DNA from: Eledone cirrhosa
Lineage: Eukaryota
DNA: 64,000 bases
Reading direction: 5' to 3'
Assembly: GCA_964016885.1 (NCBI GenBank)
Contig: CAXHJY010000304.1
Span: 140,070-204,069, forward strand
Part shown: in pieces, positions 1 through 64,000 of the stretch
Layout: each line of letters starts with the position of its first letter
Position numbering within the stretch: the first letter of the stretch is position 1
Translations under genes and position numbers: made by a program
Notes under the pieces: generated by a model
The model's input: only the letters and a program-made list of their open reading frames with translations
Told to the model about the DNA's origin: nothing
The model's database searches: none

Positions 1-244
1 TATATATATATGTGTGTGTGTGTGTGTGTATACATATGTGTATGTGTGTATATATGTATTTTGTTATATATGTGTGTGTATGAGTGTGTGTCTGTGTGTA
101 TAACAAGGGTAAGTGATCGGAAGATAAAGTTGGTAAAGTTACAGAAATTTTCAAGCTTAATGCAGTTCAACAATCAGCAAAAAGATTGAATAAATTCGTC
201 CAAATATCATCCATATGGAGTCAACATTGAGTAAACATATCCAG

Positions 245-462
245 GTTATTTCTGATTTAGGCACGAGGCCAACAATTTGGTGGCGAAAGGAAAATCGATT
301 AAATTCACTCCAGTGCATTACTGGAGCTTTATTTTATCGAACATGTAAGGATGAAAGGCAAAGCTAACCTCATTGGGATTTGAAACCAGAACATAAAGGG
401 ACGTAACTCTATGCCGCAAAGCATGTTGTTCGATGCTCTACCAATTCTGCCAAACCACTGGC
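245..462 (-). mobile_element. tRNA-derived short SINE, family Z, diverged copy
   Basis: Reverse complement matches the ~190-bp family at 38893-39075 (ccagtgcattactgg...ttttatcga...aaggatgaaaggcaaag...gggatttgaa). Confidence 0.75.
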
Positions 463-794
463 CAAGCAATTAAATAAGGAATTTTAAAGGAATTTAAGAT
501 ATTTTTATTTGTCTTACATACGTTTCATCAAATGAAATATGATGAATATTGTTAATGGAAGATTTTCATTAAGCTGCATTCCAAGATCCGAGCTTAACAT
601 ATTTTCGACATCTCATTTGTATCTTCAAAGACATTTAAAAATATATATAAATCATAAAAGCAAGTCTTCTTGGGAAAAATATCTGAGCATCAGAATATCA
701 TTATGATTACCGAAATAGATTATATTACTAAGGCTTTAAATTAAGGGGTGCAAAATTTGAATAAAAATAATGGTGTTTTTTTTTGTTTTTTTTT

Positions 795-950
795 TAAGCA
801 TAGAGTTACTTCCCTTTATGATCTGAGTTCAAATCCCGCCGAGGTTAACTTTGCCTTTCATCCTTGCGAGGTCGATAAAATAAAGTATCAGGAATGCACT
901 GGGATAATTGCTAGCCTTGTGCCAAAAGTAGAAACAATTATAATTATAAT
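795..950 (+). mobile_element. SINE family Z, 5'-truncated
   Basis: gagttcaaatccc B-box-like motif, then gcctttcatccttgcgaggtcgataaaataaagta and the tail gccttgtgccaaaagtagaaacaattat, as in the other copies. Confidence 0.8.
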
Positions 951-1042
951 ATTACATGTACATCCATGCATATGTGAATGTGTGTGTATGTGTGTGTGTG
1001 TGCCTTTGTGCTAAATGGGAGTCAGTAGAGCTAAGGAAACTG

Positions 1043-1450
1043 TCTCTTTTACTGGTTTCAATCATTAGACTGTGACCATGCTGGGACACCACCTTCAAGT
1101 CGATTACATCAACCACAGTACTTATTTTATTGATCTTTTTTGTCAAACCATTAAATTACAGGATATAAACACAGACATATACGAAGGGGCTTCAGCAATT
1201 TCTGTCTACCATATTTCACTCACAGGGCATAGGCCAATCCAAGCCTATAGTAAAAGACACTTGCCTAAGGTGTCCACGCAGTATGATTAAACCCAAAACC
1301 ACATGGTTTTAAAGAGGACTCCTTAACCCCAGTCATACCTGTGCCTACATATATCGACACTTACTCAAGTTGCTACACATTGAGACTAAACCCAAAACCA
1401 CATGGTTGCAAAATGAACTGCTTCGTCACACAGCTATGCCTGTGCCTATG
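1043..1450 (-). mobile_element. Longer tRNA-derived SINE, family W, with a CR1-type LINE 3' tail; diverged
   Basis: Left end ctctttttactggtttcaatcattagactgtgaccatgctgggacaccacc resembles the LINE 3' end at 59319-59375. Right end aaaccacatggttgcaaaatgaactgcttcgtcacacagctatgcc looks like a reversed tRNA-like head. A second copy lies at 23095-23390. Confidence 0.65.
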
Positions 1451-2259
1451 TACCATGGGGCATATTGTAGAAAATGGAGGTAGTTAGGTTGAAGTTCTTC
1501 CTGAGAGTGGTATACAGTATACAATATGCTCCTATCCCAAACCAATATTCAATGGTGGGACTGGAATAACATTGCTGCTTGTCGCCTATGGAGATTATAA
1601 ACCATTCAAGCATGTTCTGGCAGCATGAAAGTCATACTTTGTAGAATTTTCTTGGTGACACAACAAAGTCTTGGATATATCATGTTCTGGTAGCATATAA
1701 GTCATCGTTCACTGATGCACTAAAACAGCAATGCAGCTGTGTTAATGCAATGAACATCAATACTGGCTGCACTCTGTTACCTTCCACAAGGAAGATGAGA
1801 AAGAACAATGTAGGAGGATAAATGAAGGAAAGCCGATACACAGTCTTCTGCATGGGGTTAAGGATTAGGTGGTGCAGGTGAATTTGAAGGAAGTGCTCTT
1901 ATTTCCAAAACCATATTGCAATAACAGAACGATGCCCAGGCAATTATGGCATGGTTGACTTTTACAAAAAACATCCTGATGAAGATTGAGAAGGCAATAT
2001 AGAATTATTACTTGAAAGAAACTCTCTGTGCTCTGGGTTCAAAATTTGCTAGGGTCAACTTTGCCTTTTATTCTTTTGGCATCAATAAAAAAGTAATAGT
2101 TCAGTATTGGAGGTGATTCTTCAACCAGACTTTTCCCCTGGTAGCATCAATGCTACTTGATACTACTGGACGGAGTCATACTGTCAGAAAGTACCAAAAT
2201 CATTGAGATCGCAGGTCAATAACTAACAAAGAGTGTGTCCCACAGTGCAATGTTGTATG

Positions 2260-2310
2260 TATAATATAATATAATATTATATAATATAATATAATACAAT
2301 ATAATATAGG

Positions 2311-2397
<87 letters not shown>

Positions 2398-2400
2398 TAT
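2260..2400. repeat. (ATAAT)n / (TA)n / (CA)n compound microsatellite
   Basis: Directly visible. Confidence 0.95.
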
Positions 2401-2759
2401 ATTCAGTACAAGTCATATATGTATAATTACACCTGTATACATAAATGAGCATATATACACATACACAGGAATACATTCAAGCAAATATAAATAATTCTTT
2501 GTGTAGAGAGTAATACATAGACCCATTGTGTAACAATAAAAGATACATAGACTTACTCACATATATAGACACACCGACATAGACAATTCAAGACAAGCAA
2601 GCATACCCCCACACATGTATGCAACACAAAACATACATACATAGATTCATTCATACATACATACATACATACATACACACATACATACATACATATATAT
2701 ATGTGTGTGTGGATGTGTATGTGCTTATACGCATGTGTGTGTGTTTGTGCTCATGTGTA

Positions 2760-3210
2760 GTATAGTGATGGTAATTATGAGGATTATGAAGATGAGGTTG
2801 GTGATGATGGTGGTGGAGGTGGTGGTGGTGGTGTGGCAGCAGCATTGGTGGTTTTAGTAGTGGTGACGGTGCTGCTGGTGTTAGCAGTGGTAATGAGGAC
2901 GATAATAGAGATGAGGATGATGATGAGGATGAAGATGAAGATGGTGATGATAATGTTATCATCATCCTACGCAAAACACCACTGATGAAGACAATGGTTG
3001 TAAAGAGGGCATGTCTTATGTGGTGGTCGTAGTGGTGGTGGTTGTGATAGTGCTTGTGGTAGTGATGGTGGGGATGATGGTGATGATGATGATGATGATA
3101 ACAGTGGTGGTGGTGATAGGGGTGAATAAGAAGAGGAGAAGGATGTGATGGCATAATTATCACAAACCACACAACATCACCACACCACCACACTATACCA
3201 CACCACACCA
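2760..3210. repeat. Degenerate (GGT/GAT)n trinucleotide low-complexity tract
   Basis: Directly visible; it generates the His/Ser-rich ORFs in the track. Confidence 0.85.
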
Positions 3211-3388
3211 GACCAGAAAGACAGACAGACAGATATGGACACAGAGAGCTCCATTGATTTGCCCAGTTTCAGTCATGTGACTCACACATCCCACTATCTT
3301 CAGAAGAACTATCTTACCATTCAAGAGCATTACACCCCAAAGTAGTTGAGTGGAGCACATCCTCTGTATTATTGTGGACAACACTGAC

Positions 3389-3452
3389 ATGATGGTTTCT
3401 AGGTGCCAACAACTTTCCTCATTCTTTTTGTTGGTTGTACTAGCTTCCAGCT
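3389..3452 (+). CDS. Exon 1 (signal peptide) of an orphan secreted, probably GPI-anchored protein
   Basis: ATG at 3389 gives MMVSRCQQLSSFFLLVVLASS plus 1 nt, followed by a consensus donor GTAAGT at 3453. The phase-1 junction joins in frame to the acceptor at 9525/9526 (T+TG = Leu) and completes the hydrophobic core ...LASSLISLVTA-EKR. Confidence 0.8.
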
Positions 3453-3954
3453 GTAAGTAGACTTGACTTTTTTGGGGGGTTTTCCTTGTAGTTGTATATT
3501 TGACTTTATTTTCTTTTGCTAGTTAACCCTTTAGTATTTACATTACTCTATTCTTTTCTATTATATTTTCACGGTAAAGTGTTTACCTCACATAATTATC
3601 TCACATAATATCAAATCTGCAAGATTTTGATATTATTTATTTTGAGAATCATACCTTAACATCAGTATGAGAGGCTGGTTATAACCAGTTTGAACAGAAA
3701 GAGGTGAGAGAATTCTGGCCAGATATGGCCAGTTTAAATGATAAAGGGTTAAGGTGTTAGATTCAAGATCATATCATGAGTTCAATTCTTGGACTGGGCA
3801 GTGTATTGTGTTATTGAGAAAAATACTTTACTTCACATAGCTCCCTCTGCCAGTAATTGGGACTGGCAGATAGTATCAGCAATGGAAAGAGCAATGGAAA
3901 TATTATTCCTTTACTCTGATCTGACAATCAGCTCCTTTCCCCTCCTTTACTATA

Positions 3955-3984
3955 GTAATCATAATCATTATCCCTTTCATCACT

Positions 3985-4027
<43 letters not shown>

Positions 4028-4250
4028 CTGTCATCCTCAACATCATCATTATTACAGTCCCAAATTTTCCATCAACTTCTTTTTTATCACCTTCATCTTT
4101 GTTATCATCGTTATCATAATTGCTGTCTTCATCATTTTTGTTATCATTGTCACTGCTATCTTCATCATCATCATTTTCATTAACATCACTATCATCATCA
4201 TCATCATTTTTATTGCTTGTATTCATCATCATCATTACCACAATCATGAT
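3955..4250. repeat. (CAT)n microsatellite and degenerate flanks (intronic)
   Basis: Directly visible. Confidence 0.9.
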
Positions 4251-4464
4251 CAGCATATCTACTTTATCTTTCATGCTGACTGGATGCTGGTTGGATAGGT
4301 CTAAAATGTGTGTTAAATATTTCTTGTTATGTTATTTACAAGGCCCAACATATCATTTGCAGGGCCTCACTTTGATAATTAAAACACAAAGGCTATATAA
4401 TTTTGTTAGAAATATCGTAATGACGTAATGAAAAGTTTAAGCAGCAGAACATAAAAACATCCTC

Positions 4465-4730
4465 TTGCTCATGAGGTCATAAGTTTAATTTCCAGCAACA
4501 CATTATGCCCTTGAGCAAAACACTTTATTTCACATTGACCTGTCAATTCAGCTCAAAAATGAGATGAACTTGTAATTCAAAAGCTAGCCATGCCATACAG
4601 AATCTCCTTGAGACTTACATTAAGGTTACATATATTTGTGAAATATTCAGCTACTTGCATGTGAGCAGGCTGTTCCGTTGATCATATTAACTGGAACACT
4701 CAATGGTGAAACAAATGGAGGTTCAACAAC
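4465..4730 (+). mobile_element. Old SINE sharing the central ccttgagcaa.acactttatttcacattg block with family Y but with a different 3' half
   Basis: Central block matches 49207-49235. The 3' half (tctccttgagacttacattaaggttaca...tggaatactcagccactt) recurs at about 17140-17240 and 17490-17610. Confidence 0.6.
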
Positions 4731-7700
4731 ATCTGTTTGTTTCATTGTAATCTTTTTTGTTTTGTTTTTTTCTTTTATCTTATTTTGAATTCTGCTTATC
4801 ATTTACAAGTTTTTAATTATTATCGGGGATGGGTGGTAATCTGCGCTTCTTCCTATATTGTTATTGCTGTATTGAACCTTTAGGATTGAAACTATTCTTC
4901 CAAATTGGGGTCTTTCTCTGTGAATATTTAATAAATTCTGTTAAATTCAAGTGGTTTTCTTTAGATAAACATAGGAACATAAGCATTTTAATGCCGTTTT
5001 CCTAAAAAAAAGTAGAGATTAGCCTTGTGGGCCCCATAACAAATTTCATATTCCTCATCATGAGTGCATTTCTCAGGCAAAATTTTACAGCCAGATGTCC
5101 TTCCTGGTGCCAACATCTTTAGTCACCTATTAAGGCAGATAGAGATTCAGTGTATGTTCAATGGAACAGCCTGATCATGAAGTTAACATGTAAGTGGTTG
5201 AGCATTCTACCAACACCCATACCCTTAACGAAGTTCTCAGGGAGATTCAGCATGACAGAGAATGTGTCAAGGCTGACCCTTTGAATTACTGGTACAATTC
5301 CTTTTTGCCAGCTCAGACCACTAGAGCAACATGATATAAAGTATCTTACTGAAAGACAGAATGTGCTGCCAGGAATCAAACTCGTGACCTGAAGAACATG
5401 AGTATGTATGTATATATACATACACATATACACACAGATACGTTTGGGCAAGTGTATAGGTAGTAGTATGAATATAGTTCATATTCATTTTCAGAATATC
5501 TTAAAATAACTTTTTTTCTAAATTGTTAGTTCAATCTACTTTACATTTACCACATCTATTATATTTGCAATAAACCCATGCTAGCATGGAAGATAGACAT
5601 TAAACGACGATGATGATGATGATGATGGTGATACTGTCATGTAAAATTATTTTCAGTAGTCTGGACTGCAGGAATTTCCAAAACTCAGAGTAGCAACAAA
5701 TTATAATCTCAGTAAGTTGATTTAGATGGGTGTTTGGGTGCTATTTCTAGCCTGTCATATTGTCTTGATATATAGAGATATATGTTAATTAGTAGTTCAA
5801 TGATGCAAGCTTTTGGACACCAAGCAGTTTTGACAACGATATGATCTGTATGCTATCTATTCAATATTTTCTCTACTTCCAAAGAATTTCCTCCTGAAGA
5901 CAGAATAATTTTTCTAATACTGGTTGTTTTAATTTATTCAGATAATTAATTGTTTCTTAATTCCAGAAACTGCACTTGGGGTTAGTAGGTTAATATATGA
6001 GTAAAACTGACTTATTTTAGTTTGTCTAACTTATATCGCCCCCTCCCTGTTGAGATTTTGGCTAACGTTTAATATATGTATGTGTGTAGGTGTATAATTT
6101 TATATATATATGTGTGTGTGTGTTTCAAAATAGAAAATTCAATCAAATTTAACCCTTTTGCTACTATACAGCCTGAAACTGCCTTGATTCCATGATACAA
6201 AGCTGTTTGTTTTAAAGTCTTTATATTTATCTAAAAATCTCCCATCACAATTTTATGTAAGAAGCTTTGTTAAGTTATGTATCACACACCAGCTTAATAA
6301 TGAGAAAATTAGTTATAATACTAAATTCTTCAAAATTCTTGCTTATTTTCAAAATGAATTGAAAATCATATATAGTGTCTTTCATTTGCAATATATATAT
6401 GAAAAAGTTGATAAAAAGATTTACAAGAAGTCTTGAAAAGAGATTTCAGTTTTTTAATCTTTGATATAAGAAGGAAATCTGGTTCTAAAAAGACATTGAA
6501 AGTTTGTCCTAAAGCAGAACGTAGGGAAATTTGAGAGAAAAAAAAGCAACCTAAAAAAACTACAGCAATTGTCTGCATAACCAACAAGCTAAGTAAACAA
6601 ATTACAATAAGACATGAAATGTCATGTGTTATCTGTTCCAACTGTTTTTTCTGAGTTTAAATCCTAGGACCTACTCCTGTTGTAGACTTAATTTATCACT
6701 TTATTTAACAATACATCCTGTTCTCTGGTTTGAGGATACCTACATCACTTTCTCTCTACAAATGGTTTTGGAGGAACTGAAAAAGGTCATTGGCACTGCC
6801 TTTCACATGCTGACTAAATAATTTTAAATTAAAATAACAATAAAAAGATATTAAACAGAATTATTGTCATTTTTATGTCTTTCCATATTTGCATGGGTTT
6901 AGTCAAATCATCTCCAGAACAGCATCTCTCCACTTGTTTCTTTCTTTTGTCATTTCCTCTGTAGTTTCTCGTGGTCAACTTTCACCTCCTCTGCCCATGC
7001 ATTTCTTGGTCTTCCTCTTCCACTTCAAACTTCTAGCATTTCTTCAACCAGCAATTATCATCCATATGCATTACATTCATGTACCAGTGCAATCTTCTTT
7101 CTTACATGCAACATTTGATAACTCTTATGCCCAGCTTTTCTTTCAACTCATCTGAATCATAGAAAGTGACTCATATATAGATCCACAGAGATCTTCTTTT
7201 GAGAAAATCAAGGACCAATTTCTACTGTAGTATATCCGAAGGTCTATGTCTCACACACTTCTTTTTATCTGCATTAACTCTTATCTTCTTGAAATGATTT
7301 AGCAGGAAATATCTAAAAATGGTTTCTTAATTCACATGTTTATAGTATCTTTACGAGTGGACAGATTGTTGAGATAATTTTAATATTGGTGTAAGGACCT
7401 TGTTTTTTTTATTATTAACATCTTGCAATGATTCAGCAGAAAATATCTAAAATTTAATTCACGTTTATAATTGTAAAATTTGAACTTTTCAAGAATATCT
7501 TGCTAATGGGATTCATTAATTCAAATGTTTACATTATCTTTACTAGTAAACAGATGATTGTGAGAATTTCCAATATTAGAGTAAATACTTTAATTTTTAA
7601 TGTTATGTAGTCATAATATGTCATAAGAATGTCTTACTAATGTAGTTTTATGTGGTATAGGATGTTAAGAATTAATAACACAACACACACACTTCTATAC

Positions 7701-8029
7701 TCTTTTTAGATAATTTCTACTAAATCATTGCTAGGTGTTAAGATTAAAAAAAAACAAAGTCCTTACACCAATATTGCAATTTTCTACAAATAATAGCTTC
7801 CCTACGCTCTTTCCTCTGTACACTTCTGTATACAAATGTTTTGTTGTATGCAATCTAGACACTCACAGCAAACTTGCTCCACTTCCATTAACAGAGACCT
7901 CAACAACATCTTTTAACCCTTTCGACACTAACCTGAAACCACTTCTGGTTTTATAATATAAAGCCTCTAATTTTAAATTGTTCATATTAAAATTCAAACC
8001 TGCCATTACAATTTTAAGTAAGAGACCTT

Positions 8030-9240
8030 TAAATTATGTTCCAATGTCTCATTAAAGCCCCTAAAACATGGAGGGACAAAACTTTTCAAGGCACTGACAG
8101 TTATCTGTCAGGAGATATGGGAAACAAAGCAGTGGCCAAAGGAATGGACCCAATCATTGATAATATCCATTCCCAAGACAGGCAACTTAAGACTCTGCCA
8201 GAATTACAGAACAGTCAGTCTAATTAACTAATAAAATACTGCTAAGAGTTTGTCTAAATAGGTTTAAAGGGAAGGTAGAAGATATCCTTGTTGAAGAATA
8301 GGTAGGATTCAGGCCAAATATTAGTGCAATGGAGCAGATATTTAACATCAGATTGCTAACCAAGAAACTTCAGCAACACCAATCTGACCTCTATCATAAT
8401 TTCATCGACTTCAAAAGAAACTTGTGGTTTGTGACAGGTGATGAAGGAATACAACTATGATAGCAACCTCATCCAAATAATCCAAGCACTGAACACAAAT
8501 TCAAACAGTGTAGTTCTCATGAATAACAAACATCAGAGACTTCTTCAAGAGAACAGTTGGACTTCAACAAGGATGTCTCCTCTTTCTGGTGCTTATCAAC
8601 ATCTTCTTGGAGAACATAATGCAAGAAACACTCCAAACTTCCACACTTCTGCTTCTATTGAAGGATGGTCTCTTTCCAATCTATACTTTACTGATGATAT
8701 TAACTTGTTATGAAGCAGTGAAGTAGAACTGCTGAAGCTTACCACCAGACTGGAAAGAGAGTCAGGATCATACAGAATCAGTTCAAAAAAGAGCAATGTT
8801 CTGGTTAATAGTCATAACCAAAATATAACAAACAACATCATGTTGAACAATGAAAAACTTGAAGAAATGGATACCTTCAAGTACCTAGGATTTACTTTGA
8901 CTAAAGATGGCAGATCACTAAAGGAGATAACAAGACTCAGCTTGGCATCTTCCACCACGATGAAGCTGAACATCATAAGGAAAAGCAACTCTATTAGTTT
9001 TCAAACAAGGCTCAAATTGTTCAAAACCCTGGGGATTTAGATCCTTTTCATACAGCTTATATGGAATGTAGAATCCAGCTTTCAAGTACAAGTGTTTCAG
9101 AAGGCATCCCATATATAGAACACTAGACAAATAACTATACTGGTCAAAAGGAGCCACTCTTTGCAATGGTGAAAAAAGAAAGCTCACTAGGTATGGTTAT
9201 ATATCCAGCTACAATACCATGTCTAAAGCCATCCACAGGA
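8030..9240 (+). mobile_element. Decayed RTE-clade LINE reverse transcriptase fragment (intronic)
   Basis: Frameshifted RT motifs CQNYRTVSLI, EE*VGFRP, NFIDFK, LYFTDDINL and EEMDTFKYLG, with multiple stops. Confidence 0.8.
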
Positions 9241-9525
9241 CTCCTACAGTTCTAGAAGTGTTTCATTCATATGAAATCATCAGGAAAGTGAATATATATA
9301 TATGTAGTTCAGAATAACAGAAAACAAAAAACAAACACAGGAGTAAATGTTACAAATATATATATATATGTTTTATTTATTTTCGTTATTTTTATGTATA
9401 AGTTACATTTAAAATTTAAAATGTCATGTTTGAGACACACACACACAAATTTGTGGCCTTATGCCTATATTAAGTATCAGTATATATATTTGTGTCATAA
9501 CCTTAATTCTCTTTTTCTGTTTCAG

Positions 9526-9971
9526 TGATCTCCCTTGTCACAGCTGAGAAAAGACAATATGATAAAAATCCATCATGGTATGACCGTGACGGCTCAGCAG
9601 GCAACCGCAGGATGGGGAGCAACCCACGCGATGACGGAGATCGAAGAGGCAACAACGGACGAGGTGACCGAAATGACCGAGGTGACCGAGATGAACATGG
9701 GGAGCAAGGCTCCCGTGAAGACCATATGGTTCATGTTGGCCGTGACGATCATAATGACCATGATGATCATGATAGCCATGACTATGAGTTAGAGCACTCT
9801 GACAATGATGGTCACAACCACAAGGGTCCTCATTACCAAAGCACTGACAAAACCAGGACCCACACTGGAACCAGCAAAAACAGGAATGGTAGTGCTTCCA
9901 TTGGTTCCCACATCACCTGGTTCCAAAGGATTGTGTTGGCTGGATCTTCAATACTGATGGTCCTTATGTAA
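9526..9971 (+). CDS. Exon 2 (terminal) of the orphan Arg/Gly/Asp- and His/Asp-rich protein with a C-terminal GPI-type signal
   Basis: Polypyrimidine acceptor ttctctttttctgtttcag ends at 9525. The 148-codon open frame is GC-richer than its surroundings and ends NGSASIGSH-ITWFQRIVLAGSSILMVLM-TAA. Confidence 0.8.
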
Positions 9972-10472
9972 ATGGGAGTGATTGCCCCTCCACACATGTC
10001 ACCATCACCACTATCCCTCCAACCAAGCACACACCTAGTGGACAGTGGTGGGTGCGGTGAGGTGGGGTGGGGTGGAGTGCATGCAATTACCCCCTCCTTC
10101 CACCACCACTACCTCCGTTGTTTAACACTAAACATGAGACAGACCCTTTGTTGGATCCAAATAATACCAGGTGAAGCCACTTGTTGAAGTCCAGACCCTT
10201 CGTTAGTTGTTCCTTTATTAGCGATCCATTAGTAGGATAAATTAGAATTGTAATATTGACTATTGATTATTTTTTTGTAGGACATTGTTTCTGCCCCTTC
10301 CCTTTTGTGGTCCTCTGTGCAGGTCACTCACCTACAAATGAATTCAATCTTTAATATATAAGAGTTAATGTGTGTAATGATGCTTTATAATGTGTAATGT
10401 ATACCTTGTAAGAGTATTAGCTCTATACTATATTAAACAGTATATAATATAATATGATATTATATTTTATAT

Positions 10473-10506
<34 letters not shown>

Positions 10507-10615
10507 GCATATATATTTATTTATAAATTTATAAATTAGGTTCTGATCTAGTGAACTTAGTAGTCCACAAAGAAGGAAGAACTCAATATTTATAATAATA
10601 GAGTAAATATATAGG

Positions 10616-10830
10616 TTTTCTTACTACATAGCTACGTTTCAACAAATTTAGTGTTTTCTGTTTAGTGAACACTAGCTTTGCTGAAACAGTGTAGCTATGT
10701 TGTAAGAAAATGAATCAATCAACTAATATATATATATGAATTTTCATAAAATTGTAGGAATCTCAAATGCGAGAGTAGCTGTAAACAACTGATTGGTATG
10801 TGCATAGCAACATTTTATGAAAATTCATAT
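10616..10830. repeat. Two imperfect fold-back elements, probably Penelope-terminus derived
   Basis: ttttcttactacatagctacgtttca...tgaaacagtgtagctatgttgtaagaaaa (10616-10710) and atatgaattttcataaaat...attttatgaaaattcatat (about 10733-10830). Confidence 0.6.
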
Positions 10831-10857
10831 ACACTCATCACTTCAATCCTTTTCAAT

Positions 10858-10936
<79 letters not shown>

Positions 10937-11185
10937 GTGTTAAAGACATGACTAGGTGTTTCAGCTATTCACTATTATATCAGGGGTTATTTTGTCACAT
11001 GTTTCTTATGAGTTCTTTGCAGCTCATCTGGAAGACCAAAGTTCATAAACCCAATATCAACGTTTCTTCTAGACTTTTCACAGTCTCATCATCAGGAAGT
11101 AGTGTTGTTGGGTTCTGTACTGCCTATTTTAGTAAATGTAAAAAGAAATAAACTTAAACTAAAAATAAAACTGAAACAGTCATCT

Positions 11186-11251
<66 letters not shown>

Positions 11252-11775
11252 TATATATATATATATACATATACATCTACATATATATATACGTATATAT
11301 ACACACACACATATATATATACATACATACACACATACATATATATACAATACACACACAAACACACACACATATATGTGTGTGTGTGTGTATTAATATG
11401 TATTGTAACATGAGAGTGTCAATATGGACCAATAATAATAATAGTAATAATAATAATAATTCACAGCTGTAACTGTATAAAGATAATTTGTAGTTCTAAT
11501 ATTATTGCTGTTTATCTTTTGTAATCAATTAATGTGTACACATACAGATTATTAAAATACCCATCAAATTTGATACAATGACCATTGTGTTTCGTTGTGT
11601 TCTTTCTTTCTTCCTTATATTCTGTTCTTTGTTGTCATCATTGTTACCAAGATCACCACCAGCAACAACACCACAAACAATTACAACAATTTTAGTCACA
11701 ACAAAGTGGCACCAATGTTTGTTATAGCAATTTTAATCACACCAATGCTATACCAATGTCAGTTACAACAATTTT

Positions 11776-12600
11776 AGTCACACCAGTGCCTGTTACATCA
11801 CTGTTATAGGTACAATAATTTTAGTTACACCAGTGCCTGTTACATCACTGTTATAGGTACAATAATTTTAGTTACACCAGTGTCTGTTACATCACTGTTA
11901 TAGGTACAATAATTTTAGTTACACCAGTGTCTGTTACATCACTGTTATAGGTACAATAATTTTAGTTACACCAGTGCCTGTTACATCACTGTTATAGGTA
12001 CAATAATTTTAGTTACACCAGTGTCTGTTACATCACTGTTATAGGTACAATAATTTTAGTTACACCAGTGTCTGTTACATCACTGTTATAGGTACAATAA
12101 TTTTAGTCACACCAGTGCCTGTTACATCACTGTTATAGGTACAATAATTTTAGTTACACCAGTGTCTGTTACATCACTGTTATAGGTACAATAATTTTAG
12201 TTACAACAGTGCCTGTTACATCACTGTTATAGGTACAATAATTTTAGTTACACCAGTGCCTGTTACATCACTGTTATAGGTACAATAATTTTAGTTACAA
12301 CAGTGCCTGTTACATCACTGTTATAGGTACAATAATTTAAGTTACACCAGTGCCTGTTACATCAATGTCAGTTACAACAATTTTAGTTACACCAGTGCCT
12401 GTTACATCACTGTTATAGGTACAATAATTTAAGTTACACCAGTGCCTGTTACATCAATGTCAGTTACAACAATTTTAGTTATACCCGTGCCTGTTACATT
12501 AATGTCAGTTACAACAATTTTAGTCACATCAGTGCCTGTTACATCAATATTAGTTACAATATTTTTATTCACACCAGTGCCTGTTACATCAATATTATTT
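11776..12600. repeat. 47-bp minisatellite (about 13 near-identical units plus 45-bp variants)
   Basis: Unit agttacaccagtg(c/t)ctgttacatcactgttataggtacaataatttt starts at 11776, 11823, 11870, 11917 and onward with period 47. Confidence 0.95.
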
Positions 12601-13145
12601 ACAATAATTTTAGTCACAGTAATGTTGATTACAGTATTTGTAGTCACACTAATGTTACATCAATGTTACACCAAATTATGCCGATGTTAGTTGTCCCAAT
12701 TTTAGTCCCATCAATGTCAGTCACAACAGCATTACACCAATATTTGTTACAACAATGTTAGTCACAATAACATAACACCCATATTAGTTACAACAATGCT
12801 AGTCACAACAATGTCACTCCAATGTTTGTTACACCAATGTTAGTCACAACACTGTTCCACAAATGTTAGCTGCATCAATGTTATATCAGTGATACATCAA
12901 TGTTACACCAATGTTAGTCACATCAGTGTTACACCAATGTTAGTCACATTAGTGTTACACCAACATTAGTTAATGTTAATTACACCAATGTCACACAAAT
13001 GTTAGTTACAGCAATGTCACATCAGTGTTAATTACACCAATGTCACATGACTGTTAGTTACAATGTTACACAAATGTTATGCCAATGTTACACTGATGTC
13101 ACACCAATGTTAGACCTATGTTAACCACACCAATGTAACACCATC
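12600..13145. repeat. Degenerate ~11/22-bp repeat (gttacaccaat/gttagtcaca) continuous with the minisatellite
   Basis: Recurrent acaccaatgttagtcac-type motifs. Confidence 0.8.
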
Positions 13146-13611
13146 ATTGATACAGAAAACCTATGATCAAAGCAATCCTATTATCATCTTGCCATCTTTT
13201 TCCTCTGTGCAGAAAACATAAGACCATATTCTCTATACACAACCATCTGGTATTTGGGGAAGGAGCAGTTCTTTACAGATTCATCCTTTTTTGTTTTAAA
13301 TAGTATGTGGTGTGATTTCAATGAGATTTGACTACTACATCTAACAGTATGGGTAATCATATAGAGGCTCTCTCGTTTGCTCATTTTTGTTGATCAAAGG
13401 TATTCCAGCTGCGACTATCATAATTGTTTTTTTCACACTCATCCTTCATTTTTAAGACAGAAGGGTATGATTTTTCTAGCAGCTCAAGCAAACATGTAGA
13501 GGCTTCCTGATTGGTGTATTATCAAGATTGATGTGAGAATTAATCTTTCACCCAGATTAACCCACTTGTGACTGTATTTCTGATGAAATACCTTCTATTT
13601 CAATTAATTAA

Positions 13612-13795
13612 TTGTTTCTTCTTTTGGCACAAGGCCAGCAATTATCCAGTGCATTACTGGTACTTTATTTTATCGACCCCGTAAGGATGAAAGGCAAAGT
13701 CAACCTCGGCGGGATTTGAACTCAGACCGTAAAGGGACGTAACTATGCTGGAAAGCATGGCGTCCGACCCTCTACCGATACTGCCAATCCACCGT
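13612..13795 (-). mobile_element. SINE family Z, young copy
   Basis: Nearly identical to 36540-36725. Confidence 0.85.
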
Positions 13796-14984
13796 CTATT
13801 TCAATTAATTAATGAAGAATTTTAAGGGATTTATTAAAATTATCTATTTTTTATTACTTAACTTACAGTTCTTATATACAATTATGATGGAAGATTATAA
13901 TTCAACAAATTTGTGACTGTATTTCTAATGAAATATACTTTATTTCAATGAATTAACTAGAAAAATTTGAGGGTTTTACTAAAATTATTAATCATTTCAT
14001 TATTTTGATAGTAACTGAGCATATGGTTTTATATAAAATCATGTTGGAAGAATTTAAAATAAGTAAAAACTCTTTAAAATGAGTGGTTTTGTTTCATAGA
14101 ACCAAAGATGGGGTTTTAGCTGGGTTGGTATCCAAAGGGCTAACACTGCCGCCTTGCCCTTGGGTACCTTAGCAGGGTCCACTCTCTTGCAAACTTTCCA
14201 GTGGGTTGTGGAGATCTTTAATTTGAGGATAACTTTCTCTCTTCTACCAGTCTCAAAGACCCTGAAAAGAGTCATGGACATTGAGTAACGAGTGGTGGTT
14301 GTGTTGGTGGTGGTGATAATGATGGTTATGATGACAATGATAATGATTACAGTGATGGTGATGGTAGTTAGAAAATATATACATAAATTTAAAGGAAATG
14401 AAGAGGAAAGCAAGAGGATGTCATTGTATATGAGGTGGTGCAGGGGAGAGAGCTTGCATATGTAGTTAAAAGAGGGGAATTTATTATAGACAGATAGAGA
14501 TAGAGGGGGAGAGGATGACTGAGAAAGTAAAGTACAGGAAGGGCCAGTGCTACCATTAAAGATAGTTAGGCACTTGCCTTGGGCACAGAACTCAGAAAAT
14601 TGTATTACTGAACCTTAAAGGGTCCCAATTTTATTGAAAATTGTATAATTGAATTAAATATATAACAAATTTCATGTGATCAATAAATAAGTCATTAAAC
14701 ATCTTTGCCATGTAGAAGCATTGTGGAAATAACCAAAGTAGTAGAGAGGATCATATGGTGTTATAGCCTGTAAAATGATTTGACATGTATGAGTGTGGAC
14801 TGTGTAGTAAAAGAGGTAGGTGTAGAAATGTTCTTAGTGTGGATAGAGTAAGATGTGTTAAAAACTTAATTTGTTGCCATTCAAAATTGATGTAGAGAGT
14901 TGAGGATTGTTAAAGATTCTGGCTTTGCACTAATGGAATTAGTACAGGATGTGTTTGAGAGTCTAGAAGTCACTGAGGATAATA

Positions 14985-16340
14985 CTTGAGAGAGGGATGA
15001 AGTAAGATAGATGTCCCTTGAGAAAGAGATGGCATTAGATAGATGTCCCCTGAGAGAGGTGAAGTAAGATAGATGTCTCCTAAGAGAGATGTGAAATGAG
15101 ATAGATGTCCTCTGCAAGAAAGGTAAAGTGAAATAGATGTCCTCCAAGAGAGAAAGAGTTAGACAGATGTCCCTTGTGATAGATGCTCCCTAACAGAGAG
15201 GTGAAATGTGATAGTTATCCCACAAGAGAGGAGTGAAGTAGAGAGAAGGGAGATGTCCCTCAAAAAGGAGGTGAAGTTAGGTATATGTCACCTGAGAGAG
15301 GGGTGAAGTCAGATTTCCCTTGAGAGAGAGATGGAGTTAGGAAGTAAAAGAGATGTACCACAAGACAGGTGAAATAAGATAGATATCCACAGGGAGCTAC
15401 TGCCACTGCTAGCTGCAAAAGGTTTCTCCCTCAGAATGAAAGGCAGACTGTATGATGCGTGTATCGGAACAGCGATGTTGCATGGTAGTGAGACCTGGGC
15501 GCTGAAGGTGGAAGACTTTCGTAGATTAGAAAGAAACGAAGCCTGCATGCTCCGATGGATGTGTAATAGTAATATACGCGAACGACAAAGCATAAATGAA
15601 TTGAGAGAGAGGCTGAGCATAAGAGGAATCAAATGCTGTGTGCAGGAGAGGCGGTTGCGTTGGTATGGACATGTGATGCGTATGAAGGATGACAGCTGCA
15701 TAAAAAGGTGCAGAGCACTAGAAGTTGATGGAAACCACAGAGTGGGGAGACCCAATAAGACCTGGGATGAGGTGATAAAAGCCGACCTTACCCAATTACA
15801 CCTCTCAAAGGCGATGACACACGACCGTGACCTCTGGCGTCACGCAGTAATACAGAGTACCTGACCTACCATGGGTACAAGCTGAAGCATATAGACAATA
15901 TGCCCCCACACCCTCCCACTGCAAGGTGGTCGTGGAGGTGCCACGGCAAAAAAGCACCCAGCCCACACTGTAAAGTGGACGTGTAGGTACCACAGAAAAA
16001 ACACCCAGCACTCACTGTAAATGAGGTTGGTGTTAGGAAGGGCATCCAGCTGTAGAAATCAAGCCGAAATCAGTTCCTGTATGAGCAAAGCATGGTCAGC
16101 CGACCAGACACTGCCCACAACAGGACAACCCGTCTAACCCATGCTAGCATGGAAGAACGAACATAAAACGGTGATGATGATGATGATGATGATGATAGAG
16201 GTGCAAATGTCTCCCAAGACAGGTGAAGTGTGATAGAGGTCCCTCAAGAGAGAAGTGAAATGAAATAGATGTCCTTGATAGTCTGGTGAAGTTAGATTTA
16301 TGTTCATGACAGAGTGGGATGAAGTGAGATAGATGTCCTT
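14985..16340. repeat. Degenerate ~30-bp purine-rich minisatellite (gagagaggtgaagtaagatagatgtcccct) split by an RTE insertion
   Basis: Units are visible at 14985-15390 and again at 16197-16340. Confidence 0.75.
15392..16197 (+). mobile_element. 5'-truncated RTE-clade LINE (ORF C-terminus, 3' UTR, (GAT)n tail)
   Basis: ORF 15436-15864 contains MLHGSETW, RRLRWYGHVMR and GRPNKTW...DRDLWR, typical of RTE C-termini. It ends aacccatgctagcatggaag...aaacggt(gat)n. Confidence 0.9.
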
Positions 16341-16379
16341 GGTGCAGGAAGGAATATTGTCAAAGAGTTAGTTGTGATT

Positions 16380-16770
16380 TGAGGAGTTCAGAGAGTAGTA
16401 TTGAAAGCAGGTGTATTTTACAGTAGTGAGAAAGAGGGAGATTTACATCCTGAGTAACTCAAACTCGTTGTTGCTGATATCCAGATAAGAGAGATGGATA
16501 GCAAAAAGAGTGGACTCTTACATATGTGCTGCACAGACACCATATTTCAGAGTAAAGTTTGATTATTATAGAGTATAGCCCGAGCAACAGAGATTATTTA
16601 TAGACAAGGAGTGAGAGATTTGTGTCTCAGGGAGGAATAGAATGTGTGATGTGTATGATAGTAAGAGATGGTGTGTAAGGTTCAAGTTGGATTGGCGTTC
16701 ATGCATATTAGAGAAGAGAAAAAAGAATTGTCCAGTGGATTTAGTATTATTTTTCAGCATCTAGAGAAGT
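16380..16770 (-). mobile_element. Decayed LINE apurinic-endonuclease N-terminal fragment
   Basis: FFLFSNMH...SNLN...HILFLPETQI resembles the APE first-strand Asn and the xETx motif. Confidence 0.45.
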
Positions 16771-17245
16771 GAAGAGGGTGTTGGTAAAGTCATGATAACT
16801 GCCATGTTGGGAGCCAGGTCCAAATGCTTACAAAATAGCAAACTCCACTAAATACACACCCAGACCAGAAAGTGGCATTAAAGCAAGAGGCATGATATCT
16901 TTACTCACCTCAAAAAATAAATAAGAGGTGGGACCCTCAATGGCATATGCAACAGGACTACATAAGATTATCATAATTACATCAACAAAAAGTATAATTT
17001 CTAATATGTATATAAATTAAAAAAAGAAAACAATCTAAAAACAAGACAGGTAAAGGGCCAATCCCCTCCAATCTGCATTGACTATATTATTCAAAATTTT
17101 GATCAACTATACAGCATCCTGTCAGATAGATTGTATCTGAAATTTTCAAAGGTCCAGCTTTGTTTTACATTGTGTCATATTGACTCTGCCTGGGAATTAT
17201 ATCAATGGTACAGATGTATGGAATACTCAGCCATTTACACTATAA

Positions 17246-17432
17246 TTGTTTCTACTTTTGGCACAAAGCCAGCAATTACCCCAGTGCATTACTGGTATTT
17301 TATTTTATCGACCCAGTAAGGATGAAAGGCAAAGTTAACCATGGCGGGATTTGAATTCAGACGGTAAAGAGCCATAATTCTCTGCTGCAAAGCATGGCAT
17401 CCGACCCTCTACCAATAGTGCCAATCCACCAC
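17246..17432 (-). mobile_element. SINE family Z
   Basis: Same sequence family as 13612-13795. Confidence 0.8.
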
Positions 17433-17799
17433 AAGATAGACTGTTCTCAAAATTCAAAGTTCTAGCCTTGTAATACACTGTATCAAACTGATTCTCCTTG
17501 AGATTTACATTAAGGTTACACGTTTGTGGAATACTCAACCACTTATACGATAATTCAATGGATATTTGATTGAACAAGTGAATACTCTTTGTCAATACTG
17601 ATGGAGGTCCATCTACTTTATATGTGGATAACATACGTGGGCACAACTGGCGAACAGTAATCCCACTAAACTGACATTTATGTATCATAAGTATGGAATA
17701 ATATGTGAGACATAATCAGGATAGTAAATAGTTTTATTGTGGAAATACTAATAAAAAAGAAAGAATACTCCCATTCTTTCAATACTTTCATTATTAATT

Positions 17800-20470
17800 T
17801 TCTGTTGTTTTAATGTTCACGGCCAGGGGTTGTCCTGAAAGCAAGGCTGCTTGCTGAACGACCTTAGGTCACTAGATATGGATGTGATTGCTGTCAGCAA
17901 GACCAGGATTTCCGACATGCACACACTAGTCCCCATTTTCGATGACTATCAGATCTTTGTATTTCTTAGTTGGTTGGGAATGGGATGTGGGGTGGCAGTG
18001 CTGTTTAGGAAAGGCCTTGATCCTGAGGTACGAATGGCCTTCTTGGACCCAGATGGTAAGTTGGTGGTCCTAGACGTGAGCAATAACAAAAGTGGTGCCT
18101 TTAGACTAGTGGACATCTATGCTCCAACTGAGGCCAGATTTCTTTAGGCCCCTGGAAGCCTTTCTAGGAATGTCTCACCCTTAACTGTTAGTAGGAGACT
18201 GCAACAGCATCTTAGACATACACTAGGATTGTGTGGGAGTAGCTGATAGAAGTGGGGAGTGCAAAAGCCTCAAGTACCTGATCCGCCAGTTCCAACTGTC
18301 TGACAGTTACTGACTAGATTTCCTGAATGCACTAGTGTGGGCATGGACAAACTACATTGGGTCATCTAGATCATATACAGATAGGTTTTTTGTTAGGTCA
18401 GCAGATAGGGATAACATAGGTTGTCCACAGTTCTGAATGGTAACAAATTTGTGATCTGCATGGTTAACCTAGATAGAACATGTAGGCAAGGACCTGGTTA
18501 CTGGAAGCTTAACAATCATTTCCGGTGCTTAAAGCTTACAGCGACTGGTCACTAATTTAGTTAAGCGTAAGTTGACAAGGATGTCGTCAACAACATGTGG
18601 TGTGGTTCTCTCAAGAGAGATTAGAGTAGTGTCCATAGTCTTTAGCAAAGAAATAGTGATAGAAAAAATAAAAAGGAGGGGGGGGGGGGGCTGGTAGCTA
18701 AATTAGAAAAGGCGATTAGTAGTGGCATTGCAACTGATGTACTAGCAGCAAGAATTGCATTAGACCAATTCTTCAATGTGAAACACGAAGGTTGCATTGT
18801 CAGAGCTAAAGCACATGCTCTAAGAAACAAGGGAATGAAAGCTGTTTGATGGGCTTGAGTGGCAGAGGTGCAGCATGGCAACAAAACCATGATTCGATCT
18901 TTGACGGACCAAGACGAAATGCCCTGGTCAGCAGCACAAGGTGCAAGTCACCTAGTTTTACGTAAATATGCCAGACTTGTTCTCCAATCTCCATGAAGCC
19001 ATCTACTGCAACTGGCAGCAGAACGGGAGTATTCCCAATTCTGTGAGCCAGGGCATAGTAATGCTGATGTAGAAAGACAAAAACAAGAAGGACGTGCTAG
19101 ATAATTTCAGGCCCATAACTCTGCTAAAAACAGAGTTTAAGATTTTGGCCAAGGTGTTAGCAGTTCTGGAAGGGGAGGCACAAACTTTCACATGGCCAGG
19201 TCCATACATGACAACCTCCACCTCATGCAATACATCATATAGTGGATAGGGAGTAAACTTGGCTTCGGTGGGGCTATGATCAATTTAGATCAATAGAAAG
19301 CTTTTGATAGGGTTGACCATCGATACCTTGAGGATATCCTCTTGGCAGCTGGCTTTGATCACATCTTTAGAGGCTGGATCACTGAAATGCACAACAGCAT
19401 CTGCTCGATGGTCAATGTAAATGGCCACCTTCAGAACCATTTCTAAACACGGCACCTGGAGAAGCAAATCCATGCTGTTCAACAATGTCATCAGATGCTG
19501 GACGGATGGACCATGGAAGTTGCTTGGAACCTGGTTCAGACCAGACCTCCAAGTGGATAAGAAGTGGAATGAGGTAAAGAGCAGGGTGGCCATTCTTACC
19601 CAAGAATAGACTGAGAAGAAGCTATCCCTGAAAGGTCCAGCAGAGGTGACAAACACGTAATTCGCATCCATCATCTATTACTGCCTGACCATCATGCCTT
19701 GCCCCTACTAACACATCACCAAATTGGAACACCTGTTCTTTAACTTCTTGTAGAAGGTACAGGTTCCATTGGTGAGGTGGTCCATCTTCAGATATTCCTA
19801 AACGGTGAACAGGTGTAGTTGCCGTTTGTGAGACGAGTTTTTCTGCAGCTTATCTCTCTGACTGAGCTACAGTCCTGAAAAGGCAAGAGACCGAGACTGG
19901 ATGCCTGGCATCTGAAATGTTGCCAGGCGTTCACTGCCCTCTACCAATCAAGCAATGCGGTCAGCAAAAATTCCACTTTAGAGTTCTATAGAGGATTAAT
20001 AGTGAGGCGCTGGGCATTGACAAAATTGAACTGACCCGTCTGTTCTGGAGGACTTTCACGTTGGAGACTATGGATAACTTCCAGAAATTCCTCACTTGGC
20101 AATGCTACCAGGGGTTACTGCCAGATTGAGATAAACTCTACAAGCACAGTCAGACGGACCTGTCTGAGATGTGCACAGAGTGATGAAACCATTATGCATG
20201 CACATGTCCATGCATTACTGACTTGTGGAGTAATGTCGAACGTCTGTTATCACATGTAGGATAGGTCTGACTATCAAACCAGTCCCTCGTGCGGATCGCT
20301 CCACCACCTTCTTTTGGTTGGGAAGGATAAGCAATTTTCCTCTGCTTGGTGTCTGTAGTGAAAGAGATTGTGTGGTGGACGAGGCTGAAAGGACTGAAGA
20401 CACGTTCCCCTTCAACCAATCCCTCATTAACTTTTTCAAGTTTCACTTGGAAAAGAAGGTGAAGGTGGTA
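17800..20470 (+). mobile_element. Decayed L1/Tx1-clade LINE ORF2 with internal deletions
   Basis: APE motifs DVIAVSKTR, IYAP, VGDCN and GPGYWKLN; RT motifs NFRPITLLKTEFKILAKVL and KAFDRVDH; C-terminal CCHC-like CLRC...ETIMHAHVHC. Many stops and frameshifts. Confidence 0.85.
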
Positions 20471-20703
20471 TGGCTATGTAACCAAATAGGACGGACTCTC
20501 CAAGACAATTCTCCAGGAAACAGTGCAGGGAAGGAGAACTCGAAGCAGACAGAGGAAGCAGTGGACAGACAACATAGCTGAGTGGACTGGATAGAACTTA
20601 GCCACAAATCAAGCATTCGCCCATGACCACCAGTTGGTGCAGCGTTCAACACTGCAGTGTCCTAACGATCACGAAAGGGTTAAGTGACCATGATGATGAT
20701 GAT
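20470..20703 (+). mobile_element. Short RTE 3' fragment ending in (GAT)n
   Basis: SKTILQETVQG...RSRQRKQWTDNIAEWTG-like coding remnant followed by catgatgatgatgat. Confidence 0.6.
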
Positions 20704-20967
20704 AAATATGTGTGTGAGAGAGAGGCAGAGATTATCTTTATTTAATACATGTATGACTTAGACACAAGCTAACCATTAGTATAGTTACCAGATCACAGAA
20801 AAAATGTTTAATATAGAGGAACATCAAGACAGTATACAAAATAAAAAACCGTCCATCTAATATTTTGATTATGTCTCATATACCATACCGTACTTATAAT
20901 TCCTGAACATCAGTTTAAGGGAAATGTGTTTACCAATTGTGCCCATATGTTGAGCGGTGAGGTAATT

Positions 20968-20979
20968 CAAGGGAAGTAA
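20968..20979 (+). promoter_or_regulatory. Candidate promoter motif CAAGGGAAGTAA upstream of MRPL55
   Basis: Ends about 47 bp before the ATG. The same motif occurs on the reverse strand upstream of HM13. Confidence 0.35.
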
Positions 20980-21025
20980 GTAAGTTTCACCTTCACAAAT
21001 CACTCCGGTCGTTAGTCGGTGTGCA

Positions 21026-21042
21026 ATGGCGCTTTTATTGCG
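21026..21042 (+). CDS. MRPL55: Mitochondrial ribosomal protein L55 (bL31m), exon 1
   Basis: ATG GCG CTT TTA TTG CG followed by GTAAGT in a locally CpG-rich patch. Phase 2 matches the exon 2 acceptor (CG+C = Arg), giving MALLLRPSLMGNL. Confidence 0.75.
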
Positions 21043-21540
21043 GTAAGTTCGTAATGTTTTGTCAGTATAAGGATTAATTCTAAGTTCACTTATATATTTT
21101 GTTGATTGGAGTCCAATAGAAATCTAAGTTACTATTAGTACCGGATTTACATATGGGCTCAGCGGACTGCTTCCCAGGACTTCATAGTCAAGAGTGCCGC
21201 ATATATAGCTATGAAACAACGATTTTTTGTAAAAAATATAGAATAAGATGTAATAAAAGAAATTGTTATTGAATACATTTTTTTTTCGCTGATATGGAGG
21301 TCGGCATAGATCGAGGCTGGAATCTCAGCATCATTCTTTAAATTCTACATTCGTGTACTTTTTATTTCCATTTTTTTATAAACATCATTATTATACGTAA
21401 CACCTATTGTTTTTATTTGTTTGATTTTTTAGTTTTTATTACAACCTTTATTTTTACACACAAAACCCACACTGTATCGTTCTGTGCTGTCTCTGTTGTT
21501 TGCTCAATGTCAGCCCTGTGTCCAATAAATAAACTATTAT

Positions 21541-21760
21541 TGGTTTGGCAGTATCGGTAGCGCGTCAGACACCATGCTTTGCAGACAGGGCTATGGCCCT
21601 TTGCGTTCTGAGTTCAAATTCCGCTGAGGTTAACTTTACCTTTCATCCTTACATGGTCGATAAAATAAAGCACCAGTAATGTACTGCGGTCGACTTAATT
21701 AACTTTCTTCTCCCCCAAAGTTGCTGGCCGTGTGCCTATAGTAGAAACGATTATTATTAT
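21541..21760 (+). mobile_element. SINE family Z in MRPL55 intron 1
   Basis: tggcagtatcggtag A-box-like and gagttcaaattcc B-box-like motifs, plus the cctttcatccttac...gtcgataaaataaag core. Confidence 0.8.
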
Positions 21761-22637
21761 TATCAATGGTTTGGTCTGGAGTGAGGCCTCTGACACCAGC
21801 GGCGAAAGGGTACTAGTATAAACCTAAAACCGTATGTATGCTTAGCTACACAGTTATGCCTGTACCTACTATCCCACATAATTTCATGTTATAATCATTC
21901 ATATGAATTACAATCATTTTCTTTAGTATTTCACTAATAAATCATTTGGTCTTTGCATTAATAGATAAATCAAGTACTATTCAGTTCCATTTTATTGCCA
22001 ATTATTGTCTGGAGATTCTTGTTATACTTAAAAAATACTTACCTCTTTTGATAGCAACCCACCCAAAACTGGCTTTTGTTCTCTGAAATAAAACCACCCA
22101 TTTCAAAAAGTTCCTATTTAAATTAAAATCCTCCAACATAATTTTAAATAAGACCCATATGTTGTGTTATAAATGCCATCTTAATCATGAAATAATTAGT
22201 TATTTTAGTAAATCCTTCAAAATTCATTAATTAATTGAAATAAAAGCTACAGCCATCATATTTCCACTAAGGGTTTTAGGTGCCCATGCAGTCATAAATA
22301 GCCACAGGCTCCTTTTGACCCCACCCCTCTATTGATTCAACAGAACATGACAGCTGGAAGGAAAGAGGGCTGCACCAGCACTGGACTGGTACTTCTTTTA
22401 TCAACTCTGAAAGTATGAGAAGCAAAGTGAATTTGAATGTGATTTAAACTCAGAAACCTATAACCAATATCCAAAGCTTTAACAACTCTGACAAATTGAT
22501 GGCCTTAATTAATGTAGTATATTTTATTAGAAACATGGTCTCAAAAGGGTTAAATAAAAAATTACTCAGATATTTTCTTGTTTTATTCTATATTTAATGT
22601 TCATTTAGTGTTGTTGTTTTTTTCTCTTTCTCTGCAG

Positions 22638-22815
22638 CCCCAGTCTGATGGGCAACCTCTGTGGCAGAGCTGCTTGTGTACGGTGGAACTCCAACAGAAC
22701 CTCAATCTGTAAAATTAATCGACCCATCTATAAAAGATTGTACCCTGTTACACTTGTCCACCCTGATGGCTCCACTATTGTGATCCGCTACAGGGAACCA
22801 CGGCAAATTATCACG
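22638..22815 (+). CDS. MRPL55: Mitochondrial ribosomal protein L55 (bL31m), exon 2
   Basis: Acceptor tttctctttctctgcag; encodes NSNRTSICKINRPIYKRLYPVTLVHPDGSTIVIRYREPRQIIT, matching the MRPL55 signature Y.RLYPV.LV..DGSTI.IRY.EPR; donor GTAAGA at 22816. Confidence 0.93.
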
Positions 22816-23094
22816 GTAAGAAATGACCTTTGATTCTAGGCCATGCTCCCAGGTTTGGAATTTCTTCTCTATCAGTTCCAGTATGAGCAAGACAAGGTCA
22901 GCCAACCGGACACTGCCCACAACAGCACAACCCATCTAACCCATGCTAGCGTGGAAGAATGGATGTAAAACGGTGATGATGAATTCTGCCATAGGTTCAG
23001 CTACAAGGGTTAAATCGTCTGCTTACAGAAATTCTCGGGAGCAGTCATTCATAAACTCTTCTGGCCAATGAAACACAGTTTCTTGTCATTTATT

Positions 23095-23390
23095 ACACTT
23101 TTACTGGTTTCAGTCATTAGACTTTAGCCATGCTGGGGCACCACTTTAAAGTCAATCTTATCGACCTCAGGATTATCTTTTTTTAAGTTTGACACTTATT
23201 TTATTGATCTCTAGTTGTCAAACTCTTGAGTTACATGACATAAATACAGATGCAGACACAAACATTAACACAGAAACGGAGACCCCATACACATTGAAGC
23301 TGAAATAGAAGTCACTTAACCAACGGACTGTACAATGGGACTGAACCCCCAAACCATGTGATTGTGAAGCAAACTTCCCAACCACACATT
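23095..23390 (-). mobile_element. SINE family W in MRPL55 intron 2, diverged
   Basis: actggtttcagtcattagactttagccatgctggggcaccac at the left end and gggactgaacccccaaaccatgtgattgtgaagcaaacttcccaaccacac at the right end; homologous to 1043-1450. Confidence 0.65.
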
Positions 23391-23440
23391 CTTTTTCTAT
23401 TTTCAGGCCTGACTTAGCCAGTTTTCTTTCTTTCTTTCAG

Positions 23441-23584
23441 CTTCCCATAGATATTGAAATTATGTCAGCTGAGGAGAAGAAATTACATCTACGCAAGCGG
23501 AAACCTAAAAGGGTCATTCAAGTAGTGGAAGATTTTGAAGATGATTTTGATATTGACCGATACAGCCACCTCTGGAAGAAGTGA
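23441..23584 (+). CDS. MRPL55: Mitochondrial ribosomal protein L55 (bL31m), exon 3 (terminal)
   Basis: Acceptor ttttctttctttctttcag; phase 0; LPIDIEIMSAEEKKLHLRKRKPKRVIQVVEDFEDDFDIDRYSHLWKK-TGA; ATTAAA at about 23628. Absent from the ORF track. Confidence 0.92.
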   Translation, partial: LPIDIEIMSAEEKKLHLRKRKPKRVIQVVEDFEDDFDIDRYSHLWKK

Positions 23585-23759
23585 CCTCTTCCTCCTCACC
23601 CATTTTACACCATTTCACCACATTTCAATTAAAACTAAAAATAGACATTTCCAGGTTTTCTAATTTTCTTTCTTTATTTTGTTATATTTAGACATAACTG
23701 TGGAGTTAAGGAATTTGCTTTGCAACTAGTTGGTTCCGGGTTCAATTACTATAGTTAAG

Positions 23760-24930
23760 CAATGAAGAAACTCCATCAACAATGCTTCACTTTTTCATGA
23801 GATATTGTAGAATACCGTTAGCCTCAATGACTGCTTCAACATGTGGTCTGAAATGTTGACATGCCCGAATCTTTATTTATTTTGGACATTGTGCTAGTTA
23901 TGGCAGACTTCAGAGATTTTATAGAGGGAATTCATTGACTTCCCTCACAACTATGCCCTTTACATAGCAATCGAATGGATTCAGGTCTGGAGAACTAGAA
24001 GGATATATGTTTGGAGTGACATGTGGTGATTGTAACTCATTGTTGGTACAGTCTTCCTTTGTGAAGGTGGGTAGCTTAGTGGTTAGAGAAATGGATTCGC
24101 AATTGTGAGGTTGCAAGTTCAATTCCCAGACCAGGCGATACGCTGCTCCTGCCAGGGGTTGTGACTGGTAGAAAATATCAGCAATGGAAACATTGTTTCC
24201 TTGGTCCGATTTAATGAGCTCTCCCTCATTCGGTAAGTGAATGAGATCTGGGATAGTCGATCGTCCTTTGTTCATTCTAGCCAAGGCCTCACAACACCTC
24301 CTTATAGCCAGCAGGATTTACCTTTAAACCATGAGGAAGCATGACATCTCCCTTGTTGCTCATGATTCCCTGAACCATCATCATTGCCAGAAACTGCATG
24401 ACCATTGGAACATCTTTAGGGTCTCTGCATAACCATCTGTCATTCCTTTAGCTGACATTTTGATCCTGATCAAAGTTTTTCTCATTAAAGAAAAACCAAA
24501 ACATTCCAAGCTCTTGATATTTCAACTTACCCAACAAGCACTTTTCACGGGTCAGATAGTTATCTTTTGTCTTTGTAGACATGAATTGACCTCTCCACAT
24601 CACATATGACTTGTATTGAAGGTCCTCAAACATAACATTTTCTGAATGGTGGTGTTTGAATTTCTGGGATTCTTATCGATAATTTTCTGCACCTTTCATA
24701 CACACTTGTGCTCTGATGGTATTAGGACCCTTAAAAGGCATTTTACGTTTCGATACTGCTGTAGAATTCCTGTCAGCAGCTTCCAGCTCTTTGCAAACTT
24801 TGACAATAAATGACTGTGAAATTTTCAGGAAGCGAGCCATCTCTAAATTACTATGCCCTGCCTTTAAGACAATGATTACAGATTGCCTTTTCATTTGCTG
24901 AGTTACCTTGATGTCTGTCATCATTTATCT
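23760..24930 (-). mobile_element. Decayed Tc1/mariner-superfamily transposase, interrupted by a SINE-like insert at about 24060-24290
   Basis: N-terminal HTH-like KRQSVIIVLKAGHSNLEMARFLKIS; FFNEKNF (cf. FSDEKxF); PSSSPDLNPFDCYVKG (cf. WPPSSPDLNPLDYxxWG). Confidence 0.8.
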
Positions 24931-26099
24931 GAGAAGAAATGATAATCAGAACAAGTTAGAGCTATTAAAAGGCATGTCCTCAAAGAACTAACTAACCCTA
25001 TATTTTAGTATTTTTGAATTGTTATAGAAGAATTGGAGAAGTCTATGGTTCAATTCCATCCTACCATATTTGTAGATCTCCATGGGAATTCTATCAACAA
25101 CAAAAGCCTTTCCCAATTTTGTCCCAGTTCTAGCTCATTTATACTCAGCGGTAGATCGAAATTGGCATCTTCTGGAAGTTATTGGATATGATCCCGAGTC
25201 TTGTGAGAAATTGTTGAGGTCTAATATCGTCTGTATAAAGATGTGAGCCATCTTAACTCTTTATTGGTGCACTATCACCTTTCTTGCAGCTGCAAACCTC
25301 TCTGAAACTGACATAGGAGGCTTTCACATTATGGGAATCAATAAGTGCTTGGATTTCATTCACCTTCAGGTCCTACTATCAATCTTTCAACAGCTATAGT
25401 TCCTTTTGTAGTAAGGCACTCGTCTTTGAGTTGTCTGGCAATTTGCTGTATATCCTGTCCATTTAGAACAACTTAATGGTTTTTTACATATAACAGCTGC
25501 TATATCTTCACACTATTTTCATTAAACTACTTATATGTGTGTGTGTGTCAGCAGCACTTTGCTAAAGGCCAATCAAGACAGAAAAAGCTATCTATTACTT
25601 CTGGTCAACAAGTTCACTACTGTACATCTGACACACATGAAATCTACCGTCATATTTTTAGACACAGTGTATCTAGGATTAGATTATCTTATGTGTCCTT
25701 TCTTGTTTTTAAGATTGTGAATTTACAGAAATTTGGTTACAGATTGAGAAACCAGACAGGTTTTTCTCATAGGGCACCCAGACTTTGTGTTGATTAACAG
25801 AATGTCTCTAAGGTAAATAACTCTTCTAATGAGTTACCCCCTTTGAGTAGCTAAATATTAATACAGAATGTTTAATAGAATTTAGAATGATGTATGATAG
25901 AATCAGTAGAGGAATTAACACGATACCTTGCAGTATTTAATACGTCACAGATTCAACTTAATCTGTCATCCCTCAAATAGGTTTTCATATTTCACCTGCT
26001 CTCAGCATGTTTAATACAATGGAATGCCACCCCATTCATTCTTGGGCTGTTATCATATTCACTGCATATACATACATTCATATATATATATATATATAT

Positions 26100-27970
26100 C
26101 TCACAGGTGGTACTGGAGACTTTTTCCATTGAGGTCGTTAACTCTAAGTTAACTTCTTCGCCCTCTTATTCCTAGCAAGGTCATGGGAGCAGAGTCCTCA
26201 AACACACCTTCCAGCAAGTCCTGTCAGAAGCAACCATCTCTAATTGATCCTGCTGAATCCCCAACCAAGACCAGCTGAGCCCATGGATGTTTTCCAAACA
26301 TCTTTCTCAGGGTCCATCTTGAAGTTTCCTGCCAGCTGGTTTGTCTGTAAAATCTGTCCAGCAATTCTTTCCTGAGATACTTGAACTTCACCATCTGCTT
26401 CAATGGAACTCCATTCAGATGTAGAGTGCACTGAACAGGCTTCCTTGAGAGGATGAGTGTCTCAGTTTTCACAGCACTGACTTTTATTCCTGCTTTGCGG
26501 AACTCTGCATCAAACCTACCAAGTGCATGTCAGAGATCATTTTCTGACAAATTAATTAATAGCAAGTCATCTGCAAATTCCACCCGTTTAATCCTACTCC
26601 CAACAGTTGTAATGCCACTTCTAACTTGGCTGCACATGTCAATCCTGTTCAAGGAGATTATGAACTTGAGAAGTGAGAGTACACACACTTGGCAGAGTCC
26701 AACTCCCACATTGATTAGTTTCAATTTAGTACCAATTATCCAAACAAATAAATACCTAGGGCATTCATATAGAAACATCAGGGCAAGAAGAAAGTATCCA
26801 TCAATCTCATACTGCAGATACTTCCACAGCAGGTTTCGTGGAATGCACTCATGCCTTTTCCAGGTTTACAAAGCAAGCATAGACCTCTTGGCAGTACTCC
26901 CACGATTTCTCAAAGACCTGCTGCAGTGTGAATATTTGGTTGGCTCTGCTGCATCTGGAGTGAAAACTACACTGTTCATTAGCTAGCTTCAACTCGACAA
27001 TCTCCCTAAATCACTTTGCATAGACTTTACCAGGGAGGCTTAACAAAGGTCTCCCTCTATAATTGGAGCAAATTCTTTTGTCTCTTTTTTTGAAAATTGG
27101 GATTATCACTCCCAATTGCCATTGCTATTTGCCTTTCGAGAGATCCAGATTATCCAGCACTCATGAGTCAGCCAGAGAATACCTTCTCTATTTAAAGCTT
27201 TTAACTTTTCAGGCTGAATTTCATCTTCTCCAACGGCCTTGTCACATTTAAGATCTTTAATTGCTTTTGTTACCTCAGCCTCAGAGAGACTAGTCATTGC
27301 TCCCAAATGTACCTTGTGTACATCAGAAGATGCTGTTGTGTCCAAGTTTAGGAGATCAGCAAAGTATTCTCTCCACTTTGCGAGGATGCATATCTCTGAA
27401 GAGAAGGGAACCCTAATCATGTTCCTGATAGGTGTGGAGGACAGATTATTACGAAGGTGGCAGATGATCTGCTAGAACACTTTATTTGCTGATCTGGTTG
27501 GATTCTAGCTTAACCCCCAAATTTTCTCATATCTTAATTTTGGACGCCTTTACTGTCTCTGCTACATCTTTTCATACATGCTTGTACTGCAAGTGCTAGA
27601 AAGAAGAGCTATTTCCAAGTCAAGCATTGTGGGTCTCCTTCTTTGCTTGGACAGCATCATTGGCCTTTTGATTGAATTAGGGGTCCTCTTGCCACACCAA
27701 GCTGTTTTCATTCACAGCATTGAACTGCTGAGCTAAACAGTCTCCACTCTGTTTCAACATCCTCAGTTTGCTCAGGGAGTGCTCTGAATTTGGATGCAAT
27801 AGTATCTGATCCTAACTTCCTTATCCGCCAAAGCTTCCCACTTTATCCAGTAGGCCAACCTGGACCTGCCAGTTATGTGGGCTTCCTTGGCTTTAGTTAG
27901 TCTCAAGATACAGTTTACTAGATGGTGATCAGTTGACAGTTCAGACACACTCTTAATACTAGGGTGCAAA
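26100..27970 (-). mobile_element. Decayed RTE-clade LINE (end of APE plus RT)
   Basis: STDHHLV, WREYFADLLN, KAVGEDEIQPEKLK, VGLCQVCVLSLL, FADDL and FKYL motifs, frameshifted. Confidence 0.85.
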
Positions 27971-28079
27971 AGTGAGGGTATCTAAGGGCTTTGAGGTGGG
28001 GAGTGGTACTGGAAGGGGCATGGGTGGCAGTGTGCAGTGATGGTTAAGATAGCTGCTGGGGTATGCTAGTGAAGGGTAG

Positions 28080-28690
28080 GAGGCACATGAATGGGTGAGG
28101 TCATATTGTATGCTTGTGGCCGGGTCTTCATCATCATAGCATAGTGCCCACCCTCATAGTCCTTTGTCATTTCTGTTGTGAGGCTTAACTTCTTGAAGTC
28201 AGCCCTCCCCACATCATTCCAAGTCTTCTTGAGTCTGCCTCTTCCACTGGGATTTCTCTACATTTCTTTATGCAGCTGCTATCTTCTATATGACTCACAT
28301 GTCCATACCAATGCAGTATTCTCTCCTGCACACTATATCCAATTCCTCTTATGCTGAGTTTTTCTCTTTGTTCACTTATTCTACATCATTCATGCATACT
28401 AACATTAAACATATAAGTATATTTGCTTCATCTCTTTCCAGCCTTTGCAGGTCTTCTGCAGTCAAAGCCCGTGTTTTACTACCATGTAGCATTGCAGTTC
28501 ACATGAAGGCATCACACAGTCTACTCTTCACTCTGAAAGAGAAGCCCTTTGTTGTCAACAGAGGTGTCAGCTCTCTAAACCTCTTCCACCCTGTTCTGAT
28601 CTTGGCTATCCCACTTTCAGTGCATGCTCCCCCGCTGCTAATTAGATCACCTATGTAACAAAAGCTGTCAACAAATTCTACGGAGCTTCC
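28080..28690 (-). mobile_element. RTE C-terminal fragment related to 15392-16197, older
   Basis: Reverse complement reads FCYIGDLIS, RELTPLLTTKGFSFRVKSRLCDA and AMLHGSKT, homologous to the 15.4-kb copy. Confidence 0.8.
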
Positions 28691-28849
28691 CTGCTAGCGT
28701 GGAAAATGGACGTTAAACGATGATGATATATATGAGCGAGACACGGTCACCCGACCAACCTTGCCTCAAGTGGGACAACTTCCGTCTAACCCATGCTAGC
28801 GTGGAAGATGGACGTTAAACGATGATATGTATATATGTGTGTGAGTCTT

Positions 28850-30800
28850 GGATTCAATCGGGGGTAACCACAATTAGTAAGGTACTCAATACATTAGTAG
28901 AGTGTAAACATCAAGTTTAATATAGAAACACTTCTAGTTCTGTAGATGCCATTTCTATATTAAAATTGATAGGGCGTTAGTCCCGGTGTTTTGGTACGCC
29001 TTTCTAGATGTTTACCTGTAAACATACCGTAGAAATACGAAATTCTAATACATATCTGTATACATCTATGCATAAAGCTAAATCCTAATTCTATTGTCTC
29101 TCAATATATATATGAATATGTAGCAATATCCGTAGGTGTGAAAAGGAAAAAGGAAATCATTGCTCCATCAGGAAGAGAGCAGAAATATTTTATTATTTAT
29201 TTATGTTCATAAAATGGAACAAAAGCGCTGCCGAAGGTTTCAAGGCCCAAATTTTACCATACCTCAGGAATAGAAGAGGCATCAAATTTGTGACTTTTCT
29301 TCAGGTGCTTATATGAGTTTATAAGATACTGTTAAAAGTAAAGCCCGGTAAAAATGTATGTTTATGTAAAAAACGTATAACAAAGGGAAATAACTCCAAG
29401 ATATAAATTTGAAATGTGAAATCATTCACGTGTTAGTGTCTGTATGCTATAGAGATGGTAATATATATTAAAGTATGGAGTAGAGTAGTATAGAAAGTGT
29501 ATTGCATTATGTAATTGTGGGAAAAGAAAGAGAAAGGAAATATAGAATGGAAGCATATAAATGAAATTAAGATGGTTGAAAATCAATCAAATTTGTTGAG
29601 TATTTCCACTTAGCAAACAGATGGGTTTTGAGATCGAGGCATCCTCTAAAAATCTCGCTCTGAGTGCAGTTCAAATAAATATTGTTCAGAGATGACAAAC
29701 CTTGTAATATTCTAAATTTCTCATTCAGACAGAGACATCATTTCTAGATACCATTGGTGCAAGGACTGAGTCTTTCAAGTATTTTCCAAGTGATCTTATG
29801 TAGGACTCGTTTTTCCTTTAATTGCCCGACTTTTTTCACCAGAGTTGTATTGGTTCTCATATCAGGATTCCTGAAGGAGTCGAGATGCGTGTAAAAACAT
29901 TTAAAACGATCTTTCACCATACTGACGTATCTTTCCCTAACTTCAGAATTTTCTGTGTTGTGTGCAATTTCTGCTTCATAGACAATGGATTTGATATTGC
30001 ATTTCTGTTGAAGAGGGCAGTTCTCTTTAATCTTACAAGAGTAGCTTGGATTCAACTATATTCTTTGCAGTAATTTTTTATTTCATAGATGTTCCACATG
30101 AATAGGATATCTTAACGGAATTACAATTTAATATTTTACTATATCCATGTGGTGGAAAATGTTTATCTATTAAATTTTAAAATTTCTTACTTACTTTAAG
30201 GGAAAAACTGTGTGTAAAACAATTTTTATTTTTCTGTTAGTATGGTTGAGTTGGGAATGATTGGGTGTGTGTTTAATTTTGTCCTTAAAACCACTATCTA
30301 GGAAGGCTTGATTGTAGTAAGGCGCAGCCTTATCAAAAATATCCCTGGTTGCTGATAGATTTGGGATCCTACGACTAATATTAGAAACTAAGTTTTTAAA
30401 AACAGCAGGATGGTAGGACATGAGGTTTTATTAATATATTTCAATTTTTCACTAGGCTTATGGTATATGATTTTTTTATACAAAGCTTAGGTTTACATGA
30501 AGAAAATTTGCATTAGTAAGATTTGTACCAACCGTAACTTTATGTACTAGTGAACTAAATGTGTCAATTAAATTTCTATGGACTCTATCCAGAGTGTGTC
30601 CGTTACAATCTTGTGAAAATGAAAGACCATCGTCACAGTATAGACCAAAGAAGTGAGGGGAATTTAGACTTTAGCGTATGAAGAATGTATCAACCAATAA
30701 GATTACAAACATCAGCATTGTCATATGACCCCAAGGAGACATCAAAAGACACAACAGGGTCAAATTCTTCTACCGAAGTAGAACCGTTACTAAATAGGAA
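28850..30800 (-). mobile_element. Decayed Penelope-like element (RT plus C-terminal GIY-YIG endonuclease and terminal region)
   Basis: Minus strand shows FDVSLGSYDNADVCNLIG (about 30750-30695), GLYCDDGL (about 30646-30623), SYHP...ISRRI..LS...IFDKAAPYYNQA...SGF, CKIKENCPLQQKC...IVYEA...RYVS and C-terminal LCLNEKFRIL. Short inverted repeats occur at 28905-28970. Confidence 0.85.
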
Positions 30801-32824
30801 TATACGGTCATATTCCATGTCACTGATATATATAAAAGAGCAAGGAAAGTCTAAAGCGTACACACATACATATCAACCTCATCATCATGAGGTATGTCTA
30901 CTTTCATCAAATTCAATACCATGAATCTTTCGTTCCTATACTGTCCTTATACGTTCAATGTATTTTAAATATGTCTAGCTCTTGATGTTATTCATCCATA
31001 TAAGTTTTGGTTTTCTACTTCCTCTCTTAATATTTGTGGATGCAGTATGGTCAAATGGTCAAGAAGATTGCTTCGTAATCATTAGATCCTAGGTTTGATC
31101 CCACTACATACAGTCTTGTGGGTAAAATTGGGTAGATGGAGACTGTTTGAAAGCTCACCGGATAGATTGTACTTGTAAAACATAGATGAATAGAAAAATA
31201 TAATGCTGTGGAGGAGAAAATGAGAAGAAACAATAATAAAATTTGTTAAGCCACAAGTGAGTCCTGAACAAGCAAACATATGATCAAAGGTATTCAAACT
31301 ACAGCAATCACATCTTTTTTCTCTACATTGCTCAAAGTATCCTTCATTTTTAAGATGCTACAGTGTCATTTAAGGGAGATTTAGCTAATATTTCTAGCAG
31401 TTTGAGTAAGAAATATTAGAAGCCTTGCTGTTGCTCGTATAATGTAATTAAATTTATATCATATGATATTGAACTATGATTTAGAAAGTCGTGGTGTTAC
31501 TGACCCTAAGATTAAGCTTACATCCATCAAGTGAGCAGCATTATCGCTTATATTCACTATATCACTATCCTGTAGGACAAATAGATGATTGGAAATTATG
31601 AGGCCTAACCCTTTCAATTCCATTTTGCTTGAAACAACCATTAAGCTGAAACGTTCTATACGTTTGGGAGAATCGGGCCGTTGACTGCGAGGTTCTCATC
31701 ATCACTAGCGGCTTGCCTAACTGAGGTAACTGGTAATGATCGTGAGGGCGCTTGGTTGTTCCAGTTCATCAGCCTCTCCATCACCCGAGGTAACGCTGAG
31801 CATGTTGGCTTGCCTAAAAAATTATTAGAGGTTTCAGTGCTCCTCGCAATATTGTTATCTTTTGTTCTGGTAGCGGTTTGTTTGTCCGCCCCTTTCATTT
31901 GCCTTTTAATGTATGTGATCCAAGAAATGTGTATTACCTGCTTGTGTTTTTTATTTTTCCTTTTCCTCTTTTTTGTAATATTATTTATACAATTGAGAAT
32001 AAAATTTGTTTAAAGCTGTATATTATCTAAAAAAAAATTTGCATCATAATTTTATGTAAGAACCCTTGTTAAATTATGATCCAAAGACCAGCTTAATAAT
32101 CAGAAAGTTAGTTATATTACTTAATATCTCCAAATTCTTGATTATTTTCAGAAGTATTTTAAAATCACAAGCAGCATCCTTCATTAGAAATCGGGTAACT
32201 AACGAGTTAAACCTTAATTATTTTCATGATCTTAGGGTTAATGTTCTTTCATTCTTAAAAGACTTCCATATGGTTTTTATATCTGTTAGGCCTACAGAGG
32301 AGGTTGTCAGAGACTAGCATATGCACTGAGTCTTTCAATAGTTTTATCTTCCAATGTTGTCCCCTGCGCACAAACTAGAATTTGTTCCACAAGAAGGGAG
32401 GGGTTGATTAAGCATAGTGTTGTAGTTTATATGATGGTTGAAAGTTAAATCCCCGAGTCAGCTGATCTATATAAACTACGAAGAACAAGTAAACAACATC
32501 ACCACTAATACAAAGATACCTCTAGCATGTACAACAGAATGAAAACAATTTATCTAACCCTAAGGTTTAAATAGATAATCTAGTTTTTTTGTAAGAGGGG
32601 AAAGTCAATTAAATTGGCAACAGTACTTAACGTTTATCAACCCCAGAAGGTTGAACTCGGCAGCATTGGCAGATAGATAGATATACACGTGTGTATATAT
32701 CAGCAAAGCATTTAAATAAGATAGCGATCACTATAGGGAAAATAATATTCACATTAATACAGTATTGTTAAATATTGCAATATTAAACTTAAATAAATAA
32801 AATATCACATAAATATCCAACAGC

Positions 32825-32838
32825 AGTTATTTCCCTTG
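32825..32838 (-). promoter_or_regulatory. Candidate promoter motif CAAGGGAAATAACT in the CpG-enriched HM13 promoter/5' UTR
   Basis: agttatttcccttg about 86 bp upstream of the ATG, followed by a CpG-rich stretch at 32840-32900. Confidence 0.35.
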
Positions 32839-32923
32839 TTGCGACGATCCGCTTCGTGGCGCTATCGCATTGGGCGAGATTTAATGTGAAGTCACGCGAG
32901 AGGATAAATGACAGAGTGACAAT

Positions 32924-33118
32924 ATGGCAGATACGACTTCTGAGACAGCATCTGCGTTAAATGCAACAAGTGCAGAGAATGCAACCACAAATGCCACCAT
33001 GCGTGTACCTGCAACACCTGAGGGAATGGTGGTTGCTTACAGTAGTCTTGTTATCATGGCGTTACTACCAATCTTCATTGGTTCTTTCCGTTCCGTGAAG
33101 CACCATAAGGAACAGAAG
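32924..33118 (+). CDS. HM13: Signal peptide peptidase (minor histocompatibility antigen H13), exon 1
   Basis: Luminal N-terminus with three N-A-T sequons, then PATPEGMVVAYSSLVIMALLPIFIGSFRSV, matching SPP TM1 (PSTPEG...AYGSL..MALLPIFFG..RSV). The 65 codons end at donor GTATGT at 33119. No exon 2 was recognised in the window. Confidence 0.93.
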
Positions 33119-33760
33119 GTATGTTCTGTTTAATGTCCCATTTTAATCCATTTCGTAGTGTTTTTTTTTTTTTTGTCATTGTTTTTTAATTCATTTTCTA
33201 TCTACTCCTGTTTCTTTGTTGTTTATCAGTAAAAATATAATAATTAAAATCTTAACGTATGTAATCGTTGGTGTTTTTACTTGAAATTATACCGTCAGTT
33301 TTCCCAACAATCTACCGGCTGTTTGTCCAGATGGCAACTACCACCACGTCTTGATCCCCCCCCCCCTTTTTCCATTCTTTGTAAACAGGATTTCTTAGCC
33401 ACATCACATTACACATCCTCACATGTTTATTTAGAGAAAGGGTGCTTCGTTCTACGTATATAAAAATTCTAGACAATATAAAATAAAAGATACCTGCTGT
33501 TTAATGGATAAACTGAAAGATGTATTTGTGAAAATATTTTTTCTTTTTCCGAATGATTTATTTGCGAAAATGTTTGTTTCGATATCTACCTGTTTATACT
33601 CAATTGGCAATCTCCAATAAATTAGCTCATGGCGAGACAATGAGTCCCAGAAAACAAAGAATCTTGCTCAAGGCTGCGCTAAGACTTACACGTTTCATCG
33701 TTTTATCTGCTACTTTATATAAGTGAAACATTCCTGCTCATATAAGTATTTAAAGTAGCA

Positions 33761-33799
<39 letters not shown>

Positions 33800-34015
33800 G
33801 GAAATCGAAATTGCGTAAGGGTCATGATTTTTTTCTCAAATATTTTATTATTGGTCGCGTTCTATCTGGAATACAATTGTGGAATTAACAGAATATCTTT
33901 AGCAGAAATCCTTCCTAAATTCTAGCTAGATTTATTTCCTCCTCATTCAATGGTTGTTGTATGGAATCCTCGCTATTACTGCTATTATACACATACACAC
34001 ACGCATATATATATA

Positions 34016-34280
34016 TAACGAAGGAAATGTGGTAAGGAACCAGATGGACCATAACGCACCAAAGTACTCAATACTTAGGGTAGTAGAGTGGGTAATAGGA
34101 ACAAGTATGACCCCGACGGCATAGCTCAAGCCGTGTTTCGAGTCCAGAATTAGCCGTCGAAACGGCTTGAGCTCTGCCGTCGGGGTCATACTTGTTCCTA
34201 TTACCCACTCTACTACCCTAAGTATTGAGTACTTTGGTGCGTTATGGTCCATCTGGTTCCTTACCACATTTCCTTCGTTA
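34016..34280. repeat. Near-perfect fold-back element with ~125-bp arms and a 15-bp spacer, flanked by (TA)n
   Basis: Arm 34016-34141 is the reverse complement of 34157-34280 apart from one substitution and one 2-nt indel. Confidence 0.95.
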
Positions 34281-34470
34281 TATATATATATATATATATA
34301 TATATTTGAAATGACGTCACAACGTAAGTGACTATAATAATGGTCGATCATTATTAAATTGTGTGAAGCACCCCTGAAGGCTGATAAAGTGAACAGACGC
34401 CTGCAAGGAAACGAACCGTGCATCGTATATATATATATAGTGGAGTTTCAGAATAAGTACCTCACTTTAA

Positions 34471-34522
34471 TACTCTTTTACCTGTTCCAGCCATCTGGCT
34501 GAGGCCATGCTGGGGCACCGCC
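34471..34522 (-). mobile_element. ~50-bp 3'-end-only insertion of the CR1-type LINE at 59319-60158 or of its SINE
   Basis: tactcttttacctgttccagccatctggctgaggccatgctggggcaccgcc differs from 59326-59376 at about 2 positions. Confidence 0.8.
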
Positions 34523-35407
34523 TTTGGAAATGGCTTTTTTTTTCCTTCTTGGAATTATGCGTTTTAAACAGGTAGCTTTGCGATTCTGCAAAATAATGAT
34601 TTCAGCCTTCCCCTCCCAGAACATGTAAACTAAAAATTTAGGTAAAAAAAACGAAAAGATAGGTTGTTCCTTCCAGTGATTCGCCCATCCAACCTATTTA
34701 AGGATATCCGGCACAATATCCAACATGTCCTTCTTTGGTTAAAACGATGGGGTTGTGAGGAAGATTTGGCTTCTATTTCTAGTGTGTCGAGAGATCACCT
34801 AGAAGCTTCCTGGTTAGTTCATGGGAAATAGAAGGGAGAGCTGGGGTGTATTGTGAGGAAGATTTGGTTATTTCTAGTATGTCTAGTGATCATGTAGAGG
34901 CTTCCTTGTTCGTGAGAAATAGCAGAAGTGAAGGTTGGAGTGTGGTGCGAGGAAGATTTAGTTGCTATTTCTAATATGTCGAATGACTAGTTTCCCCGAG
35001 GACAATTTGCAAGGGGGAATGTTCTGGTTACCTGCCCAAAACAAGGTTCCTATAAACTCTGTCAAATGCGAAATAATAATTTTTTTCATTAAAGAGTTCG
35101 TATTTAAAACATTTTGTCAAATTAGGTTTCAAATAGTATCTTATTGTTTCTACTTTTGGCACGTTGAGTTGAAGGAGAGTTTGGAATTTATTGAGGTGTC
35201 ATGGGGTGGGTTAGTGGTGCTGGTGAAGAATGGAATAATAAAAGTAAGAACTACTGTTCTGTATAGTAGTCTATTGCGGATATTAAAACCGGTTACACAC
35301 ACATACAGATCCTGATGAACGTGATAATATCGATTTATAAAATTAAATAAATAATCGATATATATATATATATATATATATTCATTTTATTAAGACTAAA
35401 TGGTGAG

Positions 35408-35457
35408 TCTTGTTACTCTGGAGTTTCGCCTGTTCATCATAGGGTCATCAGACAAGA
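35408..35457 (-). ncRNA. Type I hammerhead ribozyme motif, possibly crippled
   Basis: Minus strand: UCUUGU-CUGAUGA-C.CCU(augaugaac)AGG.C-GAAA-CUC(ca)GAG-UA-ACAAGA. Helices I, II and III and both core boxes are present with a GUA triplet, but the 10.1-11.1 pair is C.C. Confidence 0.65.
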
Positions 35458-36501
35458 ATTAACGTTTCGTTAGCAGACACAGTATAAATAAAGGAAGATT
35501 CGAAGTGGGGGAGGGCAATTTAATTGAGAAGGGGTAATTAAGATAGGGTGGGCGGATAAATATATATTTAATGATAAAAATATGAAATATATATATATTT
35601 GTTTATTCAATATGTGCTATTTTAAAGCATTGAAGAATATCCGTATCCTTCCTTATTTAAAGCAATAGTGTGAATGCTTTATAGTAGCACATCTTCAACA
35701 TACACGCTTGTGTGCTTATATTACATCAGCAGTTTGGCAATTTCCTAATCCAAACGAAAAGAAATACATTCAACTTATTTTTGTACAACCGTGGAGAAGT
35801 CTGTAGAGTGTTATAGGTAATCGATCGCTTGTATGATATATCTTATTGAACTATCGTTTTGCCCCCGCCCTCCTCTTCATTCAAAACTATGAATGGATTT
35901 ATCTATGGAACGCCATTGGTTCGTTCTGGTTAAATGTTTAGAACTCGCTACCACCTGTGTTGGCTTAGCTGGTCTCCTATATTTCTCAGGTGTTGTTACA
36001 GCTCACACTTATGCAGCTTTAGCTGACCTGCTCCGAGGTGCTGTTTTTAATATTAGGAGACCCAATCTTATAATAAAAAGCAACGTAAAATGAAACATTA
36101 AAACCACAGAAATCTTACTCACGACTGTATTCAACACTTGAGTTCAACACTTTAACTACTAGATCACGCGCCTTCTGTCACCTGTATCTTATTTTAACCT
36201 ACAAACGGCATGTCGTACACTCGCCCCACGTTTTGCCATTGCATTGCCTTTTCTTCTGCAGTATTGTTTGTACAACAGAGCAGTGGGGTTCCGTTTTACT
36301 TGTTTCCGGCATTAGACTGCGGCTATGCTTGGCACCGCCTTGGATTTTAGTCATTCATATCGCCCTCAGTACTTTATTTTCAGGTCTGGTGCTTATTTTA
36401 TCGATCCGGTTTATTTAAGAGTATAAACAAACTAAACATAAACACTGGGAAACACACACGCACTTATATATATATTTCAGAGGTACTGAGCTATCTTCAA
36501 G

Positions 36502-36539
<38 letters not shown>

Positions 36540-36544
<5 letters not shown>

Positions 36545-36725
36545 TCTACTTTAGGCACAAGGCCAGCAATTACCCAGTGCATTACTGGTACTTTATTTTA
36601 TCGACCCCGTAAGGATGAAAGGCAAAGTCAACCTCGGCGGGATTTGAACTCAGATCGTAAAGGGACGTAACTATGCTGGAAAGCATGGCGTCCGACCCTC
36701 TACCGATACTGCCAATCTACCGCCC
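36540..36725 (-). mobile_element. SINE family Z, young copy
   Basis: Nearly identical to 13612-13795. Confidence 0.85.
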
Positions 36726-36766
36726 ACAATATATTAATAAATGGAAACTATTTATAAAACCATAAT

Positions 36767-36832
36767 TATTTTATTATATATATTTCAAGGGCAACCAAGG
36801 CAAATTATGGTCCGCTTTCATCAGATAAAATA
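36767..36832 (-). ncRNA. Minimal type I hammerhead motif (left-arm copy)
   Basis: Mirror image of 36997-37062 with two differences, both in helix II. Confidence 0.55.
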
Positions 36833-36996
36833 CAAATTTGTTTTATAAATAAATATTGACACTCCCGTCTAACCCATGCTAGCGTGGAAAATGGACGTTA
36901 AACGAAGATGATGATGATACCACATAAAGACAACCTTAACGGTTGAAGTTAAGGTTGTCTTTATGCGGATATGTCAATATTTATAAAACAAATTTG

Positions 36997-37062
36997 TATT
37001 TTATCTGATGAAAGCGCACCATAATTTGCCTTGGTTGACCTTGAAATATATATAATAAAATA
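36997..37062 (+). ncRNA. Minimal type I hammerhead motif (right-arm copy)
   Basis: UAUUUUAU-CUGAUGA-AAG...CUU-GAAA-UAUAUAU-A-AUAAAAUA: an 8-bp helix I, a palindromic AU helix III and an AUA triplet, with predicted cleavage after 37054. Confidence 0.6.
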
Positions 37063-37336
37063 ATTATGGTTTTATAAATATAGTTTCCATTTATTAATAT
37101 TGAATATTTACTCCACTTTTTGTTGACTGCTTTATATCAGTTATAACATTTTTTAAGCTTGTTGAATCCCAACAAATTAAATATAACCTCTGCATATATA
37201 TAAGCAAAAGGGATATTTAATTTGTTGGTAATTCAACAAATATATATATATTTATAACTGATTCGAAGCACTCGACAGGTTTTCTGGAGTATAATATCAA
37301 TGATATTAATAAATGGAAACTATATTTATTAATATC

Positions 37337-37434
<98 letters not shown>

Positions 37435-38268
37435 TATATATATATGTGTGTGTGCTTCCACAGTTTCACTCCAAAAGCATTAGTCAACGTTTGTGTTAGT
37501 TCGATGCCCCACCACACTATAAACAAATCAAATGTTTGGCGATAAATGTGTAAAATTTATATTGACCCTTATGTTCAGCAAGAGTGTTGTACAATGTATC
37601 CCCCCCCTCTCTCTCTATATATATATATATTAAAAAGAGAGATGGTTATAAGTATACATCCTCTGTTTATTATATAATACTGTTATACGTATTTCGAAGA
37701 CATTGCAGTGATTGCATTGACGTGTTTTCACTAGACAGGTGTTAAGTTGTAATGTTTTTGTTTTTGATGTGCCACCGTAGTTAAGAACACGATGGTAGAA
37801 GCCCCACTTCTTGTGTGCATATATATGTGTGTTTGTGTGTGTGTGCTTGTGTGTATGTATATCTATATACTACTAAAAATTGTGTGCTTGTCTGTAATTT
37901 AATATAGCCAAAACGGTGCATAATGGGGAAAATGCTTTGAAAGGGAGTTGCTCCTGAAATGGGAATACAAATGGAATAAAGCAAGTTTCACGTAAATTGG
38001 AGCACAGGTTTCCGAGATATGGGGTTTTCTGGGTACCATCATATATATAGAGAGAGAGGAGACAAGGAAAATGGAAGAGAGAGAGAGATAGTGGTGTTGT
38101 TGAATGAAATAACAACAGGTGGCTTCAAAGTATCTAGCTCGAATTTGGTGACTGAATTCGAGTCATATGTATCATAACTTGTGTTAGGACAGGGTGTGTG
38201 TAGCGAATATTTCCTGCTAAATAGGGTTTCTAAGTATGTGTCTGTGACCAGTGTAAATAGTTCAGACA

Positions 38269-38603
38269 CATCATCATCATTTCATTTTACGCCCGCTTTT
38301 TCCCTGCTTGCAAGGGTGGGACGGGAACTGATTCTGGCTTGATTTCTACAGCTGGATGCCCTTCCTAACACCAACCTCATTTACAGTGAGTGCTCGGTGC
38401 TTTTTTGTCGTGGCACCTCCACGACAAATTTGCACTGGAATGATAGGGACCCCCAGTCCCTATCATCTCATTTCTACAGCTGAGTAAACTGGAGCAATGT
38501 GAAATAAAGTGTCTTGCTCAAGGAAACAACACATCACCCGGTCTGAGAATTGAACTCACAACCTTTTGATTACAAAGCTCTAACCATTAAGCCATGTGCC
38601 TCC
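38269..38603 (-). mobile_element. tRNA-derived SINE family Y with an RTE-derived tail
   Basis: Reverse complement of 49121-49460 with a few changes. Confidence 0.9.
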
Positions 38604-38671
38604 ATGTATAATTTAATTATTTTAAAATAATTTTTAAGTGAACATGGCCTAACGGGTCATGGGTGGTCTAG

Positions 38672-38703
<32 letters not shown>

Positions 38704-38892
38704 AATAGGTATCTGTATATGTAGTAGTGTGTACAATATTGAGCTGATTAATTTAAAACCCATGTGGAATGGTGTGTATGTTGAAAGTAAACTGTTAATT
38801 CTGTTATCTGGCTATGTCAGATAATGTAAGTATTGGGAAGGGACTTGAGAGAGGGGAGAGAAGGTTCGTTATATCGAGTTTAAAACCTGTTT

Positions 38893-39075
38893 ATTTGGCA
38901 GTATTGGTAGAGGGTCGGACACCATGCTTTGTAGCATAGAGTTACCTCCCTTTATGATCTGAGTTCAAATCCCCCCGAGGTTAACTTTACCTTTCATCCT
39001 TACGGGGTCGATAAAATAAAGTACCAGTAATGCACTGGGTTATTTATGGCCTTGTGCCAAAAGTAGAAACAATTA
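38893..39075 (+). mobile_element. SINE family Z
   Basis: tggcagtattggtag A-box-like and gagttcaaatccc B-box-like motifs; conserved core and tail. Confidence 0.85.
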
Positions 39076-39316
39076 TATATTTTTATTGAACAGGGTTGAG
39101 AGAGACATCAGCTGGTCTCTGTTCTGACTCTCACTACAGTTTCTATTTCTTTATTAATTCACATTAAATTACAAAGTGCTGCTTGACATTGACATATATT
39201 TGTTTATATATATGTTTGTATATGAATGTATATATATATATATATGTATATATATATTTATGTATATGTATATATATATTTATATATGTGTATATGTATG
39301 TATGTATGTATATATG

Positions 39317-39348
<32 letters not shown>

Positions 39349-39506
39349 TGTATGTATGTATGTATGTATGTATGTATATATATGTATATGTATGTATATA
39401 TATGTATATGTATGTATGTATATATGTATGTATGTATATATGTATATGTATGTATATATGTATATGTATGTATGTGTATATGTATGTATGTATATATGTA
39501 TGTATG

Positions 39507-39540
<34 letters not shown>

Positions 39541-39580
39541 TATATGTATGTATGTATATATATATGTATGTATGTATGTA

Positions 39581-39649
<69 letters not shown>

Positions 39650-39725
39650 ATATATATGTATGTATATATATATGTATGTATATATATATGTATGTATATA
39701 TGTATGTATGTATATATATATGTTA

Positions 39726-40365
39726 TGTCAGGTCACCAGTTGGTGCTACTGGTAACATGTATCCCAGTACAACCTGTCTCATGGTCGGGTCGTTGGCGAC
39801 TAAACTGGCAACCCCACCAAGGTTTCTTGGTGAGGAGGGTGACTTTGGACATCCTGCAGGACTAAAAACAAAACCTGTCAAAGGGCAAAGGAGCTCTTAA
39901 GAGTCAATGGCCATCCAAAATCACCGGGAGAGATGACCCCTTTAGCCTTAGTCAAGGCAGAATTCTAGGAGAAGGAAAACTCTGATATAACACCTGCAAC
40001 CCTGATGGTATCCAATGATGTTGACTTGTTCTTCTTTTTGGTAAATAGCATCTTGGTTAAGAGAGTGGGACTGGCTTTGTGCAGTGCCTTTGCTCACTAT
40101 AAAAGCTTCACGGCACAGGCATTGCTTTATATCTGGAGATCTCTCTGCACTTGTCCTCACATGGGCCCAGCACTATGTGTCAATAATTGTCCTACCATGG
40201 GCCTAGCACTATGTGTCAATAATTGTCATAGGTGTAGTGTTTGTACCAGAGGTTTCAGGTCGCTGGCTGGACTAAAAAGTCACACTCGTTCGGCGCTTCG
40301 GTAGGGGTTATCCTACATGGATGTAAAGTAGTGGCCGTACTCGAAAACGAGTTGGCAGCCACCAT
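39726..40365 (+). mobile_element. Non-autonomous RTE-derived element X, copy 1 (with a ~37-bp-period internal duplication at 40161-40227)
   Basis: The 5' part resembles an RTE 5' UTR (ctaggagaaggaaaactctgat). The 3' part encodes a C2H2-type C-terminus ([17 protein letters not shown]) followed by a short 3' UTR ending gcagccaccat. Confidence 0.75.
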
Positions 40366-40588
40366 ATATATATGTATGTATATATATATGTATGTATATA
40401 TATATGTATGTATATATATATGTATGTATATATATATGTATGTGTATATATATATGTATGTGTATATATATATGTATGTATATATGTATGTATGTATATA
40501 TATATGTATGTATATATATATATGTATGTATATATATATATGTGTATATATATATATGTATGTATATATATATATGTATGTATATATG

Positions 40589-40619
<31 letters not shown>

Positions 40620-40638
40620 GTATGTATATATGTATATA

Positions 40639-40671
<33 letters not shown>

Positions 40672-41673
40672 ATATATATGTATGTATATATATATGTATG
40701 TATATATGTATGTATGTATATATATATGTATGTATATATATATGTATGTATATATATATATGTATGTATATATATATATATGTATGTATATATATATATA
40801 TATGTATGTATATATATATGTATGTATATATATATGTATGTATATATATATGTATGTATATGTATATGTATGTATATATATATGTGTATGTATATATATA
40901 TGTATATGTATATATATGTGTATGTATATATATATGTGTATGTATATATATATGTGTATGTATATATATATGTGTATGTATATATATATGTGTATGTATA
41001 TATATATGTGTATGTATATATATATGTGTATGTATATATATATGTGTATGTATATATATATGTGTATGTATATATATATGTGTATGTATATATATGTGTA
41101 TGTATATATATGTGTATGTATATATATGTGTATGTATATATATGTGTATGTATATATATGTGTATGTATATATATATGTATATATATATGTGTATGTATA
41201 TATATGTGTATGTATATATATATGTGTATGTATATGTATGTATATGTATGTATGTGTATGTATATATATATGTATATGTATGTATATGTATGTATGTATA
41301 TGTATGTATATGTATGTATGTATATGTATGTATGTATATGTATGTGTATATGTATGTATATATGTATGTATATGTATGTATATATATGTATATATGTATG
41401 TATATATATGTATATATGTATGTATATGTATGTATATATGTATGTATATATGTATGTATGTATATATGTATGTATGTATATGTATGTATGTATATGTATG
41501 TATATGTATATGTATGTATATGTATGTATATGTATATGTATGTATATATATATATGTATATGTATGTATATATATGTATATGTATGTATATATATATATG
41601 TATATGTATGTATATATATATATGTATATGTATGTATATATATATATGTATGTATATATATATATGTATGTAT

Positions 41674-41704
<31 letters not shown>

Positions 41705-41795
41705 TGTATATATGTGTGTGTATGTATATATGTGTGTGTATGTATATATGTGTGTGTATGTATATATGTGTGTGTATGTATATATATATGTATGT

Positions 41796-41836
<41 letters not shown>

Positions 41837-41906
41837 TGTATGTATATATATATGTATATATATATGTATGTATATGTATGTATGTATGTATATATATATG
41901 TATGTA

Positions 41907-41939
<33 letters not shown>

Positions 41940-42295
41940 ATATATATGTATGTATATATATATGTATGTATATATATATGTATGTATATATATATGTATG
42001 TATATATATATGTATGTATATATATATGTATGTATATATATATGTATGTATATATATATATGTATGTATATATATATGTATGTATATGTATGTATGTATA
42101 TATATATGTATGTATATATGTATGTATATATATATGTATGTATATATATATGTATGTATATATATATGTATGTATATATATATGTATGTATATATATATG
42201 TATGTATATATATATGTATGTATATATATATGTATGTATATATATATGTATGTATATATGTATGTATATATATATGTATGTATATATATATATAT

Positions 42296-42454
42296 GGCAC
42301 TGTGTCAATAATGGTCACAAGTGTAGTGTCTGTACCAGAGTTTTCAAGTCGCTGGCTGGACTAAAAAGTCACATTCGTTCAGCGCATCGGTAGGGGTTCT
42401 CCTACATGGATATAAAGTAGTGGCCGTACTCGAAAACGAGTTGGCAGCCACCAT
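42296..42454 (+). mobile_element. Element X, 5'-truncated copy (3' 160 bp only)
   Basis: [25 protein letters not shown] plus the 3' UTR; same 3' end as the full copies. Confidence 0.85.
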
Positions 42455-42887
42455 GTATATATATATGTATGTATATATGTATGTATGTATATATATATGT
42501 ATGTATATATATATGTATGTATATATATATGTATGTATATATATATGTATGTATATATATATATGTATGTATATATATATGTATATATGTATGTATATAT
42601 ATATGTATGTATATATATATGTATGTATGTATATATATATGTATGTATATATATATGTATGTATGTATATATATATGTATATATGTATGTATATATATAT
42701 GTATGTATATATATATGTATGTATGTATATATATATGTATGTATATATATATGTATGTATGTATATATATATGTATATATGTATGTATATATATATGTAT
42801 GTATATATATATGTATGTATATATATATGTATATATATATGTATGTATATATATATGTATGTATATATGTATGTATGTATATATGTA

Positions 42888-42920
<33 letters not shown>

Positions 42921-42957
42921 ATATGTATGTATATATGTATGTATGTATGTATATATA

Positions 42958-43568
42958 TGTCAGGTCACCAGTTGGTGCTACTGGTAACATGTATCCCAGT
43001 ACAACCTGCCTCATGGTCGGGTCGTTGGCGACTAAACTGGCAACCCCACCAAGGTTTCTTGGTGAGGAGGGTGACTTTGGACATCCTGCAGGACTAAAAA
43101 CAAAACCTGTCAAAGGGCAAGGGAGCTCTTAAGACTCAATAGCCATCCAAAATCACCGGGAGAGATGACCCCTTAGCCTTTGTCAAGGCAGAATTCTAGG
43201 AGAAGGAAAACTCTGATATAACACCTGCAACCCTGATGGTATCCAATGATGTTGACTTGTTCTTCTTTTTGGTAAATATCATCTTGGTTAAGAGAGTGGG
43301 ACTGGCTTTGTGCAGTGCCTTTGCTCACTATAAAAGCTTCACGGCACAGGCATTGCTTTATATCTGGAGATCTCTCTGCACTTGTCATCACATGGTATCA
43401 TGGGCCCTGCACTATGTGTCAATAATGGTCACAAGTGTAGTCTTTGTACCAGAGTTTTCAAGTCGCTGGCTGGACTAAAAAGTCACATTCGTTCAGCGCA
43501 TCGGTAGGGGTTCTCCTACATGGATATAAAGTAGTGGCCGTACTCGAAAACGAGTTGGCAGCCACCAT
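42958..43568 (+). mobile_element. Element X, copy 2
   Basis: Runs tgtcaggtcaccagttggtg to gttggcagccaccat; highly similar to the other copies. Confidence 0.85.
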
Positions 43569-43963
43569 GTATATATATATGTATGTATATATATATGTAT
43601 GTATATATATATGTATGTATATATATATGTATGTATATATGTATGTATGTATATATGTATGTATATATATATGTATGTATATATATATGTATGTATATAT
43701 ATATGTATGTATATATATATGTATGTATATATATATGTATGTATATATATATGTATGTATATATATATGTATGTATATATATATGTATGTATATATATAT
43801 GTATGTATGTATATATATATATGTATGTATATATATATGTATGTATATATATATGTATGTATATATATATGTATGTATATATATATGTATGTATATATAT
43901 ATGTATGTATATATATATGTATGTATGTATGTATGTATATATGTATGTATGTATGTATATATG

Positions 43964-44006
<43 letters not shown>

Positions 44007-44896
44007 GTATGTATATATGTATGTATGTATATATGTATGTATGTATATATATGTATGTATATATGTATGTATGTATATATATGTATGTATATATGTATGT
44101 ATGTATGTATATATGTATGTATGTTTATATATTGACCACGTCTTGACCAAACAAAATATAATATTTTCACCAAAAACTGCCCTTTAAACACGTCAGATGG
44201 ATTACAATATTCATTATCACAATTACTTTCACTGTTCCCTGACAACTAGTACCAGTTTCAAGATAGAATTATCTTAACGAAGTATATATAATTTCACTTG
44301 ATTTTCGCCAACGAACCACGTGTGGACATGGACGGGGAAAAAAAACAAAACAAATCACTACGTCCCTTAAGGATCGCAGTAAGTACTCCACAAAACATAT
44401 AAACAACAATATACACACAGATTTATATACAGATACATACCATATGCATATACACACACGTGAAAAGAAACCACACTATTGCGTGTGAGACACTATACCG
44501 GCCAATTTTACCAATTTACATTGGTAAAATATTTCTTAACATTGACCTCGCTTCTAACCCACATACACCTTTTAATTATATATATATACTAGCAGCTGAA
44601 AGTTAATAATTTGAAAAAAAAATATTATTGAAAGTTTACTATAAAGAAGCAGTATCAGGGAATAAAAAAAAAAAAAAAAAAAAAAACGTTATTCGCTGTT
44701 AATAAACAACTGCCTTCTACAGTACGTTTCATTTAACTTTCGCAGCATATTTATTTGTTTACATGCACAGACTCTTCTACACACACACAACATTTAGGAA
44801 AACGGAAACAAAATACACAAAAAAAACAGACATTTTATTTCTATCGTAATCAAGTGCGCTAAACCTATATTGTTTACATTCTGTGTTTTTCTACGG

Positions 44897-46126
44897 ATGG
44901 GTAGAAATAACAAAATTGCCATGGTGATGTCCATCGATGAAATTTGCGACAAAACTGGTCGATGTCCAAAAATAGAACATTGCCCGGAAGATCACACCTG
45001 CCATATCTGTACGGAACCCGAAAACTCGTTCCGTAATCGCTGGGTCGAATGTGGAACCTGTCGCATCTCTGTCTGCCTTCAATGCGCCACAGGCTTCCGG
45101 AAGATCCCAGGCCAAAATAAGAAACATCACATTGCTACGATGGATAGACTCTGGGAGATGGTCCAGCTAACAAACTGGTCCTTTCAGTGCCTGGGCTGTA
45201 TGCCTGCTTCTCCCATTACTGCGGAACAACAACAAAGACCGAAGATCGTGTCTTCTACCATTGTTCCTGAACAACAACAACAAAAACCGAGGATCGTGTC
45301 TTCCTCTACCATTGTCGCTGAACAACAGCAAAAACCAACGACCGTAGCTTCTGCTACTACCCCCGTTGAAGGACTTCATCAACAACAGCAACCCATGTCT
45401 TCCTCACCCGTTACTTTTCAACAACAACAACCGACGACTGTGTCTTCTACCATTCCTGTTGAAGGAGAAGAACAACAACAAAAACCGACCGTCAATACGG
45501 AGTTTGAGGAAATACGGCAAATGATTTCCGCTTTAAGTCAAGAAATAGCGGAAATAAAATCAAGCGTTCGTGTAGAACCCCACAATGAGGGATCTTACCG
45601 GAGTGTCTTGTTAAAAAATCTCCGCGTACCTCATGTTGAACCTAGACGCATTGAGAATGCCACTGAAACTGCAAACCACGAAGTGATTGCCATCGGTGTG
45701 CCGGAAGACATAGTTGATCTTCAGGCATTTGCTACCAGTTCATCCAAAGACCTGGGCTGTGCTCCCGCAAAGGGTGCTCTACGCCTTGGCCGACCAGGCC
45801 CGAAACCCAGGTTAATTAGACTGTCGTTTTCAAACTCGGCTGAGGCACGTTCATACCTTGTAGCCTCTGATAAAGCTAGGCGTGAAAGTCGGATTGCTTT
45901 CCGAACACGTCCTGGTCTTCCACCTGATGTCCGCCCAAAGTTGCGTGCTGCAGCTTCCCTAAACCGCAGCTCGGCAGAACATGAAAGCTTCAGCCTACGA
46001 GATGATGGGCAGATATGGAGGTTTGTTAAGGCTGGCGAATCATGGAAAAGAGACACCAGCTGGTCTGAAAACAGTGTACCCACAACAACTGACAATAAAG
46101 AAACTGAAAAAACTCTGGGAAACTAA
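44897..46126 (+). CDS. LINE-A ORF1p (PHD-like zinc finger, Gln-rich repeats, coiled coil, RRM-like C-terminal part)
   Basis: First ATG at 44897. CHIC...WVECGTC...CLQC...FQCLGC; heptad segment FEEIRQMISALSQEIAEIKS; VIAIGVPE and RLGR...PRLIRLSF motifs typical of CR1/L2 ORF1. Confidence 0.88.
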   Translation: MGRNNKIAMVMSIDEICDKTGRCPKIEHCPEDHTCHICTEPENSFRNRWVECGTCRISVCLQCATGFRKIPGQNKKHHIATMDRLWEMVQLTNWSFQCLGCMPASPITAEQQQRPKIVSSTIVPEQQQQKPRIVSSSTIVAEQQQKPTTVASATTPVEGLHQQQQPMSSSPVTFQQQQPTTVSSTIPVEGEEQQQKPTVNTEFEEIRQMISALSQEIAEIKSSVRVEPHNEGSYRSVLLKNLRVPHVEPRRIENATETANHEVIAIGVPEDIVDLQAFATSSSKDLGCAPAKGALRLGRPGPKPRLIRLSFSNSAEARSYLVASDKARRESRIAFRTRPGLPPDVRPKLRAAASLNRSSAEHESFSLRDDGQIWRFVKAGESWKRDTSWSENSVPTTTDNKETEKTLGN

Positions 46127-46185
46127 ATCAGAACAACCTGCCATCCCCTGCACATAATCATAGACTGGAATCAAAGTACAAACTG

Positions 46186-48945
46186 TTGTCCTTGAATGCA
46201 CGTAGTCTATGCAATAAGATTCATCTTTTTGACTCCTACGTCAAAAGTATCAACCCGGACTTCATTACAGTCACGGAAACTTGGGCACATCCCTTACTCT
46301 GTGATGGGGTTTTCAGCATGACTGGCTACAACCTGTTTCGTAAAGACCGTATTAATCGTCGTGGTGGTGGTGTAATGGTCTACGTTCGGTCAAATCTGTC
46401 GGCAATTCCTTGTGCTGATTTGAACCAATCACAGCAGGAAGTTTTTTTCTGCGATATACGTATGACCATGTCAACACTGCTACTTGGAGTCGTTTACCGT
46501 CCCCCAAATTACCATCAGGACACTCAACTTTGTGATATCCTCAGAGCTGCTGCCAGGAAGACAGCCACTTATGTTTTCATTGCAGGTGACTTCAATCACC
46601 CTGAGATTGACTGGGAGACCTTTCGTTGGCCGCCAAGTGCAAATGACTTCCTTGAGCTGGTGCTGGACTCGAGTTGGTCCCAGGTGGTCACCTCCCCAAC
46701 GAGAGGTGACAACACTTTGGACCTACTCTTCACCACTACTCCTGAAACGGTCATTAGTGTTACTGCTGAGGAACCTTTAGGTGACTCTGATCATGCTATG
46801 ATCATTGCCAATCTATCCCTCATGGGCAGTAACAAGAACCACAACCATCTCCAAACTGCTCACTTTGACTGGAATAGAGCAGACTGGAACTGTTACTGCA
46901 CCGAGTTGCAACGGCCAAACTGGCTTGAGTTCTATGACTCTGGAGATGTCAACACTGTACTCCAGAACATCCTGAGCTCAATATGGACAGCATGTGCAGC
47001 ATCGGTGCCACGTAAGCGGAAAAAACATCCTAAAAGCGCAATTTGGGAGACTGCAGCAGTCCGTCTTGCCAGAAAAGAACGGCGCAATGCTGAACGTGAG
47101 TACAAACTTCACAAATCAGACATTAATAGGAAGAGGCGAAATAGATCGTCCAACCACCTCAAACAGGTGACAAAAAAGGCAGTGCTTCAATTTGAGCAGC
47201 GCATAGCAACCAGCCCTGACAGTAAGGTGTTCTGGAAGTATGTTCACTCAAAGCAGAGGCCTCACTCTCCAGTTGGTCCTCTTCGCAATCCCCACACAAG
47301 CCAGGTTACTGACGACCCCAAGGAATGCGCAGAGCTCATTGCTGAATGCTATGCAGGCATTTTCACCATTGAAGACCAGAGTGTACCATCTCCACCACCT
47401 ATGACACCGGACTCTATTACAACCATGGAATTTACACCTGCAATGCTGCGACGTCACCTAAAAAATAAACGCAACCATGCCTCTCCTGGTCTTGATGGTG
47501 TTACATACCTGCTTCTTAAACGTGGTGGGTACTTCCTTCTACGCCAGTTATCACGCTTCTTCCAATTCTGTCTGAACAACAGTGCTACTCCAGAACAGTG
47601 GAAAACTGCCAGTGTAATTCCTCTGTTCAAAAAGGGTGACCGCACATCACCTGTGAACTATCGTCCAGTCAGTCTTACTAGTTGCATCGCCAAACTGATG
47701 GAATCCTGTGTCAGAGAAACACTTTGGAACTTCTGGAGCTCTCACAGTCTTATCCGGCCTTCGCAATTTGGATTTATCCCCAACTCCAGCTGCTGTGATC
47801 AACTTATAGAGTTTCTTGAGGACATCACCCGGATCACTGATGGCGGCTCATGGGTGGATGTTGTTTACCTTGACTTTGCGAAGGCCTTCAATTCTGTGCC
47901 GCACAAAAGGCTTATGGCAAAACTCTCTGCAATGGGTGTGAAGGATGATCTTTTTAACTGGTTGAAGTCCTTCATTCTCAGTCGAAGAGAGGTAGTCACG
48001 GTTCTGGGACAGCATTCCTCACCATATGAGATGTCATCTGGTGTACCTCAGGGATCTGTTCTTGGCCCCCTTTTGTTTGTGGCATATATTAATGACATAG
48101 ATGCCAACTTAAGGAATGCCACAGTACTAAAGTACGCAGACGACATCAAGCTGTACCTTGAGATAAAAAGGACAGATCCTGAACACTATAGATCTTGCTT
48201 GCAGTCTGACCTGGACACAATGCAACAGTGGATCTCAGACTGGCAACTCAAGCTAGCTGTGGACAAGTGCACCACCATGCATTTTGGGAGTAAAAACCCA
48301 GCGTCCACATATTCCCTCCACAGCACTAATATCAAGAAGTCTTCCTGTGAACGTGACCTGGGCATTACGGTCAGCAGCGATTTGCGTTGGACGAGGCACG
48401 TCTCTAAAATTGTCAAGAGGGCCGAGGGTGTCTTAGCATCACTCAGCAAGACCTTTGTCAGCCGCTCTCCAGATATCTATTTAAGGCTGTATACAGCTAT
48501 GGTGCGACCACACTTAGAATTTGCATCACCAGTCTGGAACCCCTATCTTGCTCAGGACATTGACCGCCTGGAAACTGTTCAGAGACGTGCAACCAAGCGA
48601 ATACCCTCCATCAGGCATCTACCATACTCTGATCGCCTTGCTTCCCTGGGCATGGATTCATTGAAGCTCCGACGCCTGGCAACTGACTTGGTAAACACCC
48701 ACAAAATTGTTAACCATGTTGCCAACAACAACCCTGAGTGCCTTTTCGATTTCCATGTGTCTAACACACGTGGACATGCCCACAAAGTAAGAAAACAGCA
48801 CAGTTCCCATGACTTTCGGAAACATTTTTTCACGCTCAGAGTTGCTGAAGCATGGAACAAACTACCTGCATCAGTTGTTAGCTGTCGAGACGCTGCATCC
48901 TTTAAGGCCTCCATGCTTCCCGAGATCCGCCAACACTACAGCTAA
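46186..48945 (+). CDS. LINE-A ORF2p (APE endonuclease plus reverse transcriptase), uninterrupted
   Basis: LNARS, VTETW, GGGV, YRPP, GDFN, LDL, SDH, NYRPVSLTS, YLDFAKAF, GVPQGSVLGP, YADD, RPHLEFASPVWNP and TRGH. The start shown is a TTG; the frame is already open at 46117. Confidence 0.95.
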   Translation: MSLNARSLCNKIHLFDSYVKSINPDFITVTETWAHPLLCDGVFSMTGYNLFRKDRINRRGGGVMVYVRSNLSAIPCADLNQSQQEVFFCDIRMTMSTLLLGVVYRPPNYHQDTQLCDILRAAARKTATYVFIAGDFNHPEIDWETFRWPPSANDFLELVLDSSWSQVVTSPTRGDNTLDLLFTTTPETVISVTAEEPLGDSDHAMIIANLSLMGSNKNHNHLQTAHFDWNRADWNCYCTELQRPNWLEFYDSGDVNTVLQNILSSIWTACAASVPRKRKKHPKSAIWETAAVRLARKERRNAEREYKLHKSDINRKRRNRSSNHLKQVTKKAVLQFEQRIATSPDSKVFWKYVHSKQRPHSPVGPLRNPHTSQVTDDPKECAELIAECYAGIFTIEDQSVPSPPPMTPDSITTMEFTPAMLRRHLKNKRNHASPGLDGVTYLLLKRGGYFLLRQLSRFFQFCLNNSATPEQWKTASVIPLFKKGDRTSPVNYRPVSLTSCIAKLMESCVRETLWNFWSSHSLIRPSQFGFIPNSSCCDQLIEFLEDITRITDGGSWVDVVYLDFAKAFNSVPHKRLMAKLSAMGVKDDLFNWLKSFILSRREVVTVLGQHSSPYEMSSGVPQGSVLGPLLFVAYINDIDANLRNATVLKYADDIKLYLEIKRTDPEHYRSCLQSDLDTMQQWISDWQLKLAVDKCTTMHFGSKNPASTYSLHSTNIKKSSCERDLGITVSSDLRWTRHVSKIVKRAEGVLASLSKTFVSRSPDIYLRLYTAMVRPHLEFASPVWNPYLAQDIDRLETVQRRATKRIPSIRHLPYSDRLASLGMDSLKLRRLATDLVNTHKIVNHVANNNPECLFDFHVSNTRGHAHKVRKQHSSHDFRKHFFTLRVAEAWNKLPASVVSCRDAASFKASMLPEIRQHYS

Positions 48946-49038
48946 CACATACAAACATGTACTTCCCTGGCATTTGTGTATTATTCTATGTACTATATTG
49001 ACGAGTTGTAGTGCACCTGAGCACTTTACACAATAATT

Positions 49039-49076
<38 letters not shown>

Positions 49077-49120
49077 GTATGTATGGAGGCACATGGCTTA
49101 GTGGTTATATATGTATGTAT

Positions 49121-49460
49121 GGAGGCACATGGCTTAGTGGTTAGAGCATTGGCCTTGCAATCGAAAGATTGTGAGTTCAATTCTCAGACTGGGTGATGTG
49201 TTGTTTCCTTGAGCAAGACACTTTATTTCACATTGCTCCAGTTTACTCAGCTGTAGAAATGAGATGATAGGGACTGGGGTCCCTATCATTCCACTGCAAA
49301 GTGGTCGTGGAGGTGCCACGGCAAAAAAGCACCCAGCACACTGTAAATGAGGTTGGTGTTAGGAAGGGCATCCAGCTGTAGAAATCAAGCCAGAATCAGT
49401 TCCCGTCCCACCCTTGCAAGCAGGGAAAGGTGGACGTAAAATGAAATGAATGAAAATGAA
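49121..49460 (+). mobile_element. SINE family Y, full length
   Basis: A box tggcttagtggttag, B box gagttcaattctc, central ccttgagcaagacacttt block, 11-bp hairpin atgatagggac-tggg-gtccctatcat, and a tail homologous to the RTE 3' UTR at 15916-16078. Confidence 0.9.
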
Positions 49461-49565
49461 TGTATATATATATATGTATGTATATATATATGTATGTATA
49501 TATATATGTATGTATATATGTATGTATGTATATCTGTGTGTGTATATATATATATATATATAATG

Positions 49566-50175
49566 TGTCAGGTCACCAGTTGGTGCTACTGGTAACATGT
49601 ATCCCAGTACAAACTGTCCCATGGTCGGGTCGTTGGCGACTAAACTGGCAACCCCACCAAGGTTTCTTGGTGAGGAGGGTGACTTTGGACATCCTGCAGG
49701 ACTAAAAACAAAACCTGTCAAAGGGCAAAGGAGCTCTTAAGAGTCAATGGCCATCCAAAATCACCGGGAGAGATGACCCCTAGCCTTTGTCAAGGCAGGA
49801 TTCTAGGAGAAGGAAAACTCTGATATAACACCTGCAACCCTGATGGTATCCAATGATGTTGACTTGTTCTTCCTTTTGGTAAATATCATCTTGGTTAAGA
49901 GAGTGGGACTGGCTTTGTGCAGTGCCTTTGCTCACTATAAAAGCTTCACGGCACAGGCATTGCTTTATATCTAGAGATCTCTCTGCACTTGTCGTCACAT
50001 GGTACCATGGGCCCAGCACTATGTGTCAATAATTGTCACAACTGTAGTGTTTGTACCAGAGTTTTCAAGTCGCTGGCTGGACTAAACAGTCACACTCGTT
50101 CAGCGCATCGGTAGGGGTTCTCCTACATGGATATAAAGTAGTGGCCGTACTCGAAAACGAGTTGGCAGCCACCAT
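49566..50175 (+). mobile_element. Element X, copy 3
   Basis: Same termini and body as the other copies. Confidence 0.85.
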
Positions 50176-50176
50176 G

Positions 50177-50207
<31 letters not shown>

Positions 50208-50746
50208 ATATGTATGTATGTATATATATATGTATGTATATATATATGTATGTATATATATATGTATGTATATATGTATGTATGTATGTATATATATATG
50301 TATGTATGTATGTATATATATATGTATGTATATATATATGTATGTATATATATATGTATGTATATATATATGTATGTATATATGTATGTATATATGTATG
50401 TATATATGTATGTATATATGTATGTATATATATATGTATGTATATATATATGTATGTATATATATATGTATGTATATATATATGTATGTATATATGTATG
50501 TATATATATATATATATGTATATGTATGTATATATATGTATATGTATATGTATATGTATGTATATATGTATGTATATGTATATGTATATGTATGTATATA
50601 TGTATGTATATGTATGTATATATGTATGTATATATGTATGTATGTATATATGTATGTATATATATATATGTATGTATATATGTATGTATATATATATGTA
50701 TGTATATATATATGTATGTATATATGTATGTATATATATATGTATG

Positions 50747-50786
<40 letters not shown>

Positions 50787-51736
50787 TGTATGTATATATA
50801 TATATGTATGTATATATATATGTATGTATATATATATATGTATATATATATATGTATATATATATATGTGTATATATATATGTGTATATATATATATGTG
50901 TATATATATATATGTATGTATATATATATGTATGTATATATATATATGTATGTATATATATATATATATGTATGTATATATATATATGTATGTATATGTA
51001 TGTATATATATATGTGTATGTATATATATATGTGTATGTATATATATGTATATGTATATATATGTATATGTATATATATGTATATGTATATATATGTGTA
51101 TGTATATATATATGTGTATGTATATATATATGTGTATGTATATATATATGTGTATGTATATATATATGTGTATGTATATATATATGTGTATGTATATATA
51201 TATGTGTATGTATATATATATGTGTATGTATATGTATATGTATATATATGTGTATGTATATATATATGTATATATATATGTGTATGTATATATATATGTG
51301 TATGTATATATATATGTGTATGTATATATATATGTATATGTATGTATATGTATGTATATGTATGTATGTATATGTATGTATATATGTATGTATATGTATG
51401 TATATATGTATGTATATGTATGTATATATGTATGTATATGTATGTATATATGTATGTATATGTATGTATATATGTATGTATATGTATGTATATATGTATG
51501 TATATATGTATGTATATGTATGTATATATGTATGTATATGTATATATATATATATATGTATATGTATGTATATATGTATATGTATGTATATATGTATATG
51601 TATGTATATATATGTGTGTGTATGTATATATATATGTATGTATATATATATGTATGTATATATATATGTATGTATATATATATGTATGTATATATATATA
51701 TATGTATGTATATATATATGTATGTATATATGTATG

Positions 51737-51768
<32 letters not shown>

Positions 51769-51774
51769 TGTATG

Positions 51775-51836
<62 letters not shown>

Positions 51837-51852
51837 TATGTATATATATATG

Positions 51853-51892
<40 letters not shown>

Positions 51893-52096
51893 TGTATGTA
51901 TATATATATGTATGTATATATATATGTATGTATATATGTATGTATATATATATGTATGTATATATATATGTATGTATATATATATATGTATGTATATATA
52001 TATGTATGTATATATATATGTATGTATATATATATGTATGTATATATATATGTATGTATATATATATGTATGTATATATATATGTATATATGTATG

Positions 52097-52160
<64 letters not shown>

Positions 52161-52306
52161 TATATATATATGTATGTATATATATATGTATGTGTATATA
52201 TATATGTATGTATATATATATGTATGTATATATATATGTATGTATATATATATGTATGTATATATGTATGTATGTATATATGTATGTATGTATATATGTA
52301 TGTATG

Positions 52307-52340
<34 letters not shown>

Positions 52341-52448
52341 TGTATGTATGTATGTATGTATGTATGTATGTATGTATGTATGTATGTATGTATGTATGTA
52401 TGTATGTATGTATGTATGTATGTATGTATGTATGTATGTATGTATATA

Positions 52449-52790
52449 TCATCATTCATCATTTCATTTTACGTCCGCTTTTTCCCTGCTTGCAAGGGTG
52501 GGACGGGAACTGATTCTGGCTTGATTTCTACAGCTGGATGCCCTTCCTAACACCAACCTCATTTACAGTGAGTGCTGGGTGCTTTTTTGCCGTGGCACCT
52601 CCACGACCACTTTGCAGTGGAATGATATGGACCCCAGTCCCTATCATCTCATTTTTACAGCTGAGTAAACTGGAGCAATGTGAAATAAAGTGTCTTGCTC
52701 AAGGAAACAACACATCACCCGGTCTGAGAATTGAACTCACAACCTTTCGATTGCAAGGCCAATGCTCTAACCACTAAGCCATGTGCCTCC
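52449..52790 (-). mobile_element. SINE family Y
   Basis: Reverse complement of 49121-49460; appears identical to 53906-54247. Confidence 0.9.
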
Positions 52791-53495
52791 ATATATATGT
52801 ATGTATGTATATATATATGTATGTATGTATATATATATGTATGTATGTATGTATGTATATATATATGTATGTATGTATATATATATGTATGTATGTATAT
52901 ATATATGTATGTATATATGTATGTATATATGTATGTATATATGTATGTATATATATATGTATGTATATATATATGTATGTATATATATATGTATGTATAT
53001 ATGTATGTATATATATATATATATGTATATGTATGTATATATATGTATATGTATATGTATATGTATGTATATATGTATGTATATGTATGTATATATGTAT
53101 GTATATGTATGTATATATGTATGTATATATATATATGTATGTATGTATATATGTATGTATATATATATATGTATGTATATATATATATATGTATATATAT
53201 ATATGTATGTATATATATATGTATATATGTATGTATATATATATATGTATGTATGTATATATGTATGTATATATGTATGTATATATATATATGTATGTAT
53301 ATATGTATATATGTATATATGTATATATGTATGTATATATATATATGTATGTATATATATATGTATGTATATATATATGTATGTATATATATATGTATGT
53401 ATATATGTATGTATGTATATATATATGTATGTATATATATATGTATGTATATATATATGTATGTATATATATATGTATGTATATATATATGTATG

Positions 53496-53535
<40 letters not shown>

Positions 53536-53581
53536 TGTATGTATATATGTATGTATATATGTATGTATGTATGTATGTATA

Positions 53582-53617
<36 letters not shown>

Positions 53618-53767
53618 TGTATATATATATATGTATGTATATATATATGTATGTGTATATATATATGTATGTATATATATATGTATGTATATATATATGT
53701 ATGTATATATGTATGTATGTATATATGTATGTATGTATATATGTATGTATGTATATATGTATGTATG

Positions 53768-53801
<34 letters not shown>

Positions 53802-53905
53802 TGTATGTATGTATGTATGTATGTATGTATGTATGTATGTATGTATGTATGTATGTATGTATGTATGTATGTATGTATGTATGTATGTATGTATGTATGT
53901 ATATA

Positions 53906-54247
53906 TCATCATTCATCATTTCATTTTACGTCCGCTTTTTCCCTGCTTGCAAGGGTGGGACGGGAACTGATTCTGGCTTGATTTCTACAGCTGGATGCCC
54001 TTCCTAACACCAACCTCATTTACAGTGAGTGCTGGGTGCTTTTTTGCCGTGGCACCTCCACGACCACTTTGCAGTGGAATGATATGGACCCCAGTCCCTA
54101 TCATCTCATTTTTACAGCTGAGTAAACTGGAGCAATGTGAAATAAAGTGTCTTGCTCAAGGAAACAACACATCACCCGGTCTGAGAATTGAACTCACAAC
54201 CTTTCGATTGCAAGGCCAATGCTCTAACCACTAAGCCATGTGCCTCC
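53906..54247 (-). mobile_element. SINE family Y (tandem duplicate, offset 1457 bp)
   Basis: Shares the private variants gatatggacc and catttttacag with 52449-52790. Confidence 0.9.
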
Positions 54248-55399
54248 ATATATATGTATGTATGTATATATATATGTATGTATGTATATATATATGTATG
54301 TATGTATGTATGTATATATATATGTATGTATGTATATATATATGTATGTATGTATATATATATGTATGTATATATGTATGTATATATGTATGTATATATG
54401 TATGTATATATATATGTATGTATATATGTATGTATATATATATGTATGTATATATATATGTATGTATATATGTATGTATATATATATGTATGTATATATG
54501 TATGTATATATATATATATATGTATATGTATGTATATATATGTATATGTATATGTATATGTATGTATATATGTATGTATATGTATGTATATATGTATGTA
54601 TATGTATGTATATATGTATGTATATATATATATGTATGTATGTATATATGTATGTATATATATATATGTATGTATATATATATATATGTATATATATATA
54701 TGTATGTATATATATATGTATATATGTATGTATATATATATATGTATGTATGTATATATGTATGTATATATATATATGTATGTATATATATATGTATGTA
54801 TATATGTATATATGTATATATGTATATATGTATGTATATATATATATGTATGTATATATATATGTATGTATATATATATGTATGTATATATATATGTATG
54901 TATATATATATGTATGTATATATATATGTATGTATATATATATGTATGTATATATATATGTATGTATATATATATATGTATATATATATGTATGTATATA
55001 TATATGTATGTATATATATATATGTATGTATATATATATATGTATGTATATATATATGTATGTATATATATATATATGTATGTATATATATATATGTATG
55101 TATATATGTATGTATGTATATATATATATGTATGTATATATATATATGTGTATATATATATATGTATGTATATATATATATGTATGTATATGTATGTATA
55201 TGTATGTATATATATATGTATATGTATGTATATATATATGTATATGTATGTATATATGTATGTATATGTATGTATATATGTGTATGTATATGTATGTATA
55301 TGTATATGTATGTATATGTATATGTATGTATATATATGTATATGTATGTATATGTATATGTATGTATATATATGTATATGTATGTATATGTATGTATGT

Positions 55400-55436
<37 letters not shown>

Positions 55437-55438
<2 letters not shown>

Positions 55439-58400
55439 ACTTTGAATAACTTTGAAATGTTTTGGCCAGTATTGGCCCAGGCCATGTCTAACTTAATAGC
55501 ACCACCTGGCGAAGTCTTTCAATTCAGGATTTGGGCACCATGGCCCATTCGAGAAGAGAATTACTGTTTGCGGAGACATATCCGGGTGTGGGTGGTTTGT
55601 CCGGGATTACTTGGAGGAATTTGTCCAAAGACTTCTTGAATTTTGTGTGGTCAGTTTCTGTTTTGACGTGTCCTGGTGTGATGTTGAAGAGAGCAGGGCC
55701 GATTGAGGTGAAATAATTGTGCCGTATTGTTGTTATGAGTTGCGATTTAGATTTTTGAATGGGACGGATAGCACGGGGCCCAAGCCTTGGGTGTATCTTG
55801 AAGGCGATGCCAACATCATTTGGGCAGTGATGATGGAACATTTTCCACATCATGCAGATAATATAACGCTCACGGCGACGTTGGAGTGAGTAAAGTTTCA
55901 GGTTTTCCAATCGACCCCAGTAGTCAAGGTCTGACATGCCATCTATCTTTTTCGTGATTGCCCTTTGAGGAGCTTCAAGTTTCATGATACTTTGTTTCGT
56001 GTGGGGAGACCACAGTGGACAACAGTATTCAAGGTGTGGTCGGGCGAAAGTAGAGAAGAGAAGGATAATGGTGCGGGAATCTCTCGACTGGAAGGTTCTG
56101 AGGATCCAGGAACACATTCTGCGGGCCATGTCAACTTTGCTGCTTATATGCGTGGTCCAGCTTATGTTGCTGTCCACGGTTACTCCCAAGTCTCTGATGT
56201 TGTTAGATGCCACGAGAGTTTCCCCGGAGGGAAGGGAGTACGGGAGTTTCAGAGCATCCTCTTTTCCAAAGTGGATCAGTTCGAATTTGTCTTCGTTCAG
56301 TAACATGTTGTTCTTTTCTGCCCATTGGGTAACAGCCAGTAGGTCTGACTGAAGGCTTATCCGGTCATCCACGCCATTGATGACCTTTTGGAGCTTGGAA
56401 TCATCAGCGAAAATTTTAATGTTGCTGTGTTTGATGATGTCAGTGATGTCATTAATATAGATGATGAAGAGAAGTGGGCCCAACACAGTGCCTTGTGGGA
56501 CTCCACTACTGACTTTGGCTGGGCTTGATTTGACTCCCTCAACTACAACATGTTGGGTTCTGTTTGACAGGAAGCTCTTGATCCACTGCAGCAGCTTTCC
56601 AGTGACACCAATATTGGACAGCTTTCTCAGTAGAATGTTATGATCAACCCTGTCAAAGGCCTTGCTGAAATCAAGGTAGATAACATCAGTGTTGGAACCC
56701 TCTCCCAAGGCTCTCAAAATGTCATCAAAGTGATGCAGTAGTTGCGTCAGGCAATCCCTTCCATTACGGAATCCATGCTGGTTGGAGTTCAGCATATTGT
56801 TACTCTCAAGGAAGTGGGTCATTCGCGATCTCACCACTCGCTCAAATACCTTAATGATATGAGAGGTGAGTGAGATTGGACGGTAATTTACGGCAAGGGA
56901 TTTGTTTCCCTTTTTGAAAACTGGGACAACAGACTGGGATAGGTTTTCTGGCACATATCCAGCATCCAGTGAGTTCCGCCACAGATTGGCAAGAGGAGAA
57001 GCAAGTTGGTGTTGACACGCCTTCAAGACACAAGCAGGGAACCTATCGGGACCTACTGCTGAATTATGCTTGATTTCCTTTATTGCCGCCAAGACATCAG
57101 GGGCGCCAAACGTTATGTCCGATAAGGTGTAATGGGGAGTAACATCGCCGATACAGCCCAGATCGGCCATATCAGGATTGCTGAAAACAGAGCAGTATTG
57201 TTTCTGCAGTATCTCACCCATGGTTTTAGCATTGTCTTGAAGAGTGCCATTTTCATCAATTAGAGGGCCAACAGTAGAGCCAGTGATTTTGTGTTTTTTT
57301 GCAAATGAAAAGAACACTTTGGGATTGAGTTTGATCTTCTCAATGGCCCAGGCCTCTTCAGCTCTTCTCTGATTGTTGATGAGGGACATTATGTTGTTTT
57401 GGAGGTTATGTTTTTTAATCTCTAGTGATGAAATGGCAGTCAAGTTGATGTGTTGCTGCTGACAGTATTTCAGCTTGTTGATTTTTTTGTTCGTTCTCTT
57501 AATTTTTCTGATGAGCGTTTTTCTATTTCTAGGGATTCTGCTCTTAGATTTGTTTATAGTTCTTAATGGGGTGTGTTTAGCACATATGTTTGTAACAGTG
57601 TCCACAAATGTCTGCCAGGACTTTTTGATGTTAGTGGGTGTATGAGTGTGCGTGAAGGACCAGTCGACATGTGCAAGATCATGACTGATCGCTTCCCAGT
57701 TTGCATTGTGGAAATCCATAGCGTCAAACGGATGGACAGGAGAGATGACATTGGGTTTGTATATTGGACGGTGGAATCTCAGATCACAGAGAACCATGTC
57801 ATGATCAGAGAGTAGAGTTTTCTCCACTGCAATATTGTGGATATTGTCAGTGTGATTGCTGAAAATTAAGTCTAGGACGTTTTTGTGGCACCTCGTTGGT
57901 TCGAGCACTAGTTGGGATAGGAAGAAATCATCCATGAAGTCAAGAAGCGATTCCACAGCTTCCCTGTCAGAGGTTGAGGCAGAAGAACCTGGTGGCAGGG
58001 TGTTTGTGGACCAGTCAACTCCGGGGAGGTTGAAGTCCCCTATCATTAAGATGTTGTCAGGGTGACACTCTTGGATGAAACACTTTATGCTGTTGAGGCA
58101 TTCCTTGAAGCATGGTACAGGCGTTTGGGGTGGCCTATAGAGCCCAACTACTAATAGGTTGTTGGTTTGACTGAATACAGTGACTGCCTCACAGTATCCA
58201 TTAGTGAATATGTTCATAGCCTCTGTTGAGAAAGAATTATGGACATAAATGGCAGTTCCGCCCTTTCTTCTGCCAGCCCGATCAGCACGGATGGCTTTGA
58301 AATTTTTCACTTTCACCTCGGCTTCCAAGTGGAGGTTACTGAGATGGGTTTCAGTGAGGACGAAGAAAGGGATGTGGTTTGGATGGACATCAATCCAGTC

Positions 58401-58725
58401 CTCCAGGAATTTGATCTTCCATTTTTGAGTATTGGTGGAAGGGCTGATGCCTTGGGCGTTAAGCAAAAATGTAGAGGCGAGAGTGGATGGTTTTAATTGT
58501 TTTGGTGTGTTGTTAATTTGTTTGTTTGTTAATGGCAGCAATGGGAGTTTGTGCAGTGGGGTGATAGTGGAGGGTGGTGCTGGGTGATAGCTCGAATGTT
58601 TTTTTCCAGTTCTTTTGCCAGATTCATTATGGCTAAAAAAGAGGAAGAAGTTTCCTGTTTAGAAGACTGTTGGTGACTGTGGTAGTGGTTATTTTTATGT
58701 AGGTTATGGTTTTTGTTTTTGCTTT
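55437..58725 (-). mobile_element. CR1-group LINE (LINE-B), 5'-truncated within ORF1, ORF2 intact
   Basis: About 60 codons of a putative ORF1 C-terminus, a full ORF2, and an ~85-bp 3' UTR ending (TTCAAAGTTA)2. Both ends abut TA/TATG arrays. Confidence 0.9.
55524..58541 (-). CDS. LINE-B ORF2p (APE endonuclease plus reverse transcriptase), uninterrupted 1005 aa
   Basis: [67 protein letters not shown] and SLQRRRERY. The start shown is a TTG. Confidence 0.95.
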
Positions 58726-58809
58726 ATACATATACATATATATATATATATGTATATGTATATGTATATATATATATGTATATGTATATATATATATGTA
58801 TATGTATAT

Positions 58810-58903
<94 letters not shown>

Positions 58904-59004
58904 GTATATGTATATATATATATGTATATATGTATATGTATATATATGTATATATATATATATATATATATGTATATGTATATATGTATATGTATATCTA
59001 TATC

Positions 59005-59041
<37 letters not shown>

Positions 59042-59085
59042 GTATTATATATATATGTATATATATATATATATGTATATATATG

Positions 59086-59122
<37 letters not shown>

Positions 59123-59163
59123 GTATGTATATATATATATGAGTATATATGTATATATATGTG

Positions 59164-59196
<33 letters not shown>

Positions 59197-59237
59197 GTAT
59201 GTATATATATATATGTGTATATATGTATATATATGTG

Positions 59238-59308
<71 letters not shown>

Positions 59309-59318
59309 GTATATATAT

Positions 59319-60158
59319 ACTCTTTTACTCTTTACCTGTTTCAGCCATCCGGCTGAGGCCATGCTGGGGCACCGCCCTTGTTGCTACACATTTTATCTCC
59401 AGCCTGTACAGGTTGGCCACTGGTGTAGGAGGGAGTTTGTTGCTGCTGCCCTTAGGTTTCCCTCGTGTCTTGCTGTGGGCTCATCCGGGATCCTCGATAA
59501 CAAGGTGTCGAGATGTTTCTTAAAGACATCCACCTCCACGTCATGCAAGTCTCGCAGATGCCTCGGCAGCCTGTTGAAGAGTTGAGGGCCCTTGAATCCC
59601 AGGCTATTGCAATACCTGCTCCTTATTCTAGATGTGGAAGACGGGACCTTTGGCACCACACAGTGACGTCCTGTTCGACGGTTGGTCCAGCTCCCAATGC
59701 CAAAGTTTGGTGCTAGTCCCTCCAGGATTTTCCACATGTAGATCACTGCGTATCTCTCCCGTCTTCGCTCCAAGGAGTAGAGGTTCAGTTCCTTCAGCCT
59801 CTCCCAGTAGCTTGTCTCCCTCATCTTGGCAATCCTCTTGGTGTAGCTTCGCTGGATTGCCTCGAGCTCTGTGGTTAGTTTGACACTATGGGGTGACCAC
59901 AGCTGGGAGCAGTAGTCCAGGCGGCTTAGGACAAAAGTCCTCCACAGTGTCAACATGGTGTCTCGATCTCTTGTAAGGAAAGTCCTCAAGATCCAGCCAG
60001 CGAATCGTCTACATGCTGTCGCCACCTTCATGATGTGTGAAGAAAAAGATGCATCATCGCTCATGTCTATGCCCAGGTCTCGTATCGATTTTGACACGGG
60101 GATATCGGTCCCTCCTGGTCCTGTGTAGCTGTGTTCCGCTATATTTGTGTTTGTGATA
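59319..60158 (-). mobile_element. 5'-truncated CR1-group LINE (LINE-C): ORF2 C-terminus, 3' UTR and (GTAAAAGA)2 tail
   Basis: Open frame RDLGIDMS...LDYCSQLWSP...YSLERRRERY to the stop at 59393; related to but distinct from LINE-B; flanked by TA repeats. Confidence 0.92.
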
Positions 60159-60341
60159 TATGTATATATATATATTTATATATATTATATGTGTATATAT
60201 ATATATGTGTATATATATATGTATATATATATATATATGTATATGTATATGTATGTATATATATATATGTATATATATGTATATATATGTATATATATAT
60301 ATATATATGTGTATATATATATATGTATATATATATATGTG

Positions 60342-60372
<31 letters not shown>

Positions 60373-60405
60373 GTGTATATATATATGTGTATATATATAT
60401 ATGTG

Positions 60406-60436
<31 letters not shown>

Positions 60437-60525
60437 GTGTATATATATATATGTGTATATATATATGTGTATATATATATATGTGTATATATATATATGT
60501 GTATATATATATATGTGTATATATA

Positions 60526-60576
<51 letters not shown>

Positions 60577-60633
60577 ATATATATGTATATATGTGTATAT
60601 ATGTATATATATATATATGTATGTATATATGTG

Positions 60634-60666
<33 letters not shown>

Positions 60667-60970
60667 GTATGTATATATGTATATATATATATGTATGTAT
60701 ATATGTATATATATATATATATGTATGTATATATATATATATATGTATGTATATATATATATATATATCTATATATATATATATGTATACTATATATATG
60801 TATATATATGTATATATATATATGTATATATATGTATATATATATATGTATATATATATATATGTATATATATATGTATATATATATATATATCTATATA
60901 TATGTATATATATATATATGTATATATATGTATATATATGTATATATATATATATGTATATATATATATG

Positions 60971-61002
<32 letters not shown>

Positions 61003-61032
61003 TGTATGTATATATATATATGTATATATATG

Positions 61033-61081
<49 letters not shown>

Positions 61082-61096
61082 GTATATATATATATG

Positions 61097-61143
<47 letters not shown>

Positions 61144-61220
61144 GTATGTATATATATATGTATGTATATATATATATATGTATATATATATGTATGTATA
61201 TATATGTATATATATGTATG

Positions 61221-61251
<31 letters not shown>

Positions 61252-61304
61252 GTATATATGTATATATATATATGTATATATGTATATATGTATATATATA
61301 TATG

Positions 61305-61466
<162 letters not shown>

Positions 61467-61472
61467 TGTATG

Positions 61473-61535
<63 letters not shown>

Positions 61536-61550
61536 GTATATATATATATG

Positions 61551-61597
<47 letters not shown>

Positions 61598-61694
61598 GTA
61601 TATATATATATGTATATATATATATATGTATATATGTATATATATGTATATATATGTATATATATGTATGTATATATATGTATATATATGTATG

Positions 61695-61729
<35 letters not shown>

Positions 61730-61786
61730 GTATATATGTATATATATATATATGTATATGTATATATATGTATATGTATATATATG

Positions 61787-61817
<31 letters not shown>

Positions 61818-62125
61818 GTATATATATATATGTATATATATATATATGTGTATATATGTATATGTGTATATATGTATATATGTATATGTATATATATGTG
61901 TATATATGTATATATGTATATGTATATATATGTATATATATATGTATATATGTATATGTATATATATATGTATATATGTATATATATATGTATATGTATA
62001 TATATATGTATATATGTATATATATATGTATATATATATGTATATATGTATGTATATATATATATGTATATATATATGTATATATATATGTATGTATGTA
62101 TATGTATGTATGTATATATATGTAT

Positions 62126-62157
<32 letters not shown>

Positions 62158-62305
62158 GTATGTATATATATATATGTATATATATATGTAATATGTATAT
62201 ATATATGTATGTATATATATATGTATATATATATATATATGTATATATATGTATATATATATATATGTATATATATGTATATATATATATATATGTATAT
62301 ATATG

Positions 62306-62336
<31 letters not shown>

Positions 62337-62727
62337 GTATATATATGTATATATATATATATATATGTATATATATGTATATATATATGTATATATATGT
62401 ATATATATATGTATATATATATGTATATAATATATGTATATATATATGTATATATATATGTATATATATATATATATGTATGTATATATATATATATATG
62501 TATATATATGTATATATATATATATATATGTATGTATATATATATATATATGTATATATATGTATATATATATATATCTATGTATATATATGTATATATA
62601 GTATATATATATGTATATATATGTATATATATATGTATATATATGTAATATATATGTAGATATATATGTATATATATATGTATATATATATGTATATATA
62701 TATATATATATTATGTATATATATATG

Positions 62728-62758
<31 letters not shown>

Positions 62759-62779
62759 TATAGTATATATATGTATATG

Positions 62780-62810
<31 letters not shown>

Positions 62811-62811
62811 G

Positions 62812-62841
<30 letters not shown>

Positions 62842-62842
<1 letters not shown>

Positions 62843-63454
62843 GTCAGGTCACCAGTTGGTGCTACTGGTAACATGTATCCCAGTACAACCTGTCTCATGG
62901 TCGGGTCGTTGGCGACTAAAACTAAACTGGCAACCCCACCAAGGTTTCTTGGTGAGGAGGGTGACTTTGGACATCCTGCAGGACTAAAAACAAAACCTGT
63001 CAAAGGGCAAAGGAGCTCTGAAGAGTCAATGGCCATCCAAAATCACCGGGAGAGATGACCCCTTAGCCTTTGTCAAGGCAGAATTCTAGGAGAAGGAAAA
63101 CTCTGATATAACACCTGCAACCCTGATGGTATCCAATGATGTTGACTTGTTCTTCTTTTTGGTAAATATCATCTTGGTTAAGAGAGTGGGACTGGCTTTG
63201 TGCAGTGCCTTTGCTCACTATAAAAGCTTCACAGCACAGGCATTGCTTTATATCTGGAGATCTCTCTGCACTTGTCGTCACATGGTACCATGGGCCCAGC
63301 ACTATGTGTCAATAATTGTCACAGGTGTAGTGTTTGTACCAGAGTTTTCAAGTCGCTGGACTAAAAAGTCACACTCGTTCAGCGCACCGGTAGGGGTTCT
63401 CCTACATGGATATAAATTAGTGGCCGTACTCGAAAACGAGTTGGCAGCCACCAT
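62842..63454 (+). mobile_element. Element X, copy 4
   Basis: Same termini; small private duplication actaaaactaaa. Confidence 0.85.
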
Positions 63455-63563
63455 ATATATATATATATGTGTGTATGTATGTATGTATGTATATATGTTT
63501 ATATGTATATGTATGTATGTGTGTATGTATGTATGTATGTATGTTTATATATGTATGTATATG

Positions 63564-63599
<36 letters not shown>

Positions 63600-63648
63600 T
63601 GTATGTATGTATGTATATATGTGTGTGTGTGTATATGTATATATGTTA

Positions 63649-64000
63649 TGTCAGGTCACCAGTTGGTGCTACTGGTAACATGTATCCCAGTACAACCAGT
63701 CTCATGGTCAGGTCGTTGGCGACTAAACTGGCAACCCCACCAAGGTTTCTTGGTGAGGAGGGTGACTTTGGACATCCTGCAGGACTAAAAACAAAACCTG
63801 TCAAAGGGCAAAGGAGCTCTTAAGAGTCACTGGCCATCCAAAATCACTGGGAGAGATGACCCCTTAGCCTTTGTCAAGGCAGAATTCTAGGAGAAGGAAA
63901 ACTCTGATATAGCACCTGCAACCCTGATGGTATCCAATGATGTTGACTTGTTCTTCTTTTTGGTAAATATCATCTTGGTTAAGAGAGTGGGACTGGCTTT
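63649..64000 (+). mobile_element. Element X, copy 5 (runs off the window)
   Basis: 5' 350 bp match the other copies; shares the atgtta 5' flank with copy 1. Confidence 0.85.

Follow-up and report, generated by a model that had tools for sequence, protein, structure and literature searches.

How the enzyme of a two-ORF retrotransposon is translated is the question raised by this locus. The stretch of Eledone cirrhosa DNA analysed (the window, 64,000 nt) carries a LINE, here LINE-A, whose ORF2 is in the -1 frame relative to ORF1 and has no start codon that could serve it; it is likely reached by ribosomes that slip backward by a single base. The original prediction was precisely this, a -1 frameshift at a G_GGA_AAC heptamer yielding an ORF1-ORF2 fusion.

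The LINE-A element

44132..49072, + strand: LINE-A, a young and almost complete non-LTR retrotransposon of CR1 type (the 5' end is approximate, and the 3' end is an (ATT)n tail)
44897..46126, + strand: ORF1, 409 aa, ending Gly-Asn-stop
46105..46107, + strand: TGA closing the ORF2 frame upstream, which leaves a 19-nt ORF1/ORF2 overlap
46108..48945, + strand: ORF2, -1 frame, 945 aa from stop to stop, APE endonuclease (EN) plus reverse transcriptase (RT)
46117..46123, + strand: slippery heptamer G_GGA_AAC, in X_XXY_YYZ phase in ORF1, directly 5' of its stop
46124..46126, + strand: ORF1 stop TAA, abutting the heptamer on its 3' side, a likely pause site or stimulator
48946..49072, + strand: 3' UTR, containing the ATT tail and a short hairpin, GTGC-ACCTGA-GCAC (recognized by eye)

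One other copy (L209) matches LINE-A at 99% across 44132-49084, and all 40 copies scored, out of 1398 candidates, were 100% identical (rounded) over 601 nt. The 200 kb of neighbouring genome held only one further family-A copy, a broken one, and the 25 pattern matches in viral contigs included no relatives. LINEs of the CR1 group end in a microsatellite and not in poly(A), and the tail of LINE-A is indeed (ATT)10.7 (49041-49072). ORF2 has Pfam matches above the cut-off to PF03372, PF14529 and PF00078, i.e., APE endonuclease and RT; a PDB sequence search with the EN gave no matches. Its named database matches, unclassified RT proteins from birds, turtles and schistosomes, look CR1-like to us, and the tree behind the provisional CR1 assignment was built from the EN with no L2 or Jockey outgroups. 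ORF1 consists of an N-terminal Cys/His cluster (PHD-like by eye), a Gln-rich linker, a predicted helix and an alpha/beta region. The Cys/His cluster is conserved, two homologues (P0122 and P0123) start at the same MGR, and the C-terminus of a third (P0121) is VGN, that is, also Gly-Asn. Of the type IIC/IIIB layout (PHD plus RRM/Tnp22), in which an RRM-like domain comes after a PHD finger, ORF1 shows the conserved Cys/His cluster; no Pfam family scored above the cut-off, and the AlphaFold model (pLDDT 43.5) was too poor to be used in a fold search. Unlike the ORF1 of vertebrate CR1, that of LINE-A is not of the esterase type.

The ORF1/ORF2 junction

Direct reading of the letters at the end of ORF1 gives CTG GGA AAC TAA, which confirms the heptamer in the predicted phase before the stop. 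Because the TGA at 46105-46107 closes the ORF2 frame upstream, any shift must fall within the 19-nt overlap. In ORF2 the EN Asn is residue 30 (46195), the ETW Glu residue 57 and the first ATG residue 71 (46318), past both, as had been claimed. Near-cognate codons are found in the ORF2 frame 5' of the Asn (CTG at 46138, 46165 and 46183; TTG at 46186 and 46192). The first Leu of LSLNARS does lie at 46186, where it had been placed; another Leu (the CTG at 46183) precedes it. The UAAUG of SART1 is absent from the ORF1 stop, which reads TAA ATC with no ORF2-frame ATG until 46318, and the 2A motif D(V/I)ExNPGP was found neither in LINE-A nor in the loci surveyed below (0/50). With the ORF1 residues fixed, synonymous codon choice would produce a phased heptamer in this overlap with P = 0.26, so the single LINE-A site is weak evidence; it is conservation and the survey that make it more than chance.

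Conservation in relatives and other families

Family A has 192 copies with exact flanks, and the heptamer is present in 94 of the 100 listed. A search of the same genome with distant endonucleases returned mostly A and its sister family A2; 40 of 47 EN-bearing loci had heptamer and stop in frame, the remaining seven being four truncated or rearranged reads and three members of family C (see below). Since the copies of family A hardly differ from one another, conservation within the family (30/30 copies) was not counted as a sign of selection, and the unchanged heptamer in contigs of four sequencing runs (among the 40 matches listed; 162 others) was likewise not used.

More informative are the relatives, on which the prediction had been staked beforehand, and there it held, with heptamer and stop kept in A2 and in a more distant relative, L063. 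In A2 they are G_GGA_AAC and TAA, within a strikingly invariant stretch:

46111..46142, + strand: junction island of families A and A2, 31/32 nt identical, with flanks at 27/40 and 28/40 (67-70%)

From about 45090 to 46775 no second 32-nt window of this kind occurs, and the four-fold sites of the EN are identical at 56/85. Counted from the EN Asn, the first Met comes 60 residues on in A2 vs 41 in A, so the ORF2 ATG of LINE-A is not conserved. Both families have ORF2-frame CTG codons at 46138 and 46165. They also have in common the 15 nt 3' of the ORF1 stop. L063 has 59% EN identity to LINE-A and belongs to the same EN-tree clade. Its ORF1 ends CAG GGA AAC TAG, and the sequence beyond is unrelated to that of LINE-A; the CUG and UUG codons of LINE-A are missing, none of CTG, TTG, GTG or ACG occurs there, and an ATG lies two codons 5' of the EN Asn. 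Together, the island, L063 and the synonymous-codon null of the survey indicate nucleotide-level conservation beyond the needs of the protein.

A second LINE in the window, LINE-B, is unrelated to LINE-A and also has its ORF2 in the -1 frame:

55524..58658, - strand: LINE-B ORF2, 1044 aa, EN plus RT
58634..58640, - strand: U_UUU_UUA, phased in LINE-B ORF1, with the TAA of the ORF2 frame 18 nt upstream

No ATG occurs in the 66 codons 5' of its EN Asn, and ORF1 continues for 34 codons to a TAA at 58531-58529. This ORF1 is 5'-truncated in the window copy; full copies carry two CCCH-type fingers, and a 90-nt junction stretch is identical in 20/20 copies. Family C, again unrelated, has the same -1 layout as A and B; in 10 of the 12 copies read, a phased G_GAU_UUU follows the stop of the ORF2 frame by 3 nt, and there is also a C_CCA_AAA near the ORF1 stop.

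Survey of public CR1-type loci

The original prediction had called for a survey of heptamer phase, and across CR1-type loci the enrichment proved strong and phase specific. Among 80 public loci, ORF1 and ORF2 overlap in -1 in 59, in +1 in 4 and are in frame in 6, with 11 lacking a clear ORF1. Dereplication left 50 -1 loci (median EN identity, 32%), which are related, 43 of their ORF1s falling in one BLAST cluster. A strict heptamer is in phase in 22/50; the two other phases yield 4 and 3, and ORF1 control windows 19/420. For a relaxed set (XXX = GGA/GGU/GUU), defined only after inspection of the survey data, the count is 41/50 vs 5 and 13, with 41/420 in the controls. A null that conditions on the ORF1 residues, so that joint constraint on the two proteins may remain, predicts 10.2 strict (P = 1e-5) and 15.9 relaxed heptamers (P about 1e-16). 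With one pick per clade (11 groups, relaxed set, discovery families A and B included), about 9.2 were found vs 3.4 expected (median P = 1e-4). The heptamer lies at a median of 12 nt after the ORF2-frame stop, and in 33/41 it is in the first third of the overlap. The nine loci without any listed heptamer all share G_GGG_GA(C/A).

Start codons 5' of the EN Asn are scarce. No ATG was found there in 29/50 loci; in 10 it occurs only within four codons of the Asn, and in 11 five or more codons away. CTG is present in only 15/50, neither ATG nor CTG in 21, and in 4 there is none of ATG, CTG, GTG, TTG or ACG. The in-frame junctions have a different signature, UGA in 6/6 and UGA-C, a readthrough context, in 5/6; in the -1 class the corresponding figures for the stop of ORF1 are 5/50 and 0/50 (Fisher, 1e-5 and 2e-6).

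Search for stimulatory RNA structure

Retroviral sites usually have a stem-loop or pseudoknot 5-9 nt downstream, and none was detected among nested folds in three windows 3' of the LINE-A site (MFE z = +1.44, -0.06 and +1.51), in agreement with the earlier remark that no obvious pseudoknot is present. LINE-B gave no local 3' structure either, and the survey gave no general signal (z <= -2 in 6/50 vs 3/50 for each control; P = 0.035 against the upstream control and 0.37 against the ORF2 control). Pairing of the shift site with the 3' end of the element was not significant in LINE-A (p = 0.94; a hand-picked duplex reached -7 kcal/mol), A2 (p = 0.35) or B (0.37), and p < 0.1 was found in 4/25. 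The best partner common to A and A2 for the island, anywhere in the element, had -14.3 kcal/mol, within the range of 20 shuffles. The label "retrovirus-style" thus holds for heptamer and layout and fails for the stimulatory structure: the site would act in a retrovirus-like way, yet we do not class it as structure-stimulated because no 3' structure was found. A heptamer with no such structure may shift at a low rate. Given the negative folds, we assign roughly even chances, within the frameshifting model, to the adjacent stop codon being the stimulator in place of RNA structure.

Alternative routes to ORF2

Ribosomes could instead terminate at the ORF1 stop and, as in L1 and SART1, reinitiate just beyond it at a near-cognate CUG (46138 or 46165) or UUG (46186), producing a separate ORF2p, with the heptamer incidental. 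AUG-independent initiation of L1 ORF2 was reportedly described by Alisch in 2006. The CTG at 46138 has an A at -3 and persists in A2; a UGGGA, which we take to be a calicivirus TURBS-like motif, lies 8 nt 5' of the stop in both A and A2, and L063 has its ATG two codons 5' of the EN Asn. Translation of ORF2 relies on that of ORF1 in SART1 and human L1, according to the available parts of PMC2881922 and PMC10275272. We nevertheless regard reinitiation as unlikely: L063 has no UGGGA and none of the four near-cognate codons but still carries the heptamer, CTG is restricted to 15/50 loci, and 4/50 lack any common start codon. Reinitiation also predicts no frame preference, phased heptamer or UGA-C bias, and what is seen is 59 vs 4 vs 6, 41/50 and 5/6, respectively. 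As candidate signals, UAAUG, the 2A peptide, the TURBS-like UGGGA and A-run slippage were discarded, each being absent or not conserved.

It is very improbable that ORF2 is expressed from an RNA, either spliced or started internally, in which it is linked in frame to an AUG further upstream. There is a CAG at 46129-46131 from which the ORF2 frame would be entered, but its AG follows an A-rich stretch with no pyrimidine tract, the context differs in L063, and the phased heptamers and UGA-C of other families would be left unaccounted for. We give comparably little credence to the heptamer arising as a side effect of A-rich composition or of constraint from the two overlapping proteins (Gly-Asn in ORF1, Gly-Lys in ORF2), with the -1 layout otherwise caused, e.g., by transcriptional slippage along the run of A6 (46107-46112). 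Chance is not negligible in LINE-A itself (the P of 0.26 given above), and the run is prone to indels: in two copies (A4 and A7), independently of each other, the ORFs are fused in frame. However, the A-run is missing from A2, the enrichment survives both conditioning on ORF1 residues and one pick per clade, and unrelated ORF1 contexts hold different heptamers (G_GGA_AAC, U_UUU_UUA, A_AAA_AAC, U_UUA_AAC, as well as G_GAA_AAC). The fused copies are singletons (the A4 pattern has one genomic match) vs the 192 exact-flank copies with the shifted layout. That they form an active sub-lineage was rejected, as they represent two different single events.

Proposed mechanism

Production of LINE-A ORF2 as an ORF1-ORF2 fusion by programmed -1 frameshifting at G_GGA_AAC is therefore the reading we hold with good confidence; at the level of sequence, the conservation of heptamer and stop and the phase enrichment both support it. 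Most ribosomes would stop at the UAA and release ORF1p. A minority would pause as the stop codon enters the A site and slip, tRNA-Gly from GGA to GGG and tRNA-Asn from AAC to AAA, after which reading would continue through CUA AAU CAG into the endonuclease. The product would be a minor fusion of about 1,350 aa, giving a high ORF1p:ORF2p ratio and an enzyme tethered to ORF1p, as in Gag-Pol.

CR1-type LINEs in general likely follow the same logic, the minority with in-frame ORFs relying on UGA-C readthrough. A more general statement, which we favour by a small margin over its negation, is that these elements, which predominate among the retrotransposons of many animals, obey a Gag-Pol rule, EN-RT being made as a recoded fusion, mostly by a structure-free -1 shift (stop-assisted in LINE-A), in one lineage at G_GGG_GA(C/A), and by UGA-C readthrough in the in-frame lineages. 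If the fusion is real, it changes what "ORF2p" means for CR1-type elements, and wherever the first AUG is taken as the ORF2 start, engineered retrotransposition assays and annotations would lose the N-terminus of the endonuclease. From the survey comes a large natural collection of -1 sites in animals, apparently structure-free, as well as readthrough junctions and a candidate new slippery motif, G_GGG_GAM.

Comparison with known systems

The mechanism class is already known, and one non-LTR precedent is in print. Frameshifting was reportedly raised in the early chicken and turtle CR1 papers (1997). CR1-group LINEs share with LINE-A an ORF1, an APE-RT ORF2 and the microsatellite tail, and in the available text of two accounts of the group the word "frameshift" does not appear (PMC4120745, PMC13343379). 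How LINE ORF2 is translated is treated as an open question, the accessible portions of the reviews (PMC3894237, PMC2881922) naming reinitiation, IRES and 2A with no mention of frameshifting. SART1 and human L1 have, like LINE-A, a bicistronic RNA, with low ORF2 output dependent on ORF1 translation, as far as the available parts of PMC2881922, PMC10275272 and PMC3894237 go. In both, however, ORF2 has an AUG at its start or close to it (UAAUG in SART1) and yields a separate ORF2p, whereas LINE-A has no such AUG.

The original prediction had set the studied LINE ORF2s apart from frameshifting, which stands for L1 and SART1, which reinitiate, but not for TRE5-A and TRE3-A of Dictyostelium, whose ORF2 is stated to need a -1 frameshift in the part of PMC5911963 available. 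These are also APE-type non-LTR elements with two ORFs, in a different host, targeted to tRNA genes and with a zinc finger and an oligo(A) tail. The 2A/StopGo sequences of some CR1/L2 ORF2s are, from what is accessible of PMC3894237, another virus-like recoding that lowers ORF2, as proposed here; there 2A goes with loss of ORF1, while in LINE-A ORF1 is intact and 2A is missing.

In retroviral gag-pol and PEG10, as in LINE-A, a structural and an enzyme ORF overlap and the overlap holds an X_XXY_YYZ heptamer; lentiviruses and PEG10 use exactly G_GGA_AAC. LINE-A differs from gag-pol in being non-LTR and in having no protease to cut the fusion. The heptamer is among the most shift-prone, and PEG10 has a pseudoknot, according to the available sections of PMC5009743, whereas in LINE-A no 3' structure was found and the stop abuts the heptamer. 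A precedent for the adjacent stop is pea enation mosaic virus, a plant RNA virus in which, in the same partial source (PMC5009743), a stop just 3' of the shift site is needed for shifting; the stop is 3 nt downstream there and 0 nt in LINE-A, and the viral heptamer recurs in family C of this genome.

Junction layout in LINE-A

The young CR1-type element LINE-A is represented in the window by a nearly full-length copy, in which the two open reading frames overlap by 19 nt:

~44132-49072, + strand: LINE-A, near full-length
44897-46126, + strand: ORF1, ending CTG GGA AAC TAA
46105-46107, + strand: TGA closing the ORF2 frame upstream
46108-48945, + strand: ORF2, 945 aa stop to stop, with endonuclease (EN) and reverse transcriptase domains, in the -1 frame relative to ORF1

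Reading of the sequence places G_GGA_AAC in phase within the overlap. This layout matches the original prediction, which had a phased heptamer at the end of ORF1, ORF2 in -1, and the first ATG beyond the conserved EN Asn and Glu; in residues of ORF2, the Asn is 30, the Glu 57 and the first Met 71. Octopus vulgaris is the named source of four of the five ORF1 homologues, which makes an octopus the likely host. Taken alone, a phased heptamer in this overlap has a P of 0.26 given the ORF1 residues. The site is kept in 30/30 fetched family-A copies and in 94 of the 100 listed among 192 exact-flank matches, but the family is young, and such retention thus carries little information on selection. 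In the family-A copies L208 (G000:C3 19.22 Mb) and L059/L209 (G000:C4 367.25 Mb), two distinct single events have independently changed the A6 run to A7 and A4, so that both ORFs are read as a continuous frame of 1381 aa.

Conservation in close relatives

Conservation of the heptamer in relatives, on which the prediction depended, was found, with G_GGA_AAC plus stop present in both the sister family A2 (same genome, 12 loci fetched) and the metagenome locus L063. Families A and A2 are identical at 56/85 four-fold EN sites (66%), and a 32-nt island at the heptamer is identical at 31/32 positions, versus 27/40 and 28/40 in its flanks. The first Met of A2 is at a different position, likewise past the Asn. 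L063 has 59% EN identity to A and falls in the same starred clade of the tree; its ORF1 has a one-base break and ends CAG GGA AAC TAG, the sequence 3' of this stop is unrelated to A, and before the Asn it has no CUG, UUG, GUG or ACG, the sole start being an ATG two codons upstream. The ORF1 homologue P0121 (54%) also ends in Gly-Asn at the protein level. Judging from these sequences, it is the heptamer with its stop, rather than a start codon, that is retained across the lineage.

The 15 nt 3' of the ORF1 stop (46127-46142) are identical in A and A2, the remaining linker being 70% alike; a search for a pairing partner of these 15 nt found none. One A2 copy (L060) has a duplicated 3' UTR, with two hairpin-plus-ATT ends in succession. 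Dozens of A2 copies with equal scores lie on the same strand, ~30-90 kb apart, at G000:C28 124.7-126.35 Mb, and others at C178 and C1185; they are a large tandem segmental array with intact ORF2.

Other LINE families of the genome

Two unrelated families also have ORF2 in the -1 frame. LINE-B lies in the same window:

58658-55524, - strand: LINE-B
58640-58634, - strand: U_UUU_UUA, phased in LINE-B ORF1, 18 nt past the ORF2-frame stop

Its EN has ~30% identity to other families (a long branch in the tree), its ORF1 encodes CCCH-type fingers, and there is no ATG upstream of the Asn. The site layout is found in 20/20 copies, and the family has many copies with 100% identity over 576 nt. Family C (L215-L229; 22 matches, 15 fetched, 12 read) is older (~95% identity), with a long overlap and G_GAU_UUU 3 nt past a double stop in 10/12 copies read. 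A second candidate site, C_CCA_AAA, lies near the ORF1 stop in most of them; 3/12 count as having an ATG in the ORF2 frame, all through indel-bearing copies. Elsewhere in the window, a repeat unit, recognised in conceptual translation, recurs between long TATG/TA microsatellites (39.7-44.1, 49.4-50.2 and 63.1-63.8 kb) and looks like tandemly duplicated pieces of another retroelement.

Survey of ORF1-ORF2 junctions

A survey of heptamer phase, suggested with the original prediction for consensus sequences, was run on individual loci and found phased heptamers enriched. An EN-motif scan gave the best 80 of 494 metagenome relatives plus 2 loci from genome contigs; L071 and L138, with unaligned EN N-termini, were removed, leaving 80. 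ORF2 overlaps ORF1 in -1 in 59, in +1 in 4, is in frame in 6, and 11 have no clear ORF1; several of the 21 loci outside the -1 class are broken copies still showing a site (e.g., G_GAA_AAC displaced by one base in L067 and L097). Dereplication of the 59 at 80% EN identity left 50 loci (median identity 32%).

Strict heptamers were in phase in 22/50, versus 4 and 3 in the other two phases (controls, 19/420 ORF1 and 89/1045 ORF2 windows). With a relaxed set introduced after a first look at the junctions, also allowing GGA, GGU and GUU as XXX (akin to exceptions that PMC5009743 lists), the count was 41/50 versus 5 and 13 (controls, 41/420 and 165/1045). An exact null model, in which ORF1 codons are exchanged for synonyms and the -1 frame stays open, predicts 10.2 strict (P = 1e-5) and 15.9 relaxed sites (P ~1e-16). 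Since the loci are related, with 43 ORF1s falling into a single cluster and 20 sites being G_GAA_AAC within a single clade, the test was also run on one member per group for 11 groups (the EN tree supplied 8, to which A, B and C were added; L127 and L083, with short ORF2s, fall outside the tree), giving ~9.2 relaxed sites versus 3.4 expected (median P = 1e-4). In the 41 relaxed-set loci, sites lie a median 12 nt past the ORF2-frame stop, with U directly 3' in 34. Before the Asn, 29/50 loci have no ATG, 10 have one only within 4 codons and 11 farther upstream; 4/50 lack any common start codon. The G_GAA_AAC clade (e.g., L066, L083, L100) has a recurrent GUGGUAGG ~10-15 nt 3' of the heptamer, sometimes forming a 5-6 bp hairpin, which may reflect selection on the encoded VVG or act as a mild stimulator of shifting.

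The 9/50 loci without a listed heptamer (L064, L074, L082, L089, L110, L112, L113, L114, L133) all carry G_GGG_GA(C/A), at the position of G_GGA_AAC in the relative L123. Rare synonymous choices (NCG GGG) occur there in 9/9, which fall in two clades and are not nine independent events. This is a candidate non-canonical shift site, perhaps with P-site-only slippage.

The six in-frame loci (L102, L108, L117, L121, L140, L143; mutual EN identity 17-40%) all have a single UGA between ORF1 and ORF2, followed by C in five (CAA, CUA, CUG, CUU, CUC; the sixth, UUA), a pattern spotted post hoc. UGA is the ORF1 stop in 5/50 -1 loci, UGA-C in 0/50, and UGA-C closes 4/30 ORF2s. UGA-CUA/CGG is the type II readthrough context in alphaviruses (PMC13517186). 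By their sequence, these junctions are candidates for stop-codon readthrough in LINEs, an independent pointer to a fusion product; an ATG is also present before the Asn in 4/6.

Possible stimulators

No fold 3' of the sites in A and B was better than shuffles, and the survey loci as a whole folded only slightly better (mean z -0.37; z <= -2 in 6/50 versus 3/50 and 3/50 controls). Pairing of the site with the element's 3' end was unsupported in A, A2 and B, as it was in most of the 25 complete elements compared, and no partner common to A and A2 was found anywhere. The best candidate stimulator for LINE-A would be the ORF1 stop codon itself. Frameshifting is favoured where decoding is slow beside the site, and a stop-to-sense mutation of this kind was drastic in its effect in pea enation mosaic virus (PMC5009743). 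A stop lies within 3 nt of the site in just 3/50 survey loci, so other lineages would need something else or a low basal rate. Such a rate may suffice for ORF2p needs; little ORF2p is required, as argued in PMC3894237.

Mechanism and comparison with known systems

The junction of LINE-A is, on the comparative sequence evidence, real, conserved and of recoding type, and its ORF2 is probably made by -1 frameshifting, which would yield an ORF1-ORF2 fusion. Near-cognate reinitiation is viable for A alone, where the CUGs at 46138 and 46165 are common to A and A2, but predicts neither the frame bias nor the phased heptamers nor the UGA-C bias, and we consider it unlikely. Splicing as the source of ORF2 has little support and is highly improbable. 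That the heptamer is a by-product, or that transcriptional slippage is at work, is equally poorly supported and very improbable; the two fused A-run copies are separate single events.

Early CR1 papers reportedly raised frameshifting as a possibility, and no slippery site in CR1-type LINEs was described in the full-text literature searched, where subscription and 1990s papers are sparse. Non-LTR coverage in the part of PMC5009743 available is of HeT-A and TART only. For Dictyostelium TRE5-A and TRE3-A, a -1 frameshift is stated as required (PMC5911963). Gag-Pol frameshifting usually has a 3' structure, whereas none was found in LINE-A, but the LINE-A junction is predicted to work alike.

Follow-up and report, generated by a model that had tools for sequence, protein, structure and literature searches.

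The mode by which LINE retrotransposons translate their second open reading frame (ORF2) is an open question, and a minus-strand element, LINE-B, in 64,000 nt of Eledone cirrhosa DNA (the whole stretch analysed here, termed the window) poses it directly: how is an ORF2 that lacks a usable AUG, and whose frame overlaps that of ORF1, expressed? An earlier note on this DNA had pointed to slippery heptamers in the ORF1/ORF2 overlap. The analyses below argue that the LINE-B ORF2 is likely made by programmed -1 frameshifting at the first of them, a site whose exact sequence is conserved over a deep animal clade.

An ORF2 without a usable start codon

LINE-B has the features of an APE-type non-LTR retrotransposon, namely an ORF2 encoding an APE endonuclease and a reverse transcriptase, 5'-truncated copies, a 3' tandem repeat and no LTR, and we infer a CR1-group placement from this architecture and from C-terminal motifs that we take to match those of that group. 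The copy in the window has lost its 5' end at about position 58725, where it abuts a (TA)n run. It retains the 3' remnant of ORF1 (58529..58725, minus strand, as are all LINE-B positions), composed of an N/H/K-rich linker, a Phe-Leu helix and a tail ending in TAA at 58531-58529, together with an open ORF2 frame of 1044 aa (55524..58658; P/S/T-rich linker, APE endonuclease and reverse transcriptase) and a 3' UTR with terminal repeat (55437..55523). The two frames share a dual-coding overlap of 130 nt (58529..58658).

The heptamers U_UUU_UUA (Ser-Phe-Leu, 58634..58640) and A_AAA_AAC (58598..58604) both lie in this overlap and, as the earlier note had claimed, both are phased in the frame that ends HCCH* (58640-58634 and 58604-58598) and both shift -1 into ORF2. 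Its reading of the ORF2 frame was also borne out: the frame begins 18 nt (6 codons) 5' of the first heptamer and contains no ATG before the interior of the endonuclease, the first in-frame AUG (58215..58217, in STEAMN) being codon 148. The residues aligned with Asn14 (58458..58460) and Glu43 (in TETH, 58350..58352) of the L1 endonuclease are both encoded 5' of this AUG. They were placed by alignment to the L1 endonuclease, which a profile search of the PDB matched and a single-sequence search missed; their equivalents are required for endonuclease catalysis. From the Phe-Leu of the heptamer onward, ORF1 encodes what reads from its sequence as an amphipathic helix (58580..58639).

The locus combines two elements of a programmed -1 signal, an X_XXY_YYZ heptamer phased in the upstream ORF and inside the overlap, with a downstream ORF in the -1 frame that is open from the site and has no usable start. 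Dinucleotide shuffles of the 130-nt overlap gave at least one phased heptamer in 24% of cases and at least two in 3%, and the window copy alone is thus compatible with chance. The case for frameshifting stands instead on how the site is kept from family to family, and this applies to the first heptamer alone.

Elsewhere in the window, long simple-repeat tracts (39158-44245, 50048-55450 and 60150-62850) show strong GC skew and can be read through in many frames, and the many ORFs listed in them are artefacts. Near-identical copies of a short interspersed repeat lie at 62860-63400 and 63650-64000, about 830 nt apart.

Copies of LINE-B and two related families in the genome

LINE-B is a young, high-copy family, with 1217 candidate copies of which the best 40 are all identical across 426 nt. 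The ORF1 frame, which the earlier note had read from only about 60 codons, proved continuous in 20 longer copies picked from these best 40 matches, 13 of which begin at one Met; 15 of the 20 carry an ORF2 of 1043-1045 aa. The complete ORF1 is about 390 aa long (392 aa in L031:3586-4764) and comprises a weak Myb/SANT-like head, a poly-Q stretch, two CCCH-like fingers and the Phe-Leu helix. The heptamer core, T6A, is present in 94 of the first 100 listed copies (577 were matched by both flanks), and the other six have run-length changes (+1 in three, -1 in two and +2 in one). Since the longer copies and the T6A counts agree, the out-of-frame layout of ORF1 and ORF2 is the norm of the family and not an assembly error.

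A six-T run could also act at the level of transcription, with RNA polymerase II slipping on it and adding a U, so that a share of transcripts would have fused frames. The three copies in 100 with one additional T could be retrotransposed products of such slipped RNA. However, copies with -1 (2/100) and +2 (1/100) changes are equally frequent, a spectrum that fits ordinary homopolymer error, and the phase of the run is constant, its length nearly so and its end an A, features that re-pairing of tRNAs requires but polymerase slippage does not. Furthermore, one relative (L138) has G_GAT_TTT instead of the run. We consider polymerase slippage very unlikely, and frameshifting on the ribosome the better account of the run.

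Two other families of the same genome share the site. LINE-C, which adjoins LINE-B in the window as a 3' fragment (59319..60150, minus strand) and has 38% ORF2 identity to it, presents a phased U_UUU_UUA (Asn/Ile/His-Phe-Leu) in longer copies elsewhere: T_TTT_TTA was found in all 5 junction-reaching copies among 20 fetched, and 18 of 22 copies in all have it in register; the preceding codon is AAT, ATT or CAT, with its T always kept. In LINE-D, T_TTT_TTA occurs in 20/20 copies, six bases 3' of an ORF2-frame stop, and the first Met is codon 143 from the site in 18/20. This genome thus harbours at least three families of the clade (LINE-B, -C and -D), of which two each have more than a thousand candidate copies. 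Homolog searches with ORF1 and ORF2 returned one match each. A homolog, P0001, retains SFLAMLNLAKE, and no relatives were found in the viral contigs searched.

Several features of these copies were noted in passing. Copies of LINE-B, -C and -D are very often flanked on both sides by (TA)n (window 55437-58725 and 59319-60150; L031-L050, L238-L243), and LINE-B copies often lie beside LINE-C copies (window, L023), which suggests a shared preference for TA repeats. Within the LINE-B 5' UTR (L031:3100-3590), a segment of about 170 nt, with a short TA run in it, is duplicated in tandem. In the proteins P0144 and P0051 the frame of the ORF1 helix continues into that of the endonuclease; these are probably single copies with an indel 3' of the site.

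Conservation of U_UUU_UUA across the clade

A metagenome scan with an endonuclease alignment provided 80 of 470 loci found, of which 63 cover the junction region and 17 were dropped. In a quick IQ-TREE run, with SH-aLRT as its only support measure, 24 metagenome loci and LINE-B, -C and -D (27 rows) define a clade with SH-aLRT 100 and a median endonuclease identity of 33%. For codon-level tests we used 25 elements (the three families of this genome and 22 metagenome loci), leaving out L149, whose contig begins 3' of the site, and L158, which has no ORF1 partner; tests on 24 elements additionally omit L136, a decayed LINE-D copy.

The first ORF1-frame Phe-Leu pair of the overlap is encoded as T_TTT_TTA in 22 of the 25 elements, compared to 0.38 expected from the codon use of each element and to 0 of 102 other Phe-Leu pairs, which amounts to conservation at the nucleotide level beyond what the protein needs. 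The sites were first found by DNA pattern, and a definition based on protein only selects the same 25; P values for the test overstate independence, since all elements derive from one ancestor. The exact site is present in 8 of 9 clusters at 45% identity. The three exceptions are a G_UUU_UUA, a U_UUU_UUG and a CTG change accompanied by G_GAU_UUU one codon earlier (L138), G_GAT_TTT being a known plant-virus shift site. The residue 5' of Phe-Leu is variable (D, N, H, A, S, P, I or Q), with T as the third base of its codon in 24/25. L158 lacks the heptamer and, over 57 codons, any ORF1 partner, and an AUG lies upstream in it; the tally becomes 22/26 if it is counted as a miss. In a divergent family present in contigs of two other organisms, the junction alignment is limited to the heptamer and 23 nt. 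A matching -1-frame FF or xFR motif occurs in 8 of 20 proteins with long N-terminal extensions, a bare count with no chance baseline.

Constraint on the protein, together with chance in AT-rich DNA, might in principle leave a heptamer without any role, given that Phe-Leu starts a helix-like motif of similar pattern across the clade at the protein level and that the overlap shuffles yield phased heptamers as often as they do. Such constraint leaves synonymous codons free, yet Phe is TTT in 25/25 and Leu is TTA in 23/25 at the site, compared to 36 and 6 of the 102 Phe-Leu pairs elsewhere. The codon test largely refutes this explanation, which we regard as the least probable of those weighed here. 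On this codon-level evidence, the first heptamer is best read as a real and deeply conserved recoding signature.

The base right after the site is a G in 21/26, forming a splice-acceptor-like TTTTTTAG, and the sequence could accordingly be a 3' acceptor, for splicing or trans-splicing, through which an upstream exon is attached to ORF2. An acceptor would be expected to fix the AG, but here the AG varies (it is absent at that place in 5/25) and the T run is fixed. Moreover, among 650 genomic copies that contain the downstream 21-mer, 634 retain TTTTAG in front of it, and hence no abundant spliced class has been retrotransposed. No joint interrupts the site in contigs of sequencing runs tentatively taken to be RNA, but these may be DNA or unspliced. 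With neither an invariant AG nor spliced products found in these materials, whose RNA evidence is weak, splicing appears even more doubtful than polymerase slippage.

An open -1 frame that begins at the site

Synonymous recoding of ORF1 in 24 elements revealed that the -1 frame contains 0 stops from the site to the ORF1 stop or the endonuclease start, where 55 are expected, compared to 156 stops against 160 expected 5' of the site; the test is partly circular, as ORF2 was delimited by reading back from the endonuclease until a stop appeared. The position of the site within the overlap escapes this circularity: it lies at a median of 13.5 nt into overlaps with a median length of 278 nt (range 121-631 nt), and in L155 and L157 it is immediately 3' of the ORF2-frame stop. 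The first AUG 3' of the site is past the Asn14 equivalent in 16/24 elements and past the Glu43 equivalent in 8/24, including LINE-B. An in-frame AUG occurs well 5' of the endonuclease in 5/24 elements, and in three more it falls within the first endonuclease strand; elements with such an early AUG could in principle start there.

Ribosomes might alternatively reach ORF2 by termination-coupled reinitiation or a non-AUG start, restarting after ORF1 at the in-frame UUG and CUG that lie shortly 5' of the LINE-B ORF1 stop (58541-58536, i.e. 58536..58541) as candidate near-cognate starts. Reinitiation has been reported for both experimentally studied LINEs, SART1 and human L1, in the available text of the corresponding articles (PMC2881922, PMC3894237). 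It leaves unexplained, however, the invariant U run and the 55 missing -1-frame stops, which extend to about 600 nt 5' of the endonuclease. Nor is the ORF1 stop at a fixed place: measured from the start of the endonuclease, it varies between -56 and +13, and in 11/24 elements it falls inside the first endonuclease strand. Neither an overlapping UAAUG nor a nearby AUG, as in SART1-type coupling, was found at the LINE-B ORF1 stop. We judge reinitiation unlikely. The missing AUG, the conservation of the site at the codon level and the opening of ORF2 just 5' of it make -1 frameshifting the simplest account.

As a separate observation, the ORF1 stop of 11/24 clade elements is at the same place, the conserved Asn codon of the first endonuclease strand, and in these elements the ORF1 tail looks as though it runs to the first forced stop.

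The second heptamer and other LINE lineages

A_AAA_AAC, known as the gag-pro site of MMTV, does not occur in the overlap of any of the 23 other clade elements in which that overlap is intact, and was rejected as a conserved signal of the clade. Among contigs of related organisms, three preserve it and one has a 2-nt deletion in it; a more divergent family has another sequence there, and a decayed sister family of LINE-B keeps the A run with the frame broken. The second heptamer is thus confined to LINE-B and its close relatives, and probably incidental there, although it may add to slippage in LINE-B as an auxiliary site. Consequently, the suggestion of the earlier note that -1 frameshifting to ORF2 is general in the group is strongly supported, on comparative evidence, for U_UUU_UUA (22/25), but the equal weight that it gave to A_AAA_AAC (0/23 others) is not.

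The note had also proposed that two LINEs of the window share one signature, which is correct for the type of signal, but both the heptamer and the lineage differ. LINE-A, on the plus strand (ORF1 44897-46126, ORF2 46108-48945), has a 19-nt overlap with a phased G_GGA_AAC (46117..46123) immediately 5' of the ORF1 stop; it falls outside the clade in the tree, and the junction is identical in 30/30 of its best-scoring copies. Among 14 non-clade elements in which an ORF1 of at least 100 codons overlaps ORF2 in the -1 frame, a strict phased heptamer is present in 9. The count rises to 13/14, with 2.8 expected, if GGA is accepted as a first triplet (G_GAA_AAC), a relaxation of the pattern made after seeing the data. 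The sites of 13 of these 14 elements end in AAC. These counts suggest that the -1 heptamer signal is also present in lineages near LINE-A; among the other non-clade loci, a single-ORF or non-overlapping layout with an upstream AUG prevails.

Two further patterns were observed among these lineages. A separate, well-supported clade (L194, L201, L203, L204, L210 and L217) has A_AAA_AAC within a conserved Lys-Asn-Leu/Met-x-Trp and an ORF1 stop two bases 5' of the endonuclease start. Near LINE-A, a phased G_GAA_AAC (Glu-Asn) recurs in the short -1 overlaps of L191, L196, L197, L213 and L216.

Downstream structure and possible pairing with the 3' tail

No significant local structure was detected downstream of the LINE-B site (z +0.6 and -0.9). 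A 4-bp hairpin immediately 3' of the heptamer (58617..58633) is weak (z -0.86) and too close for a classical stimulator; one of its C-G pairs is a U-A double change in contigs of related organisms. In an unbiased scan, z < -2 was reached in any one downstream window by 5/24 elements and upstream by 0/24. Hairpins located 5-8 nt downstream in L148, L152, L155, L156 and L163 have z from -2.9 to -4.5, in windows chosen after inspection, and a hairpin that a sub-clade has 5-7 nt after the site presents one double-sided change among four sequences.

Long-range pairing gave a mixed picture. Of 40 sliding windows compared in the 11 elements whose 3' end is complete, the one following the heptamer scored best for pairing with the 3' tail (cross-family rank 3.6 compared to 6 expected, shuffle z -1.5, after eight settings had been tried). 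The signal was strongest in L150 (z -3.7) and L166 (z -3.0), in which about 15 in-register Watson-Crick pairs can form between post-heptamer bases and the 3' UTR 3.3 kb away. In LINE-B (z -2.0), the bases that follow the heptamer are complementary to boxes at 55510-55504 and 55486-55481 of the 3' UTR, their putative partners, and one self-complementary 4-mer is present on both sides of this pairing. The signal disappeared once intramolecular folding was counted (mean rank 6.3 of 11). LINE-B may rely on the basal slipperiness of its site or on 3' UTR pairing.

A direct repeat between junction and tail was found only in L144 among the 11 elements, where a 17-nt stretch just 3' of the heptamer (L144:1115-1135) recurs (16/17) at the 3' terminal repeat.

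Proposed mechanism and comparison with known systems

Taken together, these data make it quite probable that -1 ribosomal frameshifting at U_UUU_UUA yields an ORF1-ORF2 fusion. Most ribosomes would complete ORF1, with its Myb/SANT-like or PHD-like head, CCCH fingers, Phe-Leu helix and Q/P/H-rich tail. A minority would shift back by one base, with tRNA-Phe and tRNA-Leu pairing anew on the U run, then translate a disordered linker of 55-215 residues in the -1 frame and continue into the endonuclease and reverse transcriptase. The predicted fusion would keep the zinc fingers and drop the C-terminal helix, in a stoichiometry like that of Gag and Gag-Pol; a local hairpin 5-8 nt downstream could act as a stimulator in some relatives, with none in LINE-B. 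If this is true, the N-termini of these ORF2 proteins are annotated wrongly, the active enzyme is a fusion of the Gag-Pol kind, and LINE mobility could be subject to host control of frameshifting.

A broader proposal, which we put forward only tentatively, is that a retrovirus-style -1 frameshift is both ancient and the standard way in which several lineages of animal LINEs reach ORF2 (U_UUU_UUA in the clade with CCCH fingers; A_AAA_AAC, G_GAA_AAC or G_GGA_AAC around LINE-A), giving a zinc-finger-bearing ORF1-ORF2 fusion, with some families switched on by pairing to their own 3' UTR, such that only full-length RNA would yield reverse transcriptase.

Plant viruses of the barley yellow dwarf virus type use long-range stimulators of -1 frameshifting. 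The clade resembles them in the complementarity of post-site bases to the 3' UTR in L150, L166 and, weakly, LINE-B, but differs in that the clade members do not consistently share the tail pairing, which disappears once folding of the tail is taken into account. Older papers on single CR1 and R1 elements reportedly proposed frameshifts. Frameshifting is a known mechanism, placed here in a setting for which we found no description: the literature searched, in the text available (including PMC5405496, PMC7175516, PMC11203168 and PMC13343379, with subscription papers and Repbase outside its scope), does not describe this site in animal LINEs.

In the portions available, reviews on LINE ORF2 translation name reinitiation (SART1, L1), possible IRES use and 2A peptides only. 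The single 'non-LTR' mention in the available text of PMC5009743 concerns HeT-A and TART, and that of a 2026 survey of the CR1 group does not mention overlap, start codon or translation. Likewise, the available text of PMC4120745 mentions neither 'frameshift' nor 'overlap'. The CR1-group (Jockey superfamily) LINEs that it describes resemble our clade in an APE-RT ORF2 without RNase H, in short tandem 3' repeats and, for several relatives, in a PHD-like ORF1 head. None of the ORF1 types tabulated in that text combines two or three CCCH-like fingers with a Phe-Leu helix.

SART1 and human L1 face the same problem as LINE-B, a low-level translation of ORF2 from a bicistronic RNA that depends on ORF1 translation, but they make a separate ORF2p after termination (PMC2881922, PMC3894237, in the text available), whereas the LINE-B clade has no stop-start motif, its frames overlap and a fusion is predicted. 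For elements of Paramecium, +1 frameshifting or reinitiation has been suggested in the text available. The only printed precedent that we found in such text for a LINE ORF2 reached by -1 frameshifting is that of TRE5-A and TRE3-A, L1-clade non-LTR elements of Dictyostelium whose ORF2 is said to require a -1 shift (review PMC5911963); they are likewise APE-type elements, but from another clade and kingdom.

A close parallel is the gag-pol junction of HIV-1, for which U_UUU_UUA is the -1 frameshift site (PMC5009743, in the text available). Unlike HIV-1, the LINE clade is non-LTR and has no protease to cut the fusion, its overlaps are long (121-631 nt) and encode a helix 3' of the site, LINE-B has no conserved stem-loop and the frameshift is predicted. 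The two systems are alike in the heptamer and its phase, in a purine, usually G, right after the site, and in a structural gene placed upstream of an AUG-less polymerase gene in the -1 frame.
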